From a virus (Duplodnaviria; Heunggongvirae; Uroviricota; Caudoviricetes): a stretch of DNA of 35,620 bases. Below the pieces are notes generated by a model, which saw nothing but the letters and a program-made list of their open reading frames with translations, ran no database searches and had not been told where the DNA came from. The stretch lies in IMG/VR virus record IMGVR_UViG_3300029643_000041. One strand, written 5' to 3'. The position numbers and the translations under genes were made by a program. Numbering within the stretch: the first letter of the stretch is position 1; the number at the start of each line of letters is the position of its first letter. Shown piece after piece: positions 1 through 35,620 of this stretch.

Positions 1-55
1 GGCATCAGTCTTAATTAGTGCCACTGCTTTTCTTTGATGTCCCCATTTTGTGGAG

Positions 56-99
56 CCCATCAACCCCGCCATTTCGGTTCAAGGTTGATGGGTTTTTTG
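56..99 (+). terminator. Host-side hairpin plus T-run overlapping attL
   Basis: cccatcaacc / ggttgatggg 10-bp stem with about 17-nt loop, followed by tttttt; the 3' arm and the T-run lie in the att core. Confidence 0.45.
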
Positions 100-113
100 T
101 TGCCTGAAATTTA
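88..113. repeat. attL core, 26-bp direct repeat atgggttttttgttgcctgaaattta
   Basis: Exact copy of the sequence at 34939-34964; lies just outside ogr, where P2/186 phages carry att. Confidence 0.75.
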
Positions 114-154
114 AGATGTTTAAAATCATGATGTTAGAAGCACTGTTTTTTAAC

Positions 155-177
155 GATGGCGACAAAATGGCGGCAGC
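155..177. repeat. Candidate Int arm-type site (P' arm), atggcgacaaaatggcggcagcg
   Basis: Near-identical to 34824-34847 (gtggcgacaaagtggcggcagcgg); the two copies would flank the core as direct repeats in a reconstituted attP. Confidence 0.4.
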
Positions 178-178
178 G

Positions 179-394
179 TCAAAGAGAGAGCGCCACCTGT
201 CCTGATTTCATTGGATGCGGCTGAACCGGATTTGACTCTTTTGGCGTTGCAATCGAACGAACAAAAGTTTCATGGGTAACAAAAGTATGGCTGCAGTTAA
301 TGTTCTGGCACTGGTTGTAACGCTCTTTGGTCAATGAAGATACCTGAAAACTGCTGCGAGTATGGGCGGCACTTCCACACAGTGGGCAAATCAT
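179..394 (-). CDS. ogr: Late gene transcriptional activator, Ogr/B zinc-finger family (72 aa from internal Met)
   Basis: Translation MICPLCGSAAHTRSS...ERYNQCQNINCSHTF has the CxxC...CxxxxC Ogr/Delta zinc-finger pattern and P2 Ogr length; adjacent to att and D. The ORF track begins 12 codons upstream. Confidence 0.85.
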   Translation of the reverse strand: MICPLCGSAAHTRSSFQVSSLTKERYNQCQNINCSHTFVTHETFVRSIATPKESNPVQPHPMKSGQVALSL

Positions 395-487
395 CATTTT
401 TCGAGTTCTCCCCATTTTTGCTAAATTCACAATAATGATACCGCATTATTCCATTTTGCAAACTTAAAAGTTCTCCATTGCGAAGAA

Positions 488-1588
488 TCATTCCATTTCG
501 AAATCATCAATCCTCACTTCAAGCTCCAGACTGGTTGTAAAACCGTTATCGGGGCTGACGGTATGCGTCAGAGTCGTAATGGTCCATTCCGCATCATCTA
601 TCGGCTGTTTAAAGCCACTGACCTTCACAGGCATTTCTGTGTAGAGATCTGCCCGCCCTTCCGCCAGTTGTAGCGAGAATGATGCAACGCCGCGTTGCAG
701 GCGTTCCCACTGCATTTTCGCTGCCCGTTCGGCGTTGCTCCGGTTGGCATAAGTGCGATTAAGTACCAGCACGTTTTCATCCGTACCCACCAGGTAATCG
801 CCCTGCTTCTCTTCCGGCTCTTTCTTCTGCTTCTTAGTCCTGCGCTTACGCTTCACCGTAGTGCTTTCTTTCTTCGCGGGTTCGCGGGTATGCAACCAGC
901 TGGCAATTACCCCCGTGTAAGCTCCGCGATCTGCCAGGGTAAAGCGGTGACTGTCGCCGTCCTTACGTGTGATAGTAATCACCGGCAGTGGTTTACCGCT
1001 GGCGCTTTTGCCCTGTCCCTGCCGGATGAATAACAGATTGCCATTTTTCACCGATGCAATGGCACCGTACTGGCGCGCCAGCCGCATCAAAAAACTGCCG
1101 TCACTCTCATTAGTCTGGTCTATATGCTCCACGGGCTTATCCGACAGGTCTTTACCCAGTGCCATCTTCAGCTTGTGCCGCGCGGCTATTTCCTTCACCA
1201 CTTCCCCGATGGTGGTGTTATGCCACGATTTTTCACGGCGGGTATTCAGCGTTTCCCGAAAATCAGCACTTCGCGCCCGGATAGTCAGGCGGTCCGGTGC
1301 GCCAGTGTGTTCAATCTCGTCCACCGTGAATGCCCCTTTCGGGAAAAGCGGCTGCCCCTTCCAGCCCAGCGCCAGCGTAATGACCGCACCACGGCGCGGC
1401 AGCACGATTTTTCCGTCGGCGTCGTCCAGCTCCAGATCAAGCTGGTCCGCTTCAAAGCCCCGATTGTCCGTCAGCGTCAAACTCATCAGGCGGTTATCCA
1501 GCACAGTGGTGATATCCCTGCCCTCAATACTGATGCTGAATGCGGGAGTTTTGTTGCCTTTGTTAAGCAGTTCAGAGCTGAAATTCAC
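488..1588 (-). CDS. D: Tail protein D (late control gene D)
   Basis: 366 aa, position between ogr and U; recognised as P2 gpD family by sequence. Confidence 0.85.
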   Translation of the reverse strand: MNFSSELLNKGNKTPAFSISIEGRDITTVLDNRLMSLTLTDNRGFEADQLDLELDDADGKIVLPRRGAVITLALGWKGQPLFPKGAFTVDEIEHTGAPDRLTIRARSADFRETLNTRREKSWHNTTIGEVVKEIAARHKLKMALGKDLSDKPVEHIDQTNESDGSFLMRLARQYGAIASVKNGNLLFIRQGQGKSASGKPLPVITITRKDGDSHRFTLADRGAYTGVIASWLHTREPAKKESTTVKRKRRTKKQKKEPEEKQGDYLVGTDENVLVLNRTYANRSNAERAAKMQWERLQRGVASFSLQLAEGRADLYTEMPVKVSGFKQPIDDAEWTITTLTHTVSPDNGFTTSLELEVRIDDFEME

Positions 1589-2070
1589 GACAGAAGCCCT
1601 CCCACCGTTTTACTGATATCGCTTAAGGCAGATGTTGCCGTTCCCTGCAGATTATTCAGCTGCGCACTGAGATCACCGAACATATCGGACAGGGATTCAT
1701 CCACCCGTTTGAGCAACAGGGTGAACTCAATCCGGCGCGGCATACCGTCGCGGAAAAACTCCGTTTTAGTCTGATTCAGTCCCTCAATCACATACATGCC
1801 ATAAATCGTGCCGCTGCCTTCAATCAGGGGCCATGCTTTCCCCTGTTCTGCCATCTGCTCCAGTGCCAGCAACGACAGCCTGCCGCCTGTTATCTCCGGC
1901 ATAAGAACACCGGAAAGCGTCAGCATGTCGTTGTCCGGTCCCAGAAACTGCGTGGACGGACGACGGTTTACCCGACTGTTTGCCGCATGTCGCCAGCTAC
2001 GTTGATACTGCAGTTCCTGATACGGCACGGTGCGCAGCATAAACACGTACAATCCCAGTACCATCATCAT
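1585..2070 (-). CDS. U: Tail protein U
   Basis: 161 aa (P2 gpU is 159 aa); stop overlaps D start; recognised as gpU family. Confidence 0.85.
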   Translation of the reverse strand: MMMVLGLYVFMLRTVPYQELQYQRSWRHAANSRVNRRPSTQFLGPDNDMLTLSGVLMPEITGGRLSLLALEQMAEQGKAWPLIEGSGTIYGMYVIEGLNQTKTEFFRDGMPRRIEFTLLLKRVDESLSDMFGDLSAQLNNLQGTATSALSDISKTVGGLLS

Positions 2071-5000
2071 GCGTCGTATCCCCCCTGATCGCTGTAGTTA
2101 CTCCTGGCTTTTGCCTTCAGCCTGCGTTCACGTTCATCAAGCTGGCGGGCCACCTCCCGCGCAATATCCTGCGCACTTTGTCCTGGCTGTGTCTGGATGA
2201 TGATCTGCGTCGGTGCTTCAATCCGGTAAATGGGCGGCACAGTAGCTGCACGACTCACCATCGCTTCACCGCCTTTCGCGGGAAGCGCCAACGGATGCAA
2301 CGGTGGAAGCTCTGCAGGCGCGGCAGCAACGCCCATCATTCCGGCAACAACGGCAGCCAGTGCAGCTGTATTTCTCCGGCTGGTCACATTTGCCGGGCCG
2401 TTAACAATTTCCGGCCCGTTTTCACCGACGATGCCAAACTGCCCGCGCGGGATATAGCCGCCGCTGTCATACATCCCCGCAAAGCCATATCCCCATGACG
2501 GAAAACCACCCGATGGCATCATCACTTTACCGTCTGCATTCACCGTCGCAGGTTGCTGACGCGTCACGCTTTCCGGCAGTTTCGCCTTTGCAGCCTCTTT
2601 ACTGACAATGCCGAGTTTATCCAGCAACCAGGAAACGCCGGATTTCAGGGAGTCCAGCGGATGCATGACCATATTCAGCCCTTCCGCCAGTGCCTCCCCG
2701 AATCTCCGCCCCATTGCCGCTGCGCTCTGCAGTTCGGCAGAGGTCGACTTAACGGGTGTCAGCAGATCAGTAAACCAGCCCCACAGCGCCTGCACTTTGT
2801 CGCCAATCCACTGAAACACAGGCTTAAGTGGTTCGAACGCTGCACTGATGGGACCTGCCGCCGCTTTGAATCCTTCCACCACGCCACCAAGAAATGCGGT
2901 GATGGGTTGCCAGTATTTCCAGACAACCAGCGCCACGCCCGCCAGTGCAGTAACCACAAGACCTATCGGACTGAGCAGAGCGCCTAACAGACCAGATATG
3001 GCATACAGAGCAACGCGCAGCATCGCCAGCGGGCCGGATGCCAGCACTCGCAGCACCGCGCCTGCGGCTGCCAGTCCACCGCGCAGTACCGCCAGAGGAT
3101 TCATAAACATCACAGCAACAGCACGTAAAGCGGATAATCCAGACCGCAACAGTGCAACCGGCGCACCTGCTACAGTTTTCAGGACATTCCCCGTCAGTGA
3201 TGCCGTGCGGCGCAAAGACGACAACGGCGCAGTAAGTAAACCCGCTGCGTTGCCCGATGAAGCAAGCCTGCGTCGCAGCAGTGCCAGTGGAGCGCCAGCT
3301 AACCAAGACAACGCGCTGCTGGTTCGTGTTACTGCTGCCGTAACGGAAGGTAACGTTTTGATACCCAGCACAGAGAATCCCAGACGGATGACTGCCAGCG
3401 GCCCCAGCACTGCAGCCAGCGCCACCGCTAAGGTGCCGAGGCCCACGGTAACGGCAGCCACAACAGCCGCTACTTTCATCAGTGTGCCTGTCAGTTCCGG
3501 GTTAGCTTCCACCCAGCGGCGCAACGACCCCGTGATGCTTTTCACCGTGTACAGAATATCCATCAGCGGCTGGCGCAGCGTTTCGCCCAGGCTGCTGAAG
3601 GTGTTCTGCGCTCCGGTTTTGACCAGCAACCACTGAGCAGAAAGTGAGTCTTTGTTGATGTCGGATTCTTTCTGCATGGAACCGAGCGCATCATTGCCCG
3701 CTGTCAGTTTTAACTGGCGCTGCAGTTCCGGAAGGTTGTTTGCCAGTTTCGCCGCGTCATCTCCAAACTCTTTACCAAACAACATGGTCATGGCAGACAG
3801 ACGCTTATCCTGCGGCAGTGCGTTCACCTTCTCCAGCACACGCTGGATAGTTCCCATCGCATCCTTCGTCATCTGCTTTTCAATCACTTCAGGATTGAGT
3901 TTCAGCAGATTCATCCCTTCAAAGAAACTCTTGCTCTGCATGGTGGCAATGGACAATTCACGCACCATCGCGTTTGCTGCACTGGCTGCAACCTCCGGCG
4001 CAGCGCCCAGTGTCAGGAAGGTGGAACCCAGCGCCGCCGCTTTACGATAATCCAGACGGTCAGCCACACCGCCCAGACGTTGCATGACATCAATGATGTC
4101 TGCCCCTTTCGACATGGCGTTATCATCCAGATAGTTCAGCGCATCACCGAGCTGTTCAATATTGCGGGTAGGGATTTTGTAGAGCTGGGCGATTTTCCCC
4201 AGACTTTCTGACAGTTCATCCGCTGGCAGCTCAAAGGCTGTTGCAGCCTTTGCTGCCGTACTGGCGAAGGCCAGCAGGTCACGTTTCTGGTCTTCCCAGC
4301 TGTCGTCAGGATTTGCGACGTTCATGCGCGCACCACCTTCAACCAGTGCGGCAAAGTCCACAGCACCGTTTTCCATCGGCAACTGTTCGCTGGCAGCCTT
4401 GATGGCATCCTGCATTTCGTAAAAACGCGCAGTGCGGTTGCCATTATCATCACGCAGACCATTGACCTGCTTTGCCACACCTTTCATGGCATCTTCCATG
4501 CTGGTATAGCTTTTTACTGCTGCCATCACTGGCGCACCCATTGCCAGCCCTGCAGCCGTGGTAGTGGCTCCGGCTCCTGCAATGCGATCGCGCACTTCAA
4601 GCCGTCTTGAGTATTGTTCTCTGGCAGCGTTCATCCGTGCCTGTTGTTCACCCAGACGTTTAAGTGCTTTTTGCTGGCCCTCCAGTGCCTGCCTTGTTTC
4701 TTCAGCATTTTTCTTAAGTTCTCGCTGGGCACTACTGAGTTGTCTGGTATCAATCCCTGATTCTTTAAGTGCCTGACGTTGTCTCTGGACCGCCCCCAAC
4801 AAGCCGTTATAGGTCTGCTGAAGTTCCTGTACTCGTGTTTTGGCCTGACTGAATAACTTTGCCTGCGCGGCGGTTGGCCTGTTAGTGGCAGCAAATTGTG
4901 TGGCGAGTTTTGCCGCCTCTTCGCGGGCTGCGTTCAGGTTGTTGGCTGTTATGGCTAGTTGCGAGCGCGTCTTGCGAAATTCATCAATTCTGCCAGCCTG

Positions 5001-5144
5001 CTTATTCAGTTCTTTGAGGCTGTTTCGGGTATTCTGAATTGCGCCAGCCAGCTCTTTCGAACTGGCCTGTGCAGCACGGAATGGGCGGGTGAGTTTGTCA
5101 ACCGCATTAAGAATGACCTGCAGGCGCAGGTTATTATCACTCAT
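2067..5144 (-). CDS. T: Tail tape measure protein
   Basis: 1025 aa with a coiled-coil-rich N-terminus and Ala/Gly/Leu-rich hydrophobic repeats; sits between E/E' and U. Longer than P2 gpT (815 aa). Confidence 0.9.
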   Translation of the reverse strand: MSDNNLRLQVILNAVDKLTRPFRAAQASSKELAGAIQNTRNSLKELNKQAGRIDEFRKTRSQLAITANNLNAAREEAAKLATQFAATNRPTAAQAKLFSQAKTRVQELQQTYNGLLGAVQRQRQALKESGIDTRQLSSAQRELKKNAEETRQALEGQQKALKRLGEQQARMNAAREQYSRRLEVRDRIAGAGATTTAAGLAMGAPVMAAVKSYTSMEDAMKGVAKQVNGLRDDNGNRTARFYEMQDAIKAASEQLPMENGAVDFAALVEGGARMNVANPDDSWEDQKRDLLAFASTAAKAATAFELPADELSESLGKIAQLYKIPTRNIEQLGDALNYLDDNAMSKGADIIDVMQRLGGVADRLDYRKAAALGSTFLTLGAAPEVAASAANAMVRELSIATMQSKSFFEGMNLLKLNPEVIEKQMTKDAMGTIQRVLEKVNALPQDKRLSAMTMLFGKEFGDDAAKLANNLPELQRQLKLTAGNDALGSMQKESDINKDSLSAQWLLVKTGAQNTFSSLGETLRQPLMDILYTVKSITGSLRRWVEANPELTGTLMKVAAVVAAVTVGLGTLAVALAAVLGPLAVIRLGFSVLGIKTLPSVTAAVTRTSSALSWLAGAPLALLRRRLASSGNAAGLLTAPLSSLRRTASLTGNVLKTVAGAPVALLRSGLSALRAVAVMFMNPLAVLRGGLAAAGAVLRVLASGPLAMLRVALYAISGLLGALLSPIGLVVTALAGVALVVWKYWQPITAFLGGVVEGFKAAAGPISAAFEPLKPVFQWIGDKVQALWGWFTDLLTPVKSTSAELQSAAAMGRRFGEALAEGLNMVMHPLDSLKSGVSWLLDKLGIVSKEAAKAKLPESVTRQQPATVNADGKVMMPSGGFPSWGYGFAGMYDSGGYIPRGQFGIVGENGPEIVNGPANVTSRRNTAALAAVVAGMMGVAAAPAELPPLHPLALPAKGGEAMVSRAATVPPIYRIEAPTQIIIQTQPGQSAQDIAREVARQLDERERRLKAKARSNYSDQGGYDA

Positions 5145-5573
5145 CGTTGGCCCCGCTTCTCTGAATCGCTTTATACCGCCATTCCAGCACTTCGGTCAGC
5201 GGCATAACGTCAGTAACGGATGGCGGCCAGTGAAAAATGGTGGCGATATCTGCCACCAGATCGTCAACCGTCAGGCTGTCGGTAAACCGGCAAGTACCGA
5301 CTTCTTCAACAAAAAAGTGACAACCTCAACCGACATAGCGGTGAGATCTGCCGGGTCCATCTCTGCAATTTCCTGTGCGGTCAGTGCCGGACTGGAGATG
5401 CGGGGGATCACGGTCATCATCGCGTTTACATCCATATCCATAATGGCCTGCAGGCGTGTACCGCGCAGCGCACCGGACTGCGGTTTACGCAGCACAATTT
5501 CGGTGATTTCTGTTTTACCGCGCTTGATGGGGGTATCCAGTTGAATGGTCTTTTCAGTCTGCTTATCGCTCAT
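5137..5573 (-). CDS. E': E+E' fusion product made by a programmed -1 frameshift at T TTT TTG
   Basis: Slippery heptamer in the E frame at 5316..5310 (minus strand); the -1 frame then stays open (VEEVGTCRFTDSLTVDDLVADIATIFHWPPSVTDVMPLTEVLEWRYKAIQRSGANDE) to a TGA at 5139-5137, overlapping the T start, as in P2. Confidence 0.6.
5271..5573 (-). CDS. E: Tail assembly chaperone E
   Basis: 100 aa ORF ending ...VTFLLKKSVLAGLPTA; contains the T TTT TTG slippery heptamer near its 3' end. Confidence 0.85.
   Translation of the reverse strand: MSDKQTEKTIQLDTPIKRGKTEITEIVLRKPQSGALRGTRLQAIMDMDVNAMMTVIPRISSPALTAQEIAEMDPADLTAMSVEVVTFLLKKSVLAGLPTA
5310..5316 (-). promoter_or_regulatory. -1 ribosomal frameshift slippery site T TTT TTG
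   Basis: Read directly from the minus strand in the E reading frame. Confidence 0.6.
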
Positions 5574-5627
5574 TTTGCTGTCCTGTAAATTGGGTTCTGG
5601 CGCGGCATTCCGCGCCGTTCAGATACA

Positions 5628-6143
5628 TCAGAGGCCGAGTGCGTTGCGGTGCGCTTCCATCAGGTCCACACCGTCCACAATTTCCACCATGTTGATAAGG
5701 TCCACTTCATAGAGCACCTCACCATTGATGGTCAGCTTCGCGTAGCTGTTGGTACTGGTCACTTTGGTGGTGTTGCTTTCGCCCGTCTTCCACTCACCAG
5801 AGTCAACTTCTTTGTGACGTCCACGCACCACAAGCTCCACGGCCTGCACTTCCCCGGTATCGTCACGCTGGATAGAGCCGGTAAAGCGCAACTGGATGCC
5901 ATCCACCGTGGCTTTGCCCATCTGCTTAAACAGCAGCAGTTCAGTACCACCAATGGAAAATTCTGTGTCCAGCGCACTGTCATCAAGCCCCAGATCCACA
6001 TCCACTGCACCTGGCATTCCGCCGCCGCGATACTTCTCATATTTGCGGGTGAATTTCGGCAGCGTCAGCGACTCTACGATCCCCTGCCAGTTGTTCCCGT
6101 CGTTAAACAGGTTCAGATGTTTTAATTTGCGTGGTAAAGCCAT
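5628..6143 (-). CDS. FII: Tail tube protein FII
   Basis: 171 aa (P2 FII is 172 aa), immediately downstream of FI. Confidence 0.9.
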   Translation of the reverse strand: MALPRKLKHLNLFNDGNNWQGIVESLTLPKFTRKYEKYRGGGMPGAVDVDLGLDDSALDTEFSIGGTELLLFKQMGKATVDGIQLRFTGSIQRDDTGEVQAVELVVRGRHKEVDSGEWKTGESNTTKVTSTNSYAKLTINGEVLYEVDLINMVEIVDGVDLMEAHRNALGL

Positions 6144-6152
6144 GTTGTCCCC

Positions 6153-7325
6153 TTACGCGCTGACCTGGCTGGCAAAATTCACCAGATACTGATCGGTGAT
6201 GCGCTGGCGCAGCATCAGATTTTCAAGTGGCGGCACTGGCGTGTAGTCGTAGTCGATGGTGAGCTTCCCGGCTTTCAGCGTGTCTTTATCGTTCACCGAC
6301 TCGTCCAGCCAGCAATCACCACCAATGAGATAGCCCTGACTGACCAGGCTGCGCATTTTGGCGCGGATACCTTCGATAATGTCGCGGGCCAGCGACTGAT
6401 TCAGCGGTTTGTCCACCGCCCACATGTGCGCTTCTGCCATCGTGTCCATCAGCACCTGCGCCGTGCGGGTGTAGTTTTCGAAGGCAAAGAGCGGATCATC
6501 GCTCAGACAGCGGGAACCCCAGAAGCGAAAACCATCCTTGCGCACAAGCGTGGTGACGTCGTTCTGGTTCAGCAGACCTGCATCGGTTGCCGGGTCCTGC
6601 AGATCCCAGAACACATCTGCAGAAATTCCGGTGACACCGTTCACGCCCACGTTGGACAGGCTTTTGTGCCATCCGGTTTGCTCGTCAATTTTGGCGCGCA
6701 GACCAAGCGCACGGGCGGTGGCATATGCCGTTGCTTCGGCATTCAGCACAGTGTCCCAGCCAGTAAAGTCAGGCCAGATCAGCATCCCTTCGCGCTGGCT
6801 AAAGTTTTCACGGTAAGTGATCGCCTCCTGTACCGTCTTGCAGCCATATGCTGACAGGTAAGCAAATCCACGCAGGCTTTGCGCCACGCTCAGCAACTCA
6901 GTAGCTACCGCCTTGGTGTCGTGGCCTGGCACGCCGAGAATGCGCGGTTTAACGCCGAGCTGTGACTGGGCAGATAACAGGGCTTTCATACCTGTTTTTT
7001 TACCTTCAGCAGTCACTGCGCCGATGATATTGGTCGTGGTTTCGTCTTCCGTTTCACCCTGCGGCACACGCACAACAACGGTCACGGGTTTTGCCTGGTC
7101 AGCGATGGCATCCAGCGAACGGGCCAGCGTACCGGACTCACCCGCTTTACCGCTGGCAGTAAGCACATCAGTGATCAGCACGGGTTTATTAAGAGGGAAC
7201 ATTTTTGCATCGGCATCATCGCCCGTGCAGACCATGCCCACGATGGCGGTGCTCACCGTAGTAATGGATCGAGTGCCTTCGTTGACTTCAACAACGCGCA
7301 CCCCGTGGTGGTAATCCTGAGCCAT
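6153..7325 (-). CDS. FI: Tail sheath protein FI
   Basis: 390 aa (P2 FI is 396 aa); recognised as contractile sheath family. Confidence 0.9.
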
Positions 7326-7401
7326 AGTGGCGAACCTCCTGATTGGATTAGGCTTCGCCCTATGTTGAAGTGATTGTGCCTGACAAACAGCTAAGCGCAG
7401 T

Positions 7402-7419
7402 TGTACCGTTATTCACACA
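7402..7419. promoter_or_regulatory. Candidate Ogr-dependent late promoter dyad (TGT-N12-ACA) upstream of FI
   Basis: tgtaccgttattcacaca, 77-94 nt upstream of the FI start; same TGTACCG...CACACA pattern as the dyad upstream of P. Confidence 0.45.
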
Positions 7420-7467
7420 AAATGACGGTATTTGTCTGCTTTCAGGGATAATCAAAATAAAGCTGAG

Positions 7468-8034
7468 TCAGGGAGATTCATTGCTCTTATTTGCCGGAAA
7501 TTTTCGATAAATGGTAGAAACGCCTACATCAAAAATCAGTGCAATACGCTGTCTTGATTCTCCGGCCTCGAGTAAACGCCCAATCTGTGCCCACTGTTCG
7601 CTGGTCAACTTAGGACGGCGTCCACCTACTCTGCCTTTAACACGAGCTGCAGCCAGCCCTGCCCTGGTACGTTCAACTATCAGTTCGCGTTCCATTTCAG
7701 CCAGGGCACCCATGACATGAAAAAAGAAACGGCCCATTGGGGTACTGGTATCAATACTGTCAGTCAGGCTTCGGAAATTCACGCCACGCTGGCGCAACTC
7801 TTCTATCAGCGTAACAAGATGCCGCATACTGCGCCCCAACCTGTCCAGCTTCCAGACAACCAGCGTGTCTCCTGCCGATAGTGTTCTGAGCAGTTTTTTC
7901 AGTCCCGGTCGGTCGGACTTCGTGCCGCTGATTTTATCCTCAAAAATCCGCTCGCATCCTGCGCACTCCAGCGCGTTACGCTGCAATTCCGTGTTCTGGT
8001 CATTTGTTGACACGCGTACATAGCCAATAAGCAT
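7468..8034 (-). CDS. Serine recombinase, DNA invertase of the Gin/Hin/Pin/Cin family
   Basis: 188 aa; MLIGYVRVSTNDQ...DTLVVWKLDRLGRS...MGRFFFHVMGALAEMERELIVERT...GGRRPKL...GVSTIYRKF closely resembles Hin/Gin, including the catalytic Ser region and C-terminal HTH. Confidence 0.9.
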   Translation of the reverse strand: MLIGYVRVSTNDQNTELQRNALECAGCERIFEDKISGTKSDRPGLKKLLRTLSAGDTLVVWKLDRLGRSMRHLVTLIEELRQRGVNFRSLTDSIDTSTPMGRFFFHVMGALAEMERELIVERTRAGLAAARVKGRVGGRRPKLTSEQWAQIGRLLEAGESRQRIALIFDVGVSTIYRKFPANKSNESP

Positions 8035-8091
8035 GAGTATCCCCCTGAATAAAAACCGGAGATGATGCCTGTTGCCCGTTATCTCTGCATT

Positions 8092-8115
8092 TTCATAAAC
8101 GTTGGTTTAGGAGAA
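8092..8115. repeat. Inversion crossover site 1 (gix/hix-like)
   Basis: ttcataaacgttggtttaggagaa; its reverse complement shares a 14-bp half-site (ttctcctaaaccaa) with the site at 9881-9906; lies next to the invertase gene. Confidence 0.65.
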
Positions 8116-8460
8116 GCGGCGAAAAGGGATGTGGGCACAGGAGATAATCAGATACCGGATATGTCTTTCTGGTCTTCCGCATCGGGTGGCGTTAATTTCC
8201 CTAATGGATTCCAGATGCGATTCGGTGCTATCGCTGGTAATGGTGGAAAATTATTTTCTACGCCATTTACAAATCAGTGCTATGGCATTGTTTTCGGACA
8301 AACATATGGAGCCAACTACTGGATGTTCAGCCCGATGTACAGAGCATCTGATCTGAGTAATACCAGTTTTGCATTCATTAACAAAGCCTGGTCTGGAATT
8401 CCGGGGACAGGTGCTCAGGACGCTGGTGAATCAGTTTTTTATATTGCAGTAGGGTATTAA
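8104..8460 (+). CDS. Alternative, currently unexpressed tail-fibre C-terminal segment
   Basis: Open frame from the crossover site encoding GLGEAAKRDVG...NGFQMRFGAIAG...; would join the constant part of H (…LSYLGLGE) in frame after inversion. Confidence 0.6.
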   Translation, partial: GLGEAAKRDVGTGDNQIPDMSFWSSASGGVNFPNGFQMRFGAIAGNGGKLFSTPFTNQCYGIVFGQTYGANYWMFSPMYRASDLSNTSFAFINKAWSGIPGTGAQDAGESVFYIAVGY

Positions 8461-8461
8461 T

Positions 8462-8905
8462 ATGGAAATGGTTTATAGCGCCTCAAATAATAGTTTTTTC
8501 GCTAAAAATGATGTGGCGAAATATGAACAGGCCGGATGGGAACTTGCTGATATTGTCGAAGTGACATATGACACTTACCTGGAATTTATTGAAGACAGAA
8601 CGTTGCAAGGGAAAGTACGCATCGCGGGTGATGATGGCCTTCCCACCTGGGGGGAAATTCCACCGCCAACTCATGAGGAACAAATTGCCGCAGCCGAACT
8701 GGAAAAGCAGCAATTGATTAATCAGGTCAACGAATACATAAACAGTAAGCAATGGCCTGGTAAAGCAGCGATTGGTCGCCTAAAAGGTGAGGAACTGGCG
8801 CAATATAATTTGTGGCTGGATTATCTGGACGCACTGGAACTGGTTGATACCTCCAGTGCTCCAGATATTGAATGGCCTACGCCTCCGGCAGTTCAGGCCA
8901 GATGA
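8462..8905 (+). CDS. Alternative tail fibre assembly protein
   Basis: 147 aa; C-terminus (…ELVDTSSAPDIEWPTPP) parallels the C-terminus of G (…TATDTSTAPDVIWPELP); converges on G with a 29-bp 3' overlap. Confidence 0.75.
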   Translation: MEMVYSASNNSFFAKNDVAKYEQAGWELADIVEVTYDTYLEFIEDRTLQGKVRIAGDDGLPTWGEIPPPTHEEQIAAAELEKQQLINQVNEYINSKQWPGKAAIGRLKGEELAQYNLWLDYLDALELVDTSSAPDIEWPTPPAVQAR

Positions 8906-9479
8906 CGTCCGGCGCTGTGCTGGTATCTGTTGCCGTCACCGCATCAATGTAATCCAGCACAGCGTTAAGTCGGGTGTTTTCTGTCTGCGTCAGCTTCCGC
9001 CCGGCCTGCAATTTCAGTTGAATCAGACTAATGGAAGCCATTGCAGTATCAATCAGTGACTGACGCTGTGCTTCTGCCGCGTCTAGTGCGGCGCTATGCT
9101 GTGCCTCAGTATCTGTCACCCATTTCTCACCATCCCATTCATCGTATGGCGTTAACGGGGCGATAGTGGTTGTATTTTCAGGGTAATCACCTGGTGCTGT
9201 GATTTCTTTTGATTCTCCTGTTTCGGTGCTAAAAACGATTTCACCGCGATGGTCTGGCACATATTCCCATGAGTTAAAATCTGCAGAACGGCAGATTGCA
9301 TAACCAGCTTTACGTGTAACTGGTGAATCTAAACAGGAATATGCAGGGATACCGACACCAATGGCAAGATATTCATTTGAAGTAGAAATATATTCCCGAG
9401 TTTTACCATCATAGTTATAGACGGTAATATTCCCCGCCTTCGTGGCAATAAGCTCGCTATTTAATACGGCGTTATCCAT
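8877..9479 (-). CDS. G: Tail fibre assembly protein G
   Basis: 200 aa directly downstream of H; carries the conserved Tfa C-terminal motif. Confidence 0.85.
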   Translation of the reverse strand: MDNAVLNSELIATKAGNITVYNYDGKTREYISTSNEYLAIGVGIPAYSCLDSPVTRKAGYAICRSADFNSWEYVPDHRGEIVFSTETGESKEITAPGDYPENTTTIAPLTPYDEWDGEKWVTDTEAQHSAALDAAEAQRQSLIDTAMASISLIQLKLQAGRKLTQTENTRLNAVLDYIDAVTATDTSTAPDVIWPELPEA

Positions 9480-10942
9480 TATGCAGCCCTTACGATATAG
9501 TTAAATGCAATATTTCGTGGACGGGTTTCGCTCCCGCCATATGATGATGTAAATCCCGAATATGCCCGGTGTCCCGCATCCGTCGTATTAGCCCAGGAAG
9601 GACCGCTAGAAGTATAGATGACCCCATTGTAATCATGGCCGTGTGCCTCAATGCTCCCGTCCTGAGCAGACAGGAGAGTCCGTCCTGAATCAATTCCTCT
9701 TCCATCATCCCACCCACGAATGAATTCGCCGCGTAAATCTGGCAATTTATTTGTCGGATAAACTTTTGCCAGTTCCGGATACTCTTCGGCAGAAAAAGCT
9801 GCACCGTTGCATTTCAGCCAGCCTGTTGGCGGTGTGACTGAAGGCCACGGAACAGGCACACCTACGGGTAATGCAGAGCCTTCTCCTAAACCAAGGTATG
9901 AGAGAAGACCAGCGACATCCTTTCCACTCAAATTAGTCAGCGTATTGTCCAGCGGTTGTTTACCTGCCAGCGCATTAAGCATTGTCGTGGCAAAGTTCGG
10001 ATCATTCCCCAGTGCCGCCGCCAGTTCGTTCAGTGTATCCAGTGCAGCAGGTGCTGACCCCACCATTGCTGCAATTGCCGATTTCACAAAAGCCGTGGTG
10101 GCAATCTGTGTATTGTTAACCGACTGTGCGGCAGTGGGGGCTGTTGGCGTTCCGGTGAGTGCCGGACTTGACAGCGGCGCTTTCAGTGCCAGCGCATTGT
10201 TAATGGTGGTACTGAATTTCGGATCATTGTTAATGGCTGCGGCTAATTCTTTCAGCGTGTCCAGCGTGGCTGGCGCACCATTAATCAGGGCCGTCAGTGC
10301 CGCCTGAACAAACGCGGTGGTCGCAACCTGCGTGGTGTTATTCCCTGCCGCTGGCGTTGGCGCTTTTGGTGTCCCGGTAAACGTCGGACTTTCTTTGGGT
10401 GCATACTGTGAATGCGGGTCCGGTGCGGCAAGATGTTTTGCCATCTGATCATCCACGTACACCTTCAGCTCCAGTACCTTGTCATCCACATACTTGCGGG
10501 TTGCCAGCACTACGGCAGGGTCGATTTTCAGGGTGATATTGTCCGTGCTGCTGGTAATCAGCACCATGCGCACGGTCTGGGTACGCCCGCTGCCTTCAGC
10601 CAGTTGCGGTTTATAGCTTTCCGGGCAGTTCCCCACGGCAATCAATGCCCCTGACTCATCAAACAGGCCCACTTCACGTATCCACCAACCGCCCTCGTTT
10701 TCAGGGATCACCTGTTCAGCAATAATCTGGCTGCTGTTCTGCGGGTCGATATAGAGCATATTCAGCGCAGCCCGGCGTTTCTCATTTACCAGTGCCGTCT
10801 GCTTTGCGTCCGGCGTCGGCAATGCTCCGCCGCCATCGCCCACCGCCATATGGGTAATTTTTAGCGGCACACCGAGCGCGGCGGCGCTGGCAAGTTTCGC
10901 CGCGCCAATATCCGTCAGCAGGGTATAAAATTTTGTGCTCAT
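9479..10942 (-). CDS. H: Tail fibre protein H
   Basis: 487 aa; N-terminus MSTKFYTLLTDIGAAKLA typical of P2 H; internal tandem fibre repeats; C-terminal WLKCNGAAFSAEEYPELAKVYP...DLRGEFIRGWDDGRGID receptor-domain motif. Confidence 0.9.
   Translation of the reverse strand: MSTKFYTLLTDIGAAKLASAAALGVPLKITHMAVGDGGGALPTPDAKQTALVNEKRRAALNMLYIDPQNSSQIIAEQVIPENEGGWWIREVGLFDESGALIAVGNCPESYKPQLAEGSGRTQTVRMVLITSSTDNITLKIDPAVVLATRKYVDDKVLELKVYVDDQMAKHLAAPDPHSQYAPKESPTFTGTPKAPTPAAGNNTTQVATTAFVQAALTALINGAPATLDTLKELAAAINNDPKFSTTINNALALKAPLSSPALTGTPTAPTAAQSVNNTQIATTAFVKSAIAAMVGSAPAALDTLNELAAALGNDPNFATTMLNALAGKQPLDNTLTNLSGKDVAGLLSYLGLGEGSALPVGVPVPWPSVTPPTGWLKCNGAAFSAEEYPELAKVYPTNKLPDLRGEFIRGWDDGRGIDSGRTLLSAQDGSIEAHGHDYNGVIYTSSGPSWANTTDAGHRAYSGFTSSYGGSETRPRNIAFNYIVRAA
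9881..9906. repeat. Inversion crossover site 2, inside H
   Basis: ttctcctaaaccaaggtatgagagaa encodes LLSYLGLGE in the H frame; inverted relative to site 1. Confidence 0.65.
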
Positions 10943-11544
10943 GGATTCACTCTCATTGTGTCAATAACATGGACCGCCCCGCCTTCATGCGCGGTGCCAC
11001 CGGAAATAATCGTTTCGTTGATATACGGATAGATCGTGATTTCTTCGCCAATATAGCTGGCGGCTCCCACCCAATGCGGGCCGCTGGTCTGCAGATTGAT
11101 GGACATGCCGATCATGTGGCGGCTACATGGTTTGGCATCGCTTATCAGTCGCTCAAGTTCCAGATAGGTATCTTCAGTGATGCCCTGGTCCTGCACGCCG
11201 ATATCCAGGCGAAACGTGCCCGGTGCCTCTCCGGTTTGCCACCACTCAATAATGCGGATCAGAAAGCCGAACGGCTCCACCACCCGCCGCACGGCACTGG
11301 TGGTCCCTTTATGCTGATGAATATAAAAAGCATCCTTCACCACCTGGCGCTTGACGCTTTCTGTCCAGCCCTCGTCCCAGCGATCCACAGAGAACGCCCA
11401 GGCGAGATAAGGCAGGAAACTGACCGGACAGGTTGCCGGATTCCACAAGTCACGAAGCGGCACCTGCAGATCAGAAATCCCGCTGCAGGTTTGCGCCAGT
11501 CGGCGCTCCAGTGGTGTTGAACCCGGTGGCAGCAGACTATTCAT
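10939..11544 (-). CDS. I: Baseplate assembly protein I
   Basis: 201 aa between J and H; recognised as gpI family. Confidence 0.8.
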   Translation of the reverse strand: MNSLLPPGSTPLERRLAQTCSGISDLQVPLRDLWNPATCPVSFLPYLAWAFSVDRWDEGWTESVKRQVVKDAFYIHQHKGTTSAVRRVVEPFGFLIRIIEWWQTGEAPGTFRLDIGVQDQGITEDTYLELERLISDAKPCSRHMIGMSINLQTSGPHWVGAASYIGEEITIYPYINETIISGGTAHEGGAVHVIDTMRVNP

Positions 11545-12445
11545 CCGTTCCTCCGTTGGTTACGCTCCACTGCGTACATGATGCCGCCTGTGTTTTGTTC
11601 AGGACCACATCCGCCAGAGGAGAAGCCAGCTCCACACGCTGCACACCCTCAACATGCAGGGCGGCAAAGATGGCGCTACGGCGAATATCCCGACCAAGAC
11701 GCGTCTGACTGGCGATGTACTTCTGCAGGCTGGCTTTTGCCGCTGCCATTACCGGCTCTGCTTCCGGTCCCGGATAGAGAAAAATGGTGGCTTCCACGCG
11801 ATACGGGATGATTTCTGCGCTGCGAACCGTAAGACGGTCAGCCACCGGGCGGACGTTCTCACTGTTCAGAGCTTTTTCCACCACGTCCAGCAGGTCTTTT
11901 TCTGCAGTTCCATCGCCTTCGCGGCTAAGGACTGTCAGCACCACCTCTGCAGGTGCCGGGCTGGTTGCACTGGCATCCGCCACCCGACCGTCGGCGCTTC
12001 GGGCATGAAATTCATAAGCTGCAGTTGGCCCCGCAACTGAAAGCCCTTCAAAGGCTGCAGGCACACGCAGGCGTAACGCTTCATCGCTTTCCATCACAGC
12101 TGCAACGGGCGGCACAGCATCATTATCAGCAGGCGTCACCGTCAGGCGTGTCACGTTGTAGTTGGCAGCGAGCTGGTCAAGATCGCCGCCCATCGCGTAA
12201 GCCACCATCACCGCCTGCGCGGCTTCGTTAATGCGCTGGCGCAGAAGCAACTCACGGTAAGCGTTCTCCTGCAACAATTTAGTGACGGGTTCAGATTCCA
12301 GTTCCAGCGTGCGGATCACGGCTTCCTGCTCATCTTTCGGATGAAGCGCCACAAATTCTGCCTTGCGTTCGGCAAGCAGTGTCTCAAAGTCCGGCACATC
12401 CACAATCTGCGGTGCAGGCAACTGCGAAAGGTCAATCACTGCCAT
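11537..12445 (-). CDS. J: Baseplate protein J
   Basis: 302 aa from the internal Met (MAVIDLSQLP), matching P2 gpJ length; the track ORF starts 13 codons upstream at a GTG. Confidence 0.8.
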   Translation of the reverse strand: MAVIDLSQLPAPQIVDVPDFETLLAERKAEFVALHPKDEQEAVIRTLELESEPVTKLLQENAYRELLLRQRINEAAQAVMVAYAMGGDLDQLAANYNVTRLTVTPADNDAVPPVAAVMESDEALRLRVPAAFEGLSVAGPTAAYEFHARSADGRVADASATSPAPAEVVLTVLSREGDGTAEKDLLDVVEKALNSENVRPVADRLTVRSAEIIPYRVEATIFLYPGPEAEPVMAAAKASLQKYIASQTRLGRDIRRSAIFAALHVEGVQRVELASPLADVVLNKTQAASCTQWSVTNGGTDE

Positions 12446-12791
12446 TCTCTGCTCCTGTTGATACGGAAAGGGACACAGGCACACCGTTATTCCGCCGCCC
12501 GGTCAGCTCCACCACCATAGAACCGTCAAAGTTGCTGTTGATGGTGATGGAATCCAGCGTCAGCCGTGGCTCCCAGCGACTCAGCGCCACATACACTGCC
12601 GACATGACCTGCAGGCGTAATGCCGGATTTTGTGGCTGATCTATCAAAACCGACAGGAGGGAACCATATTCCCGGCGGGCAATGCGGCTACCCTGCGGTG
12701 TCAGCAGAATGTCCCGCACCGACTGGCGCAGATGATCAATATCAGTAATGACTTTGCCGCTGGTATTGTTCATCCCGCTATAAAGCGTCAT
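12432..12791 (-). CDS. W: Baseplate wedge protein W
   Basis: 119 aa (P2 gpW is 115 aa), position between V and J. Confidence 0.8.
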   Translation of the reverse strand: MTLYSGMNNTSGKVITDIDHLRQSVRDILLTPQGSRIARREYGSLLSVLIDQPQNPALRLQVMSAVYVALSRWEPRLTLDSITINSNFDGSMVVELTGRRNNGVPVSLSVSTGAENGSD

Positions 12792-13366
12792 ACCGGGCCT
12801 CCGGTTGTATCGCCGCCTTTCAGGACGCCAGTATGCTGATGCGCATCAACCACAATCCCGTTAGAGCTCATCGCTCCGCCGCCCTGGGTAACGCCACCAT
12901 TGATCACCACTTCGCTGTTAATACGCGTGCGGTCAGCCTCCAGTACAAACTCACTGGTTTTCATGGTGATGTTGTCAGCGGCCTCAATGACCATTGATTT
13001 GATGCCCCTGACATACCAGCGTCCGGTGGCGGGTTCGTATTCAAACCAGCCACCGTCAGGATGTTCTGTCACGCAGGCGTCCGCCGACGTCGACGGTGGC
13101 GCGAACTGATTCGAATAGATGGCGGGTAACGCAAAGGCGGTTTCCAGATTGCCGCCCAGACTCAGCAGCACCACCTGCTCACCTTCCGATGGTCGCCACC
13201 ATGTGCGGGCATTCCCGGCACGCAGCGTCAGCCAGCTGATCCAGTTGGTTTCAAGCTCGCCCGTTTTCACCCGGCAAAGCCAGTTTTCCCTGTCCACTTC
13301 GGTGACTACCCCAGTGCGGATCAGGTTGGTGATAAGGCGCATGATTTCGGTTAATTGTGCGTTCAT
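12788..13366 (-). CDS. V: Baseplate spike protein V
   Basis: 192 aa; first gene after a late promoter dyad; recognised as gpV family. Confidence 0.8.
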   Translation of the reverse strand: MNAQLTEIMRLITNLIRTGVVTEVDRENWLCRVKTGELETNWISWLTLRAGNARTWWRPSEGEQVVLLSLGGNLETAFALPAIYSNQFAPPSTSADACVTEHPDGGWFEYEPATGRWYVRGIKSMVIEAADNITMKTSEFVLEADRTRINSEVVINGGVTQGGGAMSSNGIVVDAHQHTGVLKGGDTTGGPV

Positions 13367-13412
13367 AGGGAAAGGTTGCCATCAGGGGAAGAAAGGCGGC
13401 AGTGCTGCAACT

Positions 13413-13430
13413 TGTATCAGTGCTGATACA
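13413..13430. promoter_or_regulatory. Candidate late promoter dyad (TGT-N12-ACA) upstream of V
   Basis: tgtatcagtgctgataca, a near-perfect palindrome 47-64 nt upstream of the V start. Confidence 0.45.
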
Positions 13431-13434
13431 AAGA

Positions 13435-13881
13435 TCACCCCGCCAGCCATTGCAGAATCATGTCGCGGGTCATTGCCTCAACATCATCATTTACACCCAG
13501 AAGGCGACGCTCTGCGTAACGGACCTCCGGTCCTTTGCGGCTGACGCGATCACGTAAGCCGTAGTGATGAACACGGGCAATGCGCTGTACCTTGCCTTCA
13601 AACTGCACGCTGGCAGAGTCGGCGCTGGCGGCAGTTTTCAGGTATTTTGTGGTGCGCAGCTTTGTAAACATCTGACGTTTGATGCGCCCCTTTTTGCTGC
13701 GTGCTGTTACCCTGCGCGGCTCATAACTGCTGCCATCAGGATTGCGCTGCATCCTGATGTTCTGCTGCTGTGTCCGGCGCAGTTCCTGCGCCAGCTGGCG
13801 CATCATGCGGCTTCTTGCGGCTGGCTCCAGATTCGCCAATAATGCACTCAGCCAGTTGTCCACCTTCTGCAGTTCAGCCAC
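13435..13881 (-). CDS. S: Tail completion protein S
   Basis: 148 aa (P2 gpS is 150 aa). Confidence 0.85.
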   Translation of the reverse strand: MAELQKVDNWLSALLANLEPAARSRMMRQLAQELRRTQQQNIRMQRNPDGSSYEPRRVTARSKKGRIKRQMFTKLRTTKYLKTAASADSASVQFEGKVQRIARVHHYGLRDRVSRKGPEVRYAERRLLGVNDDVEAMTRDMILQWLAG

Positions 13882-14326
13882 GTTTCACCGTCCACATTTC
13901 TTCAGGTTCATCAGGTTCCGCTACCGCTTCAACGTTCGACACACTGCCGTCAGTGCTGACTAGCACACGCTCCGTCAGTTGCAGGTTAAGGCTGATATCA
14001 CAGACATCGTTGCGCAGAATATCCACCTCAAAGGTGAATAGCTTTTCCCGTAACGCCGGGTTATTGATGGCATCGGGCTGGTTATCCCGCAGCCACAGCA
14101 AAACCGGGGCCATCAGCAGATTCTGGTCGCCGCTGAAATCCTCAATCACCACGTTCAGGGTGTAGCGGTACTCCCATGACATGGAGCTGGCCCCCGTGGC
14201 AACCAGCGAACCGTTATCCACAAACAGATGCAGTTTGTCCGGGTTATTGCGGACATAAGGCACCGCTTTATTGAGGGCGTGGCGCAGGGATTGTGGTTTG
14301 TTCACTGTTTCGCTCCTGACACGCAA
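13874..14326 (-). CDS. R: Tail completion protein R
   Basis: 150 aa; an alternative GTG start with an AGGAG Shine-Dalgarno lies 7 codons in (about 14305). Confidence 0.8.
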   Translation of the reverse strand: MRVRSETVNKPQSLRHALNKAVPYVRNNPDKLHLFVDNGSLVATGASSMSWEYRYTLNVVIEDFSGDQNLLMAPVLLWLRDNQPDAINNPALREKLFTFEVDILRNDVCDISLNLQLTERVLVSTDGSVSNVEAVAEPDEPEEMWTVKRG

Positions 14327-14558
14327 TAATCATGTCCACTTTGTCTGCACAGACCGCCCAGGCGGCCTCCGTTTCATCCAGCAACTCGTTCAGGTCACCG
14401 TTAGTGCGCGGCGCTGCCTGCACCAGCCGACACGGCGTCACTCGCGGACAACCACTGACGGTAAGCTGCACCTCCGGTGAGTGCCGGACGTTCCCGCAGC
14501 CGGATAATGTCAGCAGGCAAAGGAGTATCAGCCCAGCGGCGTAAATCCTCGTTCTCAC
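14268..14558 (-). CDS. lysC: Outer-membrane spanin lipoprotein LysC (Rz1-like)
   Basis: 96 aa; signal peptide with lipobox LLTLSGC; out-of-frame overlap with the 3' end of lysB, as in P2. Confidence 0.7.
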   Translation of the reverse strand: MRTRIYAAGLILLCLLTLSGCGNVRHSPEVQLTVSGCPRVTPCRLVQAAPRTNGDLNELLDETEAAWAVCADKVDMIIACQERNSEQTTIPAPRPQ

Positions 14559-14829
14559 GTTTCAGTTCCTCGATCCGGCGTTGTCGTTGTCTCAGCTGTG
14601 CGCTGGTCTGTTCTGCTTCGGCATAGAGCCGCGCCTGCTCCCGGTTATTGGTTTCAGTCAGAATGGACAGGCTGATAAGCTGGCTGTTGCTCTTTGCCAG
14701 TGCCTGGCTTTTGCTCTGCAGCTCGTCTGCCTGCGTGCTGATGGTCTGGCTGGCATCAGCCAGCCGCCACGTCTGCCAGCCCAGCGCCGCCAGTAATAAC
14801 GCCAGCACAACCAGCAGCAACCGGTTCAT
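14401..14829 (-). CDS. lysB: Inner-membrane spanin LysB (Rz-like)
   Basis: 142 aa; N-terminal transmembrane helix followed by a coiled-coil periplasmic region. Confidence 0.8.
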   Translation of the reverse strand: MNRLLLVVLALLLAALGWQTWRLADASQTISTQADELQSKSQALAKSNSQLISLSILTETNNREQARLYAEAEQTSAQLRQRQRRIEELKRENEDLRRWADTPLPADIIRLRERPALTGGAAYRQWLSASDAVSAGAGSAAH

Positions 14830-15203
14830 GCTGCTACCTGTTGCGCCATCTGATTACGGGTGATCCAGAAGGCAATAACGGTCAGTAGATAAAAGACCAG
14901 GGTAATAGCCCCCCCCGTCCAGGCGAGACTTACAACAATCAGCAATCGCATCACCCAACTGGTAAATACGTTTTCTTTTCGGGTAATTGTCTTCAGCAAA
15001 GATGCCCTTAACTCCTGCCAGAGCGGGCCATTCTTAATTAACGCAGCCAGTGCTACCGGAATTACCGCCCATGTCAGCAAACAGGCTACCCAAACGCCGG
15101 ACGCTGCCAGTACCGGAAAAATCCCCTGCGGATACACCATTGCTGCGATTAACAGCGCCATCCATAACATCAGAAACAGTCCGCTGATTAATTTCTTTTT
15201 CAT
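14826..15203 (-). CDS. lysA: Lysis timing membrane protein LysA
   Basis: Multi-transmembrane protein; start placed at the ATG preceded by AGGGAG (MKKKLISG...); the track ORF extends 24 codons upstream into K. Confidence 0.65.
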   Translation of the reverse strand: MKKKLISGLFLMLWMALLIAAMVYPQGIFPVLAASGVWVACLLTWAVIPVALAALIKNGPLWQELRASLLKTITRKENVFTSWVMRLLIVVSLAWTGGAITLVFYLLTVIAFWITRNQMAQQVAA

Positions 15204-15204
15204 T

Positions 15205-15717
15205 TCAGTTTGCTCCCTGTAAACACCAGGCCATCTCCCGCGCACGGCGGTTATCCAGCCCCTGATTAAAAACACCTTTCACATAAACCCAGCGCGGCAA
15301 CTGTCGGCACGCATCTGCCCAGCGCCGCTGATTGAGTAAATTCACCAGCGTGGAACTGCAGGCATTGCCCGTTCCCACGTTGAAGGCAAACGACACCGCA
15401 GCGTCATACACCTTCTGCGGCGGCTGTTGCTTCACACACCTTTCCAGCGCCCGCTCCACACGCAGCACGTTGGAGATCAGCCCTTCCGCTGCCTGTCGTT
15501 CCGTAATGGTTTTGCCGGGAATGACGCCCGATGTATTACCAATGCCGTCGGTCCAGACACCCGCGCTGCACTGATACGGCTGCAGACGACAGCCTTCGTA
15601 ATCGGCAATCAGTTTCAGCCCCTCCACGGAGGTGTGAAGCTGCTGAAAACCCGGCAGCGTGGCAGCAATAGCCAGCACGGTCCCGACAAGGCAGCGTTTA
15701 ACGATTGATGGATTCAT
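15205..15717 (-). CDS. K: Endolysin K (phage lysozyme with hydrophobic N-terminus)
   Basis: 170 aa (P2 K is 165 aa); hydrophobic N-terminal segment (LVGTVLAIAATLP) suggests a signal-anchor-release type; lysozyme-like core. Confidence 0.8.
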   Translation of the reverse strand: MNPSIVKRCLVGTVLAIAATLPGFQQLHTSVEGLKLIADYEGCRLQPYQCSAGVWTDGIGNTSGVIPGKTITERQAAEGLISNVLRVERALERCVKQQPPQKVYDAAVSFAFNVGTGNACSSTLVNLLNQRRWADACRQLPRWVYVKGVFNQGLDNRRAREMAWCLQGAN

Positions 15718-15913
15718 AGTCCTCCCGCGAGATCTGCCCGTCGCGCAGAAGCTGGTAGGCTTTGTGTTTGTAGTACCAGTTGATAGCCAGCATCAGCACA
15801 CCAATCATCAGGCCGCCCAGCGTTGAGGCATCCTTGATGGACAAATCGCCCAGCCAGGCCAGCACGACGGCGATGCAATACGTGATAAAGGCGCTGATTC
15901 GCTCAAGCGTCAT
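15698..15913 (-). CDS. Y: Holin Y
   Basis: 71 aa with two hydrophobic helices and a charged C-terminus, directly upstream of the endolysin. Confidence 0.65.
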   Translation of the reverse strand: MTLERISAFITYCIAVVLAWLGDLSIKDASTLGGLMIGVLMLAINWYYKHKAYQLLRDGQISREDYESINR

Positions 15914-15916
15914 AAT

Positions 15917-16120
15917 TCAGTCCCATAGCTGGACGGTCTGCACAGTGGTGGTGGTCGGAATGTCCGGCAGCTCCACCTGCAGCCCGTGAGGTAAAAAGGG
16001 GCCGTATTCGGCAAGCCCCGGATTTGCCTTCAGTACCTGCTCCGTGACACCCTGCGTGCGCCCGTAATGACGCCAGCAAAGCGCGTCCACCGTGTCATAC
16101 TGATGCGCACGCACTTTCAT
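15917..16120 (-). CDS. X: Tail protein X
   Basis: 67 aa (P2 gpX is 67 aa), between L and the holin. Confidence 0.8.
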   Translation of the reverse strand: MKVRAHQYDTVDALCWRHYGRTQGVTEQVLKANPGLAEYGPFLPHGLQVELPDIPTTTTVQTVQLWD

Positions 16121-16647
16121 CAGATAAGCTCCACTGTGCAGTGCGGCGCATCCTGCACTCGGCTGATGGCCCAGCGGGCGTCACGCCACAAATCACCGCT
16201 TGCTTCCGCCAGTTCCTCGCCCCGCTTCACACCGGACGCCGTGGCGTCATAGTCCTGGTAACGTTCGTTGAGCATGGCGCGTGCCCAGCAGTAAACCGCG
16301 TTGAAATAGTGCTGAATGCGCTCACTTTTGCCGTCCAGCTGTTCCGCCGGAACCTCTGCCAGCGAGGCATACCCCAGCATCTGCTGGCATCTGCGAAACT
16401 CATACAGCTCTGCGTTGACCTCCGAAATTGCCGACAGCGCAACCTGCTTTAAACGCGGCTGCGTCACCGTGCCGTCAGTGCGCATCACGCTGCGAAACTC
16501 CGACAGGTCCACATCAGGCCAGAACGGCGTATTCCTGATGATTTCCGCCTGTTCCGGTGCCTGTTCTGGCGCAACAAACTTCATGCTGCTTTCTCCTGAA
16601 ATAGAGGGCGGTGGACGGGGTTTTGATGTGGCAGTGCCTTTCGCCAC
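16120..16647 (-). CDS. L: Head completion protein L
   Basis: 175 aa, between M and X. Confidence 0.8.
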   Translation of the reverse strand: MAKGTATSKPRPPPSISGESSMKFVAPEQAPEQAEIIRNTPFWPDVDLSEFRSVMRTDGTVTQPRLKQVALSAISEVNAELYEFRRCQQMLGYASLAEVPAEQLDGKSERIQHYFNAVYCWARAMLNERYQDYDATASGVKRGEELAEASGDLWRDARWAISRVQDAPHCTVELI

Positions 16648-16679
16648 CCCGTGCCGCCCGTGCGCGGGGGCACGTTCTG

Positions 16680-17330
16680 TCAGCGGCTGTCATTGCGCAG
16701 TCTGCGCTCCAGCTGCTGTTTGTCTTTTTTCACGCCACAGCGGGGATCGAGCTGTAACGCATGGTTGAGATGATTAAGGGCGGAAGCCGGATTGCTTTCA
16801 CTCAGGACAGCGCCAATCGCTTTATGCAGACGCGCCCGTGACTGGTCCGGCATATCCAGACCGTCTGTCAGCTCCAGCGTCTGCAGCAACAGATCGACAT
16901 CGAAGCCGGTAGTGGCAAGCATTGCGCTCTGTGCCGCGTCTGCCATTTCCTCTGCCAGCACGGTCTGCACGTTGCGGTTACCCAGCGGCATCACCCAGCC
17001 ATGACGCAGAGCATGACGCCCAATCTCCAGCGCCCCGGCATAATCGCCGGCATCAATGCGCCACAGCATCACGTACATCAGCACGTCATCCTGTTGAGCG
17101 CCTCCGGCAGCCAGGACACCCTCCGCCCAGGCGGCGTACTTTGGCAGCAGCTCCACTTTGATTTCCGCTTTTTTGACCGTGGACTGAACGCCCTTGAGGC
17201 GGCGGCGGTCTTCCGCCAGTTGCAGCAGCATCAGGTCATAGCCCGACGCGTGGCGAACACTGCCACCCTCACGAGCGGCCTGTTCAGCCTGAACGCGCAG
17301 GCGATGCTGCCGTGCGGGACTCAGGCTCAT
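16680..17330 (-). CDS. M: Terminase small/endonuclease subunit M
   Basis: 216 aa; recognised as gpM family (…YDLMLLQLAEDRRRLKG…DDVLMYVMLWRIDAGDYAGALEIG…). Confidence 0.85.
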   Translation of the reverse strand: MSLSPARQHRLRVQAEQAAREGGSVRHASGYDLMLLQLAEDRRRLKGVQSTVKKAEIKVELLPKYAAWAEGVLAAGGAQQDDVLMYVMLWRIDAGDYAGALEIGRHALRHGWVMPLGNRNVQTVLAEEMADAAQSAMLATTGFDVDLLLQTLELTDGLDMPDQSRARLHKAIGAVLSESNPASALNHLNHALQLDPRCGVKKDKQQLERRLRNDSR

Positions 17331-17333
17331 GGG

Positions 17334-18392
17334 TTACGCTCCGGCTTCTGCTGCAGCGGCGCTAAAATCGCCAATCTGGATGTTTTCCACCAGTGCTGCG
17401 CAGCGGTAGTCCTCAACCACATAGGCTTCGTTAACGGATTCAAAGTTTTCAATCCGGTCACGTTTCGGGTTGTCGATAACTGAACGGCGGCGGGTGTCTT
17501 CCTGCCAGTAGATGGACAGGTTATCCAGACGGGTGATCAGCAGCGCATTCGGCGGGAAGAATGGCGCACGCACGGCCTGCAGGCCACCCATGCGTTTCTG
17601 GCTGATGATCATATCGGCAGCCAGTTTTTCACTGTTTTCCTGCTCTTTGTTGACCAGCGGGAAATACTTGTCAGACAGCAGTTCACGACCGCAAATCACC
17701 ACCAGATCGTCATCGTCCTGGTAGACCACGTCGATAAGCTCATTGACCGCATCCATCACTACAGCGTCCAGGTTGGCATATTCGCCACCTTTGCCGACTT
17801 TCACTGCGCCCGGTGTGGTTTCACCGCCCGTGGTGGTGCTGCCCATGACGTGATCCGGTGCATCCTCACGGATTTTCTGCAGCCAGCCTTTGTTCACATC
17901 CTGCAGCAGCGGGTTTTCGCTACGGTTGGAGGTTTTCGCACGCTTCACGCCGTTAAAGCCGATCATGATGCGGTCCAGTGCCTGACGTTTCACGATGGCG
18001 TCACGGATACGCACCTGGAAATCCTGAAACTTCGCCCACAGGTCCAGCTTCGCGTAGGTCAGCACCGTGTCAAAGTTGGTCTGCTCGCATTTATATTCCA
18101 CATCGACCATCAGCGTCGGATCGACAGGCTCACGCTCTTTTGCGGTGGTATCAGTGGTTCCGGCAATGGTGCTGCCAACACCCAGCCCCAGCAACTGACC
18201 AGACTGCTCAGTCACTGGCGTGACATTAATCAGCGTCAGGAATGCGGCGGATTGCTGGATCTGGTCTTCCAGCGTCTGCTGCACAGACGGCTCTACAGTG
18301 AACTTGCTGGACAGTTCTTCAACTGCCACACCGTTCAGACGCGCCAGCTGCTGCAGGTAAGCGTTAAAAGCAAAGCGGGTATTCTTCTTCAT
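17334..18392 (-). CDS. N: Major capsid protein N
   Basis: 352 aa (P2 gpN is 357 aa). Confidence 0.9.
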   Translation of the reverse strand: MKKNTRFAFNAYLQQLARLNGVAVEELSSKFTVEPSVQQTLEDQIQQSAAFLTLINVTPVTEQSGQLLGLGVGSTIAGTTDTTAKEREPVDPTLMVDVEYKCEQTNFDTVLTYAKLDLWAKFQDFQVRIRDAIVKRQALDRIMIGFNGVKRAKTSNRSENPLLQDVNKGWLQKIREDAPDHVMGSTTTGGETTPGAVKVGKGGEYANLDAVVMDAVNELIDVVYQDDDDLVVICGRELLSDKYFPLVNKEQENSEKLAADMIISQKRMGGLQAVRAPFFPPNALLITRLDNLSIYWQEDTRRRSVIDNPKRDRIENFESVNEAYVVEDYRCAALVENIQIGDFSAAAAEAGA

Positions 18393-18408
18393 CAGGTTTT
18401 GTGCTCCA

Positions 18409-19242
18409 TCAGCAATTGGTCAGAGTGTCAGCGGGGGCGTTACCGCCTGTTGCACGCTGGCGGTAGTCCTGGCGGCTGTCTTCATGACTCAGCTTATTCA
18501 CCAGTTCGTTAAAGGCGGTCTGCTGTGCCTGCAGGGCAGTCTCCAGCTCAGACAGACGTTCTTCCTGCTCAGACAGGGATTTTTCGGTGCGTGCGCTCAG
18601 GTTCTGCTGCTCAGTGGCAACCAGCTCCACGGCCTTATGCACATCAGAGAACCGGGCGTCATCGGACTGCTCTTTTTTGGTAAACAGCGCCGTGACACGG
18701 GCAAACAGGGACGGCTTGTCCTCCTGGATTTCTTCCAGTTCGATCACCGTTTCCTCTGCAGCGGTAAAAAGATTGGCGGGATTCTGCTTGCGGTTTGCCA
18801 GCGGGTTATGGGCTGCACTGGCGCTGAATGTCAGCATTTCCGTACCCAGACTGGCGGGATCATCAGTGGCAGCCAGGCCGACCAGGTAGGCTTTGCCCGT
18901 ATCAGCAAACTTCGGGCTGACTTCCATAGAGGTGAATAATTTCTGGCCTTTTTTCACCAGCTCCACCAGGGACTCCGTTGGCTCAACGTCGGCATACAGC
19001 GCCATCTTGCCCGCCAGCGGACCTTCCGTGATTTCTTCAGCAAACAGCGCCGTCACCTTGCCGTAGCGGTTAAAGGTGCTGTCCGGCAGATAAGACTTGA
19101 TGTGCTCAAGGTTAATCAGCGCGGTATACACCGCCGGGTTGTAGCTGGCTGCCATCTGTTCCAGCCATTCACGCTGGATTTCGCGTCCGTCGGTGGTGGC
19201 ACCTTCCACCCCGATGCGAAAACGCTTTGCTTTCACTGTCAT
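18409..19242 (-). CDS. O: Capsid scaffolding protein O
   Basis: 277 aa (P2 gpO is 284 aa). Confidence 0.9.
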   Translation of the reverse strand: MTVKAKRFRIGVEGATTDGREIQREWLEQMAASYNPAVYTALINLEHIKSYLPDSTFNRYGKVTALFAEEITEGPLAGKMALYADVEPTESLVELVKKGQKLFTSMEVSPKFADTGKAYLVGLAATDDPASLGTEMLTFSASAAHNPLANRKQNPANLFTAAEETVIELEEIQEDKPSLFARVTALFTKKEQSDDARFSDVHKAVELVATEQQNLSARTEKSLSEQEERLSELETALQAQQTAFNELVNKLSHEDSRQDYRQRATGGNAPADTLTNC

Positions 19243-19320
19243 GAGCCGTGCTCCGTTAGAAAAAACTTACTGGAGCCTTATGGTTGCGGTGATGGGGGCA
19301 GTGAAACAATGCGCGGTATT

Positions 19321-19338
19321 TGTACCGACAACCACACA
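19321..19338. promoter_or_regulatory. Candidate late promoter dyad (TGT-N12-ACA) in the divergent O/P intergenic region
   Basis: tgtaccgacaaccacaca, 47-64 nt upstream of the P start. Confidence 0.45.
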
Positions 19339-19384
19339 AACCGCAGGCGGGGAAAGCCGTCATTCAAGGCTGTAGGTTTGTGCC

Positions 19385-21151
19385 ATGAACACCACACTGA
19401 CACCCGCAGATCTCGATCCCCGTCGGCAGGCCATGCTGCTGTACTTTCAGGGATACCGCGTAGCCCGCATTGCTGAAATGCTGGGCGAGAAAGTTGCAAC
19501 CGTTCACAGCTGGAAAAAACGCGACAAGTGGGGTGACTATGGGCCGCTGGATCAGATGCAGCTCACCACCGCCGCACGCTACTGCCAGCTCATCATGAAG
19601 GAGCACAAAGAAGGGAAAGACTTTAAAGAAATTGACCTGCTGGCGCGCCAGTCGGAGCGCCACGCGCGGATCGGCAAGTTTAACAATGGCGGCAACGAAG
19701 CCGACTTAAACCCTAACGTCGCCAACCGCAACAAAGGCCCGCGCCGTCAGCCGGAAAAGAATGTTTTCACCGATGAACAGATTGAGAAGCTGGAAGAAAT
19801 CTTCCATTCCTCCATGTTCAACTACCAGCGCCACTGGTGGGAAGCCGGAAAAACCAACCGCATCCGCAACCTGCTGAAGTCACGCCAGATCGGCGCGACC
19901 TTCTATTTTGCCCGTGAAGCCCTGATTGACGCCCTGCTAACCGGACGTAACCAGATTTTCCTTTCCGCCAGTAAGGCACAGGCCCACGTCTTTAAACAGT
20001 ACATCATCGACTTCGCCAAAGAAGTGGAGGTGGAGCTGAAAGGCGATCCGATGGTGCTTCCCAACGGGGCCACTCTTTACTTCCTCGGCACCAATGCCCG
20101 CACGGCCCAGAGTTACCACGGCAACCTGTATCTGGATGAATATTTCTGGATACCGAAATTCCAGGAGCTGCGCAAAGTGGCTTCCGGTATGGCTATTCAC
20201 AAAAAATGGCGACAAACCTATTTTTCCACGCCATCCAGCCTGACCCACAGTGCTTATCCGTTCTGGTCCGGTGCGCTGTTCAACCGTGGACGCAACAAAG
20301 CCGACAAGGTGGACATCGACCTGTCCCATAGCAATCTGGCCCCCGGCCTGCTGTGCGCAGACGGGCAATACCGCCAGATAGTCACCGTGGAAGATGCGGT
20401 GCGCGGCGGCTGTAACCTGTTCGACCTTGACCAGTTGCGCATGGAGTACAGCCCGGACGAATACCAGAACCTGCTGATGTGCGAGTTCGTGGACGATCTC
20501 GCGTCCGTGTTCCCGCTCAGCGAGCTGCAGGCGTGCATGGTGGACAGCTGGGAAGTCTGGACCGACTTTCATGCACTGGCCCTGCGCCCGTTTGGCTGGC
20601 GCGAGGTGTGGATCGGTTATGACCCGGCAAAAGGTACGCAAAACGGCGACAGCGCCGGATGCGTGGTGGTGGCACCGCCAGCCGTGCCGGGCGGTAAGTT
20701 CCGCATTCTTGAGCGTCACCAGTGGCGCGGGATGGACTTCCGCGCCCAGGCTGACGCCATCAAAAAACTGACCGAACAGTACAACGTGACCTATATCGGC
20801 ATCGACTCGACGGGTGTCGGTCACGGGGTTTATGAAAACGTGAAAGCGTTTTTTCCAGCCGTCCGGGAGTTTGTCTACAACCCCAACGTTAAAAACGCCC
20901 TGGTACTCAAGGCCTACGACATTATCAGTCACCGTCGTCTGGAGTTTGACGCCGGACACACCGACATAGCGCAGTCATTTATGGCAATCCGTCGCGCAAC
21001 CACCGCCAGCGGCAACCGCCCGACCTATGAAGCAAGCCGCAGTGAAGAAGCCAGCCATGCCGATCTGGCCTGGGCAACAATGCACGCACTGTTTAACGAA
21101 CCGCTGCAGGGCGAGTCCGCCAATACCAGCAATATTGTGGAGATTTTTTGA
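19385..21151 (+). CDS. P: Terminase large (ATPase) subunit P
   Basis: 588 aa (P2 gpP is 590 aa); divergent from O. Confidence 0.9.
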   Translation: MNTTLTPADLDPRRQAMLLYFQGYRVARIAEMLGEKVATVHSWKKRDKWGDYGPLDQMQLTTAARYCQLIMKEHKEGKDFKEIDLLARQSERHARIGKFNNGGNEADLNPNVANRNKGPRRQPEKNVFTDEQIEKLEEIFHSSMFNYQRHWWEAGKTNRIRNLLKSRQIGATFYFAREALIDALLTGRNQIFLSASKAQAHVFKQYIIDFAKEVEVELKGDPMVLPNGATLYFLGTNARTAQSYHGNLYLDEYFWIPKFQELRKVASGMAIHKKWRQTYFSTPSSLTHSAYPFWSGALFNRGRNKADKVDIDLSHSNLAPGLLCADGQYRQIVTVEDAVRGGCNLFDLDQLRMEYSPDEYQNLLMCEFVDDLASVFPLSELQACMVDSWEVWTDFHALALRPFGWREVWIGYDPAKGTQNGDSAGCVVVAPPAVPGGKFRILERHQWRGMDFRAQADAIKKLTEQYNVTYIGIDSTGVGHGVYENVKAFFPAVREFVYNPNVKNALVLKAYDIISHRRLEFDAGHTDIAQSFMAIRRATTASGNRPTYEASRSEEASHADLAWATMHALFNEPLQGESANTSNIVEIF

Positions 21152-22179
21152 TGGGAAAGAGTAAAAAAAAACGCGCTGCGGCGACGAACCAGATCCAGCA
21201 TAAAAGCCAAGCTTCAGCCGAAGCATTCAGCTTCGGTGATCCCATTCCAGTACTTGACCGCCGCGAACTGCTGGACTATGTGGAATGCGTACAGACAGAT
21301 CGCTGGTATGAGCCTCCCGTCAGCTTTGACGGACTGGCGCGCACCTTCCGCGCTGCCGTGCATCACAGTTCACCAATTGCAGTGAAATGCAACATTCTGA
21401 CCAGCACCTACATCCCTCACCCGCTTCTCAGCCAGCAGGCTTTTTCGCGTTTTGTGCTGGACTATCTGGTATTTGGTAACGCCTACTTGGAGAAACGCAC
21501 GAACCGATTCGGTGAAGTTATCGCCCTTGAGCCTGCGCTGGCAAAATACACCCGACGCGGGTTAGACCTGGATACCTACTGGTTTGTACAATACGGTATG
21601 ACAACCCAGCCGTATCAGTTCGCGAAAGGCAGCATTTTTCATCTGATGGAACCGGACATCAACCAGGAGATCTACGGCCTGCCCGGTTATCTTTCTGCCA
21701 TTCCGTCAGCCCTGCTCAACGAGTCCGCCACGCTGTTCCGCCGCAAGTATTACATTAACGGCAGTCATGCAGGCTTCATCATGTATATGACTGACGCCGC
21801 GCAGAACCAGGAGGATGTGAACAACCTCCGCAACGCGATGAAAAGCGCCAAAGGACCGGGCAACTTCCGTAACTTGTTTATGTACTCGCCTAACGGCAAA
21901 AAGGACGGGCTTCAGATCATCCCGTTGTCAGAAGTTGCAGCGAAGGATGAATTTCTGAATATCAAGAACGTGAGCCGGGACGACATGATGGCGGCACACC
22001 GTGTGCCGCCGCAAATGATGGGGATTATGCCGAATAATGTTGGGGGGTTTGGGGATGTGGAGAAAGCTAGTAAGGTTTTTGTGACAAATGAATTAGTACC
22101 TCTACAAAAAAAAATCCATGAATTTAATCAGTGGATAGGGATGCATATTATCAATTTCTCAGAATATAATATAGATTAA
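21148..22179 (+). CDS. Q: Portal protein Q
   Basis: 343 aa (P2 gpQ is 344 aa); start overlaps the P stop. Confidence 0.9.
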   Translation: MMGKSKKKRAAATNQIQHKSQASAEAFSFGDPIPVLDRRELLDYVECVQTDRWYEPPVSFDGLARTFRAAVHHSSPIAVKCNILTSTYIPHPLLSQQAFSRFVLDYLVFGNAYLEKRTNRFGEVIALEPALAKYTRRGLDLDTYWFVQYGMTTQPYQFAKGSIFHLMEPDINQEIYGLPGYLSAIPSALLNESATLFRRKYYINGSHAGFIMYMTDAAQNQEDVNNLRNAMKSAKGPGNFRNLFMYSPNGKKDGLQIIPLSEVAAKDEFLNIKNVSRDDMMAAHRVPPQMMGIMPNNVGGFGDVEKASKVFVTNELVPLQKKIHEFNQWIGMHIINFSEYNID

Positions 22180-22202
22180 TTATATATACATCCCTCTAAC
22201 CT

Positions 22203-22886
22203 TTAAGGCATTCTATTCTCAAAAACATGCTTTATCGCAGTGGTAAAGCATCTATCTTTTACATTCTTTTTAAACTCATCAAAGACCATAGATCTAACAT
22301 CTTCAATTTCACATCCTGATTCAATAAGCTGAGATGCACATCCGACCAGTTCCTTTATTAATGTCATGCTTAATTCTATTGCACGTCTTCTTTCCGCCTT
22401 GACTCCTCCTGAGGACGGGTTTAAGTTAAATACTCTTAACGTAACCTCTGCCATTTTGTGTTCTTTCTCATTCAAGCCTTCTCTAATATGAACATCACCA
22501 TTTTCCAAAAAATGGAAAAAAACATCTGGATTTTGTCTATCAGCTTTAATTAAATCATCATCGTTATATTTTTGCTTATCCTTATAAAACCCACACCTTT
22601 GCGGCTCACCACATGAGCCAAACAAATTAGACCACTCGAAAGTTAAATTTTTGTAATAACTTTTCCTGTAAAAATGTTCAATATGCCTCTCAACTTTATT
22701 TTTGCCACCACTTTTATGATGCTCTATTTTTTTCTCGCAATAAGCACATAATTTACCTTGCATTTTTATTATTTCTTCCCATATTTCTTTTTTATCATTT
22801 GATGATAGGGAATTCCAATCATCCCTCCTATAGTCAAATTTATTAAGAACGGAAGGCCCTGGCATTTGCCTAGATAGATATTTCAT
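22203..22886 (-). CDS. HNH endonuclease, Septu PtuB-like retron effector component
   Basis: 227 aa; CAYCEKKIEHH...VERHIEHFYRK...CGEPQRC HNH/zinc motif; start overlaps the ATPase stop (ATGA); strongly AT-rich. Confidence 0.8.
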   Translation of the reverse strand: MKYLSRQMPGPSVLNKFDYRRDDWNSLSSNDKKEIWEEIIKMQGKLCAYCEKKIEHHKSGGKNKVERHIEHFYRKSYYKNLTFEWSNLFGSCGEPQRCGFYKDKQKYNDDDLIKADRQNPDVFFHFLENGDVHIREGLNEKEHKMAEVTLRVFNLNPSSGGVKAERRRAIELSMTLIKELVGCASQLIESGCEIEDVRSMVFDEFKKNVKDRCFTTAIKHVFENRMP

Positions 22887-24517
22887 TTTACATCCTTACT
22901 TCCAGAAAAGTGCTGATTTATCTTATTTTTGAACTCCAAAACAGATATAAGATCATCACACTCTTGAACTAAAGGATGGTCTAATCCGAAATGTTTAATA
23001 ACTTTTTCTCTTAACAAAAGAGCCTCGTCACTGCTATAACGATTAAGCTCAACCAATTTTTTATATTCTTCAAGCCAACCATTTTCTTTAGTAGAGGGTA
23101 TAGGATCAGTTCTCATTCCATATAAAAGTGCATCCTGATTACTAACACCTTTTATTTGATAGTCGGGGTGAGACACTATCAAATCATTAACACCATCTAC
23201 TTCCACTTCCTGTAGAATACGCACTGAACGAGAGCTAACAGTGGATAAAACCTGTGGGCTATGGGTAGTAATTACAAATTGAACATTTGGGAATGTAGAT
23301 GTCAAACGCTCAATAATTGTCTGTTGCCATTGCGGATGCAAATGCAAATCAATTTCATCAATTAAAACAATCCCATATCCCAATAGAGGATTAGATAAAT
23401 TTGGATTAAGTAAAATTAAACGTCGAGCCAAATCACCAACTAAAGTAAATATAGTTTTCTCACCTTGAGACAACTGTTGAATATCTAATTCAACCTCTCC
23501 TTTTTTAAGGATAATCTTATAATCATCATCACCATAAACAAGCTTAATCCACTGAAATTCAGGCAAGAACTTTAGAATGGTATTTATAACACTATCATAA
23601 AGTGATACTGCATTATTAAACTTATGTTCTCCTGATTGCAGAGATTTCATGTAGTTCAATTTTTCTTTAAGCGAAAGCTCTAAACCTTTTATAACTGTTG
23701 AATCAATATTATCAATCGCAGATAGTTGAGTTAATGTTGCTTTCAAACTCTGAATATCTGAAAATAACGCATTGATTGTCGTTTGTGACTCACTCAATTT
23801 CTCTTGTGAAGCTCTGTTATGAAGAAATACAAGCCATTGAAAAAAATCGGTAAAATCATTTCTGTCAAACTCGATTTCATCATACACATCGAATTTTGAC
23901 CATACAGTTTTAGTTTTAGCATTTTTTCTTTTCCTATCAACCCCACCGCCTATATAAGAACGCGCAATAGAATAATATGCCATCAAAGGCAAGCTTGCAT
24001 TATCAACATATTTATTCACAAGTCTATAAATACTTGCAAGTTTTTTTATCTCCAACAATTCATTATTTCTAGAATAATATGCCCCCTCTTTCGCTTTAGT
24101 AATCAAAATACTGGTATTAAAGTCCTTGAGTTTTATATTTGCATCAATTGATGCATACTCAACATCAACAGAGTTATTAACTTCATGGCTTTTAATATAA
24201 GTACCAGGCTTACTCTCCTTTTCAATATTTGATCTCAACCAACTCAAAACAATTGCTATTGCATCCAAAATAGTGCTTTTACCGAATCCGTTATCCCCGA
24301 CAAAAACAGTCAAATCATCTTCTAAAGAAATCTGTAGTTCTCTTATCCGTTTAAAATCATGTATACCTATTTTATTTAAATGAAACTTACTCTCATTTAA
24401 AGTAGATATTAGCTTTTGAAGCTCAACAGACTCCTTCAAATAATCCTCGTTTATCACATGTGATTCCAACTCTAAAAAATCAACATAGCAAGTCTCTAAA
24501 TTCATTTTATTTATCAT
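22883..24517 (-). CDS. P-loop ATPase, Septu PtuA-like retron effector component
   Basis: 544 aa; Walker A VFVGDNGFGKST, Walker B VLIDEIDLHLHP, then ITTHSP; translationally coupled to the RT upstream and the HNH downstream. Confidence 0.8.
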   Translation of the reverse strand: MINKMNLETCYVDFLELESHVINEDYLKESVELQKLISTLNESKFHLNKIGIHDFKRIRELQISLEDDLTVFVGDNGFGKSTILDAIAIVLSWLRSNIEKESKPGTYIKSHEVNNSVDVEYASIDANIKLKDFNTSILITKAKEGAYYSRNNELLEIKKLASIYRLVNKYVDNASLPLMAYYSIARSYIGGGVDRKRKNAKTKTVWSKFDVYDEIEFDRNDFTDFFQWLVFLHNRASQEKLSESQTTINALFSDIQSLKATLTQLSAIDNIDSTVIKGLELSLKEKLNYMKSLQSGEHKFNNAVSLYDSVINTILKFLPEFQWIKLVYGDDDYKIILKKGEVELDIQQLSQGEKTIFTLVGDLARRLILLNPNLSNPLLGYGIVLIDEIDLHLHPQWQQTIIERLTSTFPNVQFVITTHSPQVLSTVSSRSVRILQEVEVDGVNDLIVSHPDYQIKGVSNQDALLYGMRTDPIPSTKENGWLEEYKKLVELNRYSSDEALLLREKVIKHFGLDHPLVQECDDLISVLEFKNKINQHFSGSKDVK

Positions 24518-25452
24518 TATTTGTTTCCTTCCATCAGGAACTTAGTTATTAACTCACAACCATATTTTTTTTGTAACCTTAATAAAAAATCACCCTCCAA
24601 ATAATTTGCAAACGCAATCATCCCTTTGGTTTTATTTATTTCTTCGGAAGATAAGAGTCCCAAAGAATATTTATGAATCTTTGCAAACAGCATCCTTTTA
24701 CGATCGCGACCAATTGATAAATTGCCCTGAGGTGTAAGTGTTACACCAGTCACGTGCCGATTATGAGCCATCGATGTAAAAATTGTTTTAGATTCATTGA
24801 TTGATAGACCGGGAACATGGAGCGACAACATTTTTTTTACCACCTTAGGAACCCTGCACAATATATCCTTAATATTAGTTGAAAAAGTTATATCATCTGC
24901 ATACCTTGAATAAGTGATACCATTGTTACGGCACCAATCATCAAGACTCTTGTCAAAGTCATACATAACAAAATTACTAATAAATGGTGAGCTTGGCGCC
25001 CCTACACTTAATATCAACGTTGTACTTCTCTTTTTTCCCGGACGCCAAAAAAGCAAATTACGTAGGGTGTTCTCATCAAATGAATCCAATTTCAGCCCTG
25101 TGTTCTCAAGTTTCGAGAAAAATATATCAGGTTTAATTTTGTTAAAGAAGTTCTGAAAATCCATTTTAAGAATATAATTATTATCTTTATGCAACAATGC
25201 ATTATCTTTAATACTTTTTTTATATTCATATGCCATTGCCTTATGATGAACAGGCAGCTTTGGCTGTAGCAAAGATACTATAAATCTCTGTACGTTTTTT
25301 AGTTCCTTTGTCGGCTGAGCTATCACCCGAAAACCTGCGCCACGTTTAGGAATATAATAAACTTTATATTTTTTGGGGGCCTCATTTAAAAGTAATTGGA
25401 AAGCTAATCTATTATAATTAAACTTACTGATAATTTTAGAAGTTAGTTGCAT
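24517..25452 (-). CDS. Retron-type reverse transcriptase
   Basis: 311 aa; ILKMDFQNFF, SVGAPSSPFISNF, YSRYADDITF (YxDD box) and the retron-typical VTG triplet (HNRHVTGVTL); AGAGGGG Shine-Dalgarno before the ATG; preceded by a structured non-coding region. Confidence 0.85.
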   Translation of the reverse strand: MQLTSKIISKFNYNRLAFQLLLNEAPKKYKVYYIPKRGAGFRVIAQPTKELKNVQRFIVSLLQPKLPVHHKAMAYEYKKSIKDNALLHKDNNYILKMDFQNFFNKIKPDIFFSKLENTGLKLDSFDENTLRNLLFWRPGKKRSTTLILSVGAPSSPFISNFVMYDFDKSLDDWCRNNGITYSRYADDITFSTNIKDILCRVPKVVKKMLSLHVPGLSINESKTIFTSMAHNRHVTGVTLTPQGNLSIGRDRKRMLFAKIHKYSLGLLSSEEINKTKGMIAFANYLEGDFLLRLQKKYGCELITKFLMEGNK

Positions 25453-25700
25453 ATAACCCCTCTTAAAACCAAAGCGCCATGCAACTTTACATAGCGCTTT
25501 GACTCTTCACTAAAGACAGCGAAAGACACAGATTTCTCCTTCGCATATCTGCCCCGGGCAGGGATGCGAAGGAGAAATCTGTGTCTTTCGCAACCCTAAA
25601 CCGGACAATAAATTTAAGCCTGGCTAATCACCCGGCTGGAACCAATGTTCCTACACTAAAGAGCGTAATGATTTTAATGAACAAATAGATATAAGGCAAG
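25453..25700 (-). ncRNA. Candidate retron msr-msd non-coding RNA (limits approximate)
   Basis: Non-coding stretch directly 5' of the RT on the same strand; 28-bp perfect inverted repeat (arms 25519-25546 and 25564-25591, 17-nt loop) consistent with an msd stem; smaller hairpins at 25638-25651 and 25461-25490. Flanking a1/a2 repeats were not resolved by eye. Confidence 0.5.
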
Positions 25701-25704
25701 GCGC

Positions 25705-25735
25705 GCGCTCGTATCCCCGCCACGCCTGCCCGCTT
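25705..25735. other. cos-like GC-rich motif (candidate cohesive-end site)
   Basis: Minus-strand ggcgtggcggggatacgag matches 14 of 19 positions of the P2 cohesive end GGCGAGGCGGGGAAAGCAC as I recall it; lies between the Tum-module terminator and the retron. Confidence 0.3.
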
Positions 25736-25770
25736 TATGTAGTGGTTTTCATGCACCTGCATGATCTACG

Positions 25771-25797
25771 CAAAAGCCCGCCAGTTCTGGCGGGCCT
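25771..25797 (-). terminator. Rho-independent terminator closing the SOS/Tum-like operon
   Basis: Minus strand gcccgccag-aa-ctggcgggc followed by ttttg. Confidence 0.6.
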
Positions 25798-25930
25798 TAG
25801 CAAAAACGATCCTCAAACGATCATGCGATCTCATGCGGCATAGACATGCACTACAGAGCTAACGCCTCGCAAGGGCTCGTTGTTCAACCTTGCTGACGCC
25901 AGAAACAAGTTCAGACGCCAGCAACGTTTC

Positions 25931-26164
25931 TTAATGCAGCCAGCTGTCGTCTTCCCACACCTTCTGCATAATTTTCATCACTTGTTTTCTTTCTTCGTCC
26001 AGTTGCAGTCCGGTCAGTTCCACACCGTTAGAGCTACCTTTGCGGATACGAATTACCGTTTTGGGATACAGGGGGCGCAGATTGCGGTAAAGCTCGGATT
26101 CAAGGGCGTCCAGTGTAGACTGGCTAATCTTCTGCTCTTTATCGATCATTATTTCAATGCGCAT
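25931..26164 (-). CDS. DinI-family protein (Tum-like antirepressor C-terminal module)
   Basis: 77 aa from the internal Met with a GAGGTG Shine-Dalgarno; MRIEIMIDKEQKISQSTLDALESELYRNL...VWEDDSWL parallels E. coli DinI (MRIEVTIAK...). Confidence 0.8.
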   Translation of the reverse strand: MRIEIMIDKEQKISQSTLDALESELYRNLRPLYPKTVIRIRKGSSNGVELTGLQLDEERKQVMKIMQKVWEDDSWLH

Positions 26165-26174
26165 AAAAGTCACC

Positions 26175-26363
26175 TCAGCTGATGACATCCATTGAGCGGT
26201 TGTATTCGTGGGTTCTGATTTTTGCCATGAGTTCATCTGTCAGTTCAGAAACCCACTGCAGGGCCAGCCCCTTCTCTTCATCACTACACTCACTAGCCGC
26301 TACAAGCTTAAGAAAAAAATCAATGCGCTGGAGCTTCAAAGACTCCAAAAAATAGTCCTGCAT
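26175..26363 (-). CDS. Small acidic protein, first gene of the LexA-controlled operon (possible Tum N-terminal module)
   Basis: 62 aa ORF starting about 30-60 nt downstream of the LexA box; ends 10 nt before the DinI-like start. Confidence 0.45.
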   Translation of the reverse strand: MQDYFLESLKLQRIDFFLKLVAASECSDEEKGLALQWVSELTDELMAKIRTHEYNRSMDVIS

Positions 26364-26405
26364 CTTTCCTCCTATGACACCAAAGCAATACTGTATATAT
26401 AACCA

Positions 26406-26421
26406 CTGTTTATGTTTACAG
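26406..26421. promoter_or_regulatory. LexA operator (SOS box) CTGT-N8-ACAG
   Basis: ctgtttatgtttacag, overlapping a TATACT -10 element with a TTTACA -35 on the minus strand; an adjacent half-site tactgtatatata at 26389-26401. Confidence 0.65.
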
Positions 26422-26515
26422 TATATAATAATCTTACTGATGTAAAACGTTTTTTTACGCTCATCAGCCTGATATGCCTGGTATTATTAAGAGCACGAAT
26501 TGTTAACCCGCGTAA

Positions 26516-28888
26516 TTAATACAGGTTTCGCCACTTATCATCTTCCTGCAAACGCTGGTTCCGATAGAAGATACGTAGGCCTGCTCCTGACGGAATACTG
26601 CCGCCGCGAAGCAGTAAATCGACCTCTTTCTCGCTGCCATCAAATCCCCTGGACTTCAGTTCATACACGAGCTGCAGTCGCTGATGGTCTGTAATTCGCT
26701 GTTTGTAGTCTTTACGCCGTTTCGGTTTCACCAGGCGTAACCTTGCTGCCAGTTCCCGGCGCTCTTTTTTGCTCATACTGTGCAGGTAATCGTGCAACTC
26801 CTTGTCATCCATGCGGGTGATATCCGTTCTGGTATCTCCATCAGTTGATTTGTCTTTCCCTTGTTGGTACAAATTTTCAGCAAGGGGACAGTTATTGCCA
26901 CGAGTCCAAGGGGCGCAAGCGCCCTGGTCGGCTGCCGCCTCCTGAACGTCAACGGCTTTACGAACCATTTTCCACTTCACTGCATGAGTGCAGATCTTAC
27001 CCTCTGCAATGGGTGACCAGATGCCATAAATACGAATACCGTGATCGCCATAGGCGGTCGGCTCTTCGTTAATTTCATAAGCTGTTCTGATAAGGTGATA
27101 TTTGCGGGGAACCAGCACGCCGCCCTGCTTCATGATGTAGGTGGCAAAACAGCCAGCATCAGCAGCAGCCAGGATGGCATCAAGGCGTGGGTTATCCAGT
27201 ACCGGCGCACCTGCTTTTTTGTCCCCCTGCTGCCTTGCCGCCTGACCAGCCAGCAATCGCAGTTCACGGTAAGCCTGACGCCCCGGAATACCAAAGAAGC
27301 GGAATTGCTGAACACGATGCAGAGACGCCCAGGCATTAACGTATTCAGCGTTATCACGCAGGGATTTACCCGTTTCCTTGCTGATCTCACCAGCCAGACC
27401 ACGCCCGTCAATGTTCTTACTGATGTATTTCGCGATGTAGCTTGTTGGCGTACCTTTGCGCGGGTTTATCAGCTCAGACTTAAAGCGTGGTCCCGTGTTA
27501 TTACCCAGCTCCTCGCGGTCTTCACGAATGGCAAACTTACGCAGTAATGCAGTGATGGCGCGGCGGTCTTTTTTGCGCATAAAACACAACAGGTGCCAGT
27601 GAACTGTACCGTCATGATGCGGCTCAGCCACCCGCACGCCATACCAGCGCAATCCGGCTTTGTGCATCGCCTTACGAAATGCAGCAAACATGCCGACCAA
27701 ATAATCACTGCTTTGTCTTACTGTCGCGTTGGTCCAGGTCGGGTTTGGCCTGCCGTTATTTAGCGTGGAATGGAAACGTGACGGACAGGTGATGGTGTAG
27801 AAAACGGCGCAGTCACCACGCATTTCCGCGATAAGCTCCAGGCCTTTAACACAGGCCATCATCTCGTTGCGGCGATGCGCCGGGTTGCTGCTGCTGGCGT
27901 TTACCACATCCTCCATGTTCAGCGTGTCGCCGTCTTCGTTCACCAGTTCATGAGAACGGAAAAACTCCAGCGACTTACGGCGCTGCTCACGTTTATGCAT
28001 CACGGCTTCATAGCTGACATAGGGAGATGCTTTTTTGCTGACCAGGCAGACAGCACGCAACTGCTCTTCCCGCCATTCGCAACGCATCTTCCATAATTTC
28101 CGATACCACCAGTCGGCGCACAGCATACGCGCCAGCGAACCCGGAATGAGTTCATAAGGCACAGGTTTGCGGCGGTTTCTTTTCCGGCGGAGTTGCTCAA
28201 ACGCAGGCGGTATGACATCCAGTCGCAGGGTTTCTGCAGCCACCTTTTCCCATGTCTTGCGGATTTCTTCTGGCTTAACATCATCGGTGGCATACAAATC
28301 ACCACAAGCTACATCAAGGCACATACTCATATGCGCAGCTACCAGGGTGGACAGGCGTTTCACCTGATCCTGACTCATTTCAGGCAGAATCAGCAGGCCG
28401 TCCAGCCCTTCATGGCTTGCCATAAAGCGAAAAGAAGTGGATAGCTGACTGTCGCGTACATGCTCCAGCCGTTCCAGACATGGCTTAATCGTCTCACGCA
28501 AATAGCGGGAATAAGCCTTTGGCCTGCCAAGGCTGCTGAAGTATTCAATACGTTGCATCAGCGGCTTGCTGATATGGGAAGGCTGGGCATTGACGTCCGC
28601 CAGAATGACCATATCTGGATTAAAACGCTGCTGCTCATGCGCCAGCTTTGCCCGACTAATGAGCTTATCCTGCTCCATTTCGCGCTGGACAGGATCACGG
28701 GATTCATTAAAGAAATAACGCTCCCAGACCTGATCACTCAGTACCTCGCGGCGCAGGTGTTCCTGCTCGTTATCGGCAGCGTACAGAGCGATCAGGTTTG
28801 AAAGCGCAGAAACTGAAGATTGCTCTTCTGTCTCTACGTAAGGATTGATTGCTTTTTTCTCAGCATTCCAGGAATAGCTGTAGTTCAT
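26516..28888 (-). CDS. A: Rolling-circle replication initiator endonuclease A
   Basis: 790 aa (P2 gpA is 761 aa); contains the [10 protein letters not shown] metal-binding motif region of the GPA family. Confidence 0.9.
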
Positions 28889-29718
28889 TACGCAATCTCC
28901 AGTTCGAGCTGTGAAGGCTGCAAACCATTCGACAGCCAGTCAGAAACTGAAGGTGGGCGAACAGCTTCAATTGCACCTTTTAAAATTGCGCAACGGTTTT
29001 TCAGAATGACAGCTTTCAGCTCCTTTTCCGTCAGATTGCGCGAATACTCAGCCTCCTGAATAGCCCGCGTAAGCTCAGGATATTTGCTATTAAATTTGGG
29101 GACATTGCAGGCAAGATTTGTACTGTCGGCAGTCGCCAGTGGGTAATTTCCCAACACACGACCGTCAAGCATGCGCAAACCATGAACAGCTGTTTTGAAA
29201 TTGTGTCGGCAATAAATTGCTTCAAAAGCGTCCTGCATACGACGATGCCAGTGCGCAGTTCTAATAGCCGCATATTCACCAGACGATCCAAAGCAGACAC
29301 GAGGCCATTCACGACATAGCTCGATAAGCCGATCGATTGACTCGTGCAGATGCCAGACGGGAGTTGCCTTCCCGTAGAACATTTTCGGAACTTCGTTTAT
29401 CAGGGCATCATTGTCACGTTCACCTCCGTCCACAACATCAGGAATGACAAAAAAAGCGACCTTAGGATGGTGGTAATAGTTCAGGAGCCATTTATAAAAA
29501 TCACTCCAGTTAATTTTTAGCCCACGCCCCCATGCAGAAAATGCGCCGTTATCAATGCCAACGACCTGAGCGTGCTGAATGGACGCCGCAATCTGATCTG
29601 GTCGTACATAGGAGACGAAAGCACCAGCTCCGCTCACCGCAATACGATGAACGTCGCCAGCACTTCCCCAGACAGGCGTCCCATGGAAATGATGAATTCC
29701 GTGGTGCATTTCTTTCAC
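28888..29718 (-). CDS. Hypothetical protein (276 aa), translationally coupled between dam and A
   Basis: Open frame with start overlapping the dam stop and stop overlapping the A start; His-rich N-terminus and a [10 protein letters not shown] motif; no family assigned by eye. Confidence 0.7.
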
Positions 29719-30569
29719 ACTTGCACCCCGAAAATAACAGTAGAGTCACGTCCCCTACTAAAATCGGCACTAAACCAATTAGCAGATTTAGTGGCAATCA
29801 TCTCTGTTGCAAATTTTCCCTCCCCCGCTGCAACGCCGATGCTGCGTTTCGCCCTGATGTAGTGGTGAGTGAAATTACGATAAAGAGACCGGGTCAAAGA
29901 CGTGTCACTGTTAGAAACAATGACCGGATGTCCTTCAGATGCTCGATGTTCAAGAACGGATGCCAGGTGATACTGGTCATCTTCAGTGAAACCATCAGTG
30001 TGATAGCCGGAAAACGTACCGTCATACGGCGGATCGCAATACACCACATCCCCCGCCTTCAACATCGCCAGCGTTTCATCAAAGCTGGCGCAGAAAAACG
30101 TTGCCCGCTGGGCTTTTTCTGCAAATGCGCGAATTTCTTTTTCAGGGAAATACGGATTTTTATAATTACCGTAGGGAATGTTGAAATGCCCGCTCTTGTT
30201 ATAGCGGCATAAACCACGGTAACCGTGACGATTGAGATACAGAAAATATACCGCTTTCATGAAATCAGTAATTTCAGTGGAGTAATTAAACTCCTGCCTT
30301 ATGTTGTAATAAGCCACCTCCCTGTTTGCGATCTCAAATAAAACTCTGGCGCGAGATATAAACGATTCACAATCAGCGGCAACCTTTTTATAGAGGTTGA
30401 TTAAATCAGGATTAATATCCGCAACCAGATAGCTGGGGTAATCCGTCTCCATCATCACAGCACAGGAACCCGCGAAAGGTTCAACCAGTCGCGGGCCAGC
30501 AGGAAGGTGTTTTTTCAGTTCGGACATTATGGCGGTTTTATTTCCCGCCCATTTCAGGATAGTGCTCAT
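29715..30569 (-). CDS. dam: DNA adenine methyltransferase, Dam-like (D12 class)
   Basis: ILKWAGNK N-terminal motif and DPPY catalytic motif ([10 protein letters not shown]); start taken at the Met of [11 protein letters not shown] (track ORF begins 20 codons upstream at TTG). Confidence 0.85.
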
Positions 30570-30793
30570 ACAGCACCTCCGTTGTAATGTTTGCCTTTCA
30601 GCTCTGCGATTTCCTGACAGGTAATGCAAAGCTGCACACCCGGAATGGCACGGCGGCGTGCTGGCGGAATTGGCGCTTCACACTCAATGCAAAGCACGCG
30701 AGACACGCCCGGTGTTTTGGCACGGGCAGCACGGATATGGCGCTGGCGTTCTTCTTCAACGCGCTGCTGTACGAGATCCATTGCATCAGCCAT
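30566..30793 (-). CDS. TraR/DksA-family C4 zinc-finger protein
   Basis: 75 aa; CIECEAPIP...CITCQ four-cysteine motif. Confidence 0.75.
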   Translation of the reverse strand: MADAMDLVQQRVEEERQRHIRAARAKTPGVSRVLCIECEAPIPPARRRAIPGVQLCITCQEIAELKGKHYNGGAV

Positions 30794-31032
30794 TAGTGGA
30801 TCTCCTGCGCTTCGTTCTGGATTGCTTCAGCAGTCACACGCAGCAGTTCTGCCGCTTCCACGTGGTTTAGCTGACGGGATGAGATATGACACGCCAGGCT
30901 ATCAAGGCGAGCTGCCATTGCTTCAGCCCTTGCCCGGCGTTCTTCCAGACGAGCCTCTGTCAGTAAAATATTAAGCCCTGCATCATCCGGTCCGGTTTTA
31001 GTCGTGAGGATTTCAATATTACGCATAATCAA
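30793..31032 (-). CDS. Hypothetical early protein
   Basis: 79 aa ORF in the early operon; no recognisable motif. Confidence 0.45.
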   Translation of the reverse strand: MIMRNIEILTTKTGPDDAGLNILLTEARLEERRARAEAMAARLDSLACHISSRQLNHVEAAELLRVTAEAIQNEAQEIH

Positions 31033-31093
31033 TTCTCCTGAATTTAGATAAAGGGATACCCGGCGGGTTTACGCCATTAATTTCATTAGTTGG

Positions 31094-31435
31094 TTAATTC
31101 GGCATGGTTAGCCGTCTGGGAAATAAGCTCACCACTGCACGAAAATGATTCATTGCTTTAATCAACTCCCGCTTTTCGTCAGTGGTCAGCTCATTGATGC
31201 TGATGCTATGACGTTCAGCCGGAATTTTTGCCATAAAGAATATGGCTGCCAGTGCTCGTTTATTTTGTTCGTTATTGATATCCCGTGGATCACGCATATC
31301 TTTAATAAACCGCTCAAGCTCTGACTCAATATTCAGGCCAAAAACTTTCGCCCTTAATTCCGCTATGTGATTAAGTCCATTCAGGCGTTCACCGGGGCTT
31401 AATGGAACAGTCGCCGCAGCGCCTTCAATAGCCAT
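31094..31435 (-). CDS. Hypothetical early protein
   Basis: 113 aa ORF in the early operon. Confidence 0.5.
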   Translation of the reverse strand: MAIEGAAATVPLSPGERLNGLNHIAELRAKVFGLNIESELERFIKDMRDPRDINNEQNKRALAAIFFMAKIPAERHSISINELTTDEKRELIKAMNHFRAVVSLFPRRLTMPN

Positions 31436-31599
31436 TTGTTCCCCCGTTTTTTCGTAGATAGTTCTGCCAGCAATTCATCTTGTGAACGGCACGGATGCCA
31501 GCGTTTACCATCCTCACCCATGATCCAGCCGTGACCGTAGTGCATTGCCGGGCTTTGTTTTACCAGCAGCGATGCAAATGATGGTTCTTTCGTCAGCAT
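31399..31599 (-). CDS. Hypothetical small early protein (position of 186 fil)
   Basis: Start taken at the internal Met (MLTKEPS...) to avoid overlap with cII; overlaps the next ORF by 37 nt, so one of the two may be spurious. Confidence 0.35.
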   Translation of the reverse strand: MLTKEPSFASLLVKQSPAMHYGHGWIMGEDGKRWHPCRSQDELLAELSTKKRGNKWLLKALRRLFH

Positions 31600-31606
31600 A
31601 AGCACC

Positions 31607-32122
31607 TCACAGCAAACCGAATGAAGCACCGAGGCCAGTCACGGTATCAACTGCACTCGCCATCGCAGGATTAGCCTGTAAACGGGCCTGCAATGAAACA
31701 GCAGCCAGCGCCATCAGTCGTGTTACAGAGTTAATGCTGCTGATAGCATCACGACGACCGGCACTAGTTTTTACATCACCAGATACCGCACCTGCTGCAA
31801 CACGTCCGATCTCTGCAGTTGCGCTCATGACGTAATGCGGCAGTTTCTCTTTTGCAACCTCATTAATCGGTACACATGGCAGGCAGTGAATCTGTGCCAG
31901 AAAACCATCTACCAGCGTTGAATCTTCAGTCAGATCGGTAAGCAGCCAGATTTCTGGTGCGGTTAATAAATGAGGCTGAGCTGGGTTCAGCTTGTTCCGC
32001 AGAATCTGCACATTCATGCCTGCACGTTCTGCCAGTTGCACCAGATTGTGGCGCAGTGCAAATGCACGACAGGCTTCATCAAAATGTGGATGTTTGGAAA
32101 CTTGGTAATCAAACATGGTCAA
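31607..32122 (-). CDS. cII: CII-like lysogeny establishment regulator (186 CII family)
   Basis: 171 aa; [24 protein letters not shown]...[25 protein letters not shown]...[21 protein letters not shown] closely parallels 186 CII as recalled. Confidence 0.8.
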
Positions 32123-32148
32123 TGCCTCTGATGTATTTCAGAATCGAA

Positions 32149-32370
32149 CTAATTAAGGTTTAGATTGCATTCTGAAAGCGCATCAACGGTCATGGCTGCT
32201 ATGTTGATCATCACTTTTTCGCGTTTTTTATCTTTACGCAAACGGTGACGGATAAGGCGTCCATCAGCCAACATGTCATTGATGGTATCGATGGACAGTC
32301 CTGTCAGCTCGCTATAGCGTTCAATAGTCACATGAGGCGTGGTAAGAGTGATTGAAATGTTAGGTCTCAT
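32149..32370 (-). CDS. apl: Apl/Cox-like excisionase and switch regulator
   Basis: 73 aa HTH protein, first gene of the lytic operon, divergent from cI. Confidence 0.75.
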
Positions 32371-32414
32371 GATGCAACATTCCTCGTTTAATGATGATTA
32401 ATCAGGACGAATAC

Positions 32415-32454
32415 GGATCGTTTGTATTTTGTGAACACCATAAACATACGATCG
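32415..32454. promoter_or_regulatory. Candidate immunity-switch operator palindrome between apl and cI
   Basis: ggatcgtttgtatttt-gtgaacacc-ataaacatacgatcg, an imperfect inverted repeat centred in the 119-bp switch region. Confidence 0.4.
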
Positions 32455-32495
32455 CATCATGAAATCGTCAAGATAAAAGTTCACTTGGAGTGACC

Positions 32496-33065
32496 ATGAA
32501 TTTGGAGAAAGGCGGACGAGGCGCTATAGAGCGCATGGTAGAAGCTTATGGATTCAAAACTCGACAGGCGTTGTGCGATCATTTAGGAATCTCTAAAAGT
32601 ACACTCGCTACACGCTACATGCGTGACTCATTCCCAGCAGAATGGGTAATCCAGTGCGCCCTTGAAACGGGCACCTCGCTTAATTGGCTCACAACTGGAC
32701 ATGGTTCAAAGCAAACTTCAGGTAATACAAATACGATGGAAGTTGCTAAGTATGTATTATCTGATGGTGCCTTGCGTGAAGACGGTTTTTATATTTTTGA
32801 TAAGGGATTTCTACCCTCTACGTTTAAAAAACCTTTTGTCATCACAGATAACAATTCTGAATTTATTTGTGATAAAGAATTTGATGATATACGTGATGGT
32901 AAATGGGTAATAAGTATTGATGGCGAAATAACAATCCGCGACATTACTCGTTTACCCGGTGGAAGAATCTTCGTTGAAGGTGGAAACAGATCCTTCGAGT
33001 GCAAGATAGAAGATGTTGAAATAATTGGAAAAATTATAAGTTTAACAATTAAGTACGTTAGGTAA
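32496..33065 (+). CDS. cI: CI immunity repressor (186 CI-like)
   Basis: 189 aa from the ATG preceded by GGAG; N-terminal HTH (ERMVEAYGFKTRQALCDHLGISKSTLATRY), position upstream of int. Confidence 0.8.
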   Translation: MNLEKGGRGAIERMVEAYGFKTRQALCDHLGISKSTLATRYMRDSFPAEWVIQCALETGTSLNWLTTGHGSKQTSGNTNTMEVAKYVLSDGALREDGFYIFDKGFLPSTFKKPFVITDNNSEFICDKEFDDIRDGKWVISIDGEITIRDITRLPGGRIFVEGGNRSFECKIEDVEIIGKIISLTIKYVR

Positions 33066-33080
33066 TACCGGGAGTAAACT

Positions 33081-33272
33081 ATGCTTGGTAAGGTATTTTT
33101 TGTGGTTTTATCATGCTCTTTGTTATTAAACCCACTAACTACCTATGCTAAAAATTATCCTTGTTCTGGGAAAAAGGGAGGTGTCTCTCACTGTACCTCC
33201 GATGGAAAGTTCGTTTGCAATGATGGAACCATTAGTAAATCAAAAAAAATCTGTACTAAAAACTCGCGATAA
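33081..33272 (+). CDS. Small secreted cysteine-containing basic peptide (candidate moron)
   Basis: 63 aa; signal peptide [23 protein letters not shown], then a mature part with four Cys and many Lys; AT-rich; between cI and int. Confidence 0.5.
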
Positions 33273-33458
33273 TTTTTGCTTTTATATCTGCGCCTAATAT
33301 AACAATGAGCCGCAGGCTAACCGCAAAAGTCACATACTCACATAGCAAAAAATAGCCAACTTCATTATGGCTTCAGTGAGATGTATGGTCGCAAGATTTC
33401 ATACATTGACACTGGTTATACATACAGTAAAAATGCTCTCTATTGGAGGGCATTTTTT

Positions 33459-34490
33459 ATGGCAGTACGAAAACTCACCACAGGAAAATGGCTTTGCGAA
33501 TGTTACCCCGCCGGACGTAGTGGGCGTCGTGTGCGTAAACAATTCGCCACCAAAGGCGAAGCACTGGCTTTTGAGCGTCACACGATGGAAGAAACCGAAG
33601 CAAAGCCCTGGCTGGGCGAATCAGTAGATCGTCGAACCCTGAAAGACGTGGTTGAGCTATGGTTCAAACTACATGGTAAATCTCTGACTGCTGGGCAGCA
33701 TGTCTATGACAAATTGCTGCTGATGGTTGACGCTCTGGGCAATCCCCTTGCAACCGATCTCACATCTAAAATGTTTGCCCATTATCGAGATAAACGACTG
33801 ACAGGTGAGATCTACTTCAGCGAGAAATGGAAGAAAGGGGCCAGCCCGGTCACCATTAACCTGGAGCAAAGCTATCTAAGTAGTGTTTTTAGCGAACTAT
33901 CCCGCCTGGGCGAATGGTCGTATCCAAACCCACTGGAGAACATGCGAAAATTCACCATCGCAGAAAAAGAGATGGCATGGCTTACCCATGAGCAGATTGT
34001 TGAACTGCTGGATGATTGCAAACGTCAGGACCCAATTCTGGCACTGGTAGTCAAGATATGCTTAAGCACAGGCGCACGCTGGCGAGAAGCAATAAACCTT
34101 ACCCGCTCACAGGTGACCAAATACCGAATTACCTTTGTCAGAACGAAGGGGAAGAAAAACAGAAGCATCCCTATCAGTAAAGAGCTTTACGAAGAGATCA
34201 TGGCGCTCGATGGGTTCAATTTCTTCACAGACTGCTATTTTCAATTTTTATCCGTGATGGAAAAAACGTCTATCGTGCTCCCTCGCGGTCAACTGACACA
34301 CGTTCTGCGCCATACGTTTGCGGCGCATTTTATGATGTCGGGTGGAAATATCCTTGCTTTGCAAAAAATCCTCGGACATCACGACATAAAAATGACTATG
34401 CGTTACGCACATCTAGCACCGGATCACCTGGAAACTGCATTACGGTTTAATCCGCTGGCAACACTACCAACATCAATAGCAAGTTTTTGA
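33459..34490 (+). CDS. int: Tyrosine integrase
   Basis: Start at MAVRKLTTGKW (P2 Int begins MAIKKL); C-terminal HVLRHTFAAHFMMSGGNILALQKILGHHDIKMTMRYAHL catalytic region. The track ORF begins 26 codons upstream. Confidence 0.9.
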   Translation: MAVRKLTTGKWLCECYPAGRSGRRVRKQFATKGEALAFERHTMEETEAKPWLGESVDRRTLKDVVELWFKLHGKSLTAGQHVYDKLLLMVDALGNPLATDLTSKMFAHYRDKRLTGEIYFSEKWKKGASPVTINLEQSYLSSVFSELSRLGEWSYPNPLENMRKFTIAEKEMAWLTHEQIVELLDDCKRQDPILALVVKICLSTGARWREAINLTRSQVTKYRITFVRTKGKKNRSIPISKELYEEIMALDGFNFFTDCYFQFLSVMEKTSIVLPRGQLTHVLRHTFAAHFMMSGGNILALQKILGHHDIKMTMRYAHLAPDHLETALRFNPLATLPTSIASF

Positions 34491-34548
34491 AAATGCGTAT
34501 TTTGCCCTGTTGAGCTAATATTCTTTTTTTTCACATGGAGCACTATCA

Positions 34549-34818
34549 ATGAATAAGTTTCAGCATCAGGGAGCGGAATTGCGCAACAGAGCCAAAGAAT
34601 TGGCTTTATCCGTACTTAAAACTCACCCAGATGCCCAAAAAAACGGCAACGGCGTTAAGCAAGCTGAGGTATTTCGTCTAAGCGGCCTCGATTGGGGAGA
34701 AAAACGGAAAGCCACAAGTTCGAACCAACAATATTGGGTTGTTGCACTATTGCGTGAACTAGAAGAGGAGGGGTTAGTCGAACAGATTGAAGATAGGGGC
34801 CCATGGCGTCTAAGGTAA
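34549..34818 (+). CDS. Hypothetical protein between int and the att arm site (possible winged-helix DNA-binding protein)
   Basis: 89 aa ORF ending 5 nt before the arm-type repeat; no family assigned. Confidence 0.45.
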   Translation: MNKFQHQGAELRNRAKELALSVLKTHPDAQKNGNGVKQAEVFRLSGLDWGEKRKATSSNQQYWVVALLRELEEEGLVEQIEDRGPWRLR

Positions 34819-34823
34819 AACAA

Positions 34824-34847
34824 GTGGCGACAAAGTGGCGGCAGCGG
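34824..34847. repeat. Candidate Int arm-type site (P arm)
   Basis: gtggcgacaaagtggcggcagcgg, a near copy of 155-177. Confidence 0.4.
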
Positions 34848-34938
34848 TTGGCATTACCCCGTAATCACCACCACTGACCACCAACCCAACTTATTGTTTT
34901 TACTCTAACTTATTGTTTCCATTAACCCATTTACATAA

Positions 34939-34964
34939 ATGGGTTTTTTGTTGCCTGAAATTTA
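34939..34964. repeat. attR core, 26-bp direct repeat
   Basis: Exact copy of 88-113; lies downstream of int and is followed 5 bp later by the stop codon of a host TetR-family gene. Confidence 0.75.
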
Positions 34965-34968
34965 TCTA

Positions 34969-35535
34969 CTACCCAGCAATCCTCTCAACCATCCTCAAAA
35001 TCTCCTCGCGTGATAGCGGCTTACGGTCGGTGACAAAATGCAGCGTCATTCCCTCAATAAACGCATCAAGCGCGCGGGCGGTTCCGGGTTCAAACCATTG
35101 TTCGAGCGTTTGTTGACTGCGCTGCATCCAGTTTTGCATTACCGTTTTTAAGAGCGGTTTTCGGCTAGCCAGCGCGTAGAGCTGGTACATCAGCTCCATA
35201 TTATCCGGCGTTGCGACCTGTGAGCTGTAGATCATATCGGTGATAGCCTGGCATGCGCCTGGAGCATCACTAACATCGCTAAAAAATGCCTGATATTGCC
35301 GGGACATGATCTCAGTAAAACGGCTGAACGCCTCCAGCAACAACTCATCAATTCCTGAAAAATAGTAGGTCATCGATCCCAACGGCACCCCGGCAAGGGT
35401 AGCAATTGTGCGGTGTGTAACAGCATGTATTCCGTAAAGTTTCACCGCCTCCAGCGTGGCCTGGATAATTTTTTCTCGCCGTTGCGGATCGTTAGCGCGA
35501 CGCATGTCATTTCCTCTCTCTGCAATTGTGTACAA
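34969..35535 (-). CDS. Host TetR-family transcriptional regulator
   Basis: 188 aa; N-terminal TetR HTH ([37 protein letters not shown]); lies outside attR. Confidence 0.85.
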
Positions 35536-35620
35536 ATGTACACAGTCTTGCTAATGTTGTCTTCCCTCTTCTTATTTTGACGTGGTCTATGACCGTAAAT
35601 TCTTCACGTAATGCATTGAA

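Follow-up and report, generated by a model that had tools for sequence, protein, structure and literature searches.

A YdcA-family gene between cI and int of a P2/186-like Escherichia coli prophage, encoding a predicted basic, disulfide-rich periplasmic mini-protein

YdcA of Escherichia coli K-12 (b1419; NF007462/PRK10040; PF27300) has been described as a protein of predicted periplasmic location and unknown function (bioRxiv 10.1101/2024.02.12.579971). The phenotypes reported for this chromosomal homologue concern only organic-acid sensitivity (PMC7642389), not DNA. The ORF described here was found in a stretch of 35,620 nt (IMG/VR record IMGVR_UViG_3300029643_000041), which is analysed at its full length and referred to below as the window. 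It resembles K-12 ydcA in encoding a precursor of about 57–63 aa with a Sec signal peptide and one domain, and this domain has four Cys and the motif PCSGxKGG[IV]SHC...GKFVCNDG[ST]ISxSKKxC in both proteins. On the other hand, the K-12 gene is chromosomal and lies by rydC/cybB, whereas the window copy is prophage-borne and placed directly behind cI; about 9 of the 32 core residues are not the same in the two, and the window copy belongs to a separate equivalog, NF007463.

A second close counterpart is a 60-aa ORF of the same YdcA family in the P2-like Haemophilus phages HP2 and S2 (NC_003315 complement 2407..2589; L001 2920..3102), which starts at the cI stop codon, on the same strand and upstream of int, so that the order cI, YdcA-like gene, int is the same as in the window. 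Unlike the window ORF, it is unannotated in the phage records, and HP2 has in addition a secreted OB-fold (tRNA_anti-like) gene, orf1(S), between the 60-aa ORF and int. The HP2 cI is about 31–36% identical to the cI of the L178 and L254–L271 lineages, a comparison that concerns these lineages and not the cI of the window. A search of the HP2 literature found nothing on the unannotated 60-aa ORF.

Only one solved structure, that of Legionella Dis2 (Lpg0823), was retrieved both by the family profile and by the AF2 model of the ORF product. Dis2 is Sec-exported, disulfide-rich and periplasmic, as predicted for the ORF product, and each of its lobes carries C-x-K-x-GG[IV]-x-x-C ... G-x-x-VCN[DN]G-x-x-S. 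However, Dis2 has two lobes and five disulfides, is not basic, and is a stoichiometric subunit of the T4SS outer-membrane cap (PMC8486379), whereas the ORF product has its four Cys in one domain, and T4SS genes are lacking in the window; in lobes, in disulfides and in the link to a Dot/Icm system, the ORF product differs from such a subunit. Dis2 is located under the outer membrane, where it touches the lipoproteins DotC, DotD and DotK (PMC8486379; PMC12716638), and it binds proteins and not DNA, while being dispensable for T4SS assembly (PMC12716638). Both papers (PMC8486379, PMC12716638) describe Dis2 as species-specific and without structural relatives, and YdcA is mentioned in neither of them.

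In phage 186, cI directly abuts int with no gene between them, and the 186 record gives pL and pE as driving one operon, cI-int-orf69, with a terminator after orf69 and before attP. Morons and lysogenic-conversion genes, the latter being the class suggested in the preliminary description, offer another comparison; examples are lambda bor/lom, phi80 cor, T5 llp and P2 old/tin/fun. Like them, the ORF is a small accessory gene of deviant base composition, absent from close relatives, at a site that would be transcribed in the lysogen and with a product bound for the envelope, these last two being predictions for the ORF. In contrast to morons, neither a promoter nor a terminator was predicted for the gene itself, which by its position would ride on the cI-int mRNA, its predicted product is neither a lipoprotein nor a beta-barrel, and deeply diverged P2-like phages keep it in one and the same slot, an uncommon trait among morons. 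Accessory status and deviant GC are therefore shared with morons, and an own promoter with terminator is not; this lack, together with the tight gaps to cI here and to int in relatives, points to an operon passenger.

The window comprises nearly the whole of a P2/186-like prophage of E. coli. Its right end is 99.6% identical to many E. coli chromosomes, where the prophage adjoins rcdA/ybjJ. The immunity region has the layout of phage 186, the minus strand carrying cII, fil and the apl-position gene (Table 1). An 89-aa ORF after int was considered as the counterpart of 186 Orf69 and dropped, since the two proteins are not similar. Rfam gave no match in or near the YdcA-like ORF.

Table 1 Features of the window around the YdcA-like ORF and at the prophage ends
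Feature	Position	Strand	Remarks
RybB sRNA	23..101		
26-bp direct repeat ATGGGTTTTTTGTTGCCTGAAATTTA	88..113 and 34939..34964		
apl/cox-position gene	32149..32370	-	Divergent; placed with respect to cI and CII as its phage 186 counterpart is
pR/pL switch region	between apl/cox-position gene and cI		
pR-like TTGACG-17-TATGTT	32471..32443	-	
cI repressor gene	32496..33065	+	Phage_CI_repr E 2.8e-33, Phage_CI_C E 1.1e-28 (Pfam); PGAP annotation of identical loci
cI stop codon	33063-33065	+	
Shine-Dalgarno GGGAG	33070..33074	+	6 nt 5' of ATG; read from the sequence
YdcA-like ORF, 63 aa	33081..33272	+	ATG 15 nt past the cI stop
Signal peptide, codons 1-23	33081..33149	+	Predicted signal peptidase I cut after Ala23; hydropathy, family conservation
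Mature 40-aa YdcA-family domain	33150..33269	+	All four Cys invariant and predicted to form two disulfides; basic net charge
Stop codon TAA of the ORF	33270..33272	+	
AT-rich spacer, ORF to int, 186 nt	33273..33458	+	
Promoter-like TTGACA-17-AAAAAT in the spacer before int	33406..33434		
Tyrosine integrase gene int	33459..34490	+	Int_N E 2.8e-32, Phage_integrase E 4.3e-22 (Pfam)
89-aa ORF	3' of int	+	
Host gene rcdA	34969..35535		3' of the second repeat copy

The ORF is almost certainly a real, translated gene of the YdcA family. Its product passed the NCBIfam model NF007463 (PRK10040.1-2) with 116.1 bits against a cutoff of 93, ORF residues 5–63 being aligned with positions 1–58 of the 58 in the profile, and it matched phrog_6000 (PHROG 6000) with an E-value of 4.6e-34 and 117 bits (residues 3–59 against positions 1–56 of 56). 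PF27300 was precomputed for the protein's own 90%-identity cluster, the representative of which, P0001, is 97% identical. The identical protein is present on at least 1000 contigs in the protein collection and as RefSeq WP_001321204.1, which is named "YdcA family protein" in recent PGAP annotations. A profile search of 1.84 billion representatives gave 437 family clusters at 50% identity, and a second family search gave 1319 clusters at 90% identity. Thus, the gene, the protein family and the phage family (PHROG) are all catalogued, and the object itself is already known. The preliminary description of this DNA had presented the product as a peptide of no known kind, which does not hold, as it belongs to a catalogued family; this family also has chromosomal copies, such as K-12 ydcA, and is therefore not phage-specific.

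Searches of the literature for WP_001321204, PF27300 and phrog_6000 found no work on them, with "YdcA family" mentioned only in passing, and found no phenotype data for the prophage YdcA-like gene. A local Pfam scan of the ORF, against a copy that lacks PF27300, gave only GULLO2-like_3rd at a sub-threshold E-value of 0.07, which is meaningless. A resemblance to DUF3761 in the CxDG[ST]xSxS / GGV motifs raised the idea of a circular permutation of that domain, which was dropped because it found no support when members with one YdcA domain and with tandem domains were scanned against Pfam.

In the 32 codons of the core, 7–10 synonymous and 0–1 non-synonymous changes separate other prophage alleles from that of the window, and omega (dN/dS) is at most 0.03 across the prophage alleles. 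Two enterobacterial lineages, with cI 36–44% and int about 53% identical to those of the window, gave pS values of 0.79–0.95 (saturated) against the window ORF at a pN of 0.05, and 35 of 38 mature residues are unchanged in comparison with a diverged lineage whose cI is 44% identical to that of the window. In L178/L262-type lineages, the signal peptide is unrelated to that of the window, while the mature part is nearly identical. The mature part also stays near-invariant from Enterobacterales to Moraxella, Neisseria, Comamonas and Rhizobium. Such codon and residue comparisons confirm the ORF as a genuine gene under strong purifying selection. Lack of conservation in related prophages, part of the outcome that the preliminary description named as speaking against its proposal, is clearly not the case.

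The hydrophobic core of the signal peptide covers about residues 4–15, with 9-residue Kyte-Doolittle means of 1.9–2.7, and the n-region contains Lys4. Ala23 is invariant in the family alignment, whereas the remaining signal peptide is not conserved; this invariance is as expected for position -1 where signal peptidase I cuts. Hydropathy and the invariant Ala23 therefore agree with the signal peptide that had been proposed earlier, and the product is very probably exported by Sec and cleaved by signal peptidase I. The mature part was computed as 40 aa (4.26 kDa, pI 9.6) with 4 Cys, 8 Lys, 1 Arg and 2 Asp, close to the roughly 40 residues, four Cys and about ten Lys/Arg first described. A fifth Cys, C12, is part of the signal peptide and shows no conservation. 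Two alignments, with 23 and 100 members, have C28, C38, C46 and C58 invariant, and in them P27, S29, G30, K32, G33, G34, F44, G49, S52, S54 and K55 are either invariant or at least 90% conserved. The ORF product has the family motif PCSGxKGG ... FxCxDG[ST]xSxSK ... C, and its AlphaFold model is a small beta-hairpin knot with a pLDDT of 81 over the mature part.

The GC content is 35.4% in the ORF, 37.1% in the gap downstream of it, 39.6% in cI and 50.6% in the window. The AT-rich patch in which the ORF had been placed is therefore real (35.4% against 50.6%), but it is not specific to the ORF; as the low-GC patch includes cI, it marks the whole module of cI and the ORF. Some E. coli prophages pair the window-type cI and ORF with a different int, and others pair the window-type int with a different repressor, the homology starting at about 33400; cI and the ORF evidently recombine and travel as one module.

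No terminator was predicted on the plus strand on either side of the ORF, and no promoter-like site was seen upstream of it, within the 3' end of cI. In comparison with 186, about 390 bp are inserted between cI and int in the window, and tblastn found no homologue of the ORF in P2 or 186. That the ORF is accessory rather than a core phage function, as first suggested, is borne out by the direct junction of cI and int in 186 and by this tblastn result. Its place within the lysogenic cI-int operon, also suggested at first, agrees by position with the 15-nt gap, the lack of a predicted terminator and the pL/pE layout of 186, and co-transcription with cI in the lysogen is likely. In two relatives the spacing is even tighter: the YdcA-like gene of L262 ends 2 nt before int and that of L178 overlaps int, so that in these the gene must be an operon member. 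Apart from HP2 and S2, the order cI, YdcA-like gene, int was found in Yersinia alsatica, Y. aldovae and Y. nurmii, and in two further enterobacterial P2-like lineages from IMG/VR. The absence from 186 and the recurrence of this order make a lysogen-expressed accessory gene a well-supported reading of the ORF. The arrangement, including the HP2/S2 ORF, was not found in the literature searched, and we regard it as a lead and not as a result.

The slot between cI and int holds other cargo in some relatives. In one of them, the YdcA-like gene is followed by a gene for a KAP-family NTPase, which matched the PADLOC candidate defence family PDC-S20 with an E-value of 2e-171. Another has a 308-aa repressor with a 323-aa protein encoded after it, and in a third the YdcA-like gene is preceded by one for a secreted protein of 144 aa.

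A family-wide operon partner was looked for and not found, as the immediate neighbours in about 76 species-level loci belonged to 76 Pfam families; the ones that recurred were just cI/int and cybB, each at 4 loci. The clues to function come from fused and adjacent domains, from Dis2 and from the chromosomal homologue. Of the 52 family representatives longer than 110 aa, 3 had Endonuclease_NS as a fusion partner, 1 had SNase, 1 had a PLD-like domain such as is known from Nuc endonucleases, and 1 had VasL. The nuclease fusions start with the signal peptide, the YdcA domain and a linker, and end with the C-terminal domain. In two unrelated genomes, L085 and L054, a separate secreted SNase gene is located directly 3' of the YdcA-like gene, and in HP2 and Moraxella caviae a secreted tRNA_anti-like OB-fold gene follows it. 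A 150-aa gene 3' of the YdcA-like gene in Mcat17 was considered as the same partner as in M. caviae, to which it is not similar. Nuclease fusion or adjacency concerns a minority, with about 5 of 149 further representatives (150 listed) and 2–3 of the approximately 76 loci. Nevertheless, three unrelated nuclease folds and an OB fold beside the same domain are hard to ascribe to chance.

By sequence, the sole relative in the PDB was chain AN of 7MUC/7MUD, which is Dis2. With the signal peptide included, the single sequence gave an E-value of 3e-5 and the profile one of 2e-5, and this rose to 0.004–0.01 once signal peptides were left out. Dis2 was also the top Foldseek match (probability 0.94, TM 0.65, 38% identity), all others having a probability of 0.10 or lower, and a fragment of a Dis2 orthologue carries PF27300. 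Homology of the YdcA domain to Dis2 is thus probable but marginal. Neither the association with nucleases and OB folds nor the link to Dis2 was found in the literature searched; both are leads rather than results.

We explain the ORF as a prophage-borne paralogue of the small periplasmic YdcA that would work as a binding module, and we give a probability of about one half to the binding-module mechanism as well as to the explanation as a whole. It would be the second cistron of a cI-ORF-int transcript, driven by pL in the lysogen and by pE at establishment in analogy to 186, and translated from its own GGGAG ribosome-binding site. After Sec export and cleavage by signal peptidase I behind Ala23, oxidation in the periplasm would yield a basic (pI 9.6) mini-domain of 40 residues with two disulfides. 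Such a mini-protein may be a stand-alone copy, stoichiometric in the periplasm, of a compact binding module. Elsewhere this module occurs together with secreted nucleases and OB-fold proteins, by fusion or as a neighbour, and both lobes of Dis2 are probably made of it. The lysogen would gain a trait at the level of the envelope, such as the handling of incoming or extracellular DNA or stress tolerance.

The ligand of the module would be conserved and probably polyanionic. Near-invariance across hosts suggests that the ligand is universal and not a phage or receptor protein with which the module would co-evolve, and the basic charge together with the nuclease and OB-fold partners points to nucleic acid or another polyanion. 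Nucleic acid is our first guess, and a tentative one. The relationship to Dis2 points instead to lipoprotein complexes beneath the outer membrane, and the second guesses would be the outer membrane, on its inner face, or peptidoglycan-associated lipoproteins. Several points count against the idea: the nuclease link concerns a minority of the family, Dis2 binds proteins, and the phenotypes of chromosomal ydcA do not concern DNA. The DNA of an infecting phage is normally not exposed to the periplasm, and therefore a DNA-binding protein there is no obvious exclusion device. A wider version of the idea is a long shot: the YdcA domain would be a minimal (about 35 aa, two-disulfide) periplasmic or extracellular module for binding nucleic acid or polyanions, of which P2-like phages keep a stand-alone copy between repressor and integrase as a constitutive envelope barrier or handling factor for foreign DNA arriving by transformation, conjugation or phage entry, and the lobes of Dis2 would be derived from it. 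If true, temperate phages would have a periplasmic DNA-binding module, and the interest of the locus would rise considerably. What stands out at present is the extreme purifying selection on a gene that keeps its place between cI and int while the repressors of P2-like phages have diverged to 31–44% identity, and the repeated joining of its domain to secreted nucleases, with its probable use in building the Dot/Icm subunit Dis2.

Some of the same evidence can be read in favour of a protein-protein adaptor like Dis2, docking from the periplasm on outer-membrane complexes of lipoproteins and OmpA-like proteins (receptor, secretin or T4SS-type) and thereby altering or blocking an envelope machine, for example by superinfection exclusion at penetration or by interference with conjugation. 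The sole structural relative, Dis2, has two such lobes and contacts DotK (OmpA-like), DotC and DotD; the gene is placed in the lysogenic operon, and the slot in one relative carries a candidate defence gene. However, the domain is almost invariant across very different hosts, whereas exclusion proteins aimed at a particular receptor or phage part usually diversify. The name "conjugal transfer protein", given to some copies in UniRef, has no support from context, as T4SS genes are lacking in the window and near most family loci, and we rejected it; the PADLOC-DB defence HMMs gave no family for the ORF product at E <= 0.01. We consider such an adaptor unlikely. It is unlikely, too, that the ORF acts as a stress-tolerance factor which duplicates the chromosomal YdcA and adds a constitutive dose against acid, organic-acid or stationary-phase stress, although several observations on ydcA agree with it. 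E. coli W became sensitive to 300 mM 3-hydroxypropionate when ydcA was deleted (PMC7642389), ydcA is induced at pH 5 under YdcI (as cited in PMC7642389), a list of RpoS constitutive promoters includes its promoter region (PMC5493296), and it is up in a persister-enriched growth phase (bioRxiv 10.1101/310961); moreover, the prophage protein has the whole core motif of K-12 YdcA. On the other hand, the phenotype is that of the chromosomal ydcA in a single study, without a mechanism, and NCBIfam keeps two equivalogs, the prophage protein scoring 68 bits against the NF007462 cutoff of 118.

The remaining readings are harder to reconcile with the data than the binding module that we prefer. A product that is small, basic, Cys-rich and, by prediction, secreted could be taken as a cationic disulfide-rich toxin or bacteriocin-like peptide harming competitors or the host, as the preliminary description had in part proposed, and the PDB search gave weak sequence matches (E 0.07–2) to Pin-II proteinase inhibitors of plants and to class A repeats of the LDL receptor. 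These matches are not significant and absent from the fold search, and they were judged to be driven by composition. A toxin is very unlikely, as no gene for immunity, processing or export is adjacent, a Sec signal alone would lead to the producer's own periplasm, K-12 carries the chromosomal paralogue harmlessly, and the domain builds larger periplasmic proteins, being the N-terminal module of enzymes and also found in tandem repeats. Lipidation at Cys12, which would make the product an outer-membrane exclusion lipoprotein of the Cor/Llp type, might be suggested by the sequence V-L-S before C12 in the N-terminal hydrophobic stretch and by the source name "lipoprotein" of one Yersinia homologue. 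The usual lipobox is [LVI][ASTVI][GAS]C, with which the Leu at -2 does not fit, and a Cys at position 12 leaves only 11 signal residues, so that no lipobox follows an adequate signal peptide here. Most homologues lack C12, even those in which a different signal peptide precedes a near-identical mature part, but Ala23 never varies; a lipoprotein is thus highly improbable. Finally, the ORF is short and AT-rich, as would be a chance ORF or a decaying passenger without function. This reading is hardly tenable and, as judged by the selection analysis, already refuted, with dN/dS at or below 0.03 and synonymous sites saturated over deep divergence; a score above the cutoff of a curated family model and the hundreds of clusters at 50% and 90% identity (437 and 1319) also argue against it.

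Outside the slot between cI and int, members of the family occupy varied positions. In Moraxella siphophages, the YdcA-like gene comes after the tail chaperone gene T, and in Acinetobacter phages it comes after an antirepressor gene. Others were found on plasmids of Acinetobacter, Psychrobacter and Rhizobium, and on the chromosomes of many Proteobacteria, among them K-12 ydcA. The module of cI, the ORF and int was present in 592 of 5426 complete E. coli genomes (about 11%), and AS19, a laboratory derivative of E. coli B, is among the strains that carry WP_001321204.1.

The prophage (about 34.9 kb) is inserted in the 3′ end of rybB, which its integration rebuilds, since the left copy of a 26-bp direct repeat overlaps the 3′ end of this sRNA gene and the second copy immediately precedes rcdA. 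The features identified in the window are listed below, together with the nucleases found beside or fused to the YdcA domain elsewhere.

Features of the prophage and YdcA-associated nucleases in other sequences
Feature	Position or entry	Strand	Details
RybB sRNA	23..101		left edge; Rfam RF00110, 105 bits
26-bp direct repeat ATGGGTTTTTTGTTGCCTGAAATTTA	88..113 and 34939..34964		two copies, in rybB 3′ end and ahead of rcdA
Three-gene block	22203..25452	-	between portal-like gene and replication gene A homologue
Promoter-like TTGACA-17-AAAAAT	33406..33434	+	10/12 matches; ~25 nt 5′ of int start
89-aa ORF	34549..34818	+	3′ of int, within prophage
YdcA with secreted nuclease, fused or adjacent	proteins P0213, P0160, P0122, P0203; loci L052, L085 4213..4902, L054		

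The promoter-like site upstream of int falls in a stretch that is common to prophages of another immunity type, with homology starting from ~33400, which suggests that int may have an additional, separate promoter of its own. On the other side of int, the 89-aa ORF (WP_001032044.1) is kept in prophages with different immunity regions and had no match in Pfam. It occupies the place equivalent to that of Orf69, the last gene in the lysogenic operon of phage 186, but shows no similarity to it.

As for the contents of the cI-int slot in related prophages, that of E. coli 19KM2415N (NZ_CP151042; L006 3255..4586) carries, 3′ of the YdcA-like gene, a gene for a 443-aa KAP-family P-loop NTPase. This protein matched the candidate defence family PDC-S20 in PADLOC (E 2.4e-171), with PifA and QatA as weaker matches. 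In one genome, that of E. coli 17MR471 (NZ_CP051158 4680097..4682469; matches H43/H98), the match to the cI-YdcA-int module was split in two by an insertion of the IS30-family element ISApl1.

Away from this slot, the stretch between the portal-like gene and the gene A homologue is the classical P2 cargo hotspot. In PADLOC, the three genes of the block found there gave matches to RT_I-A (E 5e-131), to ATPase_I-A/PtuA (E 8e-152 and 1e-193) and to HNH_I-A/PtuB (E 4e-57 and 1.5e-117). The block is a predicted prophage-borne type I-A retron defence system, recognised here from its protein genes. An Rfam scan of the same interval at the gathering threshold gave no match.

Fused to or adjoining the YdcA domain were secreted nucleases belonging to three folds that are unrelated to one another, namely Endonuclease_NS, SNase and PLD-like; one of the SNases additionally carries an Ada Zn-binding domain. 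A three-gene block is the only cargo of the 5.4 kb Psychrobacter plasmid pA40P1, which has Rep/Mob functions (L168 2399..4091); it consists of a lipoprotein gene, a YdcA-like gene and a gene whose 319-aa product had no match in Pfam. Published work treats the Legionella protein Dis2 (Lpg0823) as a species-specific protein that has no structural relatives (PMC8486379, PMC12716638). Here, Dis2 (PDB 7MUC/7MUD chain AN; proteins P0322-P0324) appears to be made up of two diverged YdcA-like (PF27300) repeats.

What the first reader, a model, noticed from the sequence alone, without database searches (positions are those of the whole stretch)
34549..34818. Extra ORF between integrase and the att arm site
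An 89-aa ORF fills the space between int and the P-arm repeat, where 186 and P2 normally have little coding sequence. It is preceded by a T-run and a plausible ribosome-binding region. It could be an accessory regulator or cargo gene carried at the prophage end.
Basis: inference. Interest (0 to 1): 0.4.

Follow-up and report, generated by a model that had tools for sequence, protein, structure and literature searches.

The report
Winged-helix cargo gene at prophage end
The extra 89-codon ORF is a real, conserved gene on a 353-bp cassette inserted between the integrase gene and the attachment-site arm of a P2/186-like E. coli prophage; it encodes a small winged-helix protein of an unnamed family found across bacterial phyla, and its function is still untested.

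Summary
ORF 34549-34818 (+) lies inside a 34.85-kb P2/186-like prophage bounded by a perfect 26-bp att core repeat. It sits between int and the arm-type repeats, next to host rcdA.

It is a discrete 353-bp cassette. About two thirds of E. coli prophages with this int/att have no gene there, and int then reads into the arm. About 18% (209 genomes) carry this ORF, and a few carry other cargo at the same junction.

The gene is under strong purifying selection (dN/dS 0.05-0.14). It folds confidently as a winged helix (pLDDT 90.7). It matches no Pfam, NCBIfam, PHROG or PADLOC model.

Homologues of 88-91 aa keep about 50% identity from Enterobacterales to Clostridia. They occur only in chromosomally integrated elements, often as the last gene before the att site, and stay intact in decayed remnants. 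Rare relatives fuse two copies of the domain to a HEPN domain.

It is not a Zalpha domain and is not needed for recombination.

Best reading: a lysogen-expressed moron whose product binds a broadly conserved, probably nucleic-acid, target in conflicts between mobile elements. The mechanism is inferred, not shown. This is a new member of a known kind, of moderate interest.

The parts
88..113 (.). attL copy of the 26-bp att core (ATGGGTTTTTTGTTGCCTGAAATTTA)
   Evidence: Perfect direct repeat with 34939-34964, spacing 34851 bp. It overlaps the T-run of the upstream host terminator.
155..178 (+). P'-arm arm-type repeats (GATGGCGACAAAATGGCGGCAGCG)
   Evidence: Read directly from the sequence. Near-identical to the repeats at 34822-34847.
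33459..34490 (+). Tyrosine integrase (343 aa) with a C-terminal tail altered by the cassette
   Evidence: Pfam Int_N 2.9e-32 and Phage_integrase 4.4e-22. RefSeq coordinates from the identical E. coli D7 locus. The tail is ...PLATLPTSIASF* here and ...PLATLPSGDKVAAAVGITP* in cargo-free prophages.
34471..34823 (+). 353-bp cargo cassette (junction ambiguous by 2 bp because of an AA microhomology)
   Evidence: Alignment with a cargo-free sister prophage (FCI51) and with two prophages carrying other cargo. All insertions sit between the int codons ...PLATL and the arm repeat.
34493..34521 (+). Candidate sigma-70 promoter: -35 ATGCGT (34493-34498), 17-nt spacer, -10 TAATAT (34516-34521)
   Evidence: The TG of the -35 and the T, A and final T of the -10 are invariant in an alignment of 11 Enterobacterales homologue upstream regions of 68% mean identity. 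It falls below the threshold of the simple consensus scan, so it is an inference.
34537..34540 (+). Shine-Dalgarno GGAG, 8 nt upstream of the ATG
   Evidence: Read directly from the sequence. GGAG/GGGAG is conserved in most homologues.
34549..34818 (+). ORF89: stand-alone winged-helix protein (H1 3-25, H2 38-44, invariant loop 45-56, H3 57-73, wing strands 77-79 and 86-88)
34822..34847 (+). P-arm arm-type repeats (AAGTGGCG at 34822 and 34833, 11 bp apart). In cargo-free prophages this DNA also encodes the int tail.
   Evidence: Invariant in all four prophage variants aligned. Shared with Klebsiella phages 4LV2017 and KP12 and with Escherichia phage vB_EcoM-813R9, whose matches begin at 34821.
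34888..34918 (+). Second pair of direct repeats AACTTATTGTTT (34888-34899 and 34907-34918) in the P arm
   Evidence: Read directly from the sequence. Conserved in sister prophages. Their binding protein is not identified.
34924..34945 (+). Hairpin plus T-run: intrinsic terminator for int/ORF89 transcripts. Its 3' half and T-run lie in the att core.
   Evidence: Terminator scan: 9-bp stem followed by TTTTGTT.
34939..34964 (.). attR copy of the 26-bp att core
34969..35505 (-). Host gene rcdA (ybjK), a TetR-family regulator. It marks the chromosomal flank.
   Evidence: RefSeq annotation of the identical locus.

Best explanation
ORF89 is the payload of a 353-bp moron cassette inserted at the junction between the int coding sequence and the P-arm Int-binding repeats of a P2/186-like prophage at the rcdA att site.

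Shown: it is a real protein-coding gene under purifying selection. It is optional among sister prophages. It occupies a slot that also takes other cargo. It folds as a single winged-helix domain.

Inferred: it is transcribed in the lysogen. The transcript would come from a conserved weak promoter inside the cassette, from read-through of the cI-int lysogenic transcript, or from both, since no terminator lies between them. Transcription would end at the hairpin that overlaps the att core.

Inferred: the protein acts in trans. Its working surface would be the nearly invariant patch formed by the 12-residue loop that replaces the HTH turn (G46, W49, G50, A55), the start of helix 3 (S57, N59, Q60, Q61, Y62, W63) and the wing (W86, R87). 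The target would be something conserved across phyla, most probably a nucleic-acid feature, and not a locus-specific operator.

Three lines point to a role in conflict between mobile elements, that is, exclusion or defence that benefits the lysogen. The slot is a published minor defence hotspot. The family's neighbours elsewhere are mobile-element and defence-island genes. Rare relatives fuse the domain to nuclease-type effectors.

The cargo and winged-helix parts are near certain. The conflict-related nucleic-acid-binding mechanism is the leading hypothesis only.
For: Cassette and slot:
- 209 of 1132 E. coli genomes with this int/att carry the ORF. About 68% of an evenly spaced sample have none. 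About 7% carry other genes at the same junction (BL21, 110 aa; SW070919, 240 aa with weak HEPN/Abi-like hits).
- The int-att interval of P2-like prophages is described as a minor defence hotspot holding 3% of P2 defence systems (PMC13586616).

Coding and fold:
- dN/dS is 0.05-0.14.

Family:
- More than 200 homologues of 88-91 aa, with 64% mean column identity across Enterobacterales, other Proteobacteria, Clostridia, Bacilli, Phycisphaerae and others.
- Only 116 representatives at 50% identity in 1.84 billion proteins.

Position:
- Last gene before the att site in P2-like prophages.
- Last gene before the att site in Clostridia elements at the 3' end of guaA, where an XRE-HTH gene and ORF88 form an apparent operon.
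- Next to tRNA or tmRNA genes in five further species.

Retention:
- Intact beside truncated int fragments in Enterobacter, Franconibacter and Huaxiibacter remnants.
- Intact in Ruminococcus remnants.

Neighbours: restriction-modification methylases, PD-Lambda-1, AAA ATPases, helicases, HEPN_AbiV. No fixed partner.

Fusions:
- One relative is fused to DUF6998.

Expression signals: conserved -35/-10 positions. No terminator between int and the ORF, and a terminator after it.
Against: - There is no experimental datum on expression or function.
- No PADLOC model matches the protein.
- An 89-aa protein with no enzymatic domain and no conserved partner has no obvious way to kill or block a phage.
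- Net charge in the family is near neutral (-3 to +4), so nucleic-acid binding is not assured.
- The conserved aromatic and polar patch could equally bind a protein or a small ligand, or could be purely structural.
- Survival in remnants may partly reflect a position sheltered by the neighbouring host gene.
- The family is absent from 50,697 phage isolate records and 72,556 plasmids. This is unexpected for a generally useful defence gene.
- The HEPN fusions are very rare.
Confidence: 0.4

Rival explanations
1. It is an ordinary sequence-specific winged-helix transcription factor. It would repress or activate prophage or host genes, for example autoregulating itself or tuning neighbouring genes, with no direct role in conflicts between mobile elements.
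For: Winged-helix fold with close structural matches to the IclR, MarR, ArsR and Rrf2 DNA-binding domains. TtgV shows 31% identity over 61 aligned residues. Weak PHROG hit to a 'transcriptional regulator' family (E 0.044). In many proteobacterial loci the gene precedes variable same-strand genes, as regulators of defence systems do.
Against: No HTH family model reaches its threshold. The HTH turn is replaced by a 12-residue invariant loop. The putative recognition surface is almost invariant across phyla while the neighbours vary completely. No shared k-mer or operator candidate occurs within 200 bp on either side in 49 dereplicated loci. The 89-residue protein has no dimerisation or effector domain.
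Confidence: 0.25
2. It is a counter-defence decoy. As a free copy of the sensing domain used by HEPN-winged-helix-winged-helix effectors or similar systems, it would mask the nucleic-acid cue or poison the sensor. This would resemble poxvirus E3L Zalpha competing with ZBP1.
For: The same domain occurs in tandem behind a HEPN nuclease-type domain. The best structural matches include viral and host Zalpha domains. The gene is carried only by mobile elements.
Against: The fused effectors are very rare compared with the stand-alone form. The gene sits in the lysogenic module, not the early lytic module. It is retained in immobile remnants, where counter-defence gives no benefit. It is absent from phage isolates and plasmids.
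Confidence: 0.12
3. It is an accessory factor for site-specific recombination, such as an excisionase-like or arm-binding protein. Its position beside int and the att arm would then be functional.
For: It lies directly between int and the arm-type sites. Homologues lie next to att sites in at least three unrelated integration systems. Lambda Xis is also a small winged helix (general knowledge).
Against: About two thirds of prophages with the same int and the same att arms lack it, so it is dispensable. An Apl/Cox-position gene is present elsewhere in the prophage (32149-32370). The Clostridia elements already have an Xis-sized gene next to int. The protein surface is invariant although the att sequences differ. 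It persists where int is truncated.
Confidence: 0.05
4. It is a selectively neutral passenger or a decaying ORF with no present function.
For: It has no annotation, no partner and no known phenotype. Its position at the very edge of elements could shelter it from deletions.
Against: dN/dS is 0.05-0.14 with saturated dS. Length is constant at 88-91 aa. Fifteen columns are invariant across phyla. The model has high confidence.
Confidence: 0.03

Closest known systems
Lysogenic-conversion 'moron' genes of P2-like phages (P2 old, tin, fun/Z; Vibrio phage K139 glo) and the int-att minor defence hotspot of P2-like prophages (PMC13586616)
   Same: An optional gene present in only some sister prophages. 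It is inserted at a fixed junction that also accepts other cargo. It sits in or downstream of the lysogenic module, with a candidate promoter and a terminator.
   Different: No sequence or fold relation to Old, Tin, Fun or Glo. No exclusion phenotype is known. It is far smaller than known defence proteins and matches no PADLOC model.
Zalpha (Z-DNA/Z-RNA-binding) domains of ADAR1, ZBP1, PKZ, E3L and ORF112
   Different: No profile similarity (hhalign probability 0.2%). The Z-DNA contact residues N173 and Y177 align with the invariant V65 and the nearly invariant R69. A 12-residue loop replaces the short turn before helix 3.
N-terminal winged-helix DNA-binding domains of IclR-, MarR-, ArsR- and Rrf2-type regulators (for example TtgV, PDB 2xrn)
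   Different: No family HMM match, no effector or dimerisation domain, an atypical HTH turn, and no operator found.
HEPN (DUF4145-type) conflict-system proteins with fused nucleic-acid-binding modules (Anantharaman et al. 2013, PMC3710099)
   Same: Rare relatives carry two copies of the ORF89-type domain behind a DUF4145-like HEPN domain.
   Different: The window protein has no HEPN or any other effector domain, and no HEPN gene lies next to it.
Lambda Xis-type winged-helix excisionases
   Same: A small winged-helix protein encoded next to int and att.
   Different: It is dispensable for prophages that use the same int and att. It has no excisionase family match. Its surface is conserved across elements with unrelated att sites.

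Membership tests
Winged-helix fold (structural class) | H1-S1-H2-H3-S2-wing-S3 topology with significant structural matches to solved winged helices | tested here: met
Zalpha domain | Sequence-profile relatedness to Zalpha | tested here: not met
   hhalign of the family alignment against ADAR1 Zalpha gives probability 0.2% with only 12 aligned columns. The Zalpha sequence used was verified as identical to the PDB chains.
Zalpha domain | Z-DNA contact residues Asn173 and Tyr177 on helix 3, and Trp195 on the wing | tested here: not met
   In the hhalign register, L68 aligns with L176 and R69 with Y177. N173 therefore falls on the invariant V65. Only a wing Trp (W86) has a counterpart.
Zalpha domain | Binding to left-handed Z-DNA or Z-RNA | not testable with these tools
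   Needs a CD or EMSA assay with (CG)n substrates.
IclR/MarR/ArsR-type HTH transcription factors | Match to a family HMM above its threshold | tested here: not met
   No Pfam, NCBIfam or PHROG model reaches its cut-off. The best Pfam hits are DUF6540 (15 bits against a cut-off of 27) and BLACT_WH (14.6 against 22.8).
IclR/MarR/ArsR-type HTH transcription factors | A cognate operator near the regulated or own gene | tested here: inconclusive
   No k-mer of 7-10 nt beyond generic AT-rich words is shared within 200 bp upstream or downstream in 49 dereplicated loci. Gapped dyads and distant targets were not tested.
Prophage moron (Hendrix/Juhala sense) | Present in some and absent from other closely related prophages, with sharp boundaries | tested here: met
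   209 of 1132 genomes carry it. The 353-bp insertion has a defined junction.
Prophage moron (Hendrix/Juhala sense) | Own promoter and terminator | tested here: inconclusive
   A terminator-like hairpin follows the ORF. The candidate promoter is supported only by conservation of the -35 TG and the -10 TAnnnT and is below the scan threshold.
Prophage moron (Hendrix/Juhala sense) | Expression from the repressed prophage | not testable with these tools
   Needs RNA-seq or 5'-RACE of a lysogen.
Known anti-phage defence systems (PADLOC-DB 2.0) | Match to a defence-protein model | tested here: not met
   0 families at E <= 1.
Excisionase / recombination directionality factor | Required partner of the cognate integrase at its att site | tested here: not met
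   Most prophages with the same int and the same arm repeats lack the gene. The gene persists beside truncated int.

The most novel reading that the evidence does not exclude
ORF89 founds an unnamed family of about 89-aa winged-helix proteins, spread across phyla, that mobile elements place at the int-att edge. On its own it would act as a new single-gene immunity or exclusion factor, by recognising a universal nucleic-acid feature of invading DNA or RNA. The same module would serve as the sensor of rare HEPN-wH-wH effectors.
Probability: 0.25. Interest if true: 0.65.

Novelty: new member of a known kind. Interest (0 to 1): 0.4.

Why it matters
If the inferred role is right, this would be one of the smallest prophage-borne conflict factors known. 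It would also give a handle on a winged-helix module that keeps about 50% identity from E. coli to Clostridia, which implies a universal target. The locus also gives a base-pair-resolution example of how the int-att junction of P2-like phages takes up cargo. The cassettes enter inside the last codons of int, so each cargo gives the integrase a different C-terminal tail. CFT073 and many clinical and animal E. coli carry the gene, so experiments are easy to set up. If the protein turns out to be an ordinary regulator or to have no phenotype, the finding is routine prophage variation.

Tried and rejected
- Family searches: Pfam, NCBIfam, PHROGs and PADLOC gave nothing above threshold for ORF89.
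- PDB: a profile search found no significant sequence relative.
- Viral structures: BFVD had no hit with E <= 0.001.
- The afdb50 library was unavailable.
- Rfam: no RNA family in 33000-35620, so the region is not an RNA gene.
- Phage isolates: megablast matched only from the arm onward, and tblastn found nothing.
- Plasmids: tblastn found nothing.
- Toxin-antitoxin idea: raised by the XRE-HTH gene 4 bp upstream in Clostridia. Rejected because the E. coli gene has no such partner and because remnants keep ORF88 beside a truncated XRE gene.
- Conserved partner: clustering of the three genes on each side found none. Only guaA, integrases, the XRE gene and an Xis-sized gene recur, and all are lineage-specific.
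- Conserved operator: not found.
- Base composition: GC of the cassette (about 0.43-0.47) does not differ from int, so it gives no evidence of foreign origin.
- Literature: the RefSeq accession WP_001032044 appears in no searchable paper.
- Opposite-strand ORFs (34623-34823 and 34655-34804): they have no support, and conservation follows the + frame.

Full report
1. THE OBSERVATION

The ORF listing gives an ATG-to-TAA frame of 89 codons at 34549-34818 on the + strand. Eight T residues (34524-34531) and a GGAG (34537-34540, 8 nt before the ATG) precede it.

The surroundings identify the right end of a P2/186-like prophage. The order of features is:
- a CI-type repressor, 32490-33065
- a 63-aa secreted ORF, 33081-33272
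- a tyrosine integrase, 33459-34490
- the ORF itself
- direct repeats AAGTGGCG x2, 34822-34840
- a second repeat pair AACTTATTGTTT x2, 34888-34918
- a hairpin with a T-run, 34924-34945
- the host gene rcdA on the minus strand

A perfect 26-bp direct repeat at 88-113 and 34939-34964 is the att core. It delimits a 34.85-kb element. The left arm carries the matching repeats GATGGCGACAAAATGGCGGCAGCG at 155-178.

2. IT IS A DISCRETE, OPTIONAL CASSETTE

The 340 bp around the ORF occur once, on the chromosome, in 209 of 5426 complete E. coli genomes. They are always annotated 'hypothetical protein', WP_001032044.1 or the 87%-identical WP_001004343.1, and CFT073 is among these genomes.

A longer query spanning the end of int, the ORF and the arm matches 1132 genomes. 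In an evenly spaced sample of 60 of them:
- about 18% carry the ORF
- about 68% have int followed directly by the arm (span about 500 bp instead of 853-861)
- about 7% carry a different gene there
- the rest match only partially

The alignment and translations show why the boundary is so sharp. In cargo-free prophages the int reading frame runs into the arm repeats and ends ...PLATLPSGDKVAAAVGITP*. All three cargo types are inserted immediately after the ...PLATL codons. These are ORF89, a 110-aa ORF in BL21, and a 240-aa ORF in strain SW070919 with weak HEPN/Abi-like hits.

In the window, int acquires the new tail ...LPTSIASF*. In SW070919 the cargo ORF itself reads into the arm and takes over the old tail.

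The inserted segment in the window is 353 bp (34471-34823, junction ambiguous by 2 bp).

Phage records that share this att (Klebsiella phages 4LV2017 and KP12, Escherichia phage vB_EcoM-813R9) match only from 34821 onward and have no gene in this interval.

A 2026 survey of P2-like prophages lists the interval between int and att as a minor defence hotspot holding 3% of P2 defence systems. It remarks that cargo in that position is atypical (PMC13586616).

3. IT CODES FOR A CONSERVED PROTEIN

Against eleven Enterobacterales homologues (65-76% amino-acid identity), dN is 0.16-0.23 while dS is saturated. Where the ratio can be computed it is 0.05-0.14.

A search of 5.8 billion proteins returns more than 200 homologues, nearly all of 88-91 aa. 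They keep about 50% identity even in Clostridia, Ruminococcus and Eubacterium.

In a 34-sequence alignment the mean column identity is 64% and fifteen columns are invariant. They concentrate in F42-R43-x-C-G46-L-D-W49-G50, A55-T-S-S-N-Q60-Q61-Y-W63-V-V65-A66, and W86-R87.

The family is compact and sparse. There are 116 representatives at 50% identity among 1.84 billion proteins. It occurs in 92 of about 185,000 species genomes, scattered over Gamma-, Beta- and Zetaproteobacteria, Campylobacterota, Phycisphaerae, Clostridia, Bacilli, Armatimonadota and others.

No Pfam, NCBIfam, PHROG or PADLOC model matches.

4. FOLD

With the family alignment, AlphaFold2 gives pLDDT 90.7 and pTM 0.81, with a winged-helix topology. 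A long helix 1 (residues 3-25) is followed by a short strand and helix 2 (38-44). A 12-residue loop (45-56) takes the place of the usual HTH turn. Helix 3 (57-73) and a two-stranded wing (77-79, 86-88) complete the domain.

The Zalpha lead was tested and fails. The ADAR1 Zalpha sequence was first verified against the PDB. hhalign then gives probability 0.2%. In its register the Z-DNA contact residues N173 and Y177 fall on the invariant V65 and the nearly invariant R69.

5. WHERE THE FAMILY LIVES

Three patterns recur.

(a) Edge of integrated elements.
- In Enterobacterales the gene is the last gene of 36-38-kb P2-like prophages.
- In Clostridia the order is int(-), an Xis-sized gene(-), a 175-aa XRE-HTH gene(+), ORF88(+) 4 bp later, then the 3' end of guaA(-). 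guaA is the downstream neighbour in nine species-level loci.
- In five other species the gene lies 100-750 bp from a tRNA or tmRNA gene. One of these follows a C5-methylase/NgoFVII-like restriction pair.

(b) Survival in remnants.
- In Enterobacter, Franconibacter and Huaxiibacter the gene is intact beside int fragments of 86-147 aa. It lies in a small islet bounded by the same att core between ybjL and ars/rcdA.
- In Ruminococcus it is intact beside a 60-aa stump of the XRE gene, and it occurs in hundreds of assemblies.

(c) No fixed partner.
- Elsewhere the neighbours vary and are typical of islands: methylases, PD-Lambda-1, AAA ATPases, helicases, HEPN_AbiV, DUF4062, transposases.
- Clustering finds no conserved partner.

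The family is absent from 50,697 phage records and 72,556 plasmids.

6. DOMAIN FUSIONS

DUF4145 is a HEPN family tied to restriction and abortive-infection contexts (PMC3710099).

One other relative is fused to DUF6998. These fusions are rare. They still show that the module can be coupled to nuclease-type effectors of conflict systems.

7. EXPRESSION SIGNALS

No terminator is predicted between int and the ORF. The hairpin at 34924-34945 with its T-run, which overlaps the att core, is the only + strand terminator nearby. Read-through from the lysogenic cI-int transcript is therefore plausible.

An alignment of eleven Enterobacterales upstream regions (68% mean identity) keeps the following invariant: TG at 34494-34495, and T, A and T at 34516, 34517 and 34521. 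This fits a -35 ATGCGT, a 17-nt spacer and a -10 TAATAT. Such a promoter would also explain expression in remnants that lack int. It is an inference, because the element is too weak for the consensus scan.

8. INTERPRETATION

Shown:
- a real, optional, precisely bounded cargo gene
- a winged-helix product
- a conserved family confined to integrated mobile elements, with a bias for the int-att edge

Inferred:
- expression in the lysogen
- action in trans through the invariant loop, helix-3 and wing surface on a target that is conserved across phyla

A locus-specific operator fits poorly. The surface hardly varies while the neighbourhoods vary completely. No shared motif flanks the gene in 49 dereplicated loci. 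The HTH turn is atypical.

A role in recombination is unlikely. Most prophages with the same int and the same arms lack the gene, and it outlives int.

The slot, the neighbours, the remnant retention and the HEPN fusions together point to a role in conflict between mobile elements that benefits the lysogen. I rank that first, at about 0.4. A plain regulator comes second (0.25), a counter-defence decoy third (0.12) and a recombination factor fourth (0.05).

Caveats:
- Net charge is near neutral.
- No effector is present.
- No phage isolate or plasmid carries the gene.
- The sheltered edge position could inflate the apparent retention.

9. VERDICT

This is a new, unnamed member of known kinds: a prophage moron and a winged-helix protein. 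It sits in a slot already reported as a minor hotspot.

Three features lift it above routine: the degree of cross-phylum conservation, the recurrent att-edge position in unrelated elements, and the HEPN-fused relatives. Interest is 0.4.

Noticed in passing
window 22203-25664 (- strand): The classic GpA-GpQ hotspot of this prophage carries a type I-A retron. It comprises a reverse transcriptase (24517-25452; PADLOC RT_I-A, 4.9e-131), an ATPase (22883-24517; PtuA/ATPase_I-A, 1e-193) and an HNH protein (22203-22886; PtuB/HNH_I-A, 1.5e-117). An msr-like RNA lies at 25600-25664 (Rfam RF00170, 45.9 bits, below the gathering score of 52, E 1.4e-6). An adjacent STnc400-like element at 25461-25598 is probably the msd.
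   Followed up: partly
window 33081-33272 (+): A 63-aa ORF with a signal-peptide-like N-terminus lies between cI and int (NCBIfam PRK10040/YdcA family, 4e-34; phrog_6000). In sister prophages the same cI-int slot holds PD-Lambda-1 (558 aa; L030 and phage vB_EcoM-813R9), a PDC-M18A/B pair (strain LD22-1, L114) or a 323-aa ORF (CFT073). It is therefore a second cargo slot in the lysogeny module.
   Followed up: partly
window 34455-34490 and 34822-34880; L026, L027, L028: In cargo-free prophages the last 14 codons of int are encoded by the arm-type Int-binding repeats themselves (...LPSGDKVAAAVGITP*). Each cargo insertion gives Int a different C-terminal tail. In strain SW070919 the cargo ORF reads into the arm and inherits the old tail. 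The effect on Int activity is unknown.
   Followed up: partly
L027 1985-2317 (E. coli BL21) and L028 1902-2624 (strain SW070919): Alternative cargo sits at the same int-arm junction. One is a 110-aa ORF with no family match. The other is a 240-aa ORF with weak HEPN_RiboL-PSP (E 0.004) and Abi_2 (E 0.04) hits. Neither matches PADLOC.
   Followed up: partly
L014 3090-5411 (Enterobacter cloacae complex): A roughly 2.3-kb prophage remnant lies between ybjL and arsRBC/rcdA and is bounded by a 24-bp copy of the att core. It keeps a GIY-YIG protein (199 aa), a fragment of the int C-terminus, an intact ORF89 homologue and the arm region.
   Followed up: partly
P0122, P0123, P0125, P0130 (metagenomic proteins); L110: Rare proteins combine an N-terminal HEPN (DUF4145-like) domain, a disordered Pro/Lys-rich linker and two tandem ORF89-type winged helices. 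P0123 also has a GreA/GreB C-terminal-like segment (Pfam, 2.5e-9). These are candidate single-protein conflict effectors.
   Followed up: partly
window 34969-35535: The mechanical ORF list extends rcdA to a TTG at 35535 (188 aa). RefSeq starts it at 35505 (178 aa) in identical loci. This is only a start-codon call difference.
   Followed up: no
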